A stretch of DNA of 64,000 nucleotides from Pristiophorus japonicus. Lineage: Eukaryota. Below are positions 1 through 64,000 of this stretch, piece by piece; within the stretch, counting starts at the first letter, position 1; each line of letters starts with the position of its first letter. Made by a program: the position numbers and the translations under genes. Location of the stretch: NCBI RefSeq assembly GCF_044704955.1, contig NC_091978.1:17670001-17734000 (forward strand), read 5' to 3'. The notes beneath the pieces are model-generated. The model was not told the origin of the DNA and did not search any database. It saw only the letters and a program-made list of their open reading frames with translations.

Positions 1-1181
1 AGTGAGCAAAATTAAAGCACATGGTATTGGTCATGTCCAGCTGCATTTTTTAGAGAGATCCAGTTTACATCATCCATATTGACATGGATAGAGAACTGGT
101 TGGCAGACAGGAAGCAAAGAGTAGGAATAAATGGGTCCTTTTCAGAATGGCAGGCAGTGACTAGTGGGGTGCCGCAAGGTTCAGTGCTGGGACCCCAGCT
201 ATTTACAATATACATTCATGATTTAGATGAAGGAATTGAATGTAATATCTCCAAGTTTGCAGATGACACTAAGCTGGGTGGCGGTGTGAGCTGTGAGGAG
301 GATGCTAAGAGGCTGCAGGGTGACTTAGACAGGTTAGGTGAGTGGGCAAATGCGGATGCAATATAATGTAGATAAATGTTAGGTTATCCACTTTGGTGAC
401 AAAAACAGGAAGGCAGAATATTATCTGATTGGTGACAGATTATGAAAAGGGGAGGTGCAACGAGACCTGGGTGTCATGGTACATCAGTCATTGATAGTTA
501 GCATGCCGATACAGCAGACGCTCAAGAAGGCAAATGGTATGTTGGCCTTCATAGCTAGGGGATTTGAGTATAGGAGCAGGGAGGTGTTACTGCAATTGTA
601 CAGGGCCTTGGTGAGGTCTCACCTTGAATATTGTGTACAGTTTTGGTATCCTAATCTGAGGAAGGACATTCTTGCTATTGAGGTAGTGCAGCGAAGGTTC
701 ACCAGACTGATTCTCGGGATGGCAGGACTGACATATGAAGAAAGACTGGATCGACTAGGCTTATATTCACTGGAATTTAGAAGAATGAGAGGGGATCTCA
801 TAGAAACATATAAAATTCTGATGGGATTGGACAGGTTAGATGCAAGAAGAATGTTCCCAATGTTGGGGAAGTCCAGAACCAGGGGTCACAGTCTAAGGAT
901 AAGGGGTAAGCCATTTAGGACCGAGATGAGGCGAAACCTCTTCACTCCGAGAATTATGAACCTGTGGAATTCTCTACCACAGAAAGCTGTTGAGGCCAGT
1001 TCGTTAGATATATTCAAAAGGGAGTTAGATATGGCCCTTATTGCTAAAGGGATCAAGGGGTATAGAGAGAAAGCAGGAATGGGGTACTGAAGTTGAATGA
1101 TCAGTCATGATCATATTGAATGATGGTACAGGCTAGAAGGGCCGAATGGCTTACTCCTGCACCTATTTTCTATGTTTCTAT
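1..1181 (+). mobile_element. CR1 LINE, 3' part of ORF2 (RT) plus 3' UTR, decayed
   Basis: [49 protein letters not shown] motifs; frameshifts; 3' (CTATGTTT)n-like tail. Confidence 0.95.
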
Positions 1182-1182
1182 G

Positions 1183-1889
1183 AAATTGATTATCGACCAT
1201 TTTAAGACTAACATCGCCTGGGTGCTAATTTTAGCACCGGTGGTAGCGATATTGATTTTTAGCCCCCTAAGAATGGAGTGGAGCGCTAAGGGAAGCATTC
1301 CACACTTCTCTTTGGGTGCTTAGCCGTTAGTGCAACTGAAGTTCTGGTGCTATAATACTTGCAAGGTAATGCTTAAAGGGGAGGTCAGCTGGAGCACCTG
1401 AAAACGTTTTAAAAAATTGCAAGGGATCTAAATAAAACATTAACATAGAACAAAGGGAGTGAAGGGTTATGTGGAGTGGGCAGGAAAGTGGAGTTGAGGC
1501 CAAGATCAGCAATGATTTCATTGAATGGCGGAGCAGGCTCGAAGGGCCAAATGGCCTACTCCTGCTCTTAGTTCTTATGTTCTTATAAGAAAGATCGGAG
1601 AAAGTGAAATCTGTGCAAAAATAAATTAAATCAAATATCTAAAACTTACCTTATACACACATTCCTTTCATTAGCGCCCCACGACAGCTGTGAACGCCTG
1701 CTTTTTCTGGCATGATCAGCACCAGGCGGTAAACTAAGCAAAAACACTGAAGATGGTTTCCATGGCGCCGCCGCTAAAAACCTTATACAAGTTCGTGAGC
1801 GGCGCTATTTTCGCTGCGCCCAGGCGATAACTCTTTAGTGCCCTTCGCCAACGCCAACAGCTGGCATTAATCTATTTAATTTTTAGCCC
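1183..1889. mobile_element. Non-autonomous DNA transposon (Harbinger-like MITE) remnant, interrupted by a CR1 3' tail at ~1453-1586
   Basis: CpG-rich body ending in aatttttagccc, the same terminus type as 59535-60184. The left terminus is lost at the CR1 tail. Confidence 0.5.
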
Positions 1890-2099
1890 AAGCTTCTTTA
1901 CTGACTGACTCAGTCATATCCCGCTGCCATTTTTTTAGAGAGATCCAGTTTACATCATCGCTACTGAAGATGCAATTGTTCTCCTACCTCCAGTGCATTT
2001 TGGAAAGTAGCATCTCATAGCAGCAAGCTTCTATTGCAAGGCCTTCTACAGCATTCAAGCTAGTTACAAAACTTATACATTTATGTCGACTTGCAGAGC

Positions 2100-3606
2100 C
2101 TGATTGTAGGTGAGGACATTCTGGATGCCCTAACTATAATCTTCCAAAGGAATCTCGATTCGGGAACCATTCCTTTAGATTGGAAAACTGCGCATGTCGT
2201 ACCGCTATTTAAGAAAGGTGAGAGAGGGAAACCAGGAAATTATAGACCAGTTAGCCTCTGTTGCTGAGAAATTACTAGAGTCTATAATTGAGGAGTGACT
2301 GAACACCTTGAAAGTTTTCAGCTGATCAGAGAGAGCCAGCATGGATTTTTGAAAAGGGGGTTATACATGACGAACCTAATTGAATTTCTTGAAGTGGTAA
2401 CTAAAGTAGTGGACAGGGGATTATCTAGAGATGTTATTTATTCCAGAAGACATTTGATAAAGTTCTTCATAAGAGACTGTTTGCTAAAGTTGAAATCCAT
2501 GGCATTGAAGGCAAATTATTGACCTGGTTTGGAAATTGGCTGAGCGGCAGGAGACAGAGAGTAGGGATAATGGACAGGTACTGTAAATGGCAGGATGTGA
2601 CTGGTGGTGTCCCACAAGGATCTATGTTGGGGCCTCAACTACTCATTGCATTTATTAATGACTTAACGATGGGATAGAAAGCCACATATCGAAGTTTGCC
2701 GTTGACACAAAGATAGGCAACAGTGTAGGCAGTGTCGATGGAAGCATGAAATGACAAAGAGATATTAATAGATTAAGCAAATGGTCAAAATTGTGGCATT
2801 GTGGATTTCAACGTAGGCAAATGAGACGTCATCCACTTTGGACCTAAAAACGATAGACAGAGTACTTTCTAAATGGTGAAAAGCTAGAAACAGTGTAGGT
2901 CCAAAGAGACTTAGGGGTCCATGTACCAAGATCATTAAAGTGTCATGGATAGGTACAAAAAATAATCAAAAAGGCTAATGGAATGATGCCCTTTATATCT
3001 AGAGACTAAAATATAAGGGGGTAGAAGTTATGCTACAGCTATGCAAAGTCCTGGTTCGACTACACCTAGAGTACTGTGAGCAGTTCTGGGCACCACACCT
3101 TAAGGAGGATATATTGGTCTTGGAGGGAGTGCAGTGTAGGTTTACCAGAATGATACCTGGACTCCAAGGGTTAAATTACAAGGAGAGATTACACAAACTC
3201 GGATTGTATTCCCTGGAATTTAGATGGTTAAGGTCTAATTTGATCGAAGTTTTCAAGATATTAAGGGGAATTGATAGGGTAGATAGAGAGAAACAATTAT
3301 CGCTGGTTGGGGAGTCTAGGACTAGGGGGCATAGTCTAAAGATTAGAGGCAGGTCTTTCAGGAATGAAATTAGGAAACACTTTTACATGCGAAGGGGTAG
3401 AAATTTGGAACTGGCTTCTGCAAATGGCAACTGATGTTAGGATCATTTCAAATCTGAGATTGATAGAATTTTGTTAACCAAAGGTTATCAAGGGATATGG
3501 GCCAAAGGCGGGTATTTGGAGTTTGGTCACAACTCAGCCATGTTCTCATTGGATGGCAGGAAAGGCTCAAGGGGCTGAATGGCCTCCTCCTGCTCCTATG
3601 TTCTTA
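2100..3606 (+). mobile_element. CR1 LINE ORF2 3' region, decayed
   Basis: NYRPVS, ESQHGF, HLEYCEQFWAP, RTRGHSLKI motifs with many stops; CR1-type 3' UTR. Confidence 0.93.
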
Positions 3607-3729
3607 TTATTGCTGTGGATGAGTTGAACAGCCCAGTCATAGAATGCAAGGTGGCTGCCAAGGTGACCCTTCCCACAATGCACTGCAAGAAGGAGGAAAA
3701 ACAACTGCACGTCAATATTGGCCTCTTAC

Positions 3730-3865
3730 CGTCTCCTCTCTCATTAGTTCTGTGATGTGATGGGTGGCTTTCTTGTGCGCTTGGAATAGGCTGATGACAC
3801 TTGTCTGGTCCGGATCAAGAATATTGCCGTTCTCATCTCGAACAACAAGATCTAATTCCAGCATC
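3730..3865 (-). CDS. DOCK2: Internal coding exon (136 bp) of a DOCK-A family Rac GEF, most similar to DOCK2 (equivalent to human exon 7)
   Basis: Encodes (K)[45 protein letters not shown], matching recalled DOCK2 [34 protein letters not shown]. Acceptor tgcag|G at 3866-3867, donor ACG|gtaaga at 3728-3729. Phase fits the exon at 6113-6261. Orthology versus a DOCK2-like paralog is not resolved. Confidence 0.9.
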
Positions 3866-4599
3866 CTGCAATACAAGGAGACTAATGAACTAAGAAAGAC
3901 ATTTGTCAAAGTTAGTGACGCCAATGACAGCAGTTAGATGAGAGTGGACATGTTTTAAACTTGTTTTTGTAGCCGTAGACAACAAATTATCACCAGTTGG
4001 ACAATCTAGTGCCATTAATAGTTCCACATATTGGCAGGAGATACTCAAAGTAGCAATAAGCATCCCTTGCCAAACCGAGCTATAGAGAAAAGGCCCTTCA
4101 GTCCATTCAATCTCAGGCTATACACAGATCGCCTTCAGATGCACTCTACCCAATGAAGAAGTAAATCTTTCTCTTCATCATCTGGCCAGGAATCTGGCAG
4201 ATTCTGATAGAGTAGGTGGCAGAATCTGGTAGATCCTGCCCAATTTTTATTCCATTGATTTAGTATTCACATGTATTTTCCAGAAATGAAATTACATTGA
4301 GAATTGAGTAGGCATCCGGTATAATAGATCTCCCCACTCAATAACCACCACCACCACTCCATTCCCCACCTGACTTGTCCAGTCGATCACACTGCCAATA
4401 TTTGTCCCAGCTGGAAATTCTAAACCCGATGGCAAGGAATAAAGATAGGAATGATCTGTTAGAACCCTCCAGTTCCTAAACATTTCCACAGCCCAGAACA
4501 AAGTTCAGGCTGACCCAGATCACTCAAAATTGTCGCTTCTAAAAATACATGTACCTAACTGTAATCTACATGGTTATCAGCTCCAACCAAGCTTTGGGT

Positions 4600-4935
4600 C
4601 TATATTTTAGGATTTTGTAAGGAATTGATAGATTTAGACAGTATATAGATTTTTTTTTCCACTGGTGGGGGGAGTCTAGGGCAAGGGGACATAATCTTAA
4701 AATCAGAGCCAGGCCATTCAGGATAGAAGTTAGGGAGCACTTCTTCACAGAAAGGGTGGTAAAGTGTGGAGCTCTCTCTTACAAAAAGCAGTAGATGGTG
4801 TCGCAATTAATCATTTCACATTTGAGATTGATAGATTTTGGCTAGCCAAGGGTATAAAGGGATATGGAGCCAAGGCAGGTGGATGGAGTTACGATACAGA
4901 ATGGCAGAACAGGCTTGGTTGGCCTACTCCTGTTC
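4600..4935 (+). mobile_element. CR1 3' fragment
   Basis: Homologous to the 3' ends of neighbouring CR1 copies (gggacataatcttaaaatcagagcc...gagattgatagatttt). Confidence 0.8.
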
Positions 4936-5184
4936 ATATAGCAGTTTGGTACAACTGAGTGGATTGCTCGATCACTTCAGAGGGCAAGAGTTAACCACAT
5001 TGGAGTGGGACTAGAGTCACAAAAAGGCCACTGGATAAAGACAGCGGGTTTCCTTCCTTACATTAGTGAGATAATTGGTTGATACGACAATCCGACAGCT
5101 TCCTGGTCACTATTACTGATCCCAGTTATTTAGTTCCAGATGTTTTAAACTGAATTCAAATTATCACATGGGTGGGATTTCAAC

Positions 5185-5963
5185 TGATTAAGTGAATGGG
5201 CAAAACTGTGGCAAATGATTTCATCCGCTTTGTACCTAAAATGGTGAAAGGCTAAAAACAGTGGAGGTCCAAAAAGACTTGGGAGTCCAGGTACATACTC
5301 CAATAAAGTGTCATGAACAGGTACAGCAAATAATCAAAAGGCTAATGGGATGCTGGCCGTTATATCTAGAGGACTAGAGTACAAGGGGGTAGAAGTTATG
5401 CTGCAGCTGTACAACGCTCTGGTTAGACCACAGCTGGAGTACTGTGAGCAGTTCTGGGCACCACACCTTAGGAAGGATTGGATGAAGGATAAGTTTACCA
5501 GAATGATTCCTGGACTTCAAGGATTAAGTTACGAGGAGCGATTACACAAACTAGGGTTGTATTCCCTAGAATTTAGAAGGTTAAAGGGATGATCTAATCG
5601 CAGTTTTTCAAAATATTAAGGGGAACAGATAGGGTAGATAGAGAGAAACTATTTCTGTTGGTTGGGAATTCTAAGATTAGGGGGCATAGTATAAAAATTA
5701 GAGCTAGATCTTTCAGGAATGATGTTAGGAAATTTCTTCTGCACACAAACATTGGTAGAAGTTTGGAACTCTCTTCCACAAACGGCAATTGATGCTAGAC
5801 CAATTGATAATTATAAATCGGAGATTGATAGCTTTCTGTTAACCAAAGGTATTAAGGGATATGGGGGAAAGGCAGGTATATGGAAGTAGGTCGGAGGTCA
5901 ACCATGATCTCGTTGAATGGCGGAATAGGCTCGAGGGCCTGAATGGCCTGTTCCTATGTTCCT
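5185..5963 (+). mobile_element. CR1 3' fragment
   Basis: LYNALVRPQLEYCEQFWAP, LGLYSLEFRRL; tail cctatgttcc. Confidence 0.9.
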
Positions 5964-6112
5964 AACTCACGTTTTACAGAATTCTTTGTCGAGGTCTCGG
6001 GTACGAGTCCAGCAACGTACCACAACACTACCGTACCCTTAAAGGTGACCTCAACTCACACCAATGCATCAGACAAGCTGTAGCCGCGAGAATACAGAGA
6101 CGTCAAACATAC

Positions 6113-6261
6113 TTGTTGCCAAAGTCAATTTTTGTGGTGACTTCTTGCTTCAGTTCCTTCAGCTCATCCTGTGGCAGGGTTCCTGACAGAAGTTGAGACC
6201 GCCTTTCCATCAAGTCGCACATCATCGAGGTAACCTGCCGAAACTTGGAAATCTGAGCAGT
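6113..6261 (-). CDS. DOCK2: Internal coding exon (149 bp) of the same DOCK2-like gene (equivalent to human exon 6)
   Basis: Encodes [49 protein letters not shown](K), containing the DOCK1/2/5 motif [17 protein letters not shown]. Acceptor ttatttcag|, donor AA|gtatgt. The split codon AA+G=Lys joins in frame to the next exon. Confidence 0.92.
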
Positions 6262-6414
6262 CTGAAATAAGTCAAAACAAAACAAAAAGTTAACAGACGT
6301 CTTTGAGACTTGGGATCCTGATCGGCACGCGTGCTGTGCAGAGAAAGTACAGTAATGAGGGCATTGCTGTCTTGAATTTTTGCAAGCCACAATCACTAGA
6401 GGGGTAGAATTTTA

Positions 6415-6738
6415 ACTTTGTTAAACTTGTATCGAACCTTGGTGAGACCGCACTTGAAGTACTGCTTACAGTTCTGGTTGCCAGATTATAAAAAGGTAAT
6501 AGAGGGTGCAAAGAGATTTACAGAACTGCAAGGTTATACCTATCAGGAAAGATTGAACAGGCTGGGTCTCTTTTCTCTTGAAAAGAGAAAGTTTAGGAGT
6601 GACCTAATAGAGGTCTTTAAAATTATGAAAGATTTTAATAGAGTAGACACAGAAAGAATGCTTCCACTTATCGAGAAGGCCATCAATATAAGAAATCAAA
6701 TAGGGAATTCAGAAGAAATTTCTTTACCCAGAGAATGG
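6415..6738 (+). mobile_element. CR1 fragment, continuing at ~7110-7240 after a SINE insertion
   Basis: LYRTLVRPHLKYC, LGLFSLEKRK, SDLIEVFKIM. Confidence 0.8.
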
Positions 6739-6759
6739 TATCTTAAATTTGTTCCTGGG

Positions 6760-7108
6760 AATCATTGGCAAGGCCAGTATTTATTGCCCATCCCTAACTG
6801 CCCTGGAGAAGGTGGTGGTGAGCCACCATTTCAGAGGGCAGTTAAGAGCCAACCACATTGCTGTGGGCCTGGAGTCACATGTAGGCCCAGACCAGGTAAG
6901 GACAGCAGATTTCCTTCCCTAAAGGACATTAGTGAACCAGCTGGGTTTTTATGACAATTCAGTAGTTTGATGGTCACCATTACTGATACTAGCTTTTCAT
7001 TCCAGATTTATTTAATTAACTGAATTTAAATTCCCCAGCTGCTGTGGTGGGATTTGAACTCATGTCTCCAGATTACTAGTCCAGTAACATAACCACGATA
7101 CTACTGTG
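6760..7108 (-). mobile_element. tRNA-headed SINE (family B)
   Basis: Reverse complement of the family at 35786-36158; shares the gggatgggcaataaa tail with the LINE family at 42938-44875. Confidence 0.75.
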
Positions 7109-7584
7109 CAGAAGGGAATAGAGGGTTATGTTGATAGAGTTAGATGAGAAAGGATGGCAGGACGCTCATGTGGAGCATAAATGACAGCATGGACAGGTTG
7201 GGCCAAATAGCCTGTTTCTGTGCTGTATGTCCGATGTAATCCTTTTTAATAAACAGACTTGTAACAAAACCAGAAAGTGCTTTAAATACACCGCAGGTAC
7301 ATAGGGTAAGGTGGGGGGGGTTTCTAATCCTTCAACAGAACTGAAAACCGAAAGATCATTTCGATAACGAAGGATTCAAGAATGACGATGGCATACATTG
7401 CCCGCTTTCCTCAGGGCCCTGATCATTTCCACTTGTTTTATGCTGGTTATTATGTTACAAAGCCTTGGAGAGGGTGCGGAGGAGCTTTATTCGAATGATA
7501 GCGGGAACTTCGGTTATGCGGAGAGGAATTTCTAAAGGGAAATTGGATATATCCTTGAAAATGAAGAATTTGCAGGCCACAGGG

Positions 7585-7812
7585 AAAGAAAGAAGTGCAT
7601 TTATATAGCGCCTTTCACGACCACCAGACGTCTCAAAGCACTTTACAGCCAATTAAGAACTTTTGAAGTGTAGTCACTGTTGTAATGTGGGAAACGCGGC
7701 AGCCAACTTGCGCACAGCAAATTCCCACAAACAACAATGTGATAATGACCAGATAATCTGTTTTTGTTACATTGATTGAGGGATAAACATTGGCCCCAGG
7801 ACACCAGGGAGA
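7585..7812 (-). mobile_element. Deu-domain SINE 3' half inserted in a CR1 tail
   Basis: Reverse complement of the 3' half of 9297-9738. Confidence 0.8.
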
Positions 7813-8789
7813 GTGGGACCCATTGGCTCCCCCTTTCAAAGGGCCGGCATAGCCACAATGGGCCGAATGGCCTCCTTCTGTGCTGTAAGCTTCTGTTTAT
7901 AATGAGACTCTGTGACGTTCAAAGGGACAGAACAAGGTAGCAGAACAATTCACGGTGCATTACATGCGATAATGCTCCTGTCACAATAAAACAGTACATC
8001 TCTGGACCGACCGAGAGCAACAGCACCCGGAGATCTGCTAGTTCTCATTTGAATATTTCTTTCCGCAAAAGTGAATTAAGAAATGCAGATCAAATTGCAT
8101 TAATGCCACCTCATTAAAAAGAAAGTCAGCATTGCAAATTGCCTCAAGAAATCTCTTCTCAGAATGACTGAGAGGCAAAAGTTATAATTAAGCTCTTAGC
8201 ACTAATTAAGCTGGTATTCATGCCTCGGTATATCATTCTGCTGTAATTGGTTATTACAGAAAAGGGCAGCTGCAGTCTCTGAAACATCTCTCTCTACTAA
8301 TTCTCACATTACATACTTAATTGGCTTTTTTGTAAAGAAGCACTTGAGGGGTTATGAATATCCTTATTTTTGGGGGAAAAAAAGCTTCCCTTTTTGCCCT
8401 GCCGATGATTTATTGAAGGCACGCAAGGAAGAAAGTGATGATGTGAAGTGATAAAAACTCAATGGCCTTGAACAGCTCACTGCAGGAGAGCCATTATTGC
8501 TTGCGTTCATTGACGGTGCTACATTATCTGATGTCGCCCGATTGCGTGGTTAGCCTGTTCAAGATGACGGATTTTTTTTTTCTTCCTCAGTATAATCTTT
8601 GAAGATTATTTCTTCAGCTTGAGAATCCACTCGATTGGTCATTTTTTGAACCAACCAATCGTTTCGCTAGCTTTTGTGGGTCATTTATCTGACCGATCCT
8701 GGTTAATAGCATTTTGTGAAGCCGTGAAAATCCTGTCCCTTTTAGGGCTAAAATTCCATTGGGCAGCACATCTTGGCATCAGTTTGGCG

Positions 8790-9196
8790 GAGAGACTATG
8801 AGAAGCTGGGGTTGCTCTCCTGAAAGCAAGGAGATTTGACAGAGGCATTCACAATCTTGAAGGGTTTTTGATAAGAGTAAATAAAGAGAAACTGTTTTCT
8901 GCTGACAGGAGGGTCGGTAACCAGAGGACACAGATTTAATTGGCAAAAGAACCAGAGGTGAGATGAGGAGAATTCTTTTTTATACAGCGAGTTATTACGA
9001 TCCGGAATGCACTGCCTGAAAGAGTGGTGGAAACAAATTCAATAGCGACTTTCAAAAAGGAATTGGATAAATACTTGAAGGGGAAAAAATTGCCGGGCTA
9101 TGGGGAAAGAGCAAGTTAGATAGCTCTTCCAAAGAACCAGCGCAGGCACGATGGGCCAAACGGCCTCCTTCTGTGTTGTAAGCTGCTATGATTCTA
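8790..9196 (+). mobile_element. CR1 3' fragment
   Basis: accagaggacacagattt, ggaatgcactgcctgaaa, ggcctccttctgtg...ctatgattct tail. Confidence 0.8.
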
Positions 9197-9296
9197 GGTG
9201 CATCTGCCCTGGATCACTCCCACTGATCCCATGGGTCAGGGAGAGGTCCTTTAATCATCAGGGGCAACTGCCATTGCTATAGATTTTGTTTAGTTT

Positions 9297-9738
9297 GTCA
9301 GCTGTGGCTCAGTGGGTAGCACTCTCACCTCTGAGTTAGAAGGTTGTGGGTTCAAATTCTACTTGAGCACAAAAAGAATCCAGGCTGATACTACTGCATT
9401 GCCGGAGGTGCTGTCTTTCTGGTGAGACATTAAACTGAAGCCCTGTCTGCTCTCGCAAGTGGACGTAAAAGATCCCATGGCATTATTTTGAAGAAGAACA
9501 GGGGAGTTATCCCCAGTGTCCTGGCCAATATTTATCCCTCAATCAACATTAACAAAAACAGATTATCTGGTCATTATCACATTGCTGTTTGTGGGAGCTT
9601 GCTGTGCGCAAGTTGACTGCCACATTTCCTACATTACAACAGTGACTACACTCCAAAAGTACTTTGTTGTCTGTAAAGCGCTTTGAGATGTCCGATGGTC
9701 ATGAAAGGCGCTATATAAATCGTTTCTTTCTTTTTTTT
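9297..9738 (+). mobile_element. Near full-length tRNA-headed DeuSINE (SacSINE1/AmnSINE1-like)
   Basis: A box tggctcagtggg, B box ggttcaaatt; Deu-domain-like core ggaggtgctgtctttc..tgagac..taaaagatcccatggca..gtgtcctggccaa; tail aggcgctatataaat. Confidence 0.85.
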
Positions 9739-10394
9739 AGTTGCCCTCTTATAAAGAATTTCCTCAAAGAATTGTATCAGGTTGCCAAGCATGATCTTCC
9801 TTTCTGAAATGGAGTTAGGCTGCTTCTAATTATTTTTGCTTCATCTGTCTGATCAAAACCCCTCTCCCCCGCCCCACCCCGATCTGGTCACATGACTTGA
9901 CCCATAGTACTCATCTTGCATGATTGGAAACCCATGAAAAAAAAAACGAGTATTTTCTACTAAGACAATGGCCATTTCACAATTTGCCTGAGGCTTCGGA
10001 AAGCTAAATAGTCACAAGATGAAAATTGACATAATTGGATGATTGGATTAAAGGTTGGGACTGGTGAGGCAAAAGCCTGTTCAGTTCCACAGCTATAAGC
10101 GGACTCCTCTTAAACTAATTTGACACAGCCTCAATTTAGTTATAAATGGGAATCACAAAACGTTAATTCGCCGCTAATTGAGATTCGCACTCTGCAAGGC
10201 CGCAAGGACCTCGGGTGGAGGAACTCAAATTGACGCATGTATCGGAGTTCAGACATACTGCATTATTTTGAAGAAGAACAGGGGAGTTATCCCCAGTGTC
10301 CTGGCCAATATTTATCCCTCAATCAACATAACAAAAGCAGAGCAAAGGATGCTTTCCCCCGTCTCTGGCCATTGCTACACTTCATCAGTATTTG

Positions 10395-10840
10395 ATGCTG
10401 ACACCGGCCCATTAATATGCTGGTCCAGCATGGCTCCTCAAATTCTGGCTGCACTTCAGTCCCACGCTCCTGATCTTTGTGCACCCTGTGCAGAGGGGAG
10501 CGGACAGGTCGGAGGGCCTCCTCGTAGGACTGCTCCTGGGCATGGCCAAGGGGGCCATCAGCCAGTCCAGGCGGTTGAGGGGGTCGTTCAGCCCGACTGC
10601 CTGCCTCTCTTCCGCGGTTACATCCGAGCCAGGGTGTCCCTGGAGATGGAGCACGCGGTGTCCACCGGTACGCTCACGGCCTTCCGCGAGAGGTGGGCAC
10701 CGGAGGGACTGAAGTGCATCATTTCAACAGGGAACAAAATTGTAATTTGATTTGATTTGACAAAGGTTCCCTTAATGTTCAATTGTTAATTTATGGTTTT
10801 TGGTGCCCTCAAAAAAAAAGTAGCACTTGATTGAAAGTTA
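10395..10840 (+). mobile_element. Tx1/L1-clade non-LTR retrotransposon ORF2 C-terminus and 3' UTR fragment
   Basis: LLVGLLLGMAKGAI and LFRGYIRARVSLEMEHAVSTGTLTAFRERW resemble Tx1 ORF2 ends; AT-rich 3' UTR follows. Confidence 0.65.
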
Positions 10841-10959
10841 CTTTAAAATAGTTGTAGCTTTTCAGGCTGAATTTTATATAGCTAAGTCTCTTTAACTATG
10901 AATAACGAGCCACCTGTACAGATGTCACCCTTCAAGCAGCATCCATTTCGTGACACAGT

Positions 10960-11783
10960 TAAAAATGTGATTGCACTAGACAGGGTACAGAGGAGATTTA
11001 TGACAATGTTTCCAGGACTGGAGAAGTTCAGCTGTGAGCAAAGGTTGGATCAGCTGGGGTTGTTTTCTTGGGAACAGAGGAGGCTGAGGGAGACTTGATT
11101 GAGGTATTTAAAATTATGGGGGGGCTCAGATAGAGTGGATAAAAGAAAAAAAGAAAAGAAAGACTTGCATTTATATAGCGTCTTTCACGACCACCAGATG
11201 TCTCAAAGCGCTTTACAGCCAATGAAGTACTTTTGATGTGTTGTCACTGTTGTAATGTGGGCAGTCAATTTGCACACAGCAAGCTCCCACAAACAGAAAT
11301 GTGATAAGGAGCAGATCACCTGTTTTAGTGTTGTTGGTTGAGGGATAATTATTGGCCAGAACACTGGGGATAACTCCCTGCTCTTTTTCGAAATATGCCA
11401 TGGGATCTTTTACATACACCTGAGAGAGCAAATGGTTTAACGGCTCATCCTAAAGACAGCACCTCCGGTAGTGGAGAGGAAGGACTTATTTCCCTTAGAG
11501 GAGAGGTCAACAACCAGGGGACATAGATTTAACGTAAACAGTAGAAGGATTAGAGGGCAGTTAACATGAACTTCTTTCACCCAGAGGATGGTGGGAGTCT
11601 GGAGCTCACTGCCTGAAAGGGTTGCCGAGGCAGAAACCCTCAACGCATTGAAATGCTGTAACCCACAGGGCTATGGACCAAGAGCTGGAAAGTGGGATTA
11701 GGCTGGATAGCTCTTTGTCAGCCGGCACAGACACGATGAGCTGATTGGCCGCTTTCTGTGCTGTATATTTCTAGGATTCTATG
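10960..11783 (+). mobile_element. CR1 3' fragment split by a minus-strand DeuSINE (~11145-11468)
   Basis: VQRRFMTMFPGL..LGLFSWEQRRLR; gagtgga precedes and tagtgga follows the SINE. Confidence 0.8.
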
Positions 11784-12414
11784 AACTGGAGGAAGATGGA
11801 GCAGTGTGGGAGGAGGGTGAAGAGGAACACTATCCATTTCCACGTAGAGACAGCAGATGATGGGCCAAGTCCCAAAGGACAGGATGTCACCAAGGTTTAC
11901 AAGAGTAGGATTTGGTGTGAGGACATTTCACGGAGCAGCGGTTAGTCATGGTATTTCTGGTTTTTTTTAAAGGCCTGTTGTTTGTTGCTGTTGCTGTAAG
12001 CAAACACAGTTGACAGGGAAACTACAGGAAACAAAGTACGCACCAACTATGAAGTTTCACAACATTCATATTCTGGCTGCTCTCGTTTTTTCTGGATAAC
12101 CCCAGCCCCCGCACTTCAAAAGCAATTCATTCTGTGAAGCACTTTGAGATGTTTCAGTGATGTGATAAGGGAATAAATAAATTGAAATACCTTATTTATC
12201 CTTAACGACAATGGAAAGAGAGATAATACGTGACCGAGAACAAATACAAAGAAACATTAAACAGGAAGCAAGAGCAAAACAATTTAAAAATGTTAAAACA
12301 TATTGTGACGAGTTAACAGAGTCTGAGACGGTCCTACAACGGACTAATATTTTACATGTCATTTATAATCCCTTCTCTGGCCTTGCAGGAATGTAGCACA
12401 GAGAATGTTTTGGG

Positions 12415-13840
12415 GCATTCTTGGGCATCGCTGGCAAGGCCAGCATTTATTGCCCATCCCGAATTGCCTTGGTGAACCACCTTCTTGATCCGCTGCAGTC
12501 CGTGTGGTGAAGGTATTCCCAAAGTGCTGTTAGGGAGAGAGTTCCAGGATTTTGACCCAGCGACGATGAAGGAACGGGCAATATATTTCCAAGTCAGGAT
12601 GGTGTGTGACTTGGAAGGGAACTTGGAGCTGGTGGTGCTCCCATGTGCCTGCTTCCCTTGTCTTTCGAGGTGGTAGAGGTCGCGGGTTTGGGAGATGTTG
12701 AAAAAGCCTTGGCGAGTTGCTGCAGTGCAACTTGTGGATGGTACACACTGCAACCACAGTGCGCCGGTGGTGGAGGGAGTGAATGTTGAAGGTGGTGGAT
12801 GGGGTGCCGATCAAGTGGGCTGCTGTGCCCTGGATGGTGTCGAGCTTCTTGAGTGTTGTTGGAGTTGCACTCACCCAGGAAAGTACTCTATCACACTCCG
12901 AGAGACAAGTGCTTTGTAGATGGTGGAAAGTGAGTCAGGAGGTAAGACACTCGCTGCAGAATACTGTAAGGTTTACACATTTCATGATCAAGGCACAGCA
13001 AGAGGCCATGGGCTAAAATGCTTTAAAGAAAACCTGTGGGATTGTTGGCGGGAGAAAGAATGCCAGACCGGGGCAGGTGGTGACTTTTAACTGATTAATG
13101 CAAATTCTGCAGTCAGGAGCGAGACCTGATTAACATCGAGACAAAGAGTTTTGATATAATTAAGCAGAGGAGCCCATGGATTCATTGGCCGGAGGGGAAA
13201 AACCAGTTCCCTATGAAAACTACAAGTCTGCAAAAACCCAGGACAACAAAGGATCCCACAATGCGTGCATTTTTGGACAACGGGGCACAAAAGATAAGGA
13301 GTTATCTTTGCCCTGTCGATTCCGTGTGCGAATTGTGGCCATCTAAACAGATCCAGGCCCATCATCACAGCCATCGAGACTCATCCAGATGCATTAACTA
13401 AAAGCAGCCCAGTAGGAGATGTATATAATCAAATGGATATATATCTAAGAGCTGAGAACAAGAACTCGGAACAACAGGAAGAAGGAAGAAAAAACAGCTC
13501 AGGGGAACCGGTGAAAGAAACACCTCAGAACAGCAGGAAAAAGGAACAACGACCATGAAACAAGCAGCCGGTCCCAACACCTTCACTAGCTCGACAACAG
13601 CAGCAACTGGCTGGATGGGTGATTGTATGTCTTCGATCAATCTCTAAGAAGTCTGGCTCTGTAATTTTTAGTTGTTTTTGTGTAATAAACTAACAGTTGG
13701 GTTTATGCCGAAACTTTGCGTTACGTGGAGTCCTTCATGTTATTCCCGAGGTCTATGAATCAAAGTAGAGTGGGAAACGAACACCATACAGTACCCAGCC
13801 TCTGACCTGCTCTAGTAGCCACGGCATTTATGTAGCTGGA
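12415..13840 (-). mobile_element. 3' fragment of CR1-group LINE family B, interrupted by the solo LTR at 12965-13790
   Basis: TTLKKLDTIQ..HSLHHRRTV motif; collinear with 42938-43530. Confidence 0.85.
12965..13790 (+). mobile_element. Solo LTR (826 bp)
   Basis: TGTAAGG...CCATACA termini; 4-bp TSD ATAC/GTAC; AATAAA at ~13684. Removing it restores the LINE sequence cagaatacccagcctctgacc seen at ~43477. Confidence 0.8.
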
Positions 13841-13849
13841 CTTCACGCT

Positions 13850-14046
13850 CTCTGTAACCCTGCGATCCACTGTCCCCACGCCCCCCATGATCTCTCTGTC
13901 GTACTCCGAGGCCCAAGCCAGCCAGCCCCAATATCACCTTGCTCAGTACCTGTACCATCCAATTTAACGTGACCCCTCGTCCGGAAAAATCCCTTATCCA
14001 GAACAGGCCAGGTCCCGAGGGTTCCGGATAAGGGAGGATCAACCTG
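13850..14046. mobile_element. Partial Tc1/mariner (Tigger/pogo-like) MITE, one terminus
   Basis: Ends ccggataagggaggatcaacctg with an internal cccttatcc inverted copy; similar architecture to 14238-14735. Confidence 0.45.
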
Positions 14047-14237
14047 CACTGAATTAAATATTGGAAAGTTATGAAGGGGATTCATGAGGTTGATCCGAGC
14101 CAACAATTCACTGTGATAAAAGTTTAGACACTCAAGTTAAAGGTAAGGAAGTTGGAAGCAGGAAAGGAAGTCAGACACTATTCATCCTAAAGGGTATTAG
14201 TGTTGTGGAATAAGCTACCAAGGAAGCCATTAAAGTA

Positions 14238-14735
14238 CAGGTACAACGGCTCAAATCCGGCAATCTCGGGACTGAGGCCGTGCCGGTTTTCGTATTTTTC
14301 CTGCTTTTAAGTCGGACATTGAAATGGCTTAGCATAACCAAAGCGTGTGAGTCAGGTCAAGTCAGGCCGGGTCGAGGGGAGTACATGGGTCAGGTCAGGC
14401 ATGGTCGCACATGACTCAGGTCAGGTCGGGCCGGGTCGAGGGGAGCACATGGGTCAGGTCAGGCCAGGTCGCATGTGACTCAGGTCAGGTCGGGCCAGGT
14501 CGCATGTGACTCAGGTCAGGCCGGGCTGGGTTGAGGGGAGCACTTGGGTCAGGTCGGGTCAGGTCGCATGTGACTCAGGTCAGGTCGGGCTGGGTCGGGT
14601 CAAGGATCATTCAGCAAGGCTCGGACAATGATTCTGGATTCCGGACTACTCAATCTGAAAAGCGCTTTTCTCAAAAATGTCCGGTTTTTGGACAATCCTG
14701 CTTTTCGGAACTCCGGATTCGAGATGTTGTACCTG
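14238..14735. mobile_element. Tc1/mariner-type (Tigger/pogo-like) MITE with an internal GGTCA minisatellite
   Basis: TA|CAGGTACAAC..AATCCGG and CCGGATT..GTTGTACCTG|TA give TIRs with a TA TSD; inserted in a CR1 3' fragment. Confidence 0.85.
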
Positions 14736-14865
14736 TATACAGTTAAAGAGGCAACTGATTCTGGGGTGGAAAGAAATTGAGGGCTGTAACAATACTTGCA
14801 TTTATATATCACCTTTCACGTGGGAAAACATCACACGGTGCTTTAGAGAAGAGCAATAAGACAAA

Positions 14866-15613
14866 GGGCTCAATTTTCTCCAAAGCTGATTTTTGGCATA
14901 CTTGAAGAGTTACGCCTGTTTATTTGGGGCCCAACTACGTCAAAAAAAAAATCAGCCAACTTTCCCCGTTTGAATTGTTGATTTTGGCGCCGCCTAGCCT
15001 GTCCTTTAGCTTTGGGGGTGGAGCCGAACATCTGCGCCAAAAAGATCGGGTTGCCAGGGTAACGAGGGACACACTGCGGGCTGAGGCTGGAAAGTGAAAC
15101 GTACAACACATTCTGGCCAGCTCACAGCAACCTGTACACACGCACCTTGCACACTGTAGCAACTTACCAGCATTAAATTATTAGAGTTTATGCCAAAAGT
15201 CGATCCCTCCCTCCTCCCTCCCCGCACTCCCAACTCCCGGCGTCAGTTGCCACTCCTAACCCTACCCAAAAGGCCACCACCGCCCCCCCACCCTTCCCTC
15301 TCCCCCCCCTCTCCTCTCTCCCCCTCGCTGCTGCTGCTGTCTGGGCCGTGGAACTGCACCTGCTGCGCTGATTCTTTTACCTGCGTCAATTTTGTTAACT
15401 GCCCAGATTTTTCCAGAGTGGTCACATACGCCTCCCTAAGAAAAACTGGAGTAAATCGGAGCTGGCCAAACTTGCTTAAATGGCCAGAAATCGTACCTAA
15501 GTGAATTACGCTAGCGCAGAAACTTTGGGGAAACTTGGAGATTTGAATTTATTGCAAAAGAAAAATGGTGCACACCAGAAAAACGATGCAGATAATTGGG
15601 GAACATTAAGCCC
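14866..15613. mobile_element. Harbinger-like MITE
   Basis: Imperfect TIRs GGGCTCAATTTTCTCCAA / TTGGGGAACATTAAGCCC; interrupts an L2 3' tail. Confidence 0.75.
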
Positions 15614-15711
15614 AATAAATGGACAGTATGCCAAATCATGAGATTCAGGGGGTCGAGAAAAATGCTTGTTCAAAGAGGTGGGTTTTAAGAAGGATCTTAA
15701 TGGAGGACATC

Positions 15712-17947
15712 GGGCTAGAACCTCCACTTTCTTTGTATGCTTAACGCCCACTTAACGGCTATTTTACCGCTGAAATTACATATAATGCCCATATATCGCC
15801 CATTTTGGTACAAAATGGAAACTTGCTGGCATTTTTCGGAAACTTATCGCCGAGCGTTACTTTCCGCACGGATTTAACACCGAGATTCAATATTAACACC
15901 CGTCCACTTTTTTTTGTCGTAAAGAGCATATTTACCAAAACTAGCGGCCATGAGATCGCCCAGCGTCAATTTCACCACCTCGCACACAAATCGCCCACAA
16001 TATCGCTCGCCCAAAAAAACGCCCACAAAAAGTGGAACTAACCGGAACTAATCACAGCATTATGGACACCATGTTCTAGATCACATGTAGCGTCCTTTAA
16101 AACACTGCTGTGCTTCAACCTCGGGGGAGTTCGGATGTACTCTGCACATCATTGGAGTTGATGTGAACATCTGTAAAAACATCTTGACCACATTGTGACC
16201 GATTGGAACTGAAGAGGTGTCTTCGCCAGGACATTCCTTGTTTGTGACCAATCGGTGCCAAACAGAGAGCTACTGCAATGGGGCCTGTCCTTTCTCACCA
16301 TCTCTTGGTGACCAAATACATGCAGCAGACTCGACATCGCCGAAGGAACGCTCCACTGCATTATGTGCCCAATGTAAGACGTGACAGACAGATGAGGAAG
16401 ACCAGACGTTGCACCCACCGCAAGTACAGGGAGAAGCATTCTTACCTCAACTTGCCCGACACCACCTGCCTTCGGTGGCTGCGCTTCCACAAAGAGGTTA
16501 TCACTGAGGTATGCCAGCTGATAAGGGCAGATCTGCAGCCTGCCAGCACCATCAGTACTGCACTGTCCATTAATGTTTAGGTCAAAGTCACCACGGCACT
16601 GTCGTTCTATGCCTCGGGTTCTTTTCAGGCCACAGCTGGCGACATTTGCGGACTTTCTCAGCATGCCACACATCGCTACATTAGACAGGTCACTAATCCC
16701 TGTATGAACACAGGAGGGACTTGATCAGCTTCCCTATGACCAGGGCGGCACAGAGTGAGAGGGCTCTAGGTTTCTCCAGAATTGCAAACTTCCTCAAGGT
16801 GCAGGGAGCAATAGACTGTACTCACATCGCGATGCGGACACCTTTTCAGGATGCTAAGGTTTTCAGGAACCGCAAGGGATTCCACTCCCTGATTGTGGAC
16901 CACCAGCACATTATACTGGCAGTGAATGCTCAATTTCCGGGCAACATCCATGATGCTCACATCCTGCGTGAGAACACTGTATCTGACTTGTTTAACAATG
17001 AGCCACAAGGTCAATGCTGGAGGCTTGGGGACAAAGGATACGGCCTCGCCACCTGGCTGATGACACCCCCTGTGTGAGACCCACACCGAAGTCGAGAGAC
17101 GATACAACAAGAGACACAGAGCAACTCGCAATAGAGTGGAGAAAACCATTGGAGTGCTGAAGCAACGCTTTAGATGCCTGGACCACTCAGGAGGCGAGCT
17201 CCAATACCACCCTGAGCAGGTAGCTCAATTCATGGTGATGTGCTCCATGCTACACAACTTCACTATCAGGAGGGGACAAGAATTGCCTGATGAGTCTGAC
17301 AGTCCACCTCACCAGAGAGAGGAAGAGGAGGACGAGGTGGAGAATGCTGGCATCAGCCCAGACAATCAGGCTGACTGCTGAAGCCATGCCCCCGCTCCCC
17401 TGTAGACCGCATGAAAGGACCTGTGGTAGCATGATAGCTGCAAGAGCCTTACGTCAGGAGCTCATCAATGATTGCTTTGCCTGAAAGAATGTTGGTGTTA
17501 TTTATAAGGGTGATACACTGCTGGGTGTGCAAGTCATACATCAATGGTGGGCATCACCTTGGTGACAGTTAAAGTTTAAGCTGATTGAAGTTAAGTGTGA
17601 TTATACCCTTTGATGTTAAGGAATCACCAGCGTGTAATGGTGCAGCTATCTGAGCCAACGTGCTACAAGGTTCTGCGCATGTCATGATGACCCTTGAACT
17701 CCTGAATCACGGGAATCGAGCGTTGCCATGACGTTGCTAAGGACGGCCACACTTTACGGCAGAAGGTCAAAAAATTTAACACTACCGTTCATTTGATAAC
17801 GCTCGTGGTAACGCCCATTTTCAAAAATGGAAACTAGGTATTTTGAGAATGGGTGAGAAGCCGGCAATCTGAAAACCCTTTTTAAACGCCCACGCCGGAA
17901 ATAACGCCCATTTATGGGCGATAAGCACAAAAGTGGAGGTTCTACCC
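15712..17947 (+). mobile_element. PIF/Harbinger DNA transposon (2.2 kb)
   Basis: TIRs GGGCTAGAACCTCCACTTT / AAAGTGGAGGTTCTACCC, subterminal (a/t)cgccca repeats, internal transposase. Confidence 0.92.
16278..17484 (+). pseudogene. Harbinger (HARBI1-like) DDE transposase, disrupted
   Basis: FYASGSFQ..GD..GLSQ, GAIDCTHI, NRKGFHS, FPGNIHDAHIL, LGDKGY, EKTIGVLKQRFRCL motifs; stop at 16578-16580 and frameshifts near 16700 and 17070. Confidence 0.92.
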
Positions 17948-17974
17948 ATGGAGTTTAGGAAGAAAATTCCAGAG

Positions 17975-19268
17975 CAACAACAACTTGTATTTATATAGTG
18001 CCTTGAATGTAGTAAAATGTCCCAAGGCACTTCACAGGACTCTTATAAGACAAAAAAAAAATTGACACTGAGCCAGGTAAGAAATTACCGCAGGTGACCA
18101 AAAGCTTGGTCAAAGAGGTAGGTTTTAAGGAGCATTTTGAAGGAGGAGAGAGAGGTAGAGAAGTGGAGAGGCAGAGAGGTTTAGGCAGAGAGTTCCAGAG
18201 CTTAGGGGCCTAGGCAACAGAAGGCACGGCCACCAATGGTTGAGCGATTATAATCAGGAATGCTCAAGAGGGCAGAATTTGAGGAGCACAGATATCTTGG
18301 GGGTTGTGAGGCTGAAGGATATTACAGAGAAAGGGAGGGGCGAGGCCATGGATGGATTTGTAAACAAGGATGAAAATTTTGAAACCGAGGCGTTGCTTAA
18401 CCGGAAGCCAATGTAATGAGCGAGCACAGTATGCCAGTGCAGCCTTCGGTTGCCTGAGGAAGAGAGTGTTTAAATACCAGAACCTCAAACCCAGCACCAA
18501 GCTCATCGTCTACAGAGCAGTGGTGATACCTGCCATCCTATATGGCTTAGAGACATGGACTATGTACAGCAGGCACCTCAAAATGCTGGAGAAGTACCAC
18601 CAACGCTGCCTCCGCAAGATCCTGCATATCCATTGGCAGGATAGGCGCACCAACGTCAGTGTTCTCACCAAGGCCAACATCCCCAGCATCGATGCACTGA
18701 CCACGCTTGATCAGCTCCGCTGGAGAGGCCACATCGCCCACATGCCTGACATGAGACTCCCAAAACAAGCGCTCTACTCGGAGCTCCGACAGGTGGGCAG
18801 AAGAAACGCTTCAAGGACACCTTCAAAGCCTCCTTGAAAAAATGTAACATCCCCATCGACACGTGGGAATCGCTGACCCAAGACTGCTCAAAGTGAGGGA
18901 AAAGTATCTGGGAAGGCGCTGAACATCTCGAGTCCCTTCGCCGTGAGCAAGCTCAAGCCAAGCGTCGACAGCGGAAGGAGCGCATGGCAACCCAGACACC
19001 CCACCCACCTGTTCCTTCAACCACTGTTTGCCCCACATGTAACAGAGACTGTAGGTTCAGCATTGGACTCTTCAGTCACCTGAGAACTCATTTATCGTGT
19101 GGAAGCAAGTCATCCTCGACTCCTATGATGATGGGTGAACGGGACCTAGTGCAAGTTAGGACACAGGCTGCTGAGTTTTGGTTGACCTCAAGTTTATATA
19201 GGGTAGAATGTGGTAGGCCGGCCAGGAGTACGTTGGAGTAGTCAAGTTTAGAGGTAACAAAGGCTTGG
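17975..19268 (-). mobile_element. L2 LINE 3' end, interrupted by an RTE insertion
   Basis: AFVTSKLDYSNVLLAGLP..QNSAA and LHWLPVKQRLGFKI motifs; (TTG)n tail. Confidence 0.85.
18429..19131 (+). mobile_element. RTE-clade LINE 3' fragment
   Basis: TKLIVYRAVVIPAILYGLETWT, HQRCLRKIL, QLRWRGH, C-terminal CPTC..GLFSHLRTH zinc finger, (ATG)n tail. Confidence 0.9.
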
Positions 19269-19569
19269 AACTTAGGTAGATGAAGGCACGGCTGCCAATG
19301 GTGGGCCGAAGGGAAGGGAGATGCACAAGAGGTCAGAATCGAAGGAATTCCTGGGGGGGTTGTAGGGCTGGAGGAGGTGACAGGGATAGGTAGGGACAAG
19401 GTTATGAAGGAATTTAAACACAAAGATGAGCATGTTAAATTGGAGGTGTTGGGAGACGAGGAGACAATATAGGTCAGCCAGGTCAGGAGTGAGCAGGATT
19501 TGTTGTAAGATTGGAAAACAAGCAGCAGAGTTTTGGATGAGCATGGAAGATGAGAGGTTGGCGAAGAGA

Positions 19570-20127
19570 ACATAAGAACATAAGAAATAGGAGCAGGCAT
19601 AGGCCATTTGGCCCCTCGAGCCAGTTCCGCCATTCAATAAGATCATGGCTGATCTGATCTTGACCTTAACTCCACTTCCTTGCCCGCCTCCCATAACTTA
19701 TTACTCCCTTTATAATTCAAAAATCTGTCTATCTCCACCTTGAATATACTCAATGACCCAGCCTCCACAGCTCTCTGCGGTAGATTAATCTACAGATTCA
19801 CAACCCTCAGAGAGAAGAAATTCCTCCTAGTCTCCATTTTAATGGGCGACCCCTTATTCTGAAACTATGCCCCCCAGTTCTAGATTCCCCCAAGAGGAGG
19901 AAACATCCTATCTGCATCTATCCTGTCGAGCCCCCTCAGGATCTTATACATTTCAATAAGATCACCTCTCATTCTTCTAAACTCCAATGCGATAAGGCCC
20001 AACCTGCTCAACCTTTCTTCATAAGACAACCCCTTCACCTCAGGAATCAACCTCGTGAACCTTCTCTCAACTGCCTCCAAGTATATCCTTCCTGAAATAA
20101 GGAGACCAAAACTGTATACAGTACTTC
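19570..20127 (-). mobile_element. CR1 3' fragment within older L2 remnants (~19272-19568 and ~20130-20900)
   Basis: RRFTRLIP..LEFRRMRGDLIE; tail reads aacataagaacataaga on +. Confidence 0.88.
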
Positions 20128-21171
20128 AGAACATTGTAATAGTCGAATCTTGAGGTGAGAAAGTCATGAAAGGGCATTTCAGTAGCTGCTAGGCTGAGGC
20201 ATGAAAGGAGACTGGAGATGTTATGAATGTAGAAGTAGGCAGACTTTGCGATCGAGTAGATATGGGGTCAGCAGCTCAGCACGGGGTCAAATAGGACACT
20301 GAGGTTGCGGATAGTCTGTTTCAACCTGACAGTGGCAAGGGAGGGGGATGGAAGCCACGGCAAGGGTGCAGTAGAGGAAATTGTGTTTCATCGAAAATGG
20401 GATGTCAGGGAAGCAGTCTGATAAACACAGAGGCAGTGCAGAGTTGTAGGAGTGGTAGAGCTGGAAACTGACTTTATGTCTTCACATGGTGTGGCAAATG
20501 GGCAGCATGTAATAGGAGAGGGCCAAGGATAGATCCTTGTACGGGCTGCAGAGGTAATGGTATGGAGCAGGAAGGGAAGCCATTAATGGAGATGCTCTGG
20601 CTACGAATGAATAAGAACGAGGATATTCCTCTGAGCTGGACAATGGAGGAGAGGCTTGGGATGAGGATGGCTTAATTGACTTTGTCAGGTCGAGGTGGGC
20701 GATGAAGGACAATATATCACGGTCACAATCACAGAGGATGTCATCTGTGAATTTGATTAGGGCCGCTTTGGTGCCTTGGTAGGAGTGAAAGCCTGATTGC
20801 AGACATTCACACATGGAGTTGTGGGGAAAGATGCGTACTTGGGAGGTGACAATGTGTTCAAAGACTTTGGAGAAGGGTGATTGGAGCTGGGAAAATACTT
20901 TCAATATGGTAAGAAGGTGGGTCGGTTGAGATTTATCAAAAAGTAATTACCTATTTGCACCAAATGGCTTTTCCTGTTCTTCAGAATTCTTATCATCTTG
21001 AGTATTTTAACATTTACAAAGACACATGTAGCAAATTTCTTCATTGATTTTCACATACAATTGAGAAAGGTTCTCATATGCACCTTGGTGTCATGCTATT
21101 CCCCTTTGTTAGTTAATATCATCCCAATATTTCAACTTTGACACCCATAAAGAATTCCTTCGGCAGTTGTA

Positions 21172-21616
21172 GAAAGCAAGAACTTGGTTCTATTCAGCAC
21201 CTTTCACATCCTCAGGACGTCCCAAAGTGCTTCACAGCCAATCAATTAGTTTTGAAGTGTAATGACCTTTGTAACGCAGCTAAGTGTGGGAACCCATTTG
21301 TGCCCAACCAGGTCCCACAATGAGTTAAATGACCAGATAATCTGTTTTTGTGATGTTGGTTGATGGATAAATATTGCCAGGACACTGGGAGCACTCCCTT
21401 GCTCTTCTTCAAATAGTGCCATGGGTTCTTTCATGCCCACCTGTGAGAGCAGACGTGTCCCCGGTTTAACGACTCATCCGAAAGACGGACCCTCCGACTT
21501 TCCTGCACTCTCTCACTGCAGTTAGCCTAAATCATGTGCTCGAATTTCTGGAGTCTCTTGGAACCCGTGACCTGGTGACTCAGAGGCGAGAGTGCCAGCA
21601 CTGAGCCATGGCTGAC
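21172..21616 (-). mobile_element. DeuSINE, diverged near full-length copy
   Basis: Reverse complement of the 9297-9738 family including the head gtcagccatggctcag. Confidence 0.75.
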
Positions 21617-22574
21617 ACCTACTAATAACATAAAACATCTTAAGAGGCTTTGCTAGCTCCTTGCTGATCTGACAGCATGGACAACCTCATTTGTGTGGCA
21701 GATGGTTCTATTTCTAACACCTTTATCATGTTTTCATTATATTTGGAATGCTCAGCTAACACAAAAGTCTTTGACTAACTATTTAAAAATGCCACAGTGC
21801 ACGTTCCTTCAAACTTGTCTAGCTCATTTCTTCATGTGGGAGTATTTAAAAACAAAAATAACCCATATAGAATCTATATTGCAGGATGTAAGGTTATATC
21901 AGATGTATTTTAGTCAAGATTCATTGAACCGTTTCCCTAACTCCAGATACCAATTGTTGAATAGAGATCTTTTAACAACACACAACTATAATAATCTCGA
22001 CTGACCAGAATGATACCAGGGCTATGGATGTTGGGGAACAATTGGATCTATCAAGACTGAGATTAATAGATTTTTGTTAGGTAAGACTGTAAAGGGAAAT
22101 GGAGCAAAGGCGGGAATATTGAGTTGAGGTACAAGTCAGTCATGATCAAACTGAATCGCGGAACAGGTCCGATGGGCTGAATGGCCGCCTCTTGTTCCTA
22201 TGACTGTGGACTCTATATTCAGAGACAAAACTGGTTCAGTGTTGCAAACTTGTCCCAGATCTTCTGCCAGTTCCGAGGGAATTTATCCAGACAGAATCAT
22301 AGAGGTTTACATAGTGGCACAAAAGGACATTCAGCCCATCATATCTGTGCCAACTGTTGGCTAGAGCAAGCTAATCTGATCCCATTGCCCTGCTCTCTCC
22401 CCATCATCCTCTCTCTTCCTCTGCTCCAAATAATTAACCAATTTTCTCTTAAAGGATTTAATAGCCTCCACCTCCTTGAGGCAAAGCATTCAATGCTTCA
22501 ACAATCAGAAATATCTCACCTCTCGCCTCTCTCACACAATAAAAGCTTTAAATTGACGCCCTCTTTGTCACTGC

Positions 22575-23077
22575 CTACCCACATTCCACCTTACGTAAAC
22601 TAGAGGTAATTCAAAACTCGGTTGCACGTGTCCTAACTCGTACCAATTCCCACTCACCCTTCACCCCTGTGCTCGCTGACCTACATTGGCTTCCAGTTCG
22701 ATTTCAAAATTCTCATCCTTATTTTCAAATCCCTCCACGGCCTCGCCGCTCCCTATCTCTGTAATCTCCTCCAGCCCCACAACCCCCCCGAGATGTCTGC
22801 ACTCCTCTAATTCTGCCCTCTTGAGCATCCCTGATTATAATCGTTCAACTATTGGTGGCCATGCCTGGACCCCAAGCTCTGGAACTCCCTGCCTAAACCT
22901 CTCCGCCTCTCTTTCCTCCTTCAAGATGCTCATTAAAAACTATCTCTTTGACCAAGCTTTTGGTCACCTGCGCTAATTTCTACTTATGCTGCACGGTGCC
23001 AAATTTTTTATCTCAGATGTGCCTTGGGACGTTTTACTAAGTTAAAGATACTCTATAAATACAAGTTGTTGTTGTTG
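22575..23077 (+). mobile_element. L2 LINE 3' end
   Basis: caaaactcgg..cctgtgctcgctgacctacattggct; tail gttgttgttgttg. Confidence 0.85.
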
Positions 23078-24624
23078 ACTCTTTAATTGGAGGGAATAGT
23101 CTTTCCCTATATACACTTTCAAAATAAATGCTATTTTGCCTCTCCCAGTTTACAGGGTGGTGGGGGGAGGGAAGTGATGTTAGAGGGAGGGAGGGAAGGG
23201 ACGGTGGGTGGAGGGGAGTCATGATGCTCTCGGAGTTCTCTGATGACTGAGGGTAGGTTGGTTGGTCACTGATTGTGACTTGTTCAGACTGTCCAGTTCA
23301 TCCATGTGCTTTATCTGATCAACATGTTTTCTGCATGTTTGCCCATTCTTGAGCTTGACAATAAACACTCTGTTACCCTCCTTGGCCGTAACAGTACCAG
23401 CGATCCACTTGAGACCTTGACCATAATTTAGGACATACACAAGATCATTAACAGAAATGTCACGTGGCGATCATGATACCACTGCTGACTTTGACGTCTG
23501 TATTCAACACGATAGTTCAAGTCAAGGTGGACAAGAGAGAGCTTGGTTTTGAGACCTCTCTTCATCAGTAGTTCAGCAGGGGAGACCCCGGTAACTATGT
23601 GGGGTCTGTAACCCCGGTAAGCATGTCGGGTTATGTCCTGTAACTAAGCAATATGCATGACAAGCGAGTCTGCAGTGAACCTTGAGTTACACGTTTCAAA
23701 CTCTGCTTGATGGTTTGGACAGCACGCTCTGCTTGACCATTAGATGTGGGTTTGAATGGTGCTGACCTCACATGTTTGATACCATTGAGTTTCTTGAACA
23801 CTTTAAACTCCAGACTAGTGAAGCAAGATCCATTACCGCTTACAACGATGTCAGGCAGATCATGAGAGGCAAACATAACACAAAGGTTCTCAATGGTAGC
23901 TGTCGTGTACTGGATGACATGATTATACACTCTATCCACTTGGAATATGCATCCACCACAACTAAAAATATCTTTCCCAGGAAGGGACCTGCAAAGTGGA
24001 TGTGGATCCTGGACCATGGTTTAGATGGCCACGACCACAGACTCAGCAGCGATTCCGCTGGTGCTTTACTTAGCTGCATGAAGGTGTTGCACTGATGCGC
24101 ACATGATTCCAGATCAGAGTCAATTCCAGGCCACCATACATGAGACCTGGAAATGGCTTTCAACATGACAATACCGGGATGAGTGCTATGTAGGTCATGT
24201 ACAAATTTCTCTCTGCCTTTCTTAGGCATAACAACACAATTACCCACAGTAAACAATCTGACTGAATGGATAGTTCATCTTTGCGACGGTTGTAAGGTTT
24301 GGTCTCATCACCCATTTGCTTGGGTATGGCAGAGCAATCACCACTAAGCACACAACATTTCACAACTGATAATATCGGGTCCTGGCTGGTCCAGGTCTCA
24401 ACTTGTTGAGCCGTGACAGGGGTTCCTTCACTTTGAAAAGCATCCATAACTAACAGTAGATCTGCAGGTTGTGGCATCTCCACCTCTGGTGTGGGCAACG
24501 GCAGACGGCTCAGTGCATCGGCACAATTCTCGGTGCCAGGTCTATAGCGAATGACATAATCGTAGGCAAATAATGTCAGCGCCCACTCCTGCATGTGGGA
24601 CAATGCATTGGTATTGATTCCTTT

Positions 24625-24871
24625 TGATATGTCCTTACTATACAGTATAAAGGCACACGAGGCCCATACTTGAGAGAAGGTCACTCTGTGGCCAGTTAAC
24701 TTTATTTCCAAGACCTCGAGTGATGAAGGTGGGTGGAGCTTCCCCTTTTATACCTGAAAGTCCAGGTTAGGAGTGTCTCCCACAAGTTCACCCCCTTGTG
24801 GTCAATGTTCTCAAGGTGTACAACTTAGGTCAACTTATACATGGGTTACAATGATAGTTGAATACATTATA
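24625..24871 (-). repeat. 3' LTR of the inner Gypsy (247 bp)
   Basis: Adjacent to the PPT (gagggggaggtga on minus); 77 bp shared with 28813-28889. Confidence 0.9.
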
Positions 24872-27800
24872 TCACCTCCCCCTCAAAGTCTTATTGGGAT
24901 CACAGGTTAAGTCTCTCTGGTGGTTTACGCTCCCTTGTAGAGCGCCTGAGTTGGGGCTCCGGTTGTTGGGCGCTGGCCTGAGTGTCTGCTGTTTGTGGTG
25001 CCTCAGGCCTGTCCGGACTGCCCACAGTGACTGGGCTCTCCTCTGCTTGGTTCCGGTGTTCGGTCACCTGTGGTGGAGTAAACTCTACGTCGTGTTCTTC
25101 CTCTGCTTCTTCTATGGGGTTGCTGAACCTCCTTTTAGTTTAATCCACGTGTTTGCGGCAGATTTGTCCATTGTTAAATTTAACTACCAAAACCCTATTC
25201 CCCTCTTTGGCAATCACAGTGCCTGCAAGCCATTTGGGCCCTGCAGCGTAATTAAGGACAAAAAGAGGGTCATTGACATCAATCCATCGCGCCCTCGCAT
25301 TCCTGTCATGGTAGTCACATTGTGAATGATGTCTGCTCTCAGCAATTTCTTTCATAGTATGGTGTATAAGGGATAACCTGGTTTTGAGCATCCTTTTCAT
25401 TAGCAGTTCTGCGGGTGGACCCCCTGTAAGCGAGTGTGGTCGGGATCTATTGGCCAACAGGAAGCGTGATAAGCGGCTTTGTAAGGAACCCCCTTGGATT
25501 CTGAGCATCTCGTTTGATTATCTGCACTGCTCGTTCCATCTGGCCGTTTGAGGCCGGCTTGAACGGTGCTGTTCTGACATGGTTGATTCCATTGCCTGCC
25601 ATGAAGTCCTGGAATTCAGTGCTTGTGAACCACGGGCCATTGTCGCTGACCAAGACATCCGGTAGACCATGGGCAGCGAACATTGCCCGTAGCAGAGGAT
25701 GTGCTTGAATTTAAAAAGGCACACTCAATCCATTTGGAGTAGGTGTCTACTACAAGCAAAAACATTTTTCCCATGAAAGGATCTGCGTAGTCCACATGGA
25801 TGCGTGACCATGGCTTGGTGGGCCAGGACCAGGGGCTAAGGGGGGGCTTCCCTGGGTGCGTTCCAGGTCTGCATCTATCCCTGGCCACCAAACATGTGAC
25901 CTGGCAATTGCCTTCATCATGACAATGCCCGGGTGCTCATTGTGAAGTTCTCTGATCAACACCTCTCTGCCCATCTGGGGCATGACTACTCGGTTTCCTC
26001 ACAGTAGGCAATCGGCCTGAATCGAGAGTTCATCCTTGCACCTATCAAACGGTTTAAATTCCTCAGGGCATACCCCGTACGTGGCTGCCCAGTCCCCATT
26101 CAGGACACATTTCTTAACTAAAGGCAGTAGCAGGTCTTTATTTGTCCAGACTTTAATCTGACGGCTGTCACAAGTGAGCCTTCACTTTCGAAAGCTTCAA
26201 CAGCCATCACCATCTTAGCATCATGCTCAGTTGCCTCTCGGTGGTGGCTAATGGGAGCCTGCTGAGTGCATCGGCGCAGTTTTCAGTGCCCGGTCTGTGC
26301 CGAATTGTGTAGTCATAGGCAGCTAACTTAAGTGCCCACCTCTGTATGCGAGCCGATGCATTTGCATTTATGGCTTTGTTGTCGGCCAAAAGGGACGTTA
26401 GGGGTTTGTGATCTGTCTCCAGCTCAAATTTCCTGCCAAACAGATATTGGTGCATTTTTTTTACTGCATATACACATGCTAGCACTTCCTTTTCTACCAT
26501 CCCGTAGCCCCTTTCTGCCTGGGACAGACTTCTGGAGGCATAAGCTACTGGCTGTAACTGACCCTTGGCATTCACATGCTGCATCACACACCTGACCCCA
26601 TAGGACGATGCATCGCACGTTAGAACAAGTTTCTTACACGGGTCATAACGTTAACAGATTGTTAGAGCAGAACAAGTTGCGTGCTCTATTAAAAGACCTT
26701 TCCTGGCTGTCCCCCCAGACTCATTCGTGACCTTTACGTAGGAGCACATGTAGCGGCTCTAGCAGCGTGCTCAATTTGAGAAGAAAGTTACCAAAATAGT
26801 TCAGGAGCCCCAGGAACAAACGCAGCTCCGTCGTGTTACGGGGTCTGGGTGCTCTCTGGATCGCTTCCGTCTTGGACTGATCCCGTCTGCTGCTACCCTC
26901 ATCCCCAGGAATTCGATCTCTGGAGCTAGGAAGACGCACTTCGCCTTTTTCAGTCGCAGCCCTACCCGGTCCAGTCTGCGTAGCATCTCCTCCAGGTTGT
27001 GGAGGTGTTCTTCAGTATCGCAACCCGTGATAAGGATGTCGTCCTGAAAAACCACCATCCCTGGAATCGACTTGAGGAGGCTTTCCATATTTCGCTGAAA
27101 GATCGCGGCGGCCGAGCGAATCCCGAACGGACATCTGTTGTACTCAAACAACCCCTTGTGTGTCGTGATGGTGGTCAGCTTCTTCGACTCACTCGCCAGC
27201 TCCTGGGTCATGTAAGCTGAGGTCAGGTCCAATTTTTAAAAAGTTTGCCACCGGATAGCGTCGCAAAGAGGTCCTCCACTCTCGGTAGCGGGTACTGACC
27301 TTGGAGTGACTCCCGATTGATGGTGGCCTTGTAATCACTACATATCCTGACAGACCCATCCGCCTTGAGCACCGGCACAATCGGGCTCGCCCAGTCACTG
27401 AATTCAACTGGCGAGATGATGCCTTCCCTCAACAGGCGGTCCAATTCACATTCTACCTTTTCCCGCATCACGTACGGCACCGCTCTGGCCTTGTGGTGTA
27501 CTGCCCTGGCGTCCGGGTTTATGTGAATCACTACCTTGGCCCCCATGAAAGTGCCGATTCTGGGTTGAAATAATGAGTCAAATTTGTCCAGGACCTGTGA
27601 GCATGATACTCGCTCCACAGAAGAAATTGCATTGACATCGCCCCATTTCCAGTTCATGACAGCAAGCCAACTCCTCCCCAGTAGTGCGGGACCGTCCCCC
27701 GGGACAATCCAGAGTGGCAACCTGTTCTCCGAATCTTTGTGGGTCACGACTACCGTGGCACTGCCTAGCACCGGAATGACCTCCTTTGTATATGTCCGTA

Positions 27801-28812
27801 GATGTGCGTCAATCGGCAATAATTTTGGCCTCCTGGCCTTGGACACCCACAACCTTTCGAACTGTTTGATGCTCATTAGGGACTGGCTGGCCCCCATGTC
27901 TAGCTCCATTAATACTGAGATGCCATTGAGGACCACTTTCATCATTATCGGTGGCGTCCTGGTATATGAACTGTATATGTGCTCCACATGAACTCGCTGA
28001 ACTTCAGTTTCCAGCGATTTCCCTCAGTATTCATTTGGCCTCGTAGGGCTTACATCGGGCCTGTCCTCCTCGTACATCAACCTGGCTGCAGGTTTCCTGC
28101 ACATACGCACCAAGTGACCACTGACATTGCAGTTTCTGCAGGTATATTGCTGATACCTACAAGCTCTGGCTGCGTGTCTGCCTCCACACCTCCAGCATGA
28201 GCTGGAGGCCCCGTTGTTGGAAACAAAAGGTCCATTACCAGTCGATCGTCTCTGACTGTCTCTGTAACTGTCCTTAAGCGCATCATTAACAGGTGTTGAT
28301 GGCCTCATTACTGGCCGCATTGTCCATTGCGATGGCATGAATCGCCGTTCAGCTAGCCATTGTCTCTGTTGATTTCCCCCTTTGGGTTCAACTACATGCT
28401 GGGGCATGTCCGATTGCCCTTGTCTGCCTAGAGAACTGTGTGCCGCGTTAACAATGTTGACTCCCTGGTCGTTTGCCGCATTTGAGCCAAGATTTTTGTC
28501 ATACATCATTCTGGCCTCTTCCTCCCCTGAGATAAATGTCTGGGCTATCAGAGCCGCCGCTTCCAAGGTCAAGTCTTTGGTCTCAATCAGTTTCCTGAAA
28601 ACCCCAGCGTGCCCGATGCCCTCAATAAAAAAGTCTCGCAGCATCTCCGCTCTGCATGCATCTGTGAACTTACATAGGCTCGCCAGTCGCCAGAGATCTG
28701 CCATGAAGTCAGGAACGTTTTGCTCTTCTTGCTGCAAGTGCGTGTAAAACCGGTGTCTTGCCATGTGCATGCTGCTCGCCGGTTTAAAGTGTTCCCCGAT
28801 CAACTTACTGAG

Positions 28813-28889
28813 CTTGTGGTCAATGTTCTCAAGGTGTACAACTTAGGTCAGTTTATACATGGGTTACAATGATAGTTGAATACATGACA
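28813..28889 (-). repeat. Truncated 5' LTR of the inner Gypsy
   Basis: 73/77 identical to 24795-24871; fused directly to internal gag sequence. Confidence 0.9.
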
Positions 28890-31373
28890 CCTTTGTTTTC
28901 CGAAAACAATGAAATGAATGGCTTGTGATCTGTTTCCAGTTCAAACCAAATACCAAACAGGTACTAATGCATCTGCTTAACCCCATACACACAAGCTAAT
29001 GCTTCTTTTTCTACCATGCTGTAGGCTCTTTCTGCCTTTGACAAACTTTTAGAAGCATACGCAACAGGTTGGAGTTTGCCCGACTCATTAGCTTATTGGA
29101 GCACGCAACCAACTCCATATGACGAAGTATTACAGGCCAATACTAGACACTTGCATGGATCATAATGTACCAAACAGCTTGTTAAAGCAAAGCAGATTAG
29201 TAGCTTTCTTAAAAGCTCTATCTTGAGACGCAGCCCAAACCCAGTTGTCGCCTTTTCTTTGCAGCATGTGCAGTGGCTCTAATGAAGTGCTCAATCTAGG
29301 CAGGAAATTACCAAAGTAGTTGAGTAGACCAAGGAACGAATGCAGCTCCGCCACATTCTGAGGCTTGGGTGCATTTTTGATGGCCTTGGTTTTTGAGTCC
29401 GTAGGCCTGATGCCGTCAGCAGCAATTTTCCTCCCCAGGAATTCGACTTCCGGTGCCATGAAGACGCACTTCGAATGTTTCAGTCTGAGTCCCACTTTGT
29501 CCAGACGATGTAGAACCTCTTCCAGGTTGTTCAGATGTTCATCGGTGTCACGACCTGTGACCAGGATGTCATCTTGGAACACAACAGTTCTAGGGACGGA
29601 CTTCAGTAGACTCTCCATGTTCCTCTGAAATATGGCTGCAGCCGAGCGAATTCCGAAAGGATACCTGTTGTAGATAAACAGTCCTTTATGAGTGTTGATG
29701 CACATAAGTTTCTTCGACGTCTCGACAAGCTCCTGTGTCATGTAGGCCGACGTCAGATCCAGTTTAATGAATGACTTCCCCCGAGCTAGCTTTGCAAACA
29801 GGTCATCAGCCTTCGGTAACAGGTATTGATCCTGTTTCGAAACTCAGTCGATCATAACCTTGTAGTCTCCACAAATCCTGACAGTGCCATCACTTTTCAA
29901 CAATGGAACAATGGGGCTGGCCCATTTGTTAAATTCGACCCTTCACGCTGGAGTCTGTCCAGTTCGATTTCGACATTCTCCCTCATCATTTACGGAACCG
30001 CCCGAGCTTTATGATGGATGGGTCTTGCATCTGAGTCCACGTGGATCTGCACCTTGGCTCCCGTGAAATTGCTGATGCCTGGTTCAAACAGCATAGGGAA
30101 CTTGCTCAGCACTTGAACATATGGAGTATCATCCTCCGACAACAATCGTTCCAATTCCATTTGATTTTTTCTAGCCAATTCCTGCCGAACAGCGTTGGCC
30201 CATTGCCTGGAACAATCCATAACGGTAAATCATGAACCGCACCATCATACGGCACCTTGACTACTGTACTGCCAATCACCGTTATGAGTTCTTTAGTGTA
30301 CGTACTCAACTTGGCATTGACTGGACTCAATTTAGGCCTTACAGCTTTAGTATCTCACAGCTTATCGAATGTTCTCTCATTATTGATTGACTCGCACCCG
30401 TGTCCAATTCCATTGGTACCGGCACACCGTTAAATTTCACATTAATCATTATCAGTTGGTTCTTTGTTAGGAACGAATACAGTCCATACACTTCCTCCTC
30501 TGGCATCTCGGATTGCATAGCCGGATCCGCGCTATACTGGTCATCATCCTCCACGTGGTGTGTCGCAGCACGCTTGCTCAGTTGCGGACACATGCGCTGG
30601 AGATGCCCCCGTCTCAAACAGCCTTTACAAATGTACAGTTAAAACCGACACTGATGAGGCCGATGATTGCCCCCACAACGCCAACACGGTGAAATCGGAT
30701 TCATTTCCGTTAGCGGACTTTGAGCAGCCACAGGTTTCGCATACGCAGTTGAGTAGGCCCTGCCATATGCAGCTCTGACAAATGACGAGACAATCTTGTT
30801 TACAGTATTTGCTGAGTTCCGATTTTCTGATGATATCTGCTTTAAGTGTTTGTCCGTCGTCATGCATGCCTGGGCAATCGTGATGGCCTTGCTCAAGTCC
30901 AACATTTCCACCACCAATAGCTTATGCAGGATCACCTCATGGTTGATGACGATTACAAACAAGTCCCGCAGCATGTCTCGCAACTCGTTTTCGAACTTAC
31001 ATGGTCTAGCTAGACGTCAGCAACGAATTCTGAAACATCCTGGCCCTCAGAACTAACATGCTTGTAGAATCGATATCGTGAGATGATGATGCCTTCTTCT
31101 GGTTTGAGATGGTCATGTACCAGAGCACACAATTTCTCATAGACCTTGTTCGTTGGACTTGCAGGCGAGAGAAGATTTTTTATGAGTCCATAGATTTTCG
31201 GACCGCAAACTGTGCCTAACTGCGTCAATGGGTTTCTCCATTTTGTTTGCAACGAAGTACTGGTCCAGGCGAGCTACAAAATCTGTCCAGTCCGCTCCCT
31301 CCATGAATCTCTCCAGAATTGCAATTGTGCTCATTTTTGCATGCGAAGGTTCTTAAGTTACTTCGTCGCAAAA

Positions 31374-31578
31374 TGTTATGTATATAATAAATTGATGTAC
31401 TGAATACTCTAAACTCACACAGGTACAAACCTGTCTCTGCTTTATTATGACCCAAAGTGATTACATTACATGATGGCTTGCCTTTTATACCTGGGCTGCA
31501 CACACGTGCGTACAGCCCAATGACCTCTGACAGTCGGGCCACCTAGTGGCTAGTAACCCCAAGCACACATACATGACA
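31374..31578 (-). repeat. 5' LTR of the outer Gypsy element (205 bp)
   Basis: TGTTATGTAT...ATACATGACA termini; minus-strand TATAAAA (~31484) and AATAAA (~31441); adjacent degenerate TGGCGACGAG-type PBS. Confidence 0.85.
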
Positions 31579-32431
31579 GATGCTAGGTCACTTGTTAGTT
31601 TTAAATCTGAGATTGATAGATTTCTTTTAACCAAAGGTAATAAGGGATATGGGCCAAAGTGGGTATAGGAGTTAGGTCGCAGATCAGCCACAATCTCATT
31701 TAATGGCAGCTCAAGGGGCTAAATGTTCAACTTTCAAACGCTTTCTGTTTTGAACAAGTTGAGTCCAGAAATTGCTGTCGATAATATTATTGCAGTCGTA
31801 TGATATATCCCTGCCTGAACCCATTTATAACAAACTGCTTCCCTTAAAACGGCTAACAGGGGAATGTCATGGGAATACACTATGCATTTCTCCATCTATG
31901 TCACAGCAGCAACTTCCAACCTCTTTCGCTTTCATCAAAAAGGTTTTATTTTCTTGTACTATACACCACAATGTTTTTTTAAAAAAACATCGTCTCTAAA
32001 ATAATAATCAAGAGGAGCAGGTTTAGGAAACTGGGATGTGTGTTGTGGGCTGAAGTTACCTTATTGCCTGCAGTCTGGAGTTTGCAGCCTTATTATGTTC
32101 TTAATGATTATGAATTGTCACTTCTCATATTTCCCTATGGACACTGACTGTTCTAATATAGATGGTTGCTGGTTATCCCATCGGTCATTGCCACGGTAAC
32201 AAAGAGGTTCCCAACACGATTATGTAAACAAACTCAAACCAGCTTTCAAAGCTGTTGCAGCTCACCCATAGTCTTTCCTTCAAACCAATGTCCCGACTTA
32301 TCTCTGTAACCTCCTCCCGCCCACAATCCTTGTCACACATTACAACAGTACTCTGAGGTCAAATCCTCAATAAAATGTAGTGTGGAATTTATTTTTAAAA
32401 CCTCAGCTGAAACCTGTCACCACTCCAACCA

Positions 32432-32839
32432 GATTGAGGATAGGTTGAGTAGGTTGGGCCTATACACATTGGAGTTCAGAAGAATGAGAGATGATCTTAT
32501 TGAAACATAAGATAATGAGTGGGCTCGACAAGGTGGATGCAGAGACAATATTTCCAATCATAAGGGAAACTAAAACGAGGGGACATAGTCTTAGAATAAG
32601 GGGCCACCCACTTAAAACTTGGAATTCTCTGTCCCAGAGAGCTGTGGAGGTTGGGTCATTGAATATATTTAAGGCAAAGATAGACAGATTTTTGAGCGCT
32701 AAGGGAGTAAAGGGTTATGGGGAGCGGGCAGGGAAGTGGAGCTGAGTCCATGATCAGATCAGCCATGATCTTATTAAATGGCAGAGCAGGCTCAAGGGGC
32801 CAAATGGCCTACTCCTGCTCCTATTTCTTATGTTCTTAT
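32432..32839 (+). mobile_element. CR1 3' fragment
   Basis: KTRGHSLRIRG; tail tttcttatgttcttatg. Confidence 0.9.
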
Positions 32840-32927
32840 GTTACCCGTAATTTTTTTATTGGGTGTACGGCCCCTTTAAGGGGCTGCGCAGCCCATTCGC
32901 AGTTCAGCGCACGCGAAACATGACATT

Positions 32928-33877
32928 GACCCTGATAAATTGCGGCCTCTCCAGGTGCTTACGATGCGCACACGTGCCCAAAGAGGTCCCGCAAAGCGTG
33001 AGCGCCTGAAACCGACACTTGCGAACTATCAAAATTTCTTTTGACAGATCCAACACATCCCTGGGAGAAGGACCTTCTTGGGTGAAGATTTGGACTATTT
33101 GCCCAGCTCTTGCCCAGCAAGTATCCTTCAAATTCATGCCTGGTCAGGCATAAGGCCTGCTTTTACCAGTGTAAGAGCTTTAAAAGAGAGAAAAATTTAA
33201 TTTTATCACAAATTTTTATATTAAAAACTCTGCCCATTATAGAAAGTTTATTTTTAACCCTATTAAATTATTTTTGAAACATTTTTAAAAAAATAAATTT
33301 TTTCTTAATTCATTTAATTTCAATTTATTTTAAATATGTGAGGTTTTTTTAAAAATTTATTGTGTTGTGTTTCTGTGCTTTGGAGGGCTATTCTCATTGA
33401 TAGTAATGGGAGCTCGTACAAACGGAACTCACCATTATTATCAATGAGAATACTTCACGTTTATTGGTGGTCCAGGCCCACTTGATCCCAGAGTCTCATT
33501 GCCGAGAGTATGCAGAAATCAAGCGCAGAGAGCAGAAAGAGCGTGCGGCAAACCAGTCCCACCCACTCCTTCCCCTCAACGACTATCTGTCCCACCTGTG
33601 ACAGAGTCTGTGGCTCTCGTATTGGACTGTTCAGCCACCTAAGGACTCACTTCAGGAGTGGAAGCAAGTCTTCCTCGATTCCGAGGGACTGCCTATGATG
33701 ATGGGATCCCAGGTTGCGCTTACGTTGCTGGGATAAGTGGGCCTCTGCGCTGGGCTGCGCATCTGAGCCTCGGACCGTAAATATACGTTCCTCTGGGACC
33801 ACCAGGTACTTTCGTAAAATAAATCTCACTCGGAGGTATCTGCCCACGGGAAGCCTCCGACCGCAATTTTTTGGACC
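32928..33877. mobile_element. Harbinger-like MITE
   Basis: Imperfect TIRs gaccctgataaattgcgg / ccgcaattttttggacc; 3-bp TSD ATT on both sides. Confidence 0.65.
33492..33704 (+). mobile_element. RTE 3' terminal fragment
   Basis: CPTCDRVCGSRIGLFSHLRTH; (ATG)n tail; flanked by a GATCCCAG direct repeat. Confidence 0.85.
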
Positions 33878-33970
33878 ATTGAAAATGTCGGTCCTGCGCT
33901 GCGCGGGATCGGCAGAGAGCTGCGCGGCCGCACAGCTTAGTGGGAACGTTGACTCCAACCTTACTTCTCT

Positions 33971-34438
33971 GTCAGCCGTGGCTCAGTGGGTAGCACTCAT
34001 GTTTCTGAGTCAGAAGGTTGTGGGTTCAAGTTCCACTCGAGAGACTTGAGCACAAAAATATGGATTGACACTCCCAGTGCAGTGCTGAGGGAGTGCTGCA
34101 CTGTCGGAGGTGCCGTCTTACAAATAAGATGTTAAACCAAGGCCCCGTCTGCCCTCTCAGGTGGACGTAAATTATCCCATGGCACTATTTCAAAGAAGAG
34201 CAAGAGAGTCCTCCCTGATATCCTGGCCAATATTTATCCCTTAATCACCATCACTAAAACAGATTATCTGGGCCTTATCACACTGCTGTTTGAGACCTTA
34301 CTGTGCACAAATTAGCAGCCGCGTTTCCTACATTACGACAGTGACTATACTTCAAAAAGTGCTTCACTGGCTGGAAAGCGCTTTGGGATGTCCCAAGGTC
34401 ATGAAAGACGCTATATAAATGCAATTTCTTTCTTTCTT
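33971..34438 (+). mobile_element. Full-length DeuSINE
   Basis: A/B boxes, Deu-like core, tail gctatataaatgca. Confidence 0.85.
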
Positions 34439-34465
34439 ATTTATCTTTAAATCATCACAAACATC

Positions 34466-34845
34466 AAGGGTACAGTAATGTTGTGGTTATGTTGCTGGAT
34501 TCATAATCCAGAGGCATACATGAATAATCCAGTTGAACTTGAGGTCAAATATCACCATTTGAATTCAGATTTTTTTTTAATCTGGAAATGTCAAAAAACT
34601 GTTCAGTAAAAGTGACCATGAACCTGCCTGACTGTTGTTAAAATCCCAACTGTGTTATCTGATGTCCTTTAGGGAAGGAAAGCTGCCATCCATACCCGGT
34701 CTGGTCTATCTTTGACTCCCGTCCCACACCCAATATGGTTGAGTCCTAACTGCCCCCGCTAAAGTGGTCTGGCAAGACAGTGAGGCAGTGTAACAAGGAT
34801 TGGGTAATAATTGTTGGTCTTGCTAGTGATCTCGAGAATGAATTG
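34466..34845 (+). mobile_element. tRNA-headed SINE family B, diverged
   Basis: Collinear with 35786-36158. Confidence 0.65.
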
Positions 34846-34955
34846 AAAAGAAAACTCTGCTTGTGCTTGAATGCTCAGACAAAGTTAATTAATGAATTTA
34901 CACCAGAGAATCCGATCCTTTCATCCCAAAGCTGCAACCATCTTGAATTATGGGT

Positions 34956-35214
34956 TGTTATGTATGCACCTGTGAGTTGTAGAGCTGTTGCATTGTGAGT
35001 GGCTTAACCAGTCACGTGATGTTCACAAGACTCAATAAAACCCCAGCCAGTTGGGTCTAGGTCATCCACGATGAGGTATGCTGTTGCGAGCCTGGTGGAT
35101 GAACTGGTAATGTGTAGTGTGATTGTTAAACCTTTGTTAATAAAGCAACTAGTTCTTAATAGCAATATGTTGCGATGAATTCTTAAGCAAAGAACCCATG
35201 AGGCATACATTACA
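34956..35214 (+). mobile_element. Solo LTR (259 bp), Gypsy-like
   Basis: TGTTATGTATGC...GCATACATTACA inverted termini; perfect 5-bp TSD TGGGT; AATAAA inside. Confidence 0.9.
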
Positions 35215-35785
35215 TGGGTATGCCCCTGAAAGCCCCTTTTAAATGCTGCATTTTATCAACTTATTTGTGAGATGTGACAAGCTCATCTTTTACTTTGAGA
35301 AACCATCAGCAAATCTTAAAACTTTCCTGCCTCACTTCTATGCGCAACAGGAGAAAATAATGTCTGAGAGGTTGGTTCTAACAATTTAATTGTGCCCTTC
35401 AACACCTCTGATTGGTTTTGCAGCTTCCAGTCCTATCTTTCAACTGATCTGACCTGTTGTGGCAGCATTCAAACTGCCTTCTAACAGATATGAATGGTTG
35501 ATATTGACAATCTCCAATCCAGTGAACAAGGCTTGCTTATTTTTTTAATAAAATGCAAGCAAGGCGAGAGACGATTTAAACTGCCGTCTGTTTAAGGTGC
35601 TGACTGACGGATGTACCATATGGTTAGATGTTATTGACCTATGGAAAAAAGACAGGTGAGGTTGGGGCCTGACAACCTTCCATGTTTCTGAAAATTCTTA
35701 CATTCATTGAATCATATATTCGGCCCAACTGGCCCATGCTGGCGTTACACTCCACACAAGCCTCCTCCCAACCTACATTATCTCC

Positions 35786-36158
35786 AGGTCTATGGTAGCA
35801 GAGTGGTTAAGTATTGGACTAGTAATCCAGAGGCCTGGACTAATGATCTGGAGATATAAGTTCAATTCCCACTGCTGCAACTGGGGAATTTAAATTCAGT
35901 TAAACCTGCAATTTAAGAAAAAAAAAAGCTAGTATCAGTCATGGTGACCATGAAACTATTGGATTGTCGTTAAAAACCCAACTTCAGGGAAGAAAATCTG
36001 CCGTCCTTACCCAGTCTGGCCTATTTGTGACTCCAGGCCCACAGCAATGTGGTTGACTCTGATCATGCCATTCAGTTGTATTCAAGGGCAATTGGGGATG
36101 GGCACTAAATATTGGTCTGACCAGTGACGCCCACCTCCCGTGAATGAATAAGAAAAAG
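35786..36158 (+). mobile_element. tRNA-headed SINE family B
   Basis: A box-like tagcagagtgg, B box-like agttcaattcc; 3' tail (ttcaagggcaattggggatgggca..gcccac..gaatgaataa) shared with LINE family B. Confidence 0.75.
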
Positions 36159-36609
36159 GCTATGTTCTCTTGCACCGAGTGCATTGTGAAGTCGGACTGG
36201 AAGAACTATGTGATGGGAGGCATGCTCGGATTTCGAGCTGGTCGGAAGGCATGAGTGATTGGATGTGGTGGCTTTGCTGCCTTTTCTGCAGTCATCGATT
36301 ATTACCTGCGATGATGTGAACTTGGAGCGGCCTTGCCTCAAGTGGGGCGGGGGCGATGGGCTGGAGCAGCCCCCTCCGCATTGACTGCGCGGGCTGCAGC
36401 AGTGAATAACACAAACGGCCTTGCCTACAGCAATCCAGCGTCCACACTGGTGCAAACCTGGGACTGTTCATAAAAACAAGGTGACCAGACCGAGCAAGGA
36501 TGGCACTCGCGGGAAAATGTGTTTGTTTTGATCTGTCCTGTAACGGCACAGAATGTATCCACTGAATGTTGCCTAATAAAAAATACTGCACTGTGGAAAA
36601 AAAAACCTT

Positions 36610-36870
36610 AACAGCATATCCTTCTATTCCTTTCTTCCTCATGTGTTTATCAGGCTTCCCTTTAAATGCATCTATGCTAGTCACCTCAACTACTCCCTAT
36701 GGTAGTAAATTCCACATTCTAACCACTCTCTGGGTAAATAGGATTCTCCTGAATTCTTTATTGCTGACCATCTTATATTCATGGCCCCTAGTTTTGGTCC
36801 CCTCCACAATTAAACCCCTTCATATTAAGTCACCTCTCGGTCGGCTCTTTTCTGGAAAATAAAACAGCTT
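36610..36870 (-). mobile_element. CR1 3' fragment
   Basis: ttccacattctaaccactctctgggt, catggccccta are reverse complements of CR1 3' motifs. Confidence 0.7.
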
Positions 36871-37407
36871 TTTCAGTCCTCATAGTTATAGCCTCAGAAT
36901 TACTTTAGCAATTTATACGCTCCTTTAATCTTCCCAAGGCAAAGAATTTGTCAGGCATACGGCTGGTCCCTGATAGATATGTGCTTTGTTAAATATCCCT
37001 GGATTTTACATTCTCTCCGATACTTTCACCGCTGATTTGTAACCTCATCTCATTTGAAGTTAGGACCACCAATCTGTCACCATCAAAAGAATAATTGGAG
37101 TCAAGTTGACATTTAATTTCCACCACTGGTGTGACATGAGATGGCAAGAAAGGGATATGCTAGGCTAGTGATTGTGGTGCTGCATGAGCAAACCAGAGGT
37201 CAAGAGTTCTTATTTACAACAGTGACTACACTTTCAAAGATACTCATTGTCTGTAAATTGCTTTGCGATGTCCTGAGGTTGTAAAAGGTGCTGTATAACT
37301 ACAATTACTGCCTTCCAACATGGTCACATCCCAAGAACACGTCAAATACATTTTTGGGCTGGCTATGTGTGTTATTTAAAATGCAAATTTTAATGGGGCT
37401 TTACATC

Positions 37408-38090
37408 AGCAGCAACTCCCAAACCCACGACCACTATCACGAAGAGGGTCGAGGGCAGCAGACGCATGGGAACACCACCACCTCCATGTTCCCCTCCAAG
37501 TCACACACCATCCTGACTTGGAAATATATCGCCGTTCCTTCATTGTCGCTGGGTCAAAATCCTGGAACTCCCTCCCTAACAGCACTGTGGGAGCACCTTG
37601 ACCACACGGACTGCAGCAGTTCAAGGCGGCGGCTCATCACCACCTTCTCAAGGGCAATTAGGGATGGGCAATAAATGCCAGCCTGTTCTCGGCCTTTTGG
37701 CTAAGATCATGCGTAACTGACCTGACAGGGGAGTAGCCACCATGACCTCCGGGTGGTTCTCCCTGGATCAGGAAGGTATATGCTTGCTTTTTTGGAAACA
37801 GGAGGTGGGTGGGGTGGCTTGACCCATCCACCTCCACGGAGGTGTGTGGGGGACCTGACCCATCCACCTCCATGGCACGAACCTGGTATTGCAGTACTTC
37901 CAGGAACGGTGCAGTGGCTCTAGGCCTTTTGGCTAAGAGCATTGGCGCAGAGTGATCCTTGGCGTGTGCAAGGTGACCTCTGGCGTTTGTGATTTGACAA
38001 AGAATTGGAACGATTGGCTACGAATTTAAAAAAAAAAAAAAAAATGCCGGCCTGGCCGGTGATGCCCACATCCATGAACGAATAAAAAAC
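37408..38090 (+). mobile_element. LINE family B 3' end, interrupted in its tail by the snRNA-derived retroposon
   Basis: ccctccaagtcacacaccatcctgacttggaaatat..gggatgggcaataaatgcc|..|tggccggtgatgcccacatccatgaacgaataaaaaa. Confidence 0.85.
37686..38044 (+). mobile_element. Composite U2/U1 snRNA-derived retroposon (SINEU-like) with poly(A) tail and TSD
   Basis: 37686-37715 matches U2 nt 6-35 (28/30); 37716-37772 is U1 5'-like; ~37788-37913 is U2 Sm site/SLIII/SLIV (acctggtattgcagtacttccaggaacggtgca); 37917-37940 is a second U2 SLI-like hairpin; A17 tail; 13-bp TSD aaatgcc(a/g)gcctg. Confidence 0.88.
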
Positions 38091-38483
38091 CCAAATGATG
38101 AATTCCCAAACTGTAGCTGACTAGTTGAAAAATACATAATCATTCTGCTTTTTTCTGCTCATTCAGTTGGAGGGTGTCGGTACTGTTTGACGGGATTATT
38201 TTGTCGTTTCCACTCCAATTCACAATCAAAAAATCGAAGTCAAAAGGAAAAACTGCAAATGCTGAAATGAAATGGAAAGTTCTGGAAATACACAGCCATA
38301 AAAAGAGAAAGACAGGTTTATGCCTCAGATTGAGGAACTTTTTGTCAGAACTCTGATGAAGTATCTCAGACTGAAATACTAACATGTCTTTTTTCATTCC
38401 TTTTCTGATTGATGACCAGTTGTGTGGCTTCAGCACTTTCAGATTGTGGTACAGTGGGTCAGACACCAAATAAATATCTCTCT

Positions 38484-38775
38484 TCCATGTGGTGAAGGTA
38501 CTTCCACAGTGCTGTCAGGGAGGGAGTTCCAGGATTTAGACCCATTGATGATGAAGGAACGGTCTATATATTTCCAAGTCAGGATGGTGTGTGACACGGA
38601 GAGGAACTTGCAGGTGGTGGTGTTCCCATACACCTGCTGCCCTTGTCCTTCCAGGTGGTAGAGATCAGGGTTTGGGAGGTGCTGTCAAAGAAGCCTTGGC
38701 GAGTACACACTGCAGCCACGGAGCGCCGGTGATGCAGGGAGTGAATGCTTAAGGTGGTGGATGGGGTGCCGACCT
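38484..38775 (-). mobile_element. LINE family B 3' fragment
   Basis: ttccaagtcaggatggtgtgtgac etc., collinear with 43020-43320. Confidence 0.8.
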
Positions 38776-38821
38776 TGGAAATATTATCACGTAAGTGCTT
38801 AATGTGCTCCGCTACTTCAAA

Positions 38822-40510
38822 CCATAGAATCATACAGCACAGAAGGAGGTCATTCAGCCCATCATGCCTGTGCCGGTTCTTTGAAAGAGCTGTCTAATTA
38901 GTCTTAGACCCCTTGCCCTTTCCCCACAGACCTGCAATTTTTTTCCCCCTTAAGTATTTATCCAATTCCCTTTTGAAAGCTACTACTGAATCAGCTTCCA
39001 CCATTCTTTCAGGCAGTGCATTCCCGATCAGAACAACTCACTCCTCATCTCAGCTCTGGTTCTTTTGCCAATTACCTTAAACCTGTGTCCTCTGGATACC
39101 AACCATCCTGTCAGTGGAAACAGTTTCTCTTTATTTACTTTATCAAATTTTAGACAGATTAATGCCTCTGTTAAACTGGCTACAAGGCTGCTAAGCAGGC
39201 ATGCCATAACATTGCTGAGGGGACTGACAGGGTAGCTGCTGAGAGGTTGTTTCCCATGGCTAGAGAGTTTAGAACTAGGGGGCACACTCAGGATGAGGGG
39301 GTCGGCCATTTAAGACAGAGATGAGGAGGTATTTCTTCATTCAGAGGGTTGTGAATCTTTGTAAATCTCTGCCCAGAGAGCTGTGAATGCTCAGTCTCTA
39401 GGCTGAGATAGATAGACTTTTGGAGTCTAGGGGAATCAAGGGATATGAGGATCAGGCGGGAAAGGGGAATTGAAGTCGATGATCAGCCATGATCTCATTG
39501 AATGGCGGAGCAGGCTCGAAGGGCCCTATGGCCTACTCCTGATTCTTATGTTCTTATGTTCTTAGTAACTTGTAGCCTACTTGTGACAGACATAAGCAAA
39601 AGCTTTACATAAGAATGTCAGAAAATAAGAAATAGGAGCAGGAGTAGCCATACGGCCTCTCGAGCCTGCTCCGCCATTCAATAAGATCATGGCTGATCTA
39701 ATCTTGGCCTCAACTCCACTTCCCTGCCTGCTCCCTATTCCCCTTGACTCCCTTATCATTCAGAAATCTGTCTATCTCCACCTTAAATATATTCAAATGA
39801 CCCAGCATCCACAACTCTTTGGGGTAGAGAATTCCACAGACTCACGATCCTCAGAGAAGAAATTCCTCCTCATTTCCATTTTAAATGGGCGACCCCTTAT
39901 TCTGAAACTGTGGCCCCTAGTTCCAGATTGCCCCATGAGGGGAAACATCCTCTCAGCATCTACTCTGTCAAGCCCCGTCAGAATCTTATGCATTTCAATA
40001 AGATCACCTCTCATTCTTCTAAACTCCAATGAGTATAGGCAAACTTGCTCAACCTTTTTTCATAAGAATGTAAGAACATAAGAAATAGGAGCAGGAGTAG
40101 GCCATGTGGCCCCTCGAGCCTGCTCCACCATTCAATAAGATCATGGCTGATCTGATCATGGACTCAGCTCCACTTCCCCACCCGGTCCCCATAATCCCTT
40201 ATCCCCTTATCATTTAAGAAACTGTCTATCTCTTTCTTAAATTTATTTAATGTCCCAGCTTCCACTGCTCTCTGAGGCAGTGAATTCCACAGATTCATAA
40301 CCCTCTTGAGAGAAACATTTTCTCCTCATCTCAGTTCTAAATGGGCGGCCCCTTATTCTAAGATCATGCCCTCTAGTTGTAGTCTCCCCCATCAGTGGGG
40401 ACATTCTCTCTGCATCCAACTTGTCAAGCCCCCTCATAATCTTTCAATAAGATCACCTCTCATTTACGGCAACCCCTTTATCTCAGGAATCAACCTTGTG
40501 AACCTTCTTT
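38822..40510. mobile_element. Cluster of four CR1 3' fragments (38822-39150 -, 39205-39563 +, 39608-40060 -, 40060-40510 -)
   Basis: Each has the CR1 3' UTR and short-repeat tail; LEFRRMRGDLIE and TRGH motifs. Confidence 0.85.
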
Positions 40511-42223
40511 GCGCCTTGTTAGAAGATATTTCTATCTATTGTAACGAGTCCAGCATGCTGAGATTTTTAAAATTGGAAGCTGTGACCACTGTTTCTGAAA
40601 AGATGTCCTTTTGAGAGTCTGGCTAGAGCAAATATATAATAATTATTTTGATAGGTGAGCATGCTATAAACTGAGCCAGGGGTAACACCTTGCTAACCAA
40701 GTTGTAGATCCTTTGAATCATTGAAGTGCGATGAGAATTATACTTATAGGTTCCAGACACACAGATGTGAAATAAGACACGTTCATAGGTGTAGTTTTTA
40801 TTTCTAAAAGCTAAGCCATCAAAAAGAGGTTTTTGCATTACAAAAATCTAACTGGATGAATAATGCATCAGAATTAATAACTCCTGGGTAAGGGGAGGAT
40901 GATGCACATCACTCAGGAGATGTTTGCGTTCCATGTTAACGAGAAAATGATGGGTGTTCGTGCCTTACTAATCTGGAATTCAAACATCTCCTGCCACTGA
41001 AATATGGCAGGCTTTAGGCAGTAGCTTTAGCTTACTTGTTTCAAATACTTAGTTGAAGAAGAGAAGCAAGTATCCACAGAGTTAAGCATCCGTGTTACCG
41101 TCATCCAGTTTTAAGTGAAATAGCTGGATAGCACTTTTACGGCCAGCACAGACACGATGGTCCAAATCGCCTCCTTCTGTGCTGTAAATTTCTATAACTC
41201 TTTGATTCTATGAAAATAATTCCAAGTGCTGTTATTTTGGCTCTCAGAAATTAGTTTTAAACACCGGTAAAATCTGAGTGATTGACTAGACGTTGCTGAC
41301 TTTTCTTGCTTCGGTATAAATTTACTTCTTAAAATAAAGTTGTTTTTTGTAGCTTAGCCTAAAAACAATATGGTATGCTCAGAGTGATCGGGAGAGGTTG
41401 CAGTGGGCATCTTGTGCATCTTAACTTGAAAGAAGAGTAATCATTATTCCTGCCACGTTCCATACATCAGATTATAAATTTCAGTTCAGAGGGGAGTGGG
41501 GTCTGATGTTGGAAACTATCCTGTTACTACAAAAGTCAAATAATGAGCACTGGGTGAAGTCTGAATTTTTAACATTAATACCTTTTTAAACTCAAAGCAC
41601 CTCATCATTTGTGAAAGATGCTTTTTTGGAGAAAAAGAAACACTGTGCTTTCCATCAAACAGTACTTGTTCAAAAGCTGCAAGAGTTTCTCCCACCCTGA
41701 ATCAGTTATCTGTCAGTGCCGCAATCCGTAATGAAATGAAAGTACACTGTTCCTGTCAGAAGTGATCACTTCATTCTTGGCTAAAAAAAAATTTCCGCAG
41801 TGGGTTTATTGTTAACATTTCCACTTTTCAATCAGCTCCAGAACAGGCTAATTCATTTTGATGGTTTCAACAGATCTCAAGCAGAAAATGGTACCTTTGA
41901 GAAAAGGCTTATAGACATTGAATGAAATATCTTCATACTTTTACATTGCCTTCAAGGAACCGCTGTTCATGGCCAGATGAATGCGCAGTCAGTGAAGTGG
42001 TGACAATTAATTTTTTTAAATCTTGATATTCATACCGTGACTGTTCACATTATTGAAAATCGCTGAATTCACTTATTGAGGTAACAACGCGCGCCATCAA
42101 AATACCAACTTCATTGAAATTGCGTAGTAGACTGCTGGTGTAGAAACACATTAAATGCTTGTATAAAAGCTCCCATTTCAGTTAATTCTTTTCCTCTTGA
42201 TTTATCCCAGCACTCTCCAGGGT

Positions 42224-42653
42224 GTCAGCAGTTGGCGCAGTCAGCAGCACTCTGAGTCAGAAGGTTGTGGGTTCAAGTCCCATTCCAGGGACCTAAGGAC
42301 AAAATCCAGGCTGACACTCCCAGTGCAGTGCTGAGGGTGCCATCTTTCAGATGAGATGTTAAACACAAGGCCCCATCTGCTCGCTCAGGTGGATGTAAAA
42401 GATCCCACGGCACTATGTTGAAGGAAGAGGAGAGTTTTCCCCGGTATTCTGGCCAACATTAATCCCTCAACCACCACATAAAATCAGATTATTTGGTCAT
42501 TATCACACTACTGTTTGTGGGACAAATTGGCGGCTATTTCCTACATTACAACTGTGACTATACTTCAAAAATATTTCATTGGCTGTGAAGCACTTTGGGA
42601 TGTCCTGAGGTTGTAAAAGGTGTTGTATAAATGCAAGTTCTTTATTTTCTTTC
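42224..42653 (+). mobile_element. DeuSINE
   Basis: B box ggttcaagtcc, Deu-like core, family tail. Confidence 0.82.
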
Positions 42654-42937
42654 TCCTGAAAGTGCTAAGTATGAGAGATAAAGTGGGTTATGAAGTCTGT
42701 GACCTTCTTGGAAATTGGTGCTTCATCTCGAAGCAGAGTTTCAATGCAGCCTCGGGTAATGGGATGAACGCTTCAAATCTCCTGTGTGTTTGGGTCACAT
42801 GAAATAAAGCTTAGAGTAACCTTACCCCAGTTCGACTCTGGTATCTACCTGACAATGTGGGAAATTGCCCAGGTATGACATAGCCACATAAAAAGCAGGA
42901 CAAATCGAATCTGGCTAATTACAGACCCATCAGCCTT

Positions 42938-44875
42938 AATTTTTATTTGTTCATGAGATGACAGCCCCGCTGCCCTTGAGAAGATGGAGATGAGCGCCTT
43001 CTTGAATCGCTGCAGTCCGTGTGGTGAAGGTGCTGTTCGGGAGGAAGTTCCAGGATTTTGACCCAGCGAGGATAAAGGGACGAGGATATAATTCCAAGTC
43101 AGGATGGTGTGTGACTTAGGGGGGGAAACGTGAAGCGGTGGTGTTCCCATGCACCTGCTGCTTTTGTCCTTCTTGGTAGTAGAGGTCACGGGTTTGGGAG
43201 GTGCTGTAGAAAAAGCCTTGGTGAGTTGCTGCAGTGCATCTTACAGATGGTACACACTGCAGCCACAGAGCGCTGGTGGTGGAGGGAGTGAATGTTTAAG
43301 GTGGTGGATGGGGTACCGATCAAATGGGCTGCTTTGTCCTGGATGGTGTCGAGCTTCTTGAGTGTTTTTGGAGCTGCACTCATCCAGGCAATTGGAGAGT
43401 ATGCCATCATACTCCTGACCTGCGCCTTGTAGATAGTGGAAAGGCTTTGGGGAATCAGGTGGTGAGAAACTGACCACAGAATACCCAGCCTCTGACCTGC
43501 TCTTGTTGCCACAGTATTTATGTGGCTGGTCCAGTTAAGTTTCTGGTCAATGGTGACCCCCAGGATGTTGATGGTGAGGGATTCAGCGATGATAATGCCT
43601 TTGAATGTCATGGGGTGGTGGTTAGATTCTCACTTGTTGGAGATAGTCATTGCCTGGCACTTGTGTGGCACGAATGTTACTTGCCACCTATCAACCCAAG
43701 CCTGAATGTTGTTCAGGTCTTGCTGCATGCGGGCACGGACTGCTCCATTATCTGAGGAGTTGTGAATGGCACTGAATACTGTTCAGTCATCAGCGAACAT
43801 CCCCACTTCGGACCTTATGATGGAGGGAAGGTCATTGATGAAGCAGATGAAGATGGTTGGACCTAAGACACTGTCCTGAGGAACTCCTGGAGTGATGTCC
43901 TGGGGCTATGAAGATTGACCTCCAACAACCACAATTATCTTCCTTTGTGTTAGGTCTGCCTCCAGCCAGTGGAGAGTCTCCGCCCCCGATTCCCATTGAC
44001 TTCAGTTTTACTAGAGCTCCTTGGTCGAATGTTGTCTTGATGTCAAGTGCAGTCAATCTCACCTCACCTGTGGAATTCAGCTCTTTTGTCCTTGTTTGGA
44101 CCAAGGCTGTAATGAGGTTTGGAGCCAAGTGGTCCTGGCAGAACCCAAACTGGGCATCGGTGAGCAGGTTATTGGTGAGTAAGTGCCACTTGATAGCTCT
44201 GTTAATGACACCGTCCATCACTTTGCTGATGATTGAGAGTAGACTGATGGGGCGGTAATTGGCTGGATTGGATTTGTCCTTCTTTTTGTGGACAGGACAT
44301 ACCTGGGCAGTTTTCCACATTGTCAGACAGACGCCAGTGTTGTAGCTGTACTGGAACAGCTTGGCTAGAGGCACAGCTAGTTCTGGAGCACAAGTCTTCA
44401 GAACGGCAGCCAGGATGTTGTCAGGCCCCCTAGCCTTTGCTGTATCCAGTGCACTCAGCCTCTTCTTGATATCATGTGGAGTGAATCGAATTGGCTGAAG
44501 ACTGAATTCTGTGATTGTGGGGATGTCAGGAGGAGGCCGATATGAATCATCCACTCGGCACTTCTGGCTGAAGATGGTTGCAAACACATCAGCTTTGTCT
44601 TTTGCACTCACGTGCTGGGCTTCACCATCAGTGAGAATGGGGACATTCATGGAGCTTCCTCCTCCCATTAGTTGTTTAACTGTCCAACACCATTCATGAC
44701 TGGATGTGGCAGGACTGCAGAGCTTTAATCTGGTCCGTTGATTGTGGGATCGCTTAGCTCTGCCTATAGCATGCTGCTTCTGCTGTTTAGCATATATATA
44801 GTTCTGTGTTGCAGCTTTCCCAGGTTGGCACCTCATTTTTAGGTATGCCTGGTGCTGCTCTTCCACACTCCTCAC
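42938..44875 (-). mobile_element. CR1-group non-LTR retrotransposon (family B), ~1.9-kb 3' portion with RT
   Basis: KARGPDNI, WKTAQVCPVHKK.DKSNPANYRPISLLS, QFGF, TALDIK, LGVTIDQKLNW, YKAQVRS motifs; frameshifts. Confidence 0.92.
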
Positions 44876-45049
44876 CGTTCCTTCATCGTCACTGGGTCAA
44901 AAACCTGGAACTCCCGACCTAACAACACTGCAGCGGTTCAAGAACGCAGCTCACCTTCTCGAGGGCAATTAGGGAGCCTGCTCCACCATTCAATCAGATC
45001 ATGTCTGATCTTCTACCTCAAGTGAATACTTGCACTAACTTTTCATATT

Positions 45050-45445
45050 ACATAAGAACATAAGAAATAGGAGCAGGATTAGGCCATTCAGCCCCTCGAG
45101 CCTGTACCGCCATTCAATAAGATCTTCTGCCTCAACTCCACTTTCGTGCACTATCCCCATATCCCTTGATTCCCTTAGTCTAAAAATCTATCGACTTCAG
45201 TCTTGAAATACTTAACGACTGAGCATCCACAGCCCTATGGAGTAGAGAATTGCAAAGATTCACACCCCTGTGAGTGAAGACATTTCTCCTCGTCTCAGTC
45301 CTAAATGGCCGACCCCTCATTCCGAGACTGTGACTCCTGGTTCTAGACTCCCCAGTCGGGGGAAACATTATCCCTACATCTACCCTGACAAGCCCTCCAA
45401 GAATGTTGTACATTTCAGTGAGATCACCTCTCATTCTTCTGAACT
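45050..45445 (-). mobile_element. CR1 3' fragment
   Basis: MRGDLTEMYNIL..SRTRSHSL; CR1 tail. Confidence 0.88.
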
Positions 45446-46086
45446 CACAAGAGCTGAATGACAGTCAAGCTTGGGCTGATAAGTGGCTGATAGACTCAAT
45501 AAATGCAAGTCTGTCTTTTGTTCTTGATAGGTCTGATGGTCTTATCTTGTTCTTATTTTTGTATGTACATTGGTAAGATTGGAAAATGTGGTTCCGTGGG
45601 GTTTCGGGCATGTAAGCAATGTCATGCTCGTATCCCATTGTGTAACTTGAAGCTCATTATATTTAAATAAATTTCTCTGTGATCGATTGCCCTGCCCTCA
45701 CACCTGAAGAATGGTCACTTTGGGATAGGGTACGACAGGCAACCCAGCCATTGTCGAACTGTGTACCTCAGCACAGCAGTGGAAGAGGGAGTGAGAACAA
45801 AAGCACACAGCTCGACAACCGACAGAAGCACTTTTAGAACCGTTCATCAAACACCAGGAGACATTCATGAGCAGTACAGCTGTCATACATTTCCGAATAG
45901 CTATAATACATGTTATTTTCTATCACTGGCAGTTATTTAACACAAAAAATCTGTTTCTAATCCCATTTGTAACACTGCAATAAAAAAAAAATGTAATCAA
46001 CTCCAAGCCGAGACAATATCTCACCAAATATGAGATTCTTCCTTTTCTAATGATTTTTAAGCAAATACAATTAATTGGCTGTGTGT

Positions 46087-46945
46087 TAGCTTTGGCTCAG
46101 TGGGTAGCACTCTCGCCTGGGAGTCAGTTCATCCACTGCTGGAAACCTCATCCATGTCTTTGTTACCTCTAGGCTTGACTATTCCAACACGCTCCTGGCT
46201 GGCCTCCCACAATTCTACCCTACATAAACTCGAGGTGATCCAAAACTCGGCTGCGCATGTCCTGACTCGTACCAAGTACCGCTCACCCATCACACCTGTG
46301 CTCGCTGACCTACATTGGCTCCCGTTTAAGCAACGCCTCAATTTCAAAACTCTCATCCTTGTATCCAAATCCCTCTATGGCTTCGCTCAACCATTGGTGG
46401 CCGTGCCCTAAGCTCTGGAACTCCCTGCCTAAACCTCCCCGCCTTTCTACCTCTATTTCCTCCTTCAAGACGCTTCTTTGACCAAGCTCAATTTTTTTGT
46501 CTCATAATACTCCTGTGAAGCGCATTGGGATGTTTCACTACTTTAAAAGTTATTGTCACTGCTGTTGTGAGTTCATAGTCCCACTCCTGAGATTTGAGCA
46601 CAAAATGCAGGCCGACACTCTCAGTGCAGTGCTGAGGGAGTGCTGCACTGTCAGACGTAAACCGAGGTCCTGTCTGCCCTCTCAGATGAACTTAAAGGAT
46701 GCCATGGCACTGTTGTGAACAAGAGCACGGGTGTTATCCCTGGTGTCCTGACCAATATTTATTCTTCAATCGACATCACTAACATAGATTATCTGGTCAT
46801 TATCACGTTGTCTTGTGGGATCTTGCTGTGTGCAAATTGTCTGCCGCGTTTCCTACATCACAACAGTGACTACACTTCAAAAGTACTTCATTGGCTGCAA
46901 AGCGCTTCAGGTCATGAAAGACACGATATAAATGCAAATCTTTGT
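46087..46945 (+). mobile_element. DeuSINE split in its tRNA head by an L2 3' fragment (~46128-46568)
   Basis: Head tggctcagtgggtagcactctcgcc, then L2 IQNSAAHVLT..ITPVLADLHWLP, then the remainder of the SINE. Confidence 0.8.
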
Positions 46946-47036
46946 TTAAAAAGTCCTGGCCAAACTAGTCAAAGTTGCAAATGCCTTGACCAAATTAGGT
47001 AGTGTCAGTGCTGGTATCAATGATTGTAGTAATACA

Positions 47037-50000
47037 GGGTCCAAGTTTTCACACGATAAAAAACGGGCGCCCCTCCGAGCTGGGCGCCTGTTTTTCGCGC
47101 CTAAAACGGTGCCTAAAAAAAAAACTCGCAATTCTGGAGCGTTCTGCAGCTCCTTGTCTGCCTGGCGCGGCGCCCAGGGGGGCGGAGGCTAAACTCACGC
47201 CGATTTTGTAAGTGGGAGGGGGCGGGTACTATTTAAATTAGTTTTTTTTCCTGTCGGCAATGTTGCGCGTGCGCGTTGGAGTGTTCGCACATGCTCAGTG
47301 TGAAAAAAACATTGGCACTCGGCCATTTTTGTAGTTCTTTGTAGCTGTTTAATTTTTGAAAAATTTTAATAAAAGCACATTAGCACTTGCAGCCTTCTCA
47401 CTGTCTCCCCCCCCCCCCCCCCCGCGGGAACCAAGCGACTGTTTAATTCCCCCCCCCCCCCCCGCGGGAACCAAGCGACTGTTTAATTCCCCCCCCCCCC
47501 CCCGCGGGAACCAAGCGACTGTTTAATTCCCCCCCCCCCCCCCGCGGGAACCAAGCGACTGTTTAATTCCCCCCCCCCCCCCCGCGGGAACAAAGCGACT
47601 GTTTAATTCCCCCCCCCCCCCCGCGGGAACGAAGCGACTGTTTAATTCCCCCCCCCCCCTCCACAGGAACGAAGCGACTGTTTAATTCCCCCCCCCCCCC
47701 CCTCCACAGGAACGAAGCGACTGTTTAATTCCCCCCCCCCTCCACGGGAACGAAGCGACTGTTTAATTCCCCCCCCCCCCCCCACAGGAACGAAGCGACT
47801 GTTTAATTCCCCCCCCCCCCCCCACAGGAACGAAGCGACTGTTTAATTCCCCCCCCCCCCCCCACGGGAACGAAGCGACTGTTTAATTCCCCCCCCCCCC
47901 CCCACGGGAACGAAGCGACTGTTTAATTCCCCCCCCCCCCCCCACGGGAACGAAGCGACTGTTTAATTCCCCCCCCCCCCCCCCCACGGGAACGAAGCGA
48001 CTGTTTAATTCCCCCCCCCCCCCCCCACGGGAACGAAGCGACTGTTTAATTCCCCCCCCCCCCCCCACAGGAACGAAGCGACTGTTTAATTCCCCCCCCC
48101 CCCCCCACGGGAACGAAGCGACTGTTTAATTCCCCCCCCCCCCCCCACAGGAACGAAGCGACTGTTTAATTCCCCCCCCCCCCCCCACGGGAACGAAGCG
48201 ACTGTTTAATTCCCCCCCCCCCCCCACAGGAACGAAGCGACTGTTTAATTCCCCCCCCCCCCCACAGGAACGAAGCGACTGTTTAATTCCCCCCCCCCCC
48301 CCCCACAGGAACGAAGCGACTGTTTAATTCCCCCCCCCCCCCCCACAGGAACGAAGCGACTGTTTAATTCCCCCCCCCCACAGGAACGAAGCGACTGTTT
48401 AATTCCCCCCCCCCCCACAGGAACCAAGCGACTGTTTAATTCCCCCCCCCCCCCCACAGGAACGAAGCGACTGTTTAATTCCCCCCCCCCCCCCACAGGA
48501 ACGAAGCGACTGTTTAATTCCCCCCCCCCCCCCACAGGAACGAAGCGACTGTTTAATTCCCCCCCCCCCCCCCCCCACAGGAACGAAGCGACTGTTTAAT
48601 TCCCCCCCCCCCCCCACGGGAACGAAGCGACTGTTTAATTCCCCCCCCCCACAGGAACGAAGCGACTGTTTAATTCCCCCCCCCCCCCCCGCGGGAACCA
48701 AGCGACTGTTTAATTCCCCCCCCCCCCCCCGCGGGAACCAAGCGACTGTTTAATTCCCCCCCCCCCCCCCCGCGGGAACCAAGCGACTGTTTAATTCCCC
48801 CCCCCCCCCCCCGCGGGAACAAAGCGACTGTTTAATTCCCCCCCCCCCCCCACAGGAACGAAGCGACTGTTTAATTCCCCCCCCCCCCCCCGCGGGAACG
48901 AAGCGACTGTTTAATTCCCCCCCCCACGCGGGAACGAAGCGACTGTTTAATTCCCCCCCCCCCCTCCACAGGAACGAAGCGACTGTTTAATTCCCCCCCC
49001 CCCCCCCACAGGAACGAAGCGACTGTTTAATTCCCCCCCCCCCCCCCTCCACAGGAACGAAGCGACTGTTTAATTCCCCCCCCCCTCCACGGGAACGAAG
49101 CGACTGTTTAATTCCCCCCCCCCCCCACGGGAACGAAGCGACTGTTTAATTCCCCCCCCCCCCCCCACAGGAACGAAGCGACTGTTTAATTCCCCCCCCC
49201 CCCCCCACGGGAACGAAGCGACTGTTTAATTCCCCCCCCCCCCCCCACAGGAACGAAGCGACTGTTTAATTCCCCCCCCCCCCCCCACGGGAACGAAGCG
49301 ACTGTTTAATTCCCCCCCCCCCCCCCACAGGAACGAAGCGACTGTTTAATTCCCCCCCCCCCCCCACGGGAACGAAGCGACTGTTTAATTCCCCCCCCCC
49401 CCCCACAGGAACGAAGCGACTGTTTAATTCCCCCCCCCCCCCACAGGAACGAAGCGACTGTTTAATTCCCCCCCCCCCCCCACAGGAACGAAGCGACTGT
49501 TTAATTCCCCCCCCCCCCCCACAGGAACGAAGCGACTGTTTAATTCCCCCCCCCCCCCCCACAGGAACGAAGCGACTGTTTAATTCCCCCCCCCCCACAG
49601 GAACGAAGCGACTGTTTAATTCCCCCCCCCCCCCCCACAGGAACGAAGCGACTGTTTAATTCCCCCCCCCCCACAGGAACGAAGCGACTGTTTAATTCCC
49701 CCCCCCCCCACAGGAACCAAGCGACTGTTTAATTCCCCCCCCCCCTCCACAGGAACGAAGCGACTGTTTAATTCCCCCCCCCCCCCCACAGGAACGAAGC
49801 GACTGTTTAATTCCCCCCCCCCCCCCACAGGAACGAAGCGACTGTTTAATTCCCCCCCCCCCCCCCCCCACAGGAACGAAGCGACTGTTTAATTCCCCCC
49901 CCCCCCCACGGGAACGAAGCGACTGTTTAATTCCCCCCCCCCCCCACGGGAACGAAGCGACTGTTTAATTCCCCCCCCCCCCCCCCCCACAGGAACGAAG

Positions 50001-53000
50001 CGACTGTTTAATTCCCCCCCCCCCCACAGGAACGAAGCGACTGTTTAATTCCCCCCCCCCCCCCACGGGAACGAAGCGACTGTTTAATTCCCCCCCCCCA
50101 CAGGAACGAAGCGACTGTTTAATTCCCCCCCCCCCCCCCACGGGAACGAAGCGACTGTTTAATTCCCCCCCCCCCCCCCCCCACAGGAACGAAGCGACTG
50201 TTTAATTCCCCCCCCCCCCCCACGGAACGAAGCGACTGTTTAATTCCCCCCCCCCCCCCCCACAGGAACGAAGCGACTGTTTAATTCCCCCCCCCCCCCA
50301 CAGGAACGAAGCGACTGTTTAATTCCCCCCCCCCCCCCACGGGAACGAAGCGACTGTTTAATTCCCCCCCCCCCCCCACGGGAACGAAGCGACTGTTTAA
50401 TTCCCCCCCCCCCCCCCACGGGAACGAAGCGACTGTTTAATTCCCCCCCCCCCCCCCCCCCACAGGAACGAAGCGACTGTTTAATTCCCCCCCCCCCCCC
50501 CCCGCGGGAACCAAGCGACTGTTTAATTCCCCCCCCCCCCCCCACAGGAACGAAGCGACTGTTTAATTCTCCCCCCCCCCCCCCCCGCGGGAACCAAGCG
50601 ACTGTTTAATTCCCCCCCCCCCCCCCCCCCACAGGAACGAAGCGACTGTTTAATTCCCCCCCCCCCCCCCCCGCGGGAACGAAGCGACTGTTTAATTCCC
50701 CCCCCCCCCCCCCCGCGGGAACGAAGCGACTGTTTAATTCCCCCCCCCCCCCACAGGAACGAAGCGACTGTTTAATTCCCCCCCCCCCCCCCGCGGGAAC
50801 GAAGCGACTGTTTAATTCCCCCCCCCCCCCCACAGGAACGAAGCGACTGTTTAATTTCCCCCCCCCCCCCCCCGCGGGAACCAAGCGACTGTTTAATTCC
50901 CCCCCCCCCCCACAGGAACGAAGCGACTGTTTAATTCCCCCCCCCCCCCCCCCCCGCGGGAACCAAGCGACTGTTTAATTCCCCCCCCCCCCCCCACAGG
51001 AACGAAGCGACTGTTTAATTCCCCCCCCCCCACAGGAACGAAGCGACTGTTTAATTCCCCCCCCCCCCCCCACAGGAACGAAGCGACTGTTTAATTCCCC
51101 CCCCCCCCCCACAGGAACGAAGCGACTGTTTAATTCCCCCCCCCCCCCCCCACGGGAACGAAGCGACTGTTTAATTCCCCCCCCCCCCCACAGGAACGAA
51201 GCGACTGTTTAATTCCCCCCCCCCCCCACGGGAACGAAGCGACTGTTTAATTCCCCCCCCCCCCCTCACAGGAACGAAGCGACTGTTTAATTCCCCCCCC
51301 CCCCCCACAGGAACGAAGCGACTGTTTAATTCCCCCCCCCCCCCCCCACAGGAACGAAGCGACTGTTTAATTCCCCCCCCCCCCCCACAGGAACGAAGCG
51401 ACTGTTTAATTCCCCCCCCCCCCCCCCCGGCGGGAACTAAGCGACTGTTTAATTCCCCCCCCCCCCCACAGGAACGAAGCGACTGTTTAATTCCCCCCCC
51501 CCCCCCCCACGGGACCGAAGCGACTGTTTAATTCCCCCCCCCCCCCACAGGAACGAAGCGACTGTTTAATTCCCCCCCCCCCCCCCACGGGAACGAAGCG
51601 ACTGTTTAATTCCCCCCCCCCCCCCACAGGAACGAAGCGACTGTTTAATTCCCCCCCCCCCCCCCCCACAGGAACGAAGCGACTGTTTAATTCCCCCCCC
51701 CCCCCCCACGGGAACGAAGCGACTGTTTAATTCCCCCCCCCCCCCCCCACGGGAACGAAGCGACTGTTTAATTCCCCCCCCCCCCCCCCCGGGAACGAAG
51801 CGACTGTTTAATTCCCCCCCCCCCCCCCACAGGAACGAAGCGACTGTTTAATTCCCCCCCCCCCCACGGGAACGAAGCGACTGTTTAATTCCCCCCCCCC
51901 CCCGGGAACCAAGCGACTGTTTAATTCCCCCCCCCCCTCCACAGGAACGAAGCGACTGTTTAATTCCCCCCCCCCCCCTCCCCGGGAACCAAGCGACTGT
52001 TTAATTCCCCCCCCCCCCCCTCCCCGGGAACCAAGCGACTGTTTAATTCCCCCCCCCCCCCCCCCCCACAGGAACGAAGCGACTGTTTAATTCCCCCCCC
52101 CCCCCCCACAGGAACGAAGCGACTGTTTAATTCCCCCCCCCCTCCCCGGGAACCAAGCGACTGTTTAATTCCCCCCCCCCCCTCCACAGGAACGAAGCGA
52201 CTGTTTAATTCCCCCCCCCCCCCCCCGCGGGAACCAAGCGACTGTTTAATTCCCCCCCCCCCCTCCACAGGAACGAAGCGACTGTTTAATTCCCCCCCCC
52301 CCCCCCGCGGGAACGAAGCGACTGTTTAATTCCCCCCCCCCCCCCCACGGGAACGAAGCGACTGTTTAATTCCCCCCCCCCCCCTCCCCGGGAACCAAGC
52401 GACTGTTTAATTCCCCCCCCCCCCCCCCACAGGAACGAAGCGACTGTTTAATTCCCCCCCCCCCCCCACGGGAACGAAGCGACTGTTTAATTCCCCCCCC
52501 CCCCCCCCGGGAACGAAGCGACTGTTTAATTCCCCCCCCCCCCCCCACAGGAACGAAGCGACTGTTTAATTCCCCTCCCCCCCCCCACGGGAACGAAGCG
52601 ACTGTTTAATTCCCCCCCCCCCCCCCACAGGAACGAAGCGACTGTTTAATTCCCCCCCCCCCCCACGGGAACGAAGCGACTGTTTAATTCCTTCCCCCCC
52701 CCCCCACAGGAACGAAGCGACTGTTTAATTCCCCCCCCCCCCCCCAAGGGAACGAAGCGACTGTTTAATTCCCCCCCCCCCCCCACAGGAACGAAGCGAC
52801 TGTTTAATTCCCCCCCCCCTCCTCAGGAACGAAGCGCGACTGTTTAATTCCCCCCCCCCCCCCCACAGGAACGAAGCGACTGTTTAATTCCCCCCCCCTC
52901 CACGGGAACGAAGCGACTGTTTAATTCCCCCCCCCCCCCCCACGGGAACGAAGCGACTGTTTAATTCCCCCCCCCCCCCCCCCACGGGAACGAAGCGACT

Positions 53001-54733
53001 GTTTAATTCCCCCCCCCCCCCCCCCACGGGAACGAAGCGACTGTTTAATTCCCCCCCCCCCCCCCCCACGGGAACCAAGCGACTGTTTAATTCCCCCCCC
53101 CCCCCTCCACGGGAACCAAGCGACTGTTTAATTCCCCCCCCCCCCCCCCACAGGAACGAAGCGACTGTTTAATTCCCCCCCCCCCCTCCACGGGAACCAA
53201 GCGACTGTTTAATTCCCCCCCCCCCCCCACAGGAACGAAGCGACTGTTTAATTCCCCCCCCCCCCCCCACGGGAACCAAGCGACTGTTTAATTCCCCCCC
53301 CCCCCCCACGGGAACGAAGCGACTGTTTAATTCCCCCCCCCCCCCCCCACGGGAACGAAGCGACTGTTTAATTCCCCCCCCCCCCCCCACGGGAACGAAG
53401 CGACTGTTTAATTCCCCCCCCCCCCCCCCCCACAGGAACGAAGCGACTGTTTAATTCCCCCCCCCCCCCCACGGGAACGAAGCGACTGTTTAATTCCCCC
53501 CCCCCCACGGGAACGAAGCGACTGTTTAATTCCCCTCCCCCCCCCCACAGGAACGAAGCGACTGTTTAATTCCCCCCCCCCCCCACGGGAACGTAGCGAC
53601 TGTTTAATTCCCCCCCCCCCCCCACAGGAACGAAGCGACTGTTTAATTCCCCCCCCCACAGGAACGAAGCGACTGTTTAATTCCCCCCCCCCCCCCCACA
53701 GGAACGAAGCGACTGTTTAATTCCCCCCCCCCCCCTCCACGGGAACCAAGCGACTGTTTAATTCCCCCCCCCCCCCCCTCCACGGGAACCAAGCGACTGT
53801 TTAATTCCCCCCCCCCCCCCCCCCCACAGGAACGAAGCGACTGTTTAATTCCCCCCCCCCCCCCCACGGGAACCAAGCGACTGTTTAATTCCCCCCCCCC
53901 CCCCCACGGGAACGAAGCGACTGTTTAATTCCCCTCCCCCCCCCCCCACGGGAACGAAGCGACTGTTTAATTCCCCCCCCCCCCCCCCCCACGGGAACGA
54001 AGCGACTGTTTAATTCCCCCCCCCCCCCCCAAGGGAACGAAGCGACTGTTTAATTCCCCTCCCCCCCCCCCACGGGAACGAAGCGACTGTTTAATTCCCC
54101 CCCCCCCCCCCCACAGGAACGAAGCGACTGTTTAATTCCCCCCCCCCCCCACGGGAACGAAGCGACTGTTTAATTCCCCCCCCCCCCACGGGAACGAAGC
54201 GACTGTTTAATTCCCCTCCCCCCCCCGCGGGAACGAACGGCTGCAGAATTCTCCCTGCCTGAAGCACTTTCACACAGGTAGGAAGATGGTTTATTTAATC
54301 TTTTCTTTGCTTATAAATGTTTATTCAGGTTGGATTTATTTGTATAATATTTGTAGAAGTATAAATAAGGATTGATTGTAGAATTTAATGAGTTCCCTTC
54401 CCCCCCCCCCCCCCACCTCGTTCTGGACGCCTGATTTGTAACCTGCGCCTGATTTTTTAATGTGTAGAACAGGTTTTTTCAGTTCTACAAAAATCTTCAC
54501 TTGCTCCTTTCTACTTTAGTTTGGAGTACGTTTTCACTGTGGAAACTTTCAAATCAGGCGTCAGTGGCCGGACACGCCCCCTTTTGAAGAAAAAATTCTG
54601 TTCCAAAGTAGAACTGTTCTACCTGACTAGAACTGCAGAAAAAAAAATGTGGAGAATTGCGATTTCTAAGATAGTCCGTTCTCCACCAGTTGCTCCTAAA
54701 AATCAGGCGCAAATCATGTGGAAACTTGGGCCC
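47037..54733. mobile_element. Harbinger-type non-autonomous element expanded to 7.7 kb by an internal minisatellite
   Basis: TIRs GGGTCCAAGTTTTCACACGAT / ATCATGTGGAAACTTGGGCCC; 3-bp TSD ACA on both sides. Confidence 0.88.
47407..54237. repeat. ~40-bp tandem minisatellite, unit C(n)-AC[A/G]GGAACGAAGCGACTGTTTAATT, roughly 170 copies
   Basis: Directly visible; near-invariant core separated by variable poly-C runs; copy number estimated from length/40. Confidence 0.98.
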
Positions 54734-55165
54734 ACAGAAACTGTGGAGTCAAACCTCCTTTGTGATTTACTCATCCACATTTGTACACACCAGGGTAGGT
54801 ATTGTTAAACAGACTACATTTTACTGCACACTTCTGAACATAGAATTACTGCTTTGTGCACGATAGATAATACATTTATCAACAGCTATCTGCACTGAAG
54901 TGAAGATTATGTTCTTGGGAGATGCAGAAAATTAGATTGCACTGGAAACATTTATTGAGTCAATTCTGCTGCAGTCTCATCAGAAACACTGCAATTTAGT
55001 AGCTGGTCTTCAAGTAGCAAACTGGTAAATCGGAAGGGTTACCACCTTTAGGCAAGTTGAAGAATGGACAATGGAAGAACGCTTACTTGCTTTTGTTCCC
55101 CAGCTTATCTCCATTTCTTCACTAACTCAAGGACATAAGCTAATCACTGAAAGAACGGAGGCTGA

Positions 55166-55400
55166 GTTTTTTTTTAATTCATTCACGGGATATGGGTGTC
55201 GCTGCCAAGGCCAGCATTTATTGCCCATCACCTAATTGCCCTTGAGAAGGTGGTGGTGAGCCACCTTCTTGAACCACTGCAGTCCATGTGGTGAAGGTGC
55301 TCCCACAGTGCTATTAGGGAGAGAGTTCCAGGATTTTGACCCAACGACAATGAAGGAACGGCTGATATATTTCCAAGTCAAGATGTTATATGACTTGGAG
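55166..55400 (-). mobile_element. LINE family B 3' end, followed by CR1 and L2 (~55478-55690) tail fragments
   Basis: gcatttattgcccatc..ttccaagtcaagatg; acaacaacagcaacttgtattt L2 tail. Confidence 0.8.
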
Positions 55401-55873
55401 GGGTTAAGTGAAACCTTTTCTGCACAAAGGACTGTTAGGATATTAATTGCCCTGCCACAAAAACTGGTAGAAGCATTTAACAACAACAGCAACTTGTATT
55501 TACATAGCACCTGTAACATCCCAAAGCCCTTCAGAGGAGTATTATGAGACAAAAAATTTGACACCGAGCCATACAAGGAGAAATTAGGGCAGGTGACCAA
55601 AAGCTTGGTCAAAGAGGTAGGTTTTAAGAAGCATCTTGAAGGAGGAAAGAGAGGTAGAGAAGTGGAGAGGTTTAGGGAGGGAGTTCCAGAATGGAAGTAA
55701 ATAAATATTGGAGAAAGGGATGGGAAGCGGAATCGAATTAAGTGGATAACTCTTTCAGAAAGCCAGCATAGGCACAAAGGGCCAAATGGCCTCCTTCTAT
55801 GCTTGCATGATTCTCCTTCTCTCCTCAAGGTATTTTGAGTCTCACTGGGATATTGTTTCATAGATGTTACCAC

Positions 55874-56038
55874 CAACATTCCCTCTCATTTTAATTTTAG
55901 TTGCGCTGTCCCGTTAAATTTTCTGCACGGCCCTGCATGCTCTGTATCTTTTCCAGTGGAACAGCTGGTGTGTGGCCTGCACGGGATCTCCCAATCGCTT
56001 TGTGCACACGCCCCCTGCGCGCTTTAGAGGGAGCATTG
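55874..56038. mobile_element. Short hAT-type MITE (165 bp)
   Basis: TIRs CAACATTCCCTCT / AGAGGGAGCATTG; degenerate 8-bp TSD GTTACCAC/GTTGGCAC. Confidence 0.65.
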
Positions 56039-56164
56039 GTTGGCACCTCCCTGCTACCTCTGCCAAGTGGTAGTTTTTTTATATACGTTGCCGTTAATGG
56101 TGAATATCAGCCATGCTTTAATGCTAGAGGACCTCAGAGCCAAACCAGCTCAATCTAAAAAAAA

Positions 56165-58422
56165 AATGGCAGATGGAGTGTTATGTGGGAAACTGTGAGG
56201 TTATCCACTTTGATATGAAAAATAAAAAAGCAAATTATTATTTAAATGGGAAGAAATTACAAAATGCTGTGGTACAGAGGAATCTGGGGGTCCTTGTACA
56301 TGAAACACAAAAAGTTAGTATGCAGGTACAGCAAGTAATCAGGAAGGCAAATGGAATGTTGGTCTTTATTGCAAGGGGGATGGAGTATAAAAGTAGGGAT
56401 GTCCTGCTATAACTGCACAGGGTATTGGTGAGGCCACACCTGGAGTACTGCGTACAGTTTTGGTCTCCTTATTTAAGGAGGGATATACTTGCACTGGAGG
56501 CAGTTCAGAGAAGGTTCACCAGGTTGATTCCTGAGGTGAAGAGGTTGTCATATGAAGAAAGGTTGAGCAGGTTGGGCCTACACTAATTGGAGTTTAGAAG
56601 TCTAAGAGGTGATCTTATTGATACGTATAAGATTCTGAGGGGGCTTGACAGAGTAGATACAGAGAGAATGTTTCCCCTTATGTGGGAATCTAGAACTGGG
56701 GGGCATAGTTTCAAAATAAGGATGAGGGATGCAAAATTCACAAGAACCCCCCACCTCTACCCCTCGCCCCGTGTTTGGGCTCATTCGAAAGGAAATTTAA
56801 TTTAGGACTATCTACTGGAAAGTTTGAAATTCTAAAGTGCTTATGGAAGAAACTACAAACTTTAATCAAATTTTGGACTTTTAAAAGACAAATTCAAGGC
56901 TGTGGACCTAAGGAACAACAGGAGACAACTTGGTTATTGAGGCTGTCTGAGTGTTGGGACTAATGTAACTTGTCTGGAGAAATGGGTATTCGAAAATCCT
57001 TCTCCACTAGAGACATTAACATTACAACAAATAACCCAGAGATAGCCAGCCATCAACCTGAATCTGGAAAAACGTTTCAACATATACATCACAAAGAGGC
57101 CCAATCCAGAAAAACTAAGCACAAAAGGACATTGCGATTACCCAGCTAATATTTCCAGCAGGAAACAGTTTCTGAAGATCAACCCACCCAAAGCATATTA
57201 ACTTTTAACGAGCCCGCCAAAATATTACAAAGAGAAGTCAAGCCCGCCAAATTTAAAGAATTCTGAACTGATTTGGCACGAAGATTAGAACCACTCAAAC
57301 CGTATAACTGGCCCCCTGTTCCAACAGAGGGTATGACACACTTTGCCATATTGCTCGTGCTATACTACGACTATATCATCAAGACAGGGAGAGAAACCAA
57401 CGCGACAGTTGTAAACTAACTTCTCCAGCCTCGAAGTTCTGAAGGAAGGAAGAACATCACCAACGCGGCAGCAACCGACCACAGCCAACGTGCTCCCAAC
57501 GAAAAACCACCGCGATCGACCAAACTCGAAACAAAACTCCAACAGGAAGAAACCGAAGAATCGAAAAGTTTCCACTCTACAATCTAAGGCCTGACTACCA
57601 ACAGGTGAAAACATTGCATAAAGAGACTTTGAACCTATTTCTAATGGAGAAAACCGGGTACTTACCCTATAGCTCCAAAACGCGCCATACCGCATCAGCG
57701 GACTCAACCCAACTGACGATTGCGCAGTAAGAAGTCTTCTCCGACATTCGGGGTACGGCAAACAGAACCTACAGAATTCAACGAACCCCAAAATCGCAAA
57801 CAACCGCTAACTGACCAGAAAGGATTGGTAAGCATAGTCGCTGCCTGCCCTGGAGTCTAACCTAGCTAGGATTAGGTATTGGGAGGTGGGAGGTGTAATT
57901 TTTACTGTAACCCCCTTTGATGTGTAATGTATTGTTCTTTATTAGAGTAATTCTAAGTTTGACATTGACTTTATTAAAGACAAGAAAATACAAAGTTCTT
58001 TTGCACCAAACCAGTTGTCTTTTGCACTTTATCACATTCCCGAAATAAATCCAGAGTCTAGAACCCAAGGGAGTGGGAGCGATTCGAACCGTTCAAGTTG
58101 GTCAGAGTTGAACCTGACCCCCGGGACCACCCCCGAACAAGAGGTCGCCCATTTAAAACGGAAATGAGGAGGAATTTCTTCTCTCAGAGGGTTGTGAATC
58201 TTTGGAATTCTCTACCCCAGAGAGTTGTGGAGGCTGGGTCATTGAATATATTTAAAGTGGAGGTAGACAGATTTTTGAATGAAAAGGGAGTCAAGGGTTA
58301 TGGGGAGCAGGCGGGAAAGTGCAGTTGAGGCCAGGGTCAGGTCAGCCATGATCTTATTGAATGCCGGAGTAGGCTCAAGGAGCCAAATAGCCTACTCTTA
58401 CTCCTATTTCTTATGTTTTTAT
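56165..58422 (+). mobile_element. CR1 3' region split by a 1.4-kb insertion
   Basis: KANGMLVFIARGMEYKS, RGDLIDTYKIL; resumes at 58140 with gaggtcgcccatttaaaac. Confidence 0.9.
56723..58139 (+). mobile_element. Long solo-LTR-like insertion (~1.4 kb)
   Basis: TG...CA ends; cleanly interrupts CR1; ATTAAA/AATAAA near the 3' end; no coding motif; TSD imperfect. Confidence 0.6.
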
Positions 58423-59048
58423 GTCCAAAATTCAGCAAGGCTCACTGGGCAGTCTGACTGATTCTTTGGTCGCGAGTCCACGGTTGCGAAAGTTAATTAC
58501 AGCACCCTCAATCGTTGCCTTGGCTGCGAATAGTGTAGAATGTGAATCATATGTCAGGAAGACCGGGTAAGGCAGGATCAGTTTCCTGAAGGACATCAGT
58601 GAACCAGTCGGGTTTTTAACGACCAGCTTTCAGGAGCCATTTTTTTTCCTTCTCTGGTGCCAGCCCACGAATGACTGGATTCATAACTTAGCACGGTGGG
58701 TTTTCAACTTACAACCTATGCATTGGAAGTCCATTACCACAATCACTACCCTCTACATAATACCTTGGTGTCTGGAGTTGTTTTTTTCTCTCTCGTGGTC
58801 ATCAAAGTGAAGGACCTCAGCGATGGGAAATGGAACATTATTCAAGTTCAGATGCCCAGAGTTGGGATTTTCGGCCTACTGCCCCCCCTGTTCGTACCCC
58901 GGAAGGGCGGCAATGGCAGCGGTAAGCACTTCCGGGCAGGCGGCCAACTTCCAGCACCCCGGCGGGCCATTCAGTGCCGGCTTCGAGGGGCGCGGAGCAT
59001 TACCGCCCAGAAGTCATCATCATTATCGAGGAAGACTTGCTTCCACTT

Positions 59049-59183
59049 TAAAAATGAGTTCTTAGGTGACTGAACAGTCCAATACAGGAATTACAGTCTC
59101 TGTCACAGGTGGAACAGACAGTGGTTGAAGGAAAGGATGGGTGGGATTGGTTTGCCGCACGCTCTTTCCGCTGCCTGCGCGCC
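59049..59183 (-). mobile_element. RTE 3' fragment
   Basis: CSTCDRDCNSCIGLFSHLRTHF. Confidence 0.8.
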
Positions 59184-59282
59184 GGTGTGCAACACACCCC
59201 TGGTTGCGACACTGGCTCGATATTTGGATTTATTTGGCATAAAAAAATATCCTTGCACCATTCCCCTCTATGCTTTGGAACC

Positions 59283-59495
59283 AGAAGGTTGTGGGTTGAA
59301 GCCCTACTCCAGAGATCTGAGTACATAATATCGGTTGACACGCTCCGAGTGTGGTGCTGAGGGAGCGCTGCACTGTCGGAGGTGCCATCTTTCGGATAAG
59401 ACGTTAAAGCAAGGCCCCCCCCCCCCCTCCCCCACCCCCACCTGACCTCTCTGCTGGATGTAAAAGATGTAATTGAAGAAGAGCAAGAGAGTTCT
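59283..59495 (+). mobile_element. DeuSINE 5' part; a 3' part of the family lies at ~60262-60468
   Basis: agaaggttgtgggttg..cactgtcggaggtgccatctttcggat. Confidence 0.7.
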
Positions 59496-59534
59496 TTCAG
59501 TAGTTCTAATGCAAGATCACCATCCTAAAATGCT

Positions 59535-60184
59535 GGGCTAAAAATTGGGTTGCTTAACACCACCGGTTAGCGGTGCCAATGGGCCGCTAAGTGACTACCG
59601 CAACCTTCAGCGTAGGTTTAGCGACGGCGCTAACTGTAGCGCTGCGCACTCCAGCGGCGCCCAGTTGGTGACGTCAATGAGTGTGCCACGCCCCTTTAGC
59701 GCCGCGGTCGTGAACTTGAATGGTTTCGCCTGCTGTAGCGCCTGCCGCTAATCCCGACAGGGAGAGCAGGCATCACGGAGAAGCCCCCATGGAGTGAATA
59801 TTTCAACGGATGAGCAAGTGGGTCTTTAGAATGGACTGTATTTATATTCATTTAATTTTCTTAGCTGGACAACACGGTTACTCATGTAAACATTCCTCCC
59901 TTCCATTTTGATTCAGTTTTCAGGTGGTCCAGCTGAACCCGCTTTAGCGCTGGGATGCCCGTTTCCTAGCGCTGCAACTTCATCAGCGCTCCCGCGATAG
60001 CGGCCCAAGAATCAGCGTCAGCGCCCCTAGACGGGTGTGGAGCTCTTCCCACGGTGCTCCATTCCCCTCCTGGGGCGCTAACAGTGAATATTCCAGTTGG
60101 AGCCGTTAAACATCGCCCAGCGCTAAAGTTAGTGACCCAGGTGGTGTCACCGCCACAAACAGGACTATACTGAATTGTTAGCCC
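59535..60184. mobile_element. Harbinger-like MITE
   Basis: TIRs GGGCTAAAAATT / AATTGTTAGCCC; body rich in agcgct/gcgcta repeats. Confidence 0.7.
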
Positions 60185-62609
60185 GTTAACTCAGCTTCTC
60201 TCTCCATCGATGCTGCCCGAGCTGCTGTGTTTCCCAACATTTTCTGTTTTGAGTTGACTTCTCCCAGTATTCTAGCCAACATTTATCCCTCAATCGATAA
60301 CATGTACCGACCATTAATCTCATTGCTGGACCTTGCTGTGCGCAATAGGCTGCACGCTTTTCTACTAAATGACTGCGACTGCGTTGCAAAAGAATTTGTT
60401 GCCTGCAAAGCGCTTTGGGGCATCATGAGGATATGAAAGGTTCTATTTAAATACAACATCTTTCTTTCTGGTATTACAGAGTACTTCTATATTTACAGTC
60501 CCCTGTTACAGATTCACTGACAGTGGAAATAATCTTCCTTTCATCAACCTTGCAAACTGTGCTTTGATTTTCACACGGTTCTCCTTGATTTCTGTTTAAC
60601 TTTGTGATGAAGGTCTCCCTTTGTAAATCTGCAGCCATCATGACTGTTAACGGAATTGTTTTACTCTCCTCCTGCCCTATTTTTTTATCCCCTCACTTTG
60701 ATCTGCCACTTTCCGTTATGTCAGACCCTGTTACTCCGACTCTTCCTTGTCAAGAGTGCAATATTTTCAACAAAAAAAATAATAGAGAATTGTCCGATTA
60801 AAAAAATAAACGGGCATGGGTTAATAGAATACTGGATCCACTGATGCGGAGTTCAGTAATTAACATTCAGTCTAAACCACAACAGAGGCGATGTATGAAT
60901 CCACATTGTCACCGCAGCTAATTTGAGATTCAACATGAAATATTCAGCTGATTTGTGTTGGGCAGTGGATTTTTGCTTCGCAGCACAGCAGTCACAAGCT
61001 TAAAGCCCAGTGGAAACCACTGCAGCCACACCACAATGATAAGTGACAAGCCTGAAGCGTTCCATCAGTTCGTAGCCTTGTCAGTCTAGTTATTCTCCCC
61101 CATCCCAACCTCCACTCCAGCTGCACTGACACTAACAGTCATTGCTTATAGGAGAAGGAAAGCCCAGAGGTAACTGATTTAATTCCAAAGTACTGTCCCA
61201 CTCTATTTACAAAACTTTTCGATTGACTTTTTTTGAAACGTTAATTCTCTTACTGTTAAGGATGATCATGTTTCAAGTCTCCACGCCCTGCATAGGCACT
61301 CTGGTGGTGCTACTGCCTTATTATTTATGAGTTACTTCTACAATATGACAGTGTTCGTAAGCAATTGTTCATATAAAGTTCTGGCAAGGCTAATGCACTG
61401 TAAGATTCTAAAAGAATTATTGTGCTTCTGTTTTACAGAAAGAACAACCTTCCATTCATTTAGCGCCTATCACGACCTTAGGATGTGTCAAAGTGTTTTA
61501 CAGCCAATTAAATCATTTTTAAGTGTAGTCACTCCATTGAATAATTAGTAGGCACCACAGGAAGATCATGGAAAGACTCAGTCAAAAGGACTTCAACAGG
61601 TCTGTGTGAAATTGGAATAGTTCAGGATAAAATAGTGCATACATTTAGCCTCCTCTCATTGGAACTAGCCAGATGGACTTCAATGATCTCTTCCAGTCCT
61701 GTATATTCCTGAGTTCCTGTAAGTCTTTTGCTTTTGTGTGAATTTATTTAGATGATAAATTTGAATGGTAGTTTAGCCTGAAGTACTTGGTCTGATCGCA
61801 TGGTGTTTTTCTGCCTATTGATCGATTCCCTTCATCTTTGACCGCCTTGGGACGTTTAGTGTGGCCGCATTAGAACTCATGCTAGCGCTCAACTGGCGAC
61901 AGTCCCTTTGGGCCTAACAAAAGATATAAAGTGTAGAATCACTGGGCATTCACCCGGACACACCCTTAGAACATAGGACGATGATTCACGCGGGCAACCG
62001 CTCCCCGCCGCCCCCCCCCAAATAAATTGGAATACGGGATGGAGCGGAAATAAGCCAGGATCCCAGATCAGGTTCTATCACCAAGTCCTTTGGCCTCTCA
62101 GGAATGGGTGGTAGGATTAGAAACTCAGTCCATTTACCTTCCCCCAAACCAGAAAAATTCGATCCCTGGATATTCAATTTCAGTTCAACTTTCTGCTGAC
62201 TACCAACTTGTTGTTGTTGTGCCTTAATTAAACTCCTTTGGTCATACTCAAGAACGTCCAACCCTCCATCTCAACCTGGCAATGAGAAATGGTTGTGTGT
62301 GTATCCCGATTGAGCCAGACTGCACGGTCATGGGCCACTGCCACCCACCCACCATTATACAGCAACGCTGGAACAGGAAACAGATAGCTCATTTGCACTC
62401 TTTCCCTAGATTGTGTTGGCTTCTAGCTTTTCAGCCAGTTCTTAGAACTTAGGAGTTGGCAGCTACTGGCCAGTGAACTGGAATGCTGCATTTGCAATTC
62501 TGGATAACTTGTTCCAATCCTTTTTCCCCAGAAAGATATCTAATTGTCTCCTAAACCCATTTATACTGCATTCTTCGATGTAAATTCCTTATAGAAGAAA
62601 AAAGGGAGA

Positions 62610-62790
62610 CATATATTTTTATAGCACATTTCACGACCTCAGGCCGTCCCAAAGTGCTTTACAGCAAATGAAGTACTTTTTGAAGAGGAGTCAATGTTGT
62701 AATGTAGGAAATGCGGCAGCCAATTTGCACACAGCAAGCTCCCACAAATAGCGGAGTGATAATGACCAAATCATCGGTTTTCGGTGGTGT
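62610..62790 (-). mobile_element. DeuSINE 3' fragment
   Basis: Reverse complement of the family tail. Confidence 0.7.
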
Positions 62791-62791
62791 T

Positions 62792-64000
62792 AAGAACATA
62801 AGAAATAGGAGCAGGAGTAGGCCATACAGCCCCTCGAGTCTGCTCCGCCATTCAATAAGATCATGGCTGATCTGATCATGGACTCAGCTCCACTTCCCTG
62901 CCCGCTCCCCATAACCCCTTATCCGCTTATCGTTTAAGAAACTGTCTATTTCTGTCTTAAGTTTATTCAATGTCCCAGCTCTCTGAGGCAGCAAATTTCA
63001 CAGATCCACAACCTTCAGAGAAGAAATTTCTCCTCGTCTCTGTTTTAAATGGGCGGCCCCTTATTCTAAGATCATGCTCTCTGGTTCTAGTCTCCCCCAT
63101 CAGTGGAAACATCCTCTCTGCATCCACCTTGTCAAGCCCCCTCATAATCTTATACGCTTCGATAAGATCACCTCTCAATCTTCTGAATTACAATGAGCAG
63201 AGGACCAACCTACTCAACCTTTCCTCATAAGTCAACCCCCTCATCCCCGGAATCAACTGAGTGAAGCTTCTCTGAACTGCCTCCAAAGCAAGTATATGGA
63301 AATCAAAACTGCATGCAGTATTCCAGGTGTGGCCTCACCAATACCCTATATAACTGTAGCAAAATTTCCCTGCTTTTATACTCCATCCTCTTTGCAATAA
63401 AGGCCAAGATACCATTGGCCTTCCTGATTACTTGCTGTACCTGCATACTATCCTTTTGTGTTTCATGCACAAGTACCCCCAGGTCCCGCAGTACAGCGGC
63501 ACTTTGCAATCTTTCTCCATTTAAATAATAACTTGCTCTTTGATTTTTTTCTGCCAAAGTGCTTGACCTCACACTTTCCAACATTATACTCCATCTGCCA
63601 AATTTTTGCCCACTCACTTAGCTTGTATATGTCTTTTTGCAGATTTTTTGTGTCCTCCTCACAATTGCTTTTCCTCCCATCTTTGTATCATCAGAAAACT
63701 TGGCTACATTACACTCAGTCCCTTCTTCTTTGTTGTTAATATAGATTGTAAATAGTTGGGGTCCCAGCACTGATCCCTGCGGCACCCCACTAGTTACTGA
63801 TTGCCAACCAGAGAATGAACCATTTATCCCAACTCTCTGTTTTCTGTTAGTTAGCCAATCCTCTATTCATGCTAATATATTACCCCCAACCCCGTGAACT
63901 TTTATCTTGTGCAGTAACCTTTTATGTGGCACCTTGTCAAATGCCTTCTGGAAATCCAAATACACCACATCCACTGGTTCCCCTTTATCCACCCTATTCG
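62792..64000 (-). mobile_element. CR1 LINE ORF2 3' region running off the window
   Basis: DFQKAFDKV and [10 protein letters not shown] (reverse complement at ~63760-63790), LYRVLVRPHLEYC, RGDLIEAYKI; CR1 tail at 62792. Confidence 0.95.

Follow-up and report, generated by a model that had tools for sequence, protein, structure and literature searches.

A young U2/U1-derived SINE, its probable Keno-like mover and candidate source copies inside U2 genes

In the parts of the primary description drawn on here, SINEU are reported from crocodilians only, with Tx1-Mar, of a group clustering with Keno, as their mover; most copies are old, their transcription is left as an open question, and it is asked whether SINEU are SINEs at all (Kojima 2015, PMC4494074). 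A 2017 review, likewise as excerpted, repeats the crocodilian range (PMC5381603). U2 genes are a known target of Keno (Tx1 clade) and Utopia, whose 3' flank begins at U2 nt 39 (PMC4640811; PMC6136364); Keno has an apurinic-type endonuclease, and the excerpts of these two papers mention no non-autonomous passenger. R2 and R2/R1 SIDEs of Drosophila are non-autonomous, occupy a multicopy RNA gene at the site of their partner LINE and rely on the transcription of that gene; they are deleted LINEs, with a ribozyme and a LINE 3' end, in Pol I rRNA genes (Eickbush and Eickbush 2012, PMC3414825). Small nuclear RNA (snRNA) retropseudogenes and U6/L1-type chimeras contain snRNA sequence, have target-site duplications (TSDs) and use LINE machinery, and each retropseudogene arises independently from a cellular snRNA (excerpts of PMC4494074).

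The element described here is an insert in a window of 64,000 nt (C2:17670001-17734000; the window is the whole stretch of DNA analysed), and its relatives were sought in the 5.9-Gb assembly. Its family resembles SINEU-1, -2 and -3, as characterized in the excerpted source, in consisting of short (<500 bp), non-coding, poly(A)-ended copies, multiplied from master copies and bearing U1/U2-derived heads with repeated head additions; in tandem insertions; in internal oligo-T without a recognizable Pol III promoter; in a tail not shared with the partner LINE; and in a Tx1-type LINE partner that is inferred from common targets (PMC4494074). Compared by description, it differs in its module order (U2-U1-U2-U2-tail), in having copies inside U2 genes at +1, and in its target: SINEU prefer Mariner-N4_AMi and have Tx1-Mar as partner (PMC4494074), a preference not found here, where the preferred sites are U2 nt 38/39 itself and a site in LTR-retrotransposon pol. 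To judge from the letters, the family probably originated independently of crocodilian SINEU, because its modules follow this genome's own U1 and U2 variants.

The 3' flank at U2 nt 39 is shared with Keno and Utopia, and the partner LINE, like Keno, has an apurinic-type endonuclease; unlike either element the SINE is non-autonomous, and unlike Keno the LINE here has relaxed site use and a U2-like head of its own. With SIDEs the SINE shares residence in a multicopy RNA gene at its partner's site and, as proposed below, reliance on host-gene transcription. In contrast to SIDEs it is made of snRNA pieces, has no recognized LINE-derived tail and is dispersed to thousands of sites, and it would need no cleavage because its head would rebuild the host 5' end; R2 SIDEs are, by analogy, its nearest mechanical counterpart. 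Its snRNA sequence, TSDs and LINE machinery recall retropseudogenes and snRNA chimeras, but its copies share diagnostic letters and are not independent retrocopies.

Structure and abundance of the insert

The TSD, the terminal A17 and the order of modules that the initial annotation had read from the sequence are all borne out by direct reading (Table 1); the two TSD copies differ at 1 position, and the final 3 A of the A17 are common to the right TSD. The surrounding repeat, which we take to be a LINE 3' end, is occupied at the same site in loci L002 and L020. The repeats of this stretch would suit a cartilaginous fish. Full copies of the element begin at U2 +1 and measure 347 nt, and the window copy is without the first 5 nt; neither this loss nor the tandem duplication of the SLIII-like hairpin had been mentioned in the initial annotation. 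The U2 head ends within the branch-point pairing sequence, and the U1 module has a change within the 5' splice-site pairing stretch. The RNA of the element folds considerably better than shuffled sequence (z -5.5 vs 100 shuffles). Elsewhere in the window (47409-54237) lies a GC-rich 40-bp tandem array of 172 copies with strong strand skew.

Table 1. Features of the insert and its surroundings (positions in the window). Module matches are alignments of a full natural SINE copy to this genome's own U2 and U1 genes.
Feature	Position	Strand	Evidence
Host repeat upstream of insertion	37400..37672, resumes 38055 to ~38090	+	7 matches in window, 80-100%
Left TSD, 13 nt	37673..37685	+	
U2 head, U2 nt 6-35	37686..37715	+	33/35 in full copy (U2 nt 1-35); Rfam U2
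U1 module, U1 nt 3-52 (5' end and stem-loop I)	37716..37767	+	41/53, E 6e-7
Internal T6 at U2 Sm-site position	37788..37793	+	element nt 108
U2 stem-loop III (SLIII)-like hairpin, tandem duplicate, period 36 nt	37801..37872	+	Sm/SLIII region 37/50 to U2 nt 100-147
U2 stem-loop IV, U2 nt 153-186	37881..37914	+	32/34; paired in Rfam alignment and fold
Second U2 5' hairpin (second head), U2 nt 7-29	37919..37941	+	21/23
Family-specific tail	37942..38027	+	homologous to shorter tail of U2-only relative, by alignment
Poly(A), A17	38028..38044	+	
Right TSD, 13 nt	38042..38054	+	1 mismatch

A search of the Rfam models supports one of the two claimed snRNA sources and not the other. U2 scores 51.2 bits against a gathering threshold of 46 and is the only model to reach gathering in the window, while the U1 model gives no match to the insert up to E 10. 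The initial annotation had named a missing Rfam U1 match as grounds for refutation, and formally that is the outcome; it is overruled because the insert aligns directly to the genome's own U1 gene. The score of this alignment is 56, the maximum among shuffled sequences is 28, and none of 2,000 shuffles reached it; in a sister subfamily the U1 module matches at 45/55 positions. Weak matches to Prion_pknot, L20_leader, PVT1_4 and pRNA did not reach gathering and were attributed to chance.

The insert had been proposed to be one copy of a propagating SINE and not a one-off pseudogene, and the copy numbers agree. A 342-nt query returned 1,261 candidates, of which 40 were scored; among the 42 matches listed, 38 are identical over the full length (window copy included), on many contigs and with differing flanks and TSDs. 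Searched separately, as had been suggested, the tail gave 40 identical matches among the 40 scored, all on C1. Genome-wide, a 37-mer specific to the window's subfamily (A) has 402 exact copies, a pattern of the sister subfamily (A') 132, and a 35-mer common to the U1-bearing family 5,304, with 0 for the controls in each case. The first 30 of the 402 A copies include 10 without a substitution relative to a full A copy, mean divergence outside the anchor being 0.55%, and automated calling recognized a TSD at 46 of 61 loci. In a second study of the same organism 56-72% of sampled SINE words were present in three samples, so its presence is not confined to this assembly; one third of the words occurred in a single sequencing run of a second organism, which is no evidence of range. 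No RNA run was among the sequencing runs listed as containing the words. We regard it as practically certain that the family is real, young and SINEU-like.

The tail is common to several subfamilies and to an older U2-only relative (B), and diagnostic letters and internal rearrangements are common to hundreds of copies. In the least-derived B copy (L147) the tail begins where the second U2 head stops, exactly at U2 nt 38 (the Keno site); in one subfamily a 5'-truncated body is preceded by a head that is exactly U2 1-38. A derivation of the tail from a Tx1/L1 3' UTR, raised as a possibility at the outset, found no support: the tail has no homology to the Keno-like LINE described below, and all 30 tail loci fetched are SINE bodies (18 near-full, 12 truncated), so the tail was rejected as a LINE 3' end. 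Ten of the 12 truncated copies (L033, L043, L045, L046, L048, L051, L052, L053, L054 and L059) have their start in the first SLIII-like hairpin (query nt 113-132), a position that suggests a stop of reverse transcription. Older subfamilies have AATAAA before the poly(A) (L120, L145, L119); the youngest are without it (window 38010-38027), and their A tail would therefore be template-encoded. Trains of 3-4 copies of differing subfamilies, with the same TSD between them, occur at L007, L031, L278-L281 and L286-L287, and the single copy L050 has acquired an extra U2 5' piece.

A Keno-like LINE and its target sites

U2 genes of this genome form arrays on C1003 and C19, with a unit of ~770 bp, and on C9 with a different upstream flank. 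A 5.7-kb LINE lies in the arrays of C1003 (17652-23371, minus strand) and C19. It has two open frames: ORF2 (1,147 aa) contains endonuclease, reverse transcriptase (RT) and zf-RVT domains (PF03372, PF00078, PF13966), and ORF1 (581 aa) contains RNA-binding domains and a zinc knuckle (PF23057, PF23058, PF00098). The apurinic-type endonuclease, the RT and the two ORFs are those of a Keno-like element, as is the insertion site, where the poly(A) joins at U2 nt 38/39 and the 3' flank begins at U2 nt 39; the ESM Atlas returned only RT/endonuclease clusters without names. The element has 489 3' ends genome-wide, and none of 30 fetched from C1-C2 lies before a true U2 gene, so its specificity for U2 is not strict.

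The Keno-like LINE has a U2-like head of its own (L093/L101; C1003:23371, C19:69721004), and in C19 it starts at +1 behind the U2 flank, with an octamer-like motif ~55 nt in; it may use the U2 promoter in the same way as is proposed below for the SINE. In the C9 array (C9:111,016,000-111,038,600) units at L096 and L098 contain a Keno 3' fragment, then the U2-only relative in 1-2 copies, then a remnant of U2 39-191, and these units have been duplicated along with the array.

SINE junctions fall exactly at U2 nt 38/39 in 45 cases (control 0): true U2 genes account for 6, B copies for 35 and tandem trains beside B copies for 4. Of the 35, 7 are not independent, all lying in one duplicated region of C8. 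For dispersed sites, 106 copies were reduced to 61 with a TSD, 48 not in tandem and 47 distinct, and removal of 6 further rows adjoining the poly(A) of an earlier copy left 41. Median TSD length is 15 (9-24) for these 41 SINE sites and 14 (13-18) for the Keno-like LINE, a small sample in which 9 of 22 copies were usable. Of the 41 SINE sites 21 have the motif GY/AW (the slash marks the insertion point), whose background frequency in flanking DNA is 7.2% (p 6e-14; construction fixes the A, in the background too). Of the 7 Keno-like sites with an initial A, 3 have the motif (p 0.01), and at the U2 site the sequence is GT/AT. Canonical L1 targeting of TT/A was considered and is not enriched (4/41 SINE sites, p 0.4). 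A family member lies within 80 nt of 3 of 30 Keno-like 3' ends, and the Keno-like copy L246 and the SINE copy L285 were inserted at the same base of one repeat.

A second hot spot was observed among 120 screened SINE loci, 10 of which (L007, L008, L011, L019, L058, L262, L265, L267, L270, L288) are inserted antisense at one site in LTR-retrotransposon pol, between its RNase H and integrase parts; it recalls the preference of crocodilian Tx1 families for LTR elements.

The initial annotation had proposed a Tx1/L1-type LINE as the mobilizing partner; the common site, TSD length, motif and tandem insertions narrow this to the U2-targeting Keno-like LINE, which very probably moves the SINE.

SINE copies inside U2 genes

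Three A' copies occupy consecutive units of the C19 array (69,721,780-69,724,304, minus strand) and one lies in the C9 array (111,037,120-111,037,443, plus strand). Such copies had not been foreseen in the initial annotation. In these residents the SINE head stands in for U2 nt 1-38, nothing is duplicated, and U2 nt 39 follows directly on the A tract. U1-bearing copies at +1 were sought genome-wide with a pattern that required one of the two U2 flanks upstream, which gave 20 matches: 17 C19-type and 1 C9-type residents, all of them A', plus 2 that are dispersed and have TSDs of their own. Twelve of the 17 C19-type residents are on unplaced contigs, which may be redundant assemblies of one array. 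The 220 nt upstream are unchanged in 15 of the 17 (the other two have 13 and 77 gapless mismatches), as are the 280 nt upstream of the C9 resident, and U2 39-191 plus 45 nt are unchanged in all 18. Resident A tracts are 20-110 nt long, vs dispersed medians of 10.5 (A) and 18 (A'). None of the 20 matches at +1 belongs to subfamily A, that of the window, and B likewise has no match at +1 behind either known U2 flank. Contig C1003 has 42 U2 heads and no SINE.

The C19-type residents comprise two nested haplotypes, two letters apart, with a common array junction. Of the newer there are 18 occurrences: 16 lie in arrays, and the other 2 are identical dispersed twins, one with its own 12-nt TSD and an A27; the older has dispersed twins at L126 and L271. 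Comparison of 30 dispersed A' copies with the resident haplotypes gives only 2 that are equal; 9 differ by one step from the older C19 type and 7 by one step from the C9 type, and none is a twin of the C9 resident. From the nested haplotypes and their twins we infer that change in place followed by export from the array is likelier than two independent hits on U2 genes by rare haplotypes, because very few of the 5,304 insertions are in true U2 genes.

Most dispersed near-full copies begin at the U2 start site: 43 of 64 do so at U2 nt 1-2, and a TSD abuts this start in 31 of the 43; the 20 copies without a TSD have no upstream 12-mer in common. Three simple A/B box patterns found no such box in the element, whose head is not of the tRNA, 5S or 7SL kind that holds the promoter of canonical Pol III SINEs. 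Oligo-T terminates Pol III, according to the section of the crocodilian study used here (Kojima 2015, PMC4494074), and the internal T6 would therefore do so.

On this sequence evidence the resident A' units are likely to be source copies, and more likely than not the window's subfamily had the same kind of origin, in a resident unit of a U2 gene. The missing A and B residents and the divergent dispersed A' copies would fit turnover of source units in unstable arrays. In the mechanism proposed, an snRNA-type Pol II promoter would transcribe resident units from +1, the U2 head rebuilding the 5' end of the gene; Keno ORF2 would prime in the A tract, leading to insertion at the U2 site or at relaxed GY/AW sites; and array turnover would multiply and later remove source units, so that one subfamily would succeed another, the window's stemming from a unit since lost or unassembled. 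Each new U2-gene insertion could found a subfamily with a fresh U2 head. The family would have begun when the tail was inserted at U2 nt 38 and a full U2 was joined upstream, which would give the U2-only relative; later, a 5' piece of U1 and a new U2 head would have been added. The joint reading, a young U2/U1 SINE with a Keno-like mover that is transcribed from copies in U2 genes through the external U2 promoter, is in our judgement probable. On balance we also favour the wider view of a still active promoter-less SINE that is a parasite of the host's U2 genes as well as of a site-specific LINE, the array amplifying the source and the LINE scattering thousands of copies.

Alternative readings and significance

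Much of this could also be accommodated if the Keno-moved SINE were transcribed from promoters in host flanks or from an unrecognized internal one, the U2-gene copies being by-products of target preference that the array multiplied. The most numerous young subfamily examined (402 heads) has no resident copy, 28 of 30 dispersed sister copies differ from the residents, and the 5' extensions of crocodile SINEU-2 point to flanking promoters in the excerpted account (Kojima 2015, PMC4494074). We nevertheless think this unlikely: the 5' ends here stop at U2 +1 with no extensions in common, an internal promoter is at odds with the T6 and the lack of an A/B box by simple patterns, and few-copy haplotypes would have had to hit true U2 genes repeatedly and independently, if the two nested haplotypes and their twins are read as above. 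Another Tx1 or L1 family, or Utopia, might be the main mover, the Keno-like element merely sharing the target, a view to which the lack of tail homology and the common 3' flank of Utopia and Keno at U2 nt 39 (in the portion used of PMC4640811) lend something; it is improbable given that the Keno-like element is the only one encountered in the 160 kb of U2 array DNA fetched, that TSD length, motif, tandem insertions and off-target sites are common to it and the SINE, and that the L1-type TT/A is not enriched (4/41, p 0.4).

Two further accounts were weighed. The array residents might be a variant snRNA gene maintained by the host, with the dispersed copies as its retropseudogenes; their multiplication in the array with intact flanks and the folding of the RNA far better than shuffles (z -5.5) would suit such a gene, but the residents interrupt U2 and end in a variable A tract at a LINE target site, subfamilies turn over, and C1003 has its 42 U2 heads and no SINE, which makes this very improbable. 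Chimeric snRNA retropseudogenes formed by template switching, once or repeatedly, would explain the occasional extra U2 5' piece on a single copy such as L050; the 38 copies that are identical over 342 nt but lie on many contigs, each with its own flanks and TSD, and diagnostic letters common to hundreds of copies, leave this account hardly any probability, and it is refuted by those copies together with the 402 heads and 5,304 35-mers.

The literature search found no snRNA-headed SINE from another vertebrate group and no Keno passenger; Repbase and Dfam lay outside it, and an existing entry there is possible. Within the searchable literature, the family would extend snRNA-headed SINEs beyond crocodilians for the first time and give U2-targeting LINEs their first passenger; if the proposed mechanism is true, it would also show a Pol II snRNA promoter in the role of a SINE promoter. 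With a very young family, candidate source loci and an intact partner LINE, the question of SINEU transcription becomes directly testable, and diagnostic letters separate resident from dispersed copies. Young dispersed copies would, moreover, serve well as markers in population studies. Fresh U2 heads gained from U2-gene insertions would, if the mechanism holds, also explain the recurring U2 heads of crocodilian SINEU, and a borrowed U2 promoter would offer a testable answer to how promoter-less elements get copied.
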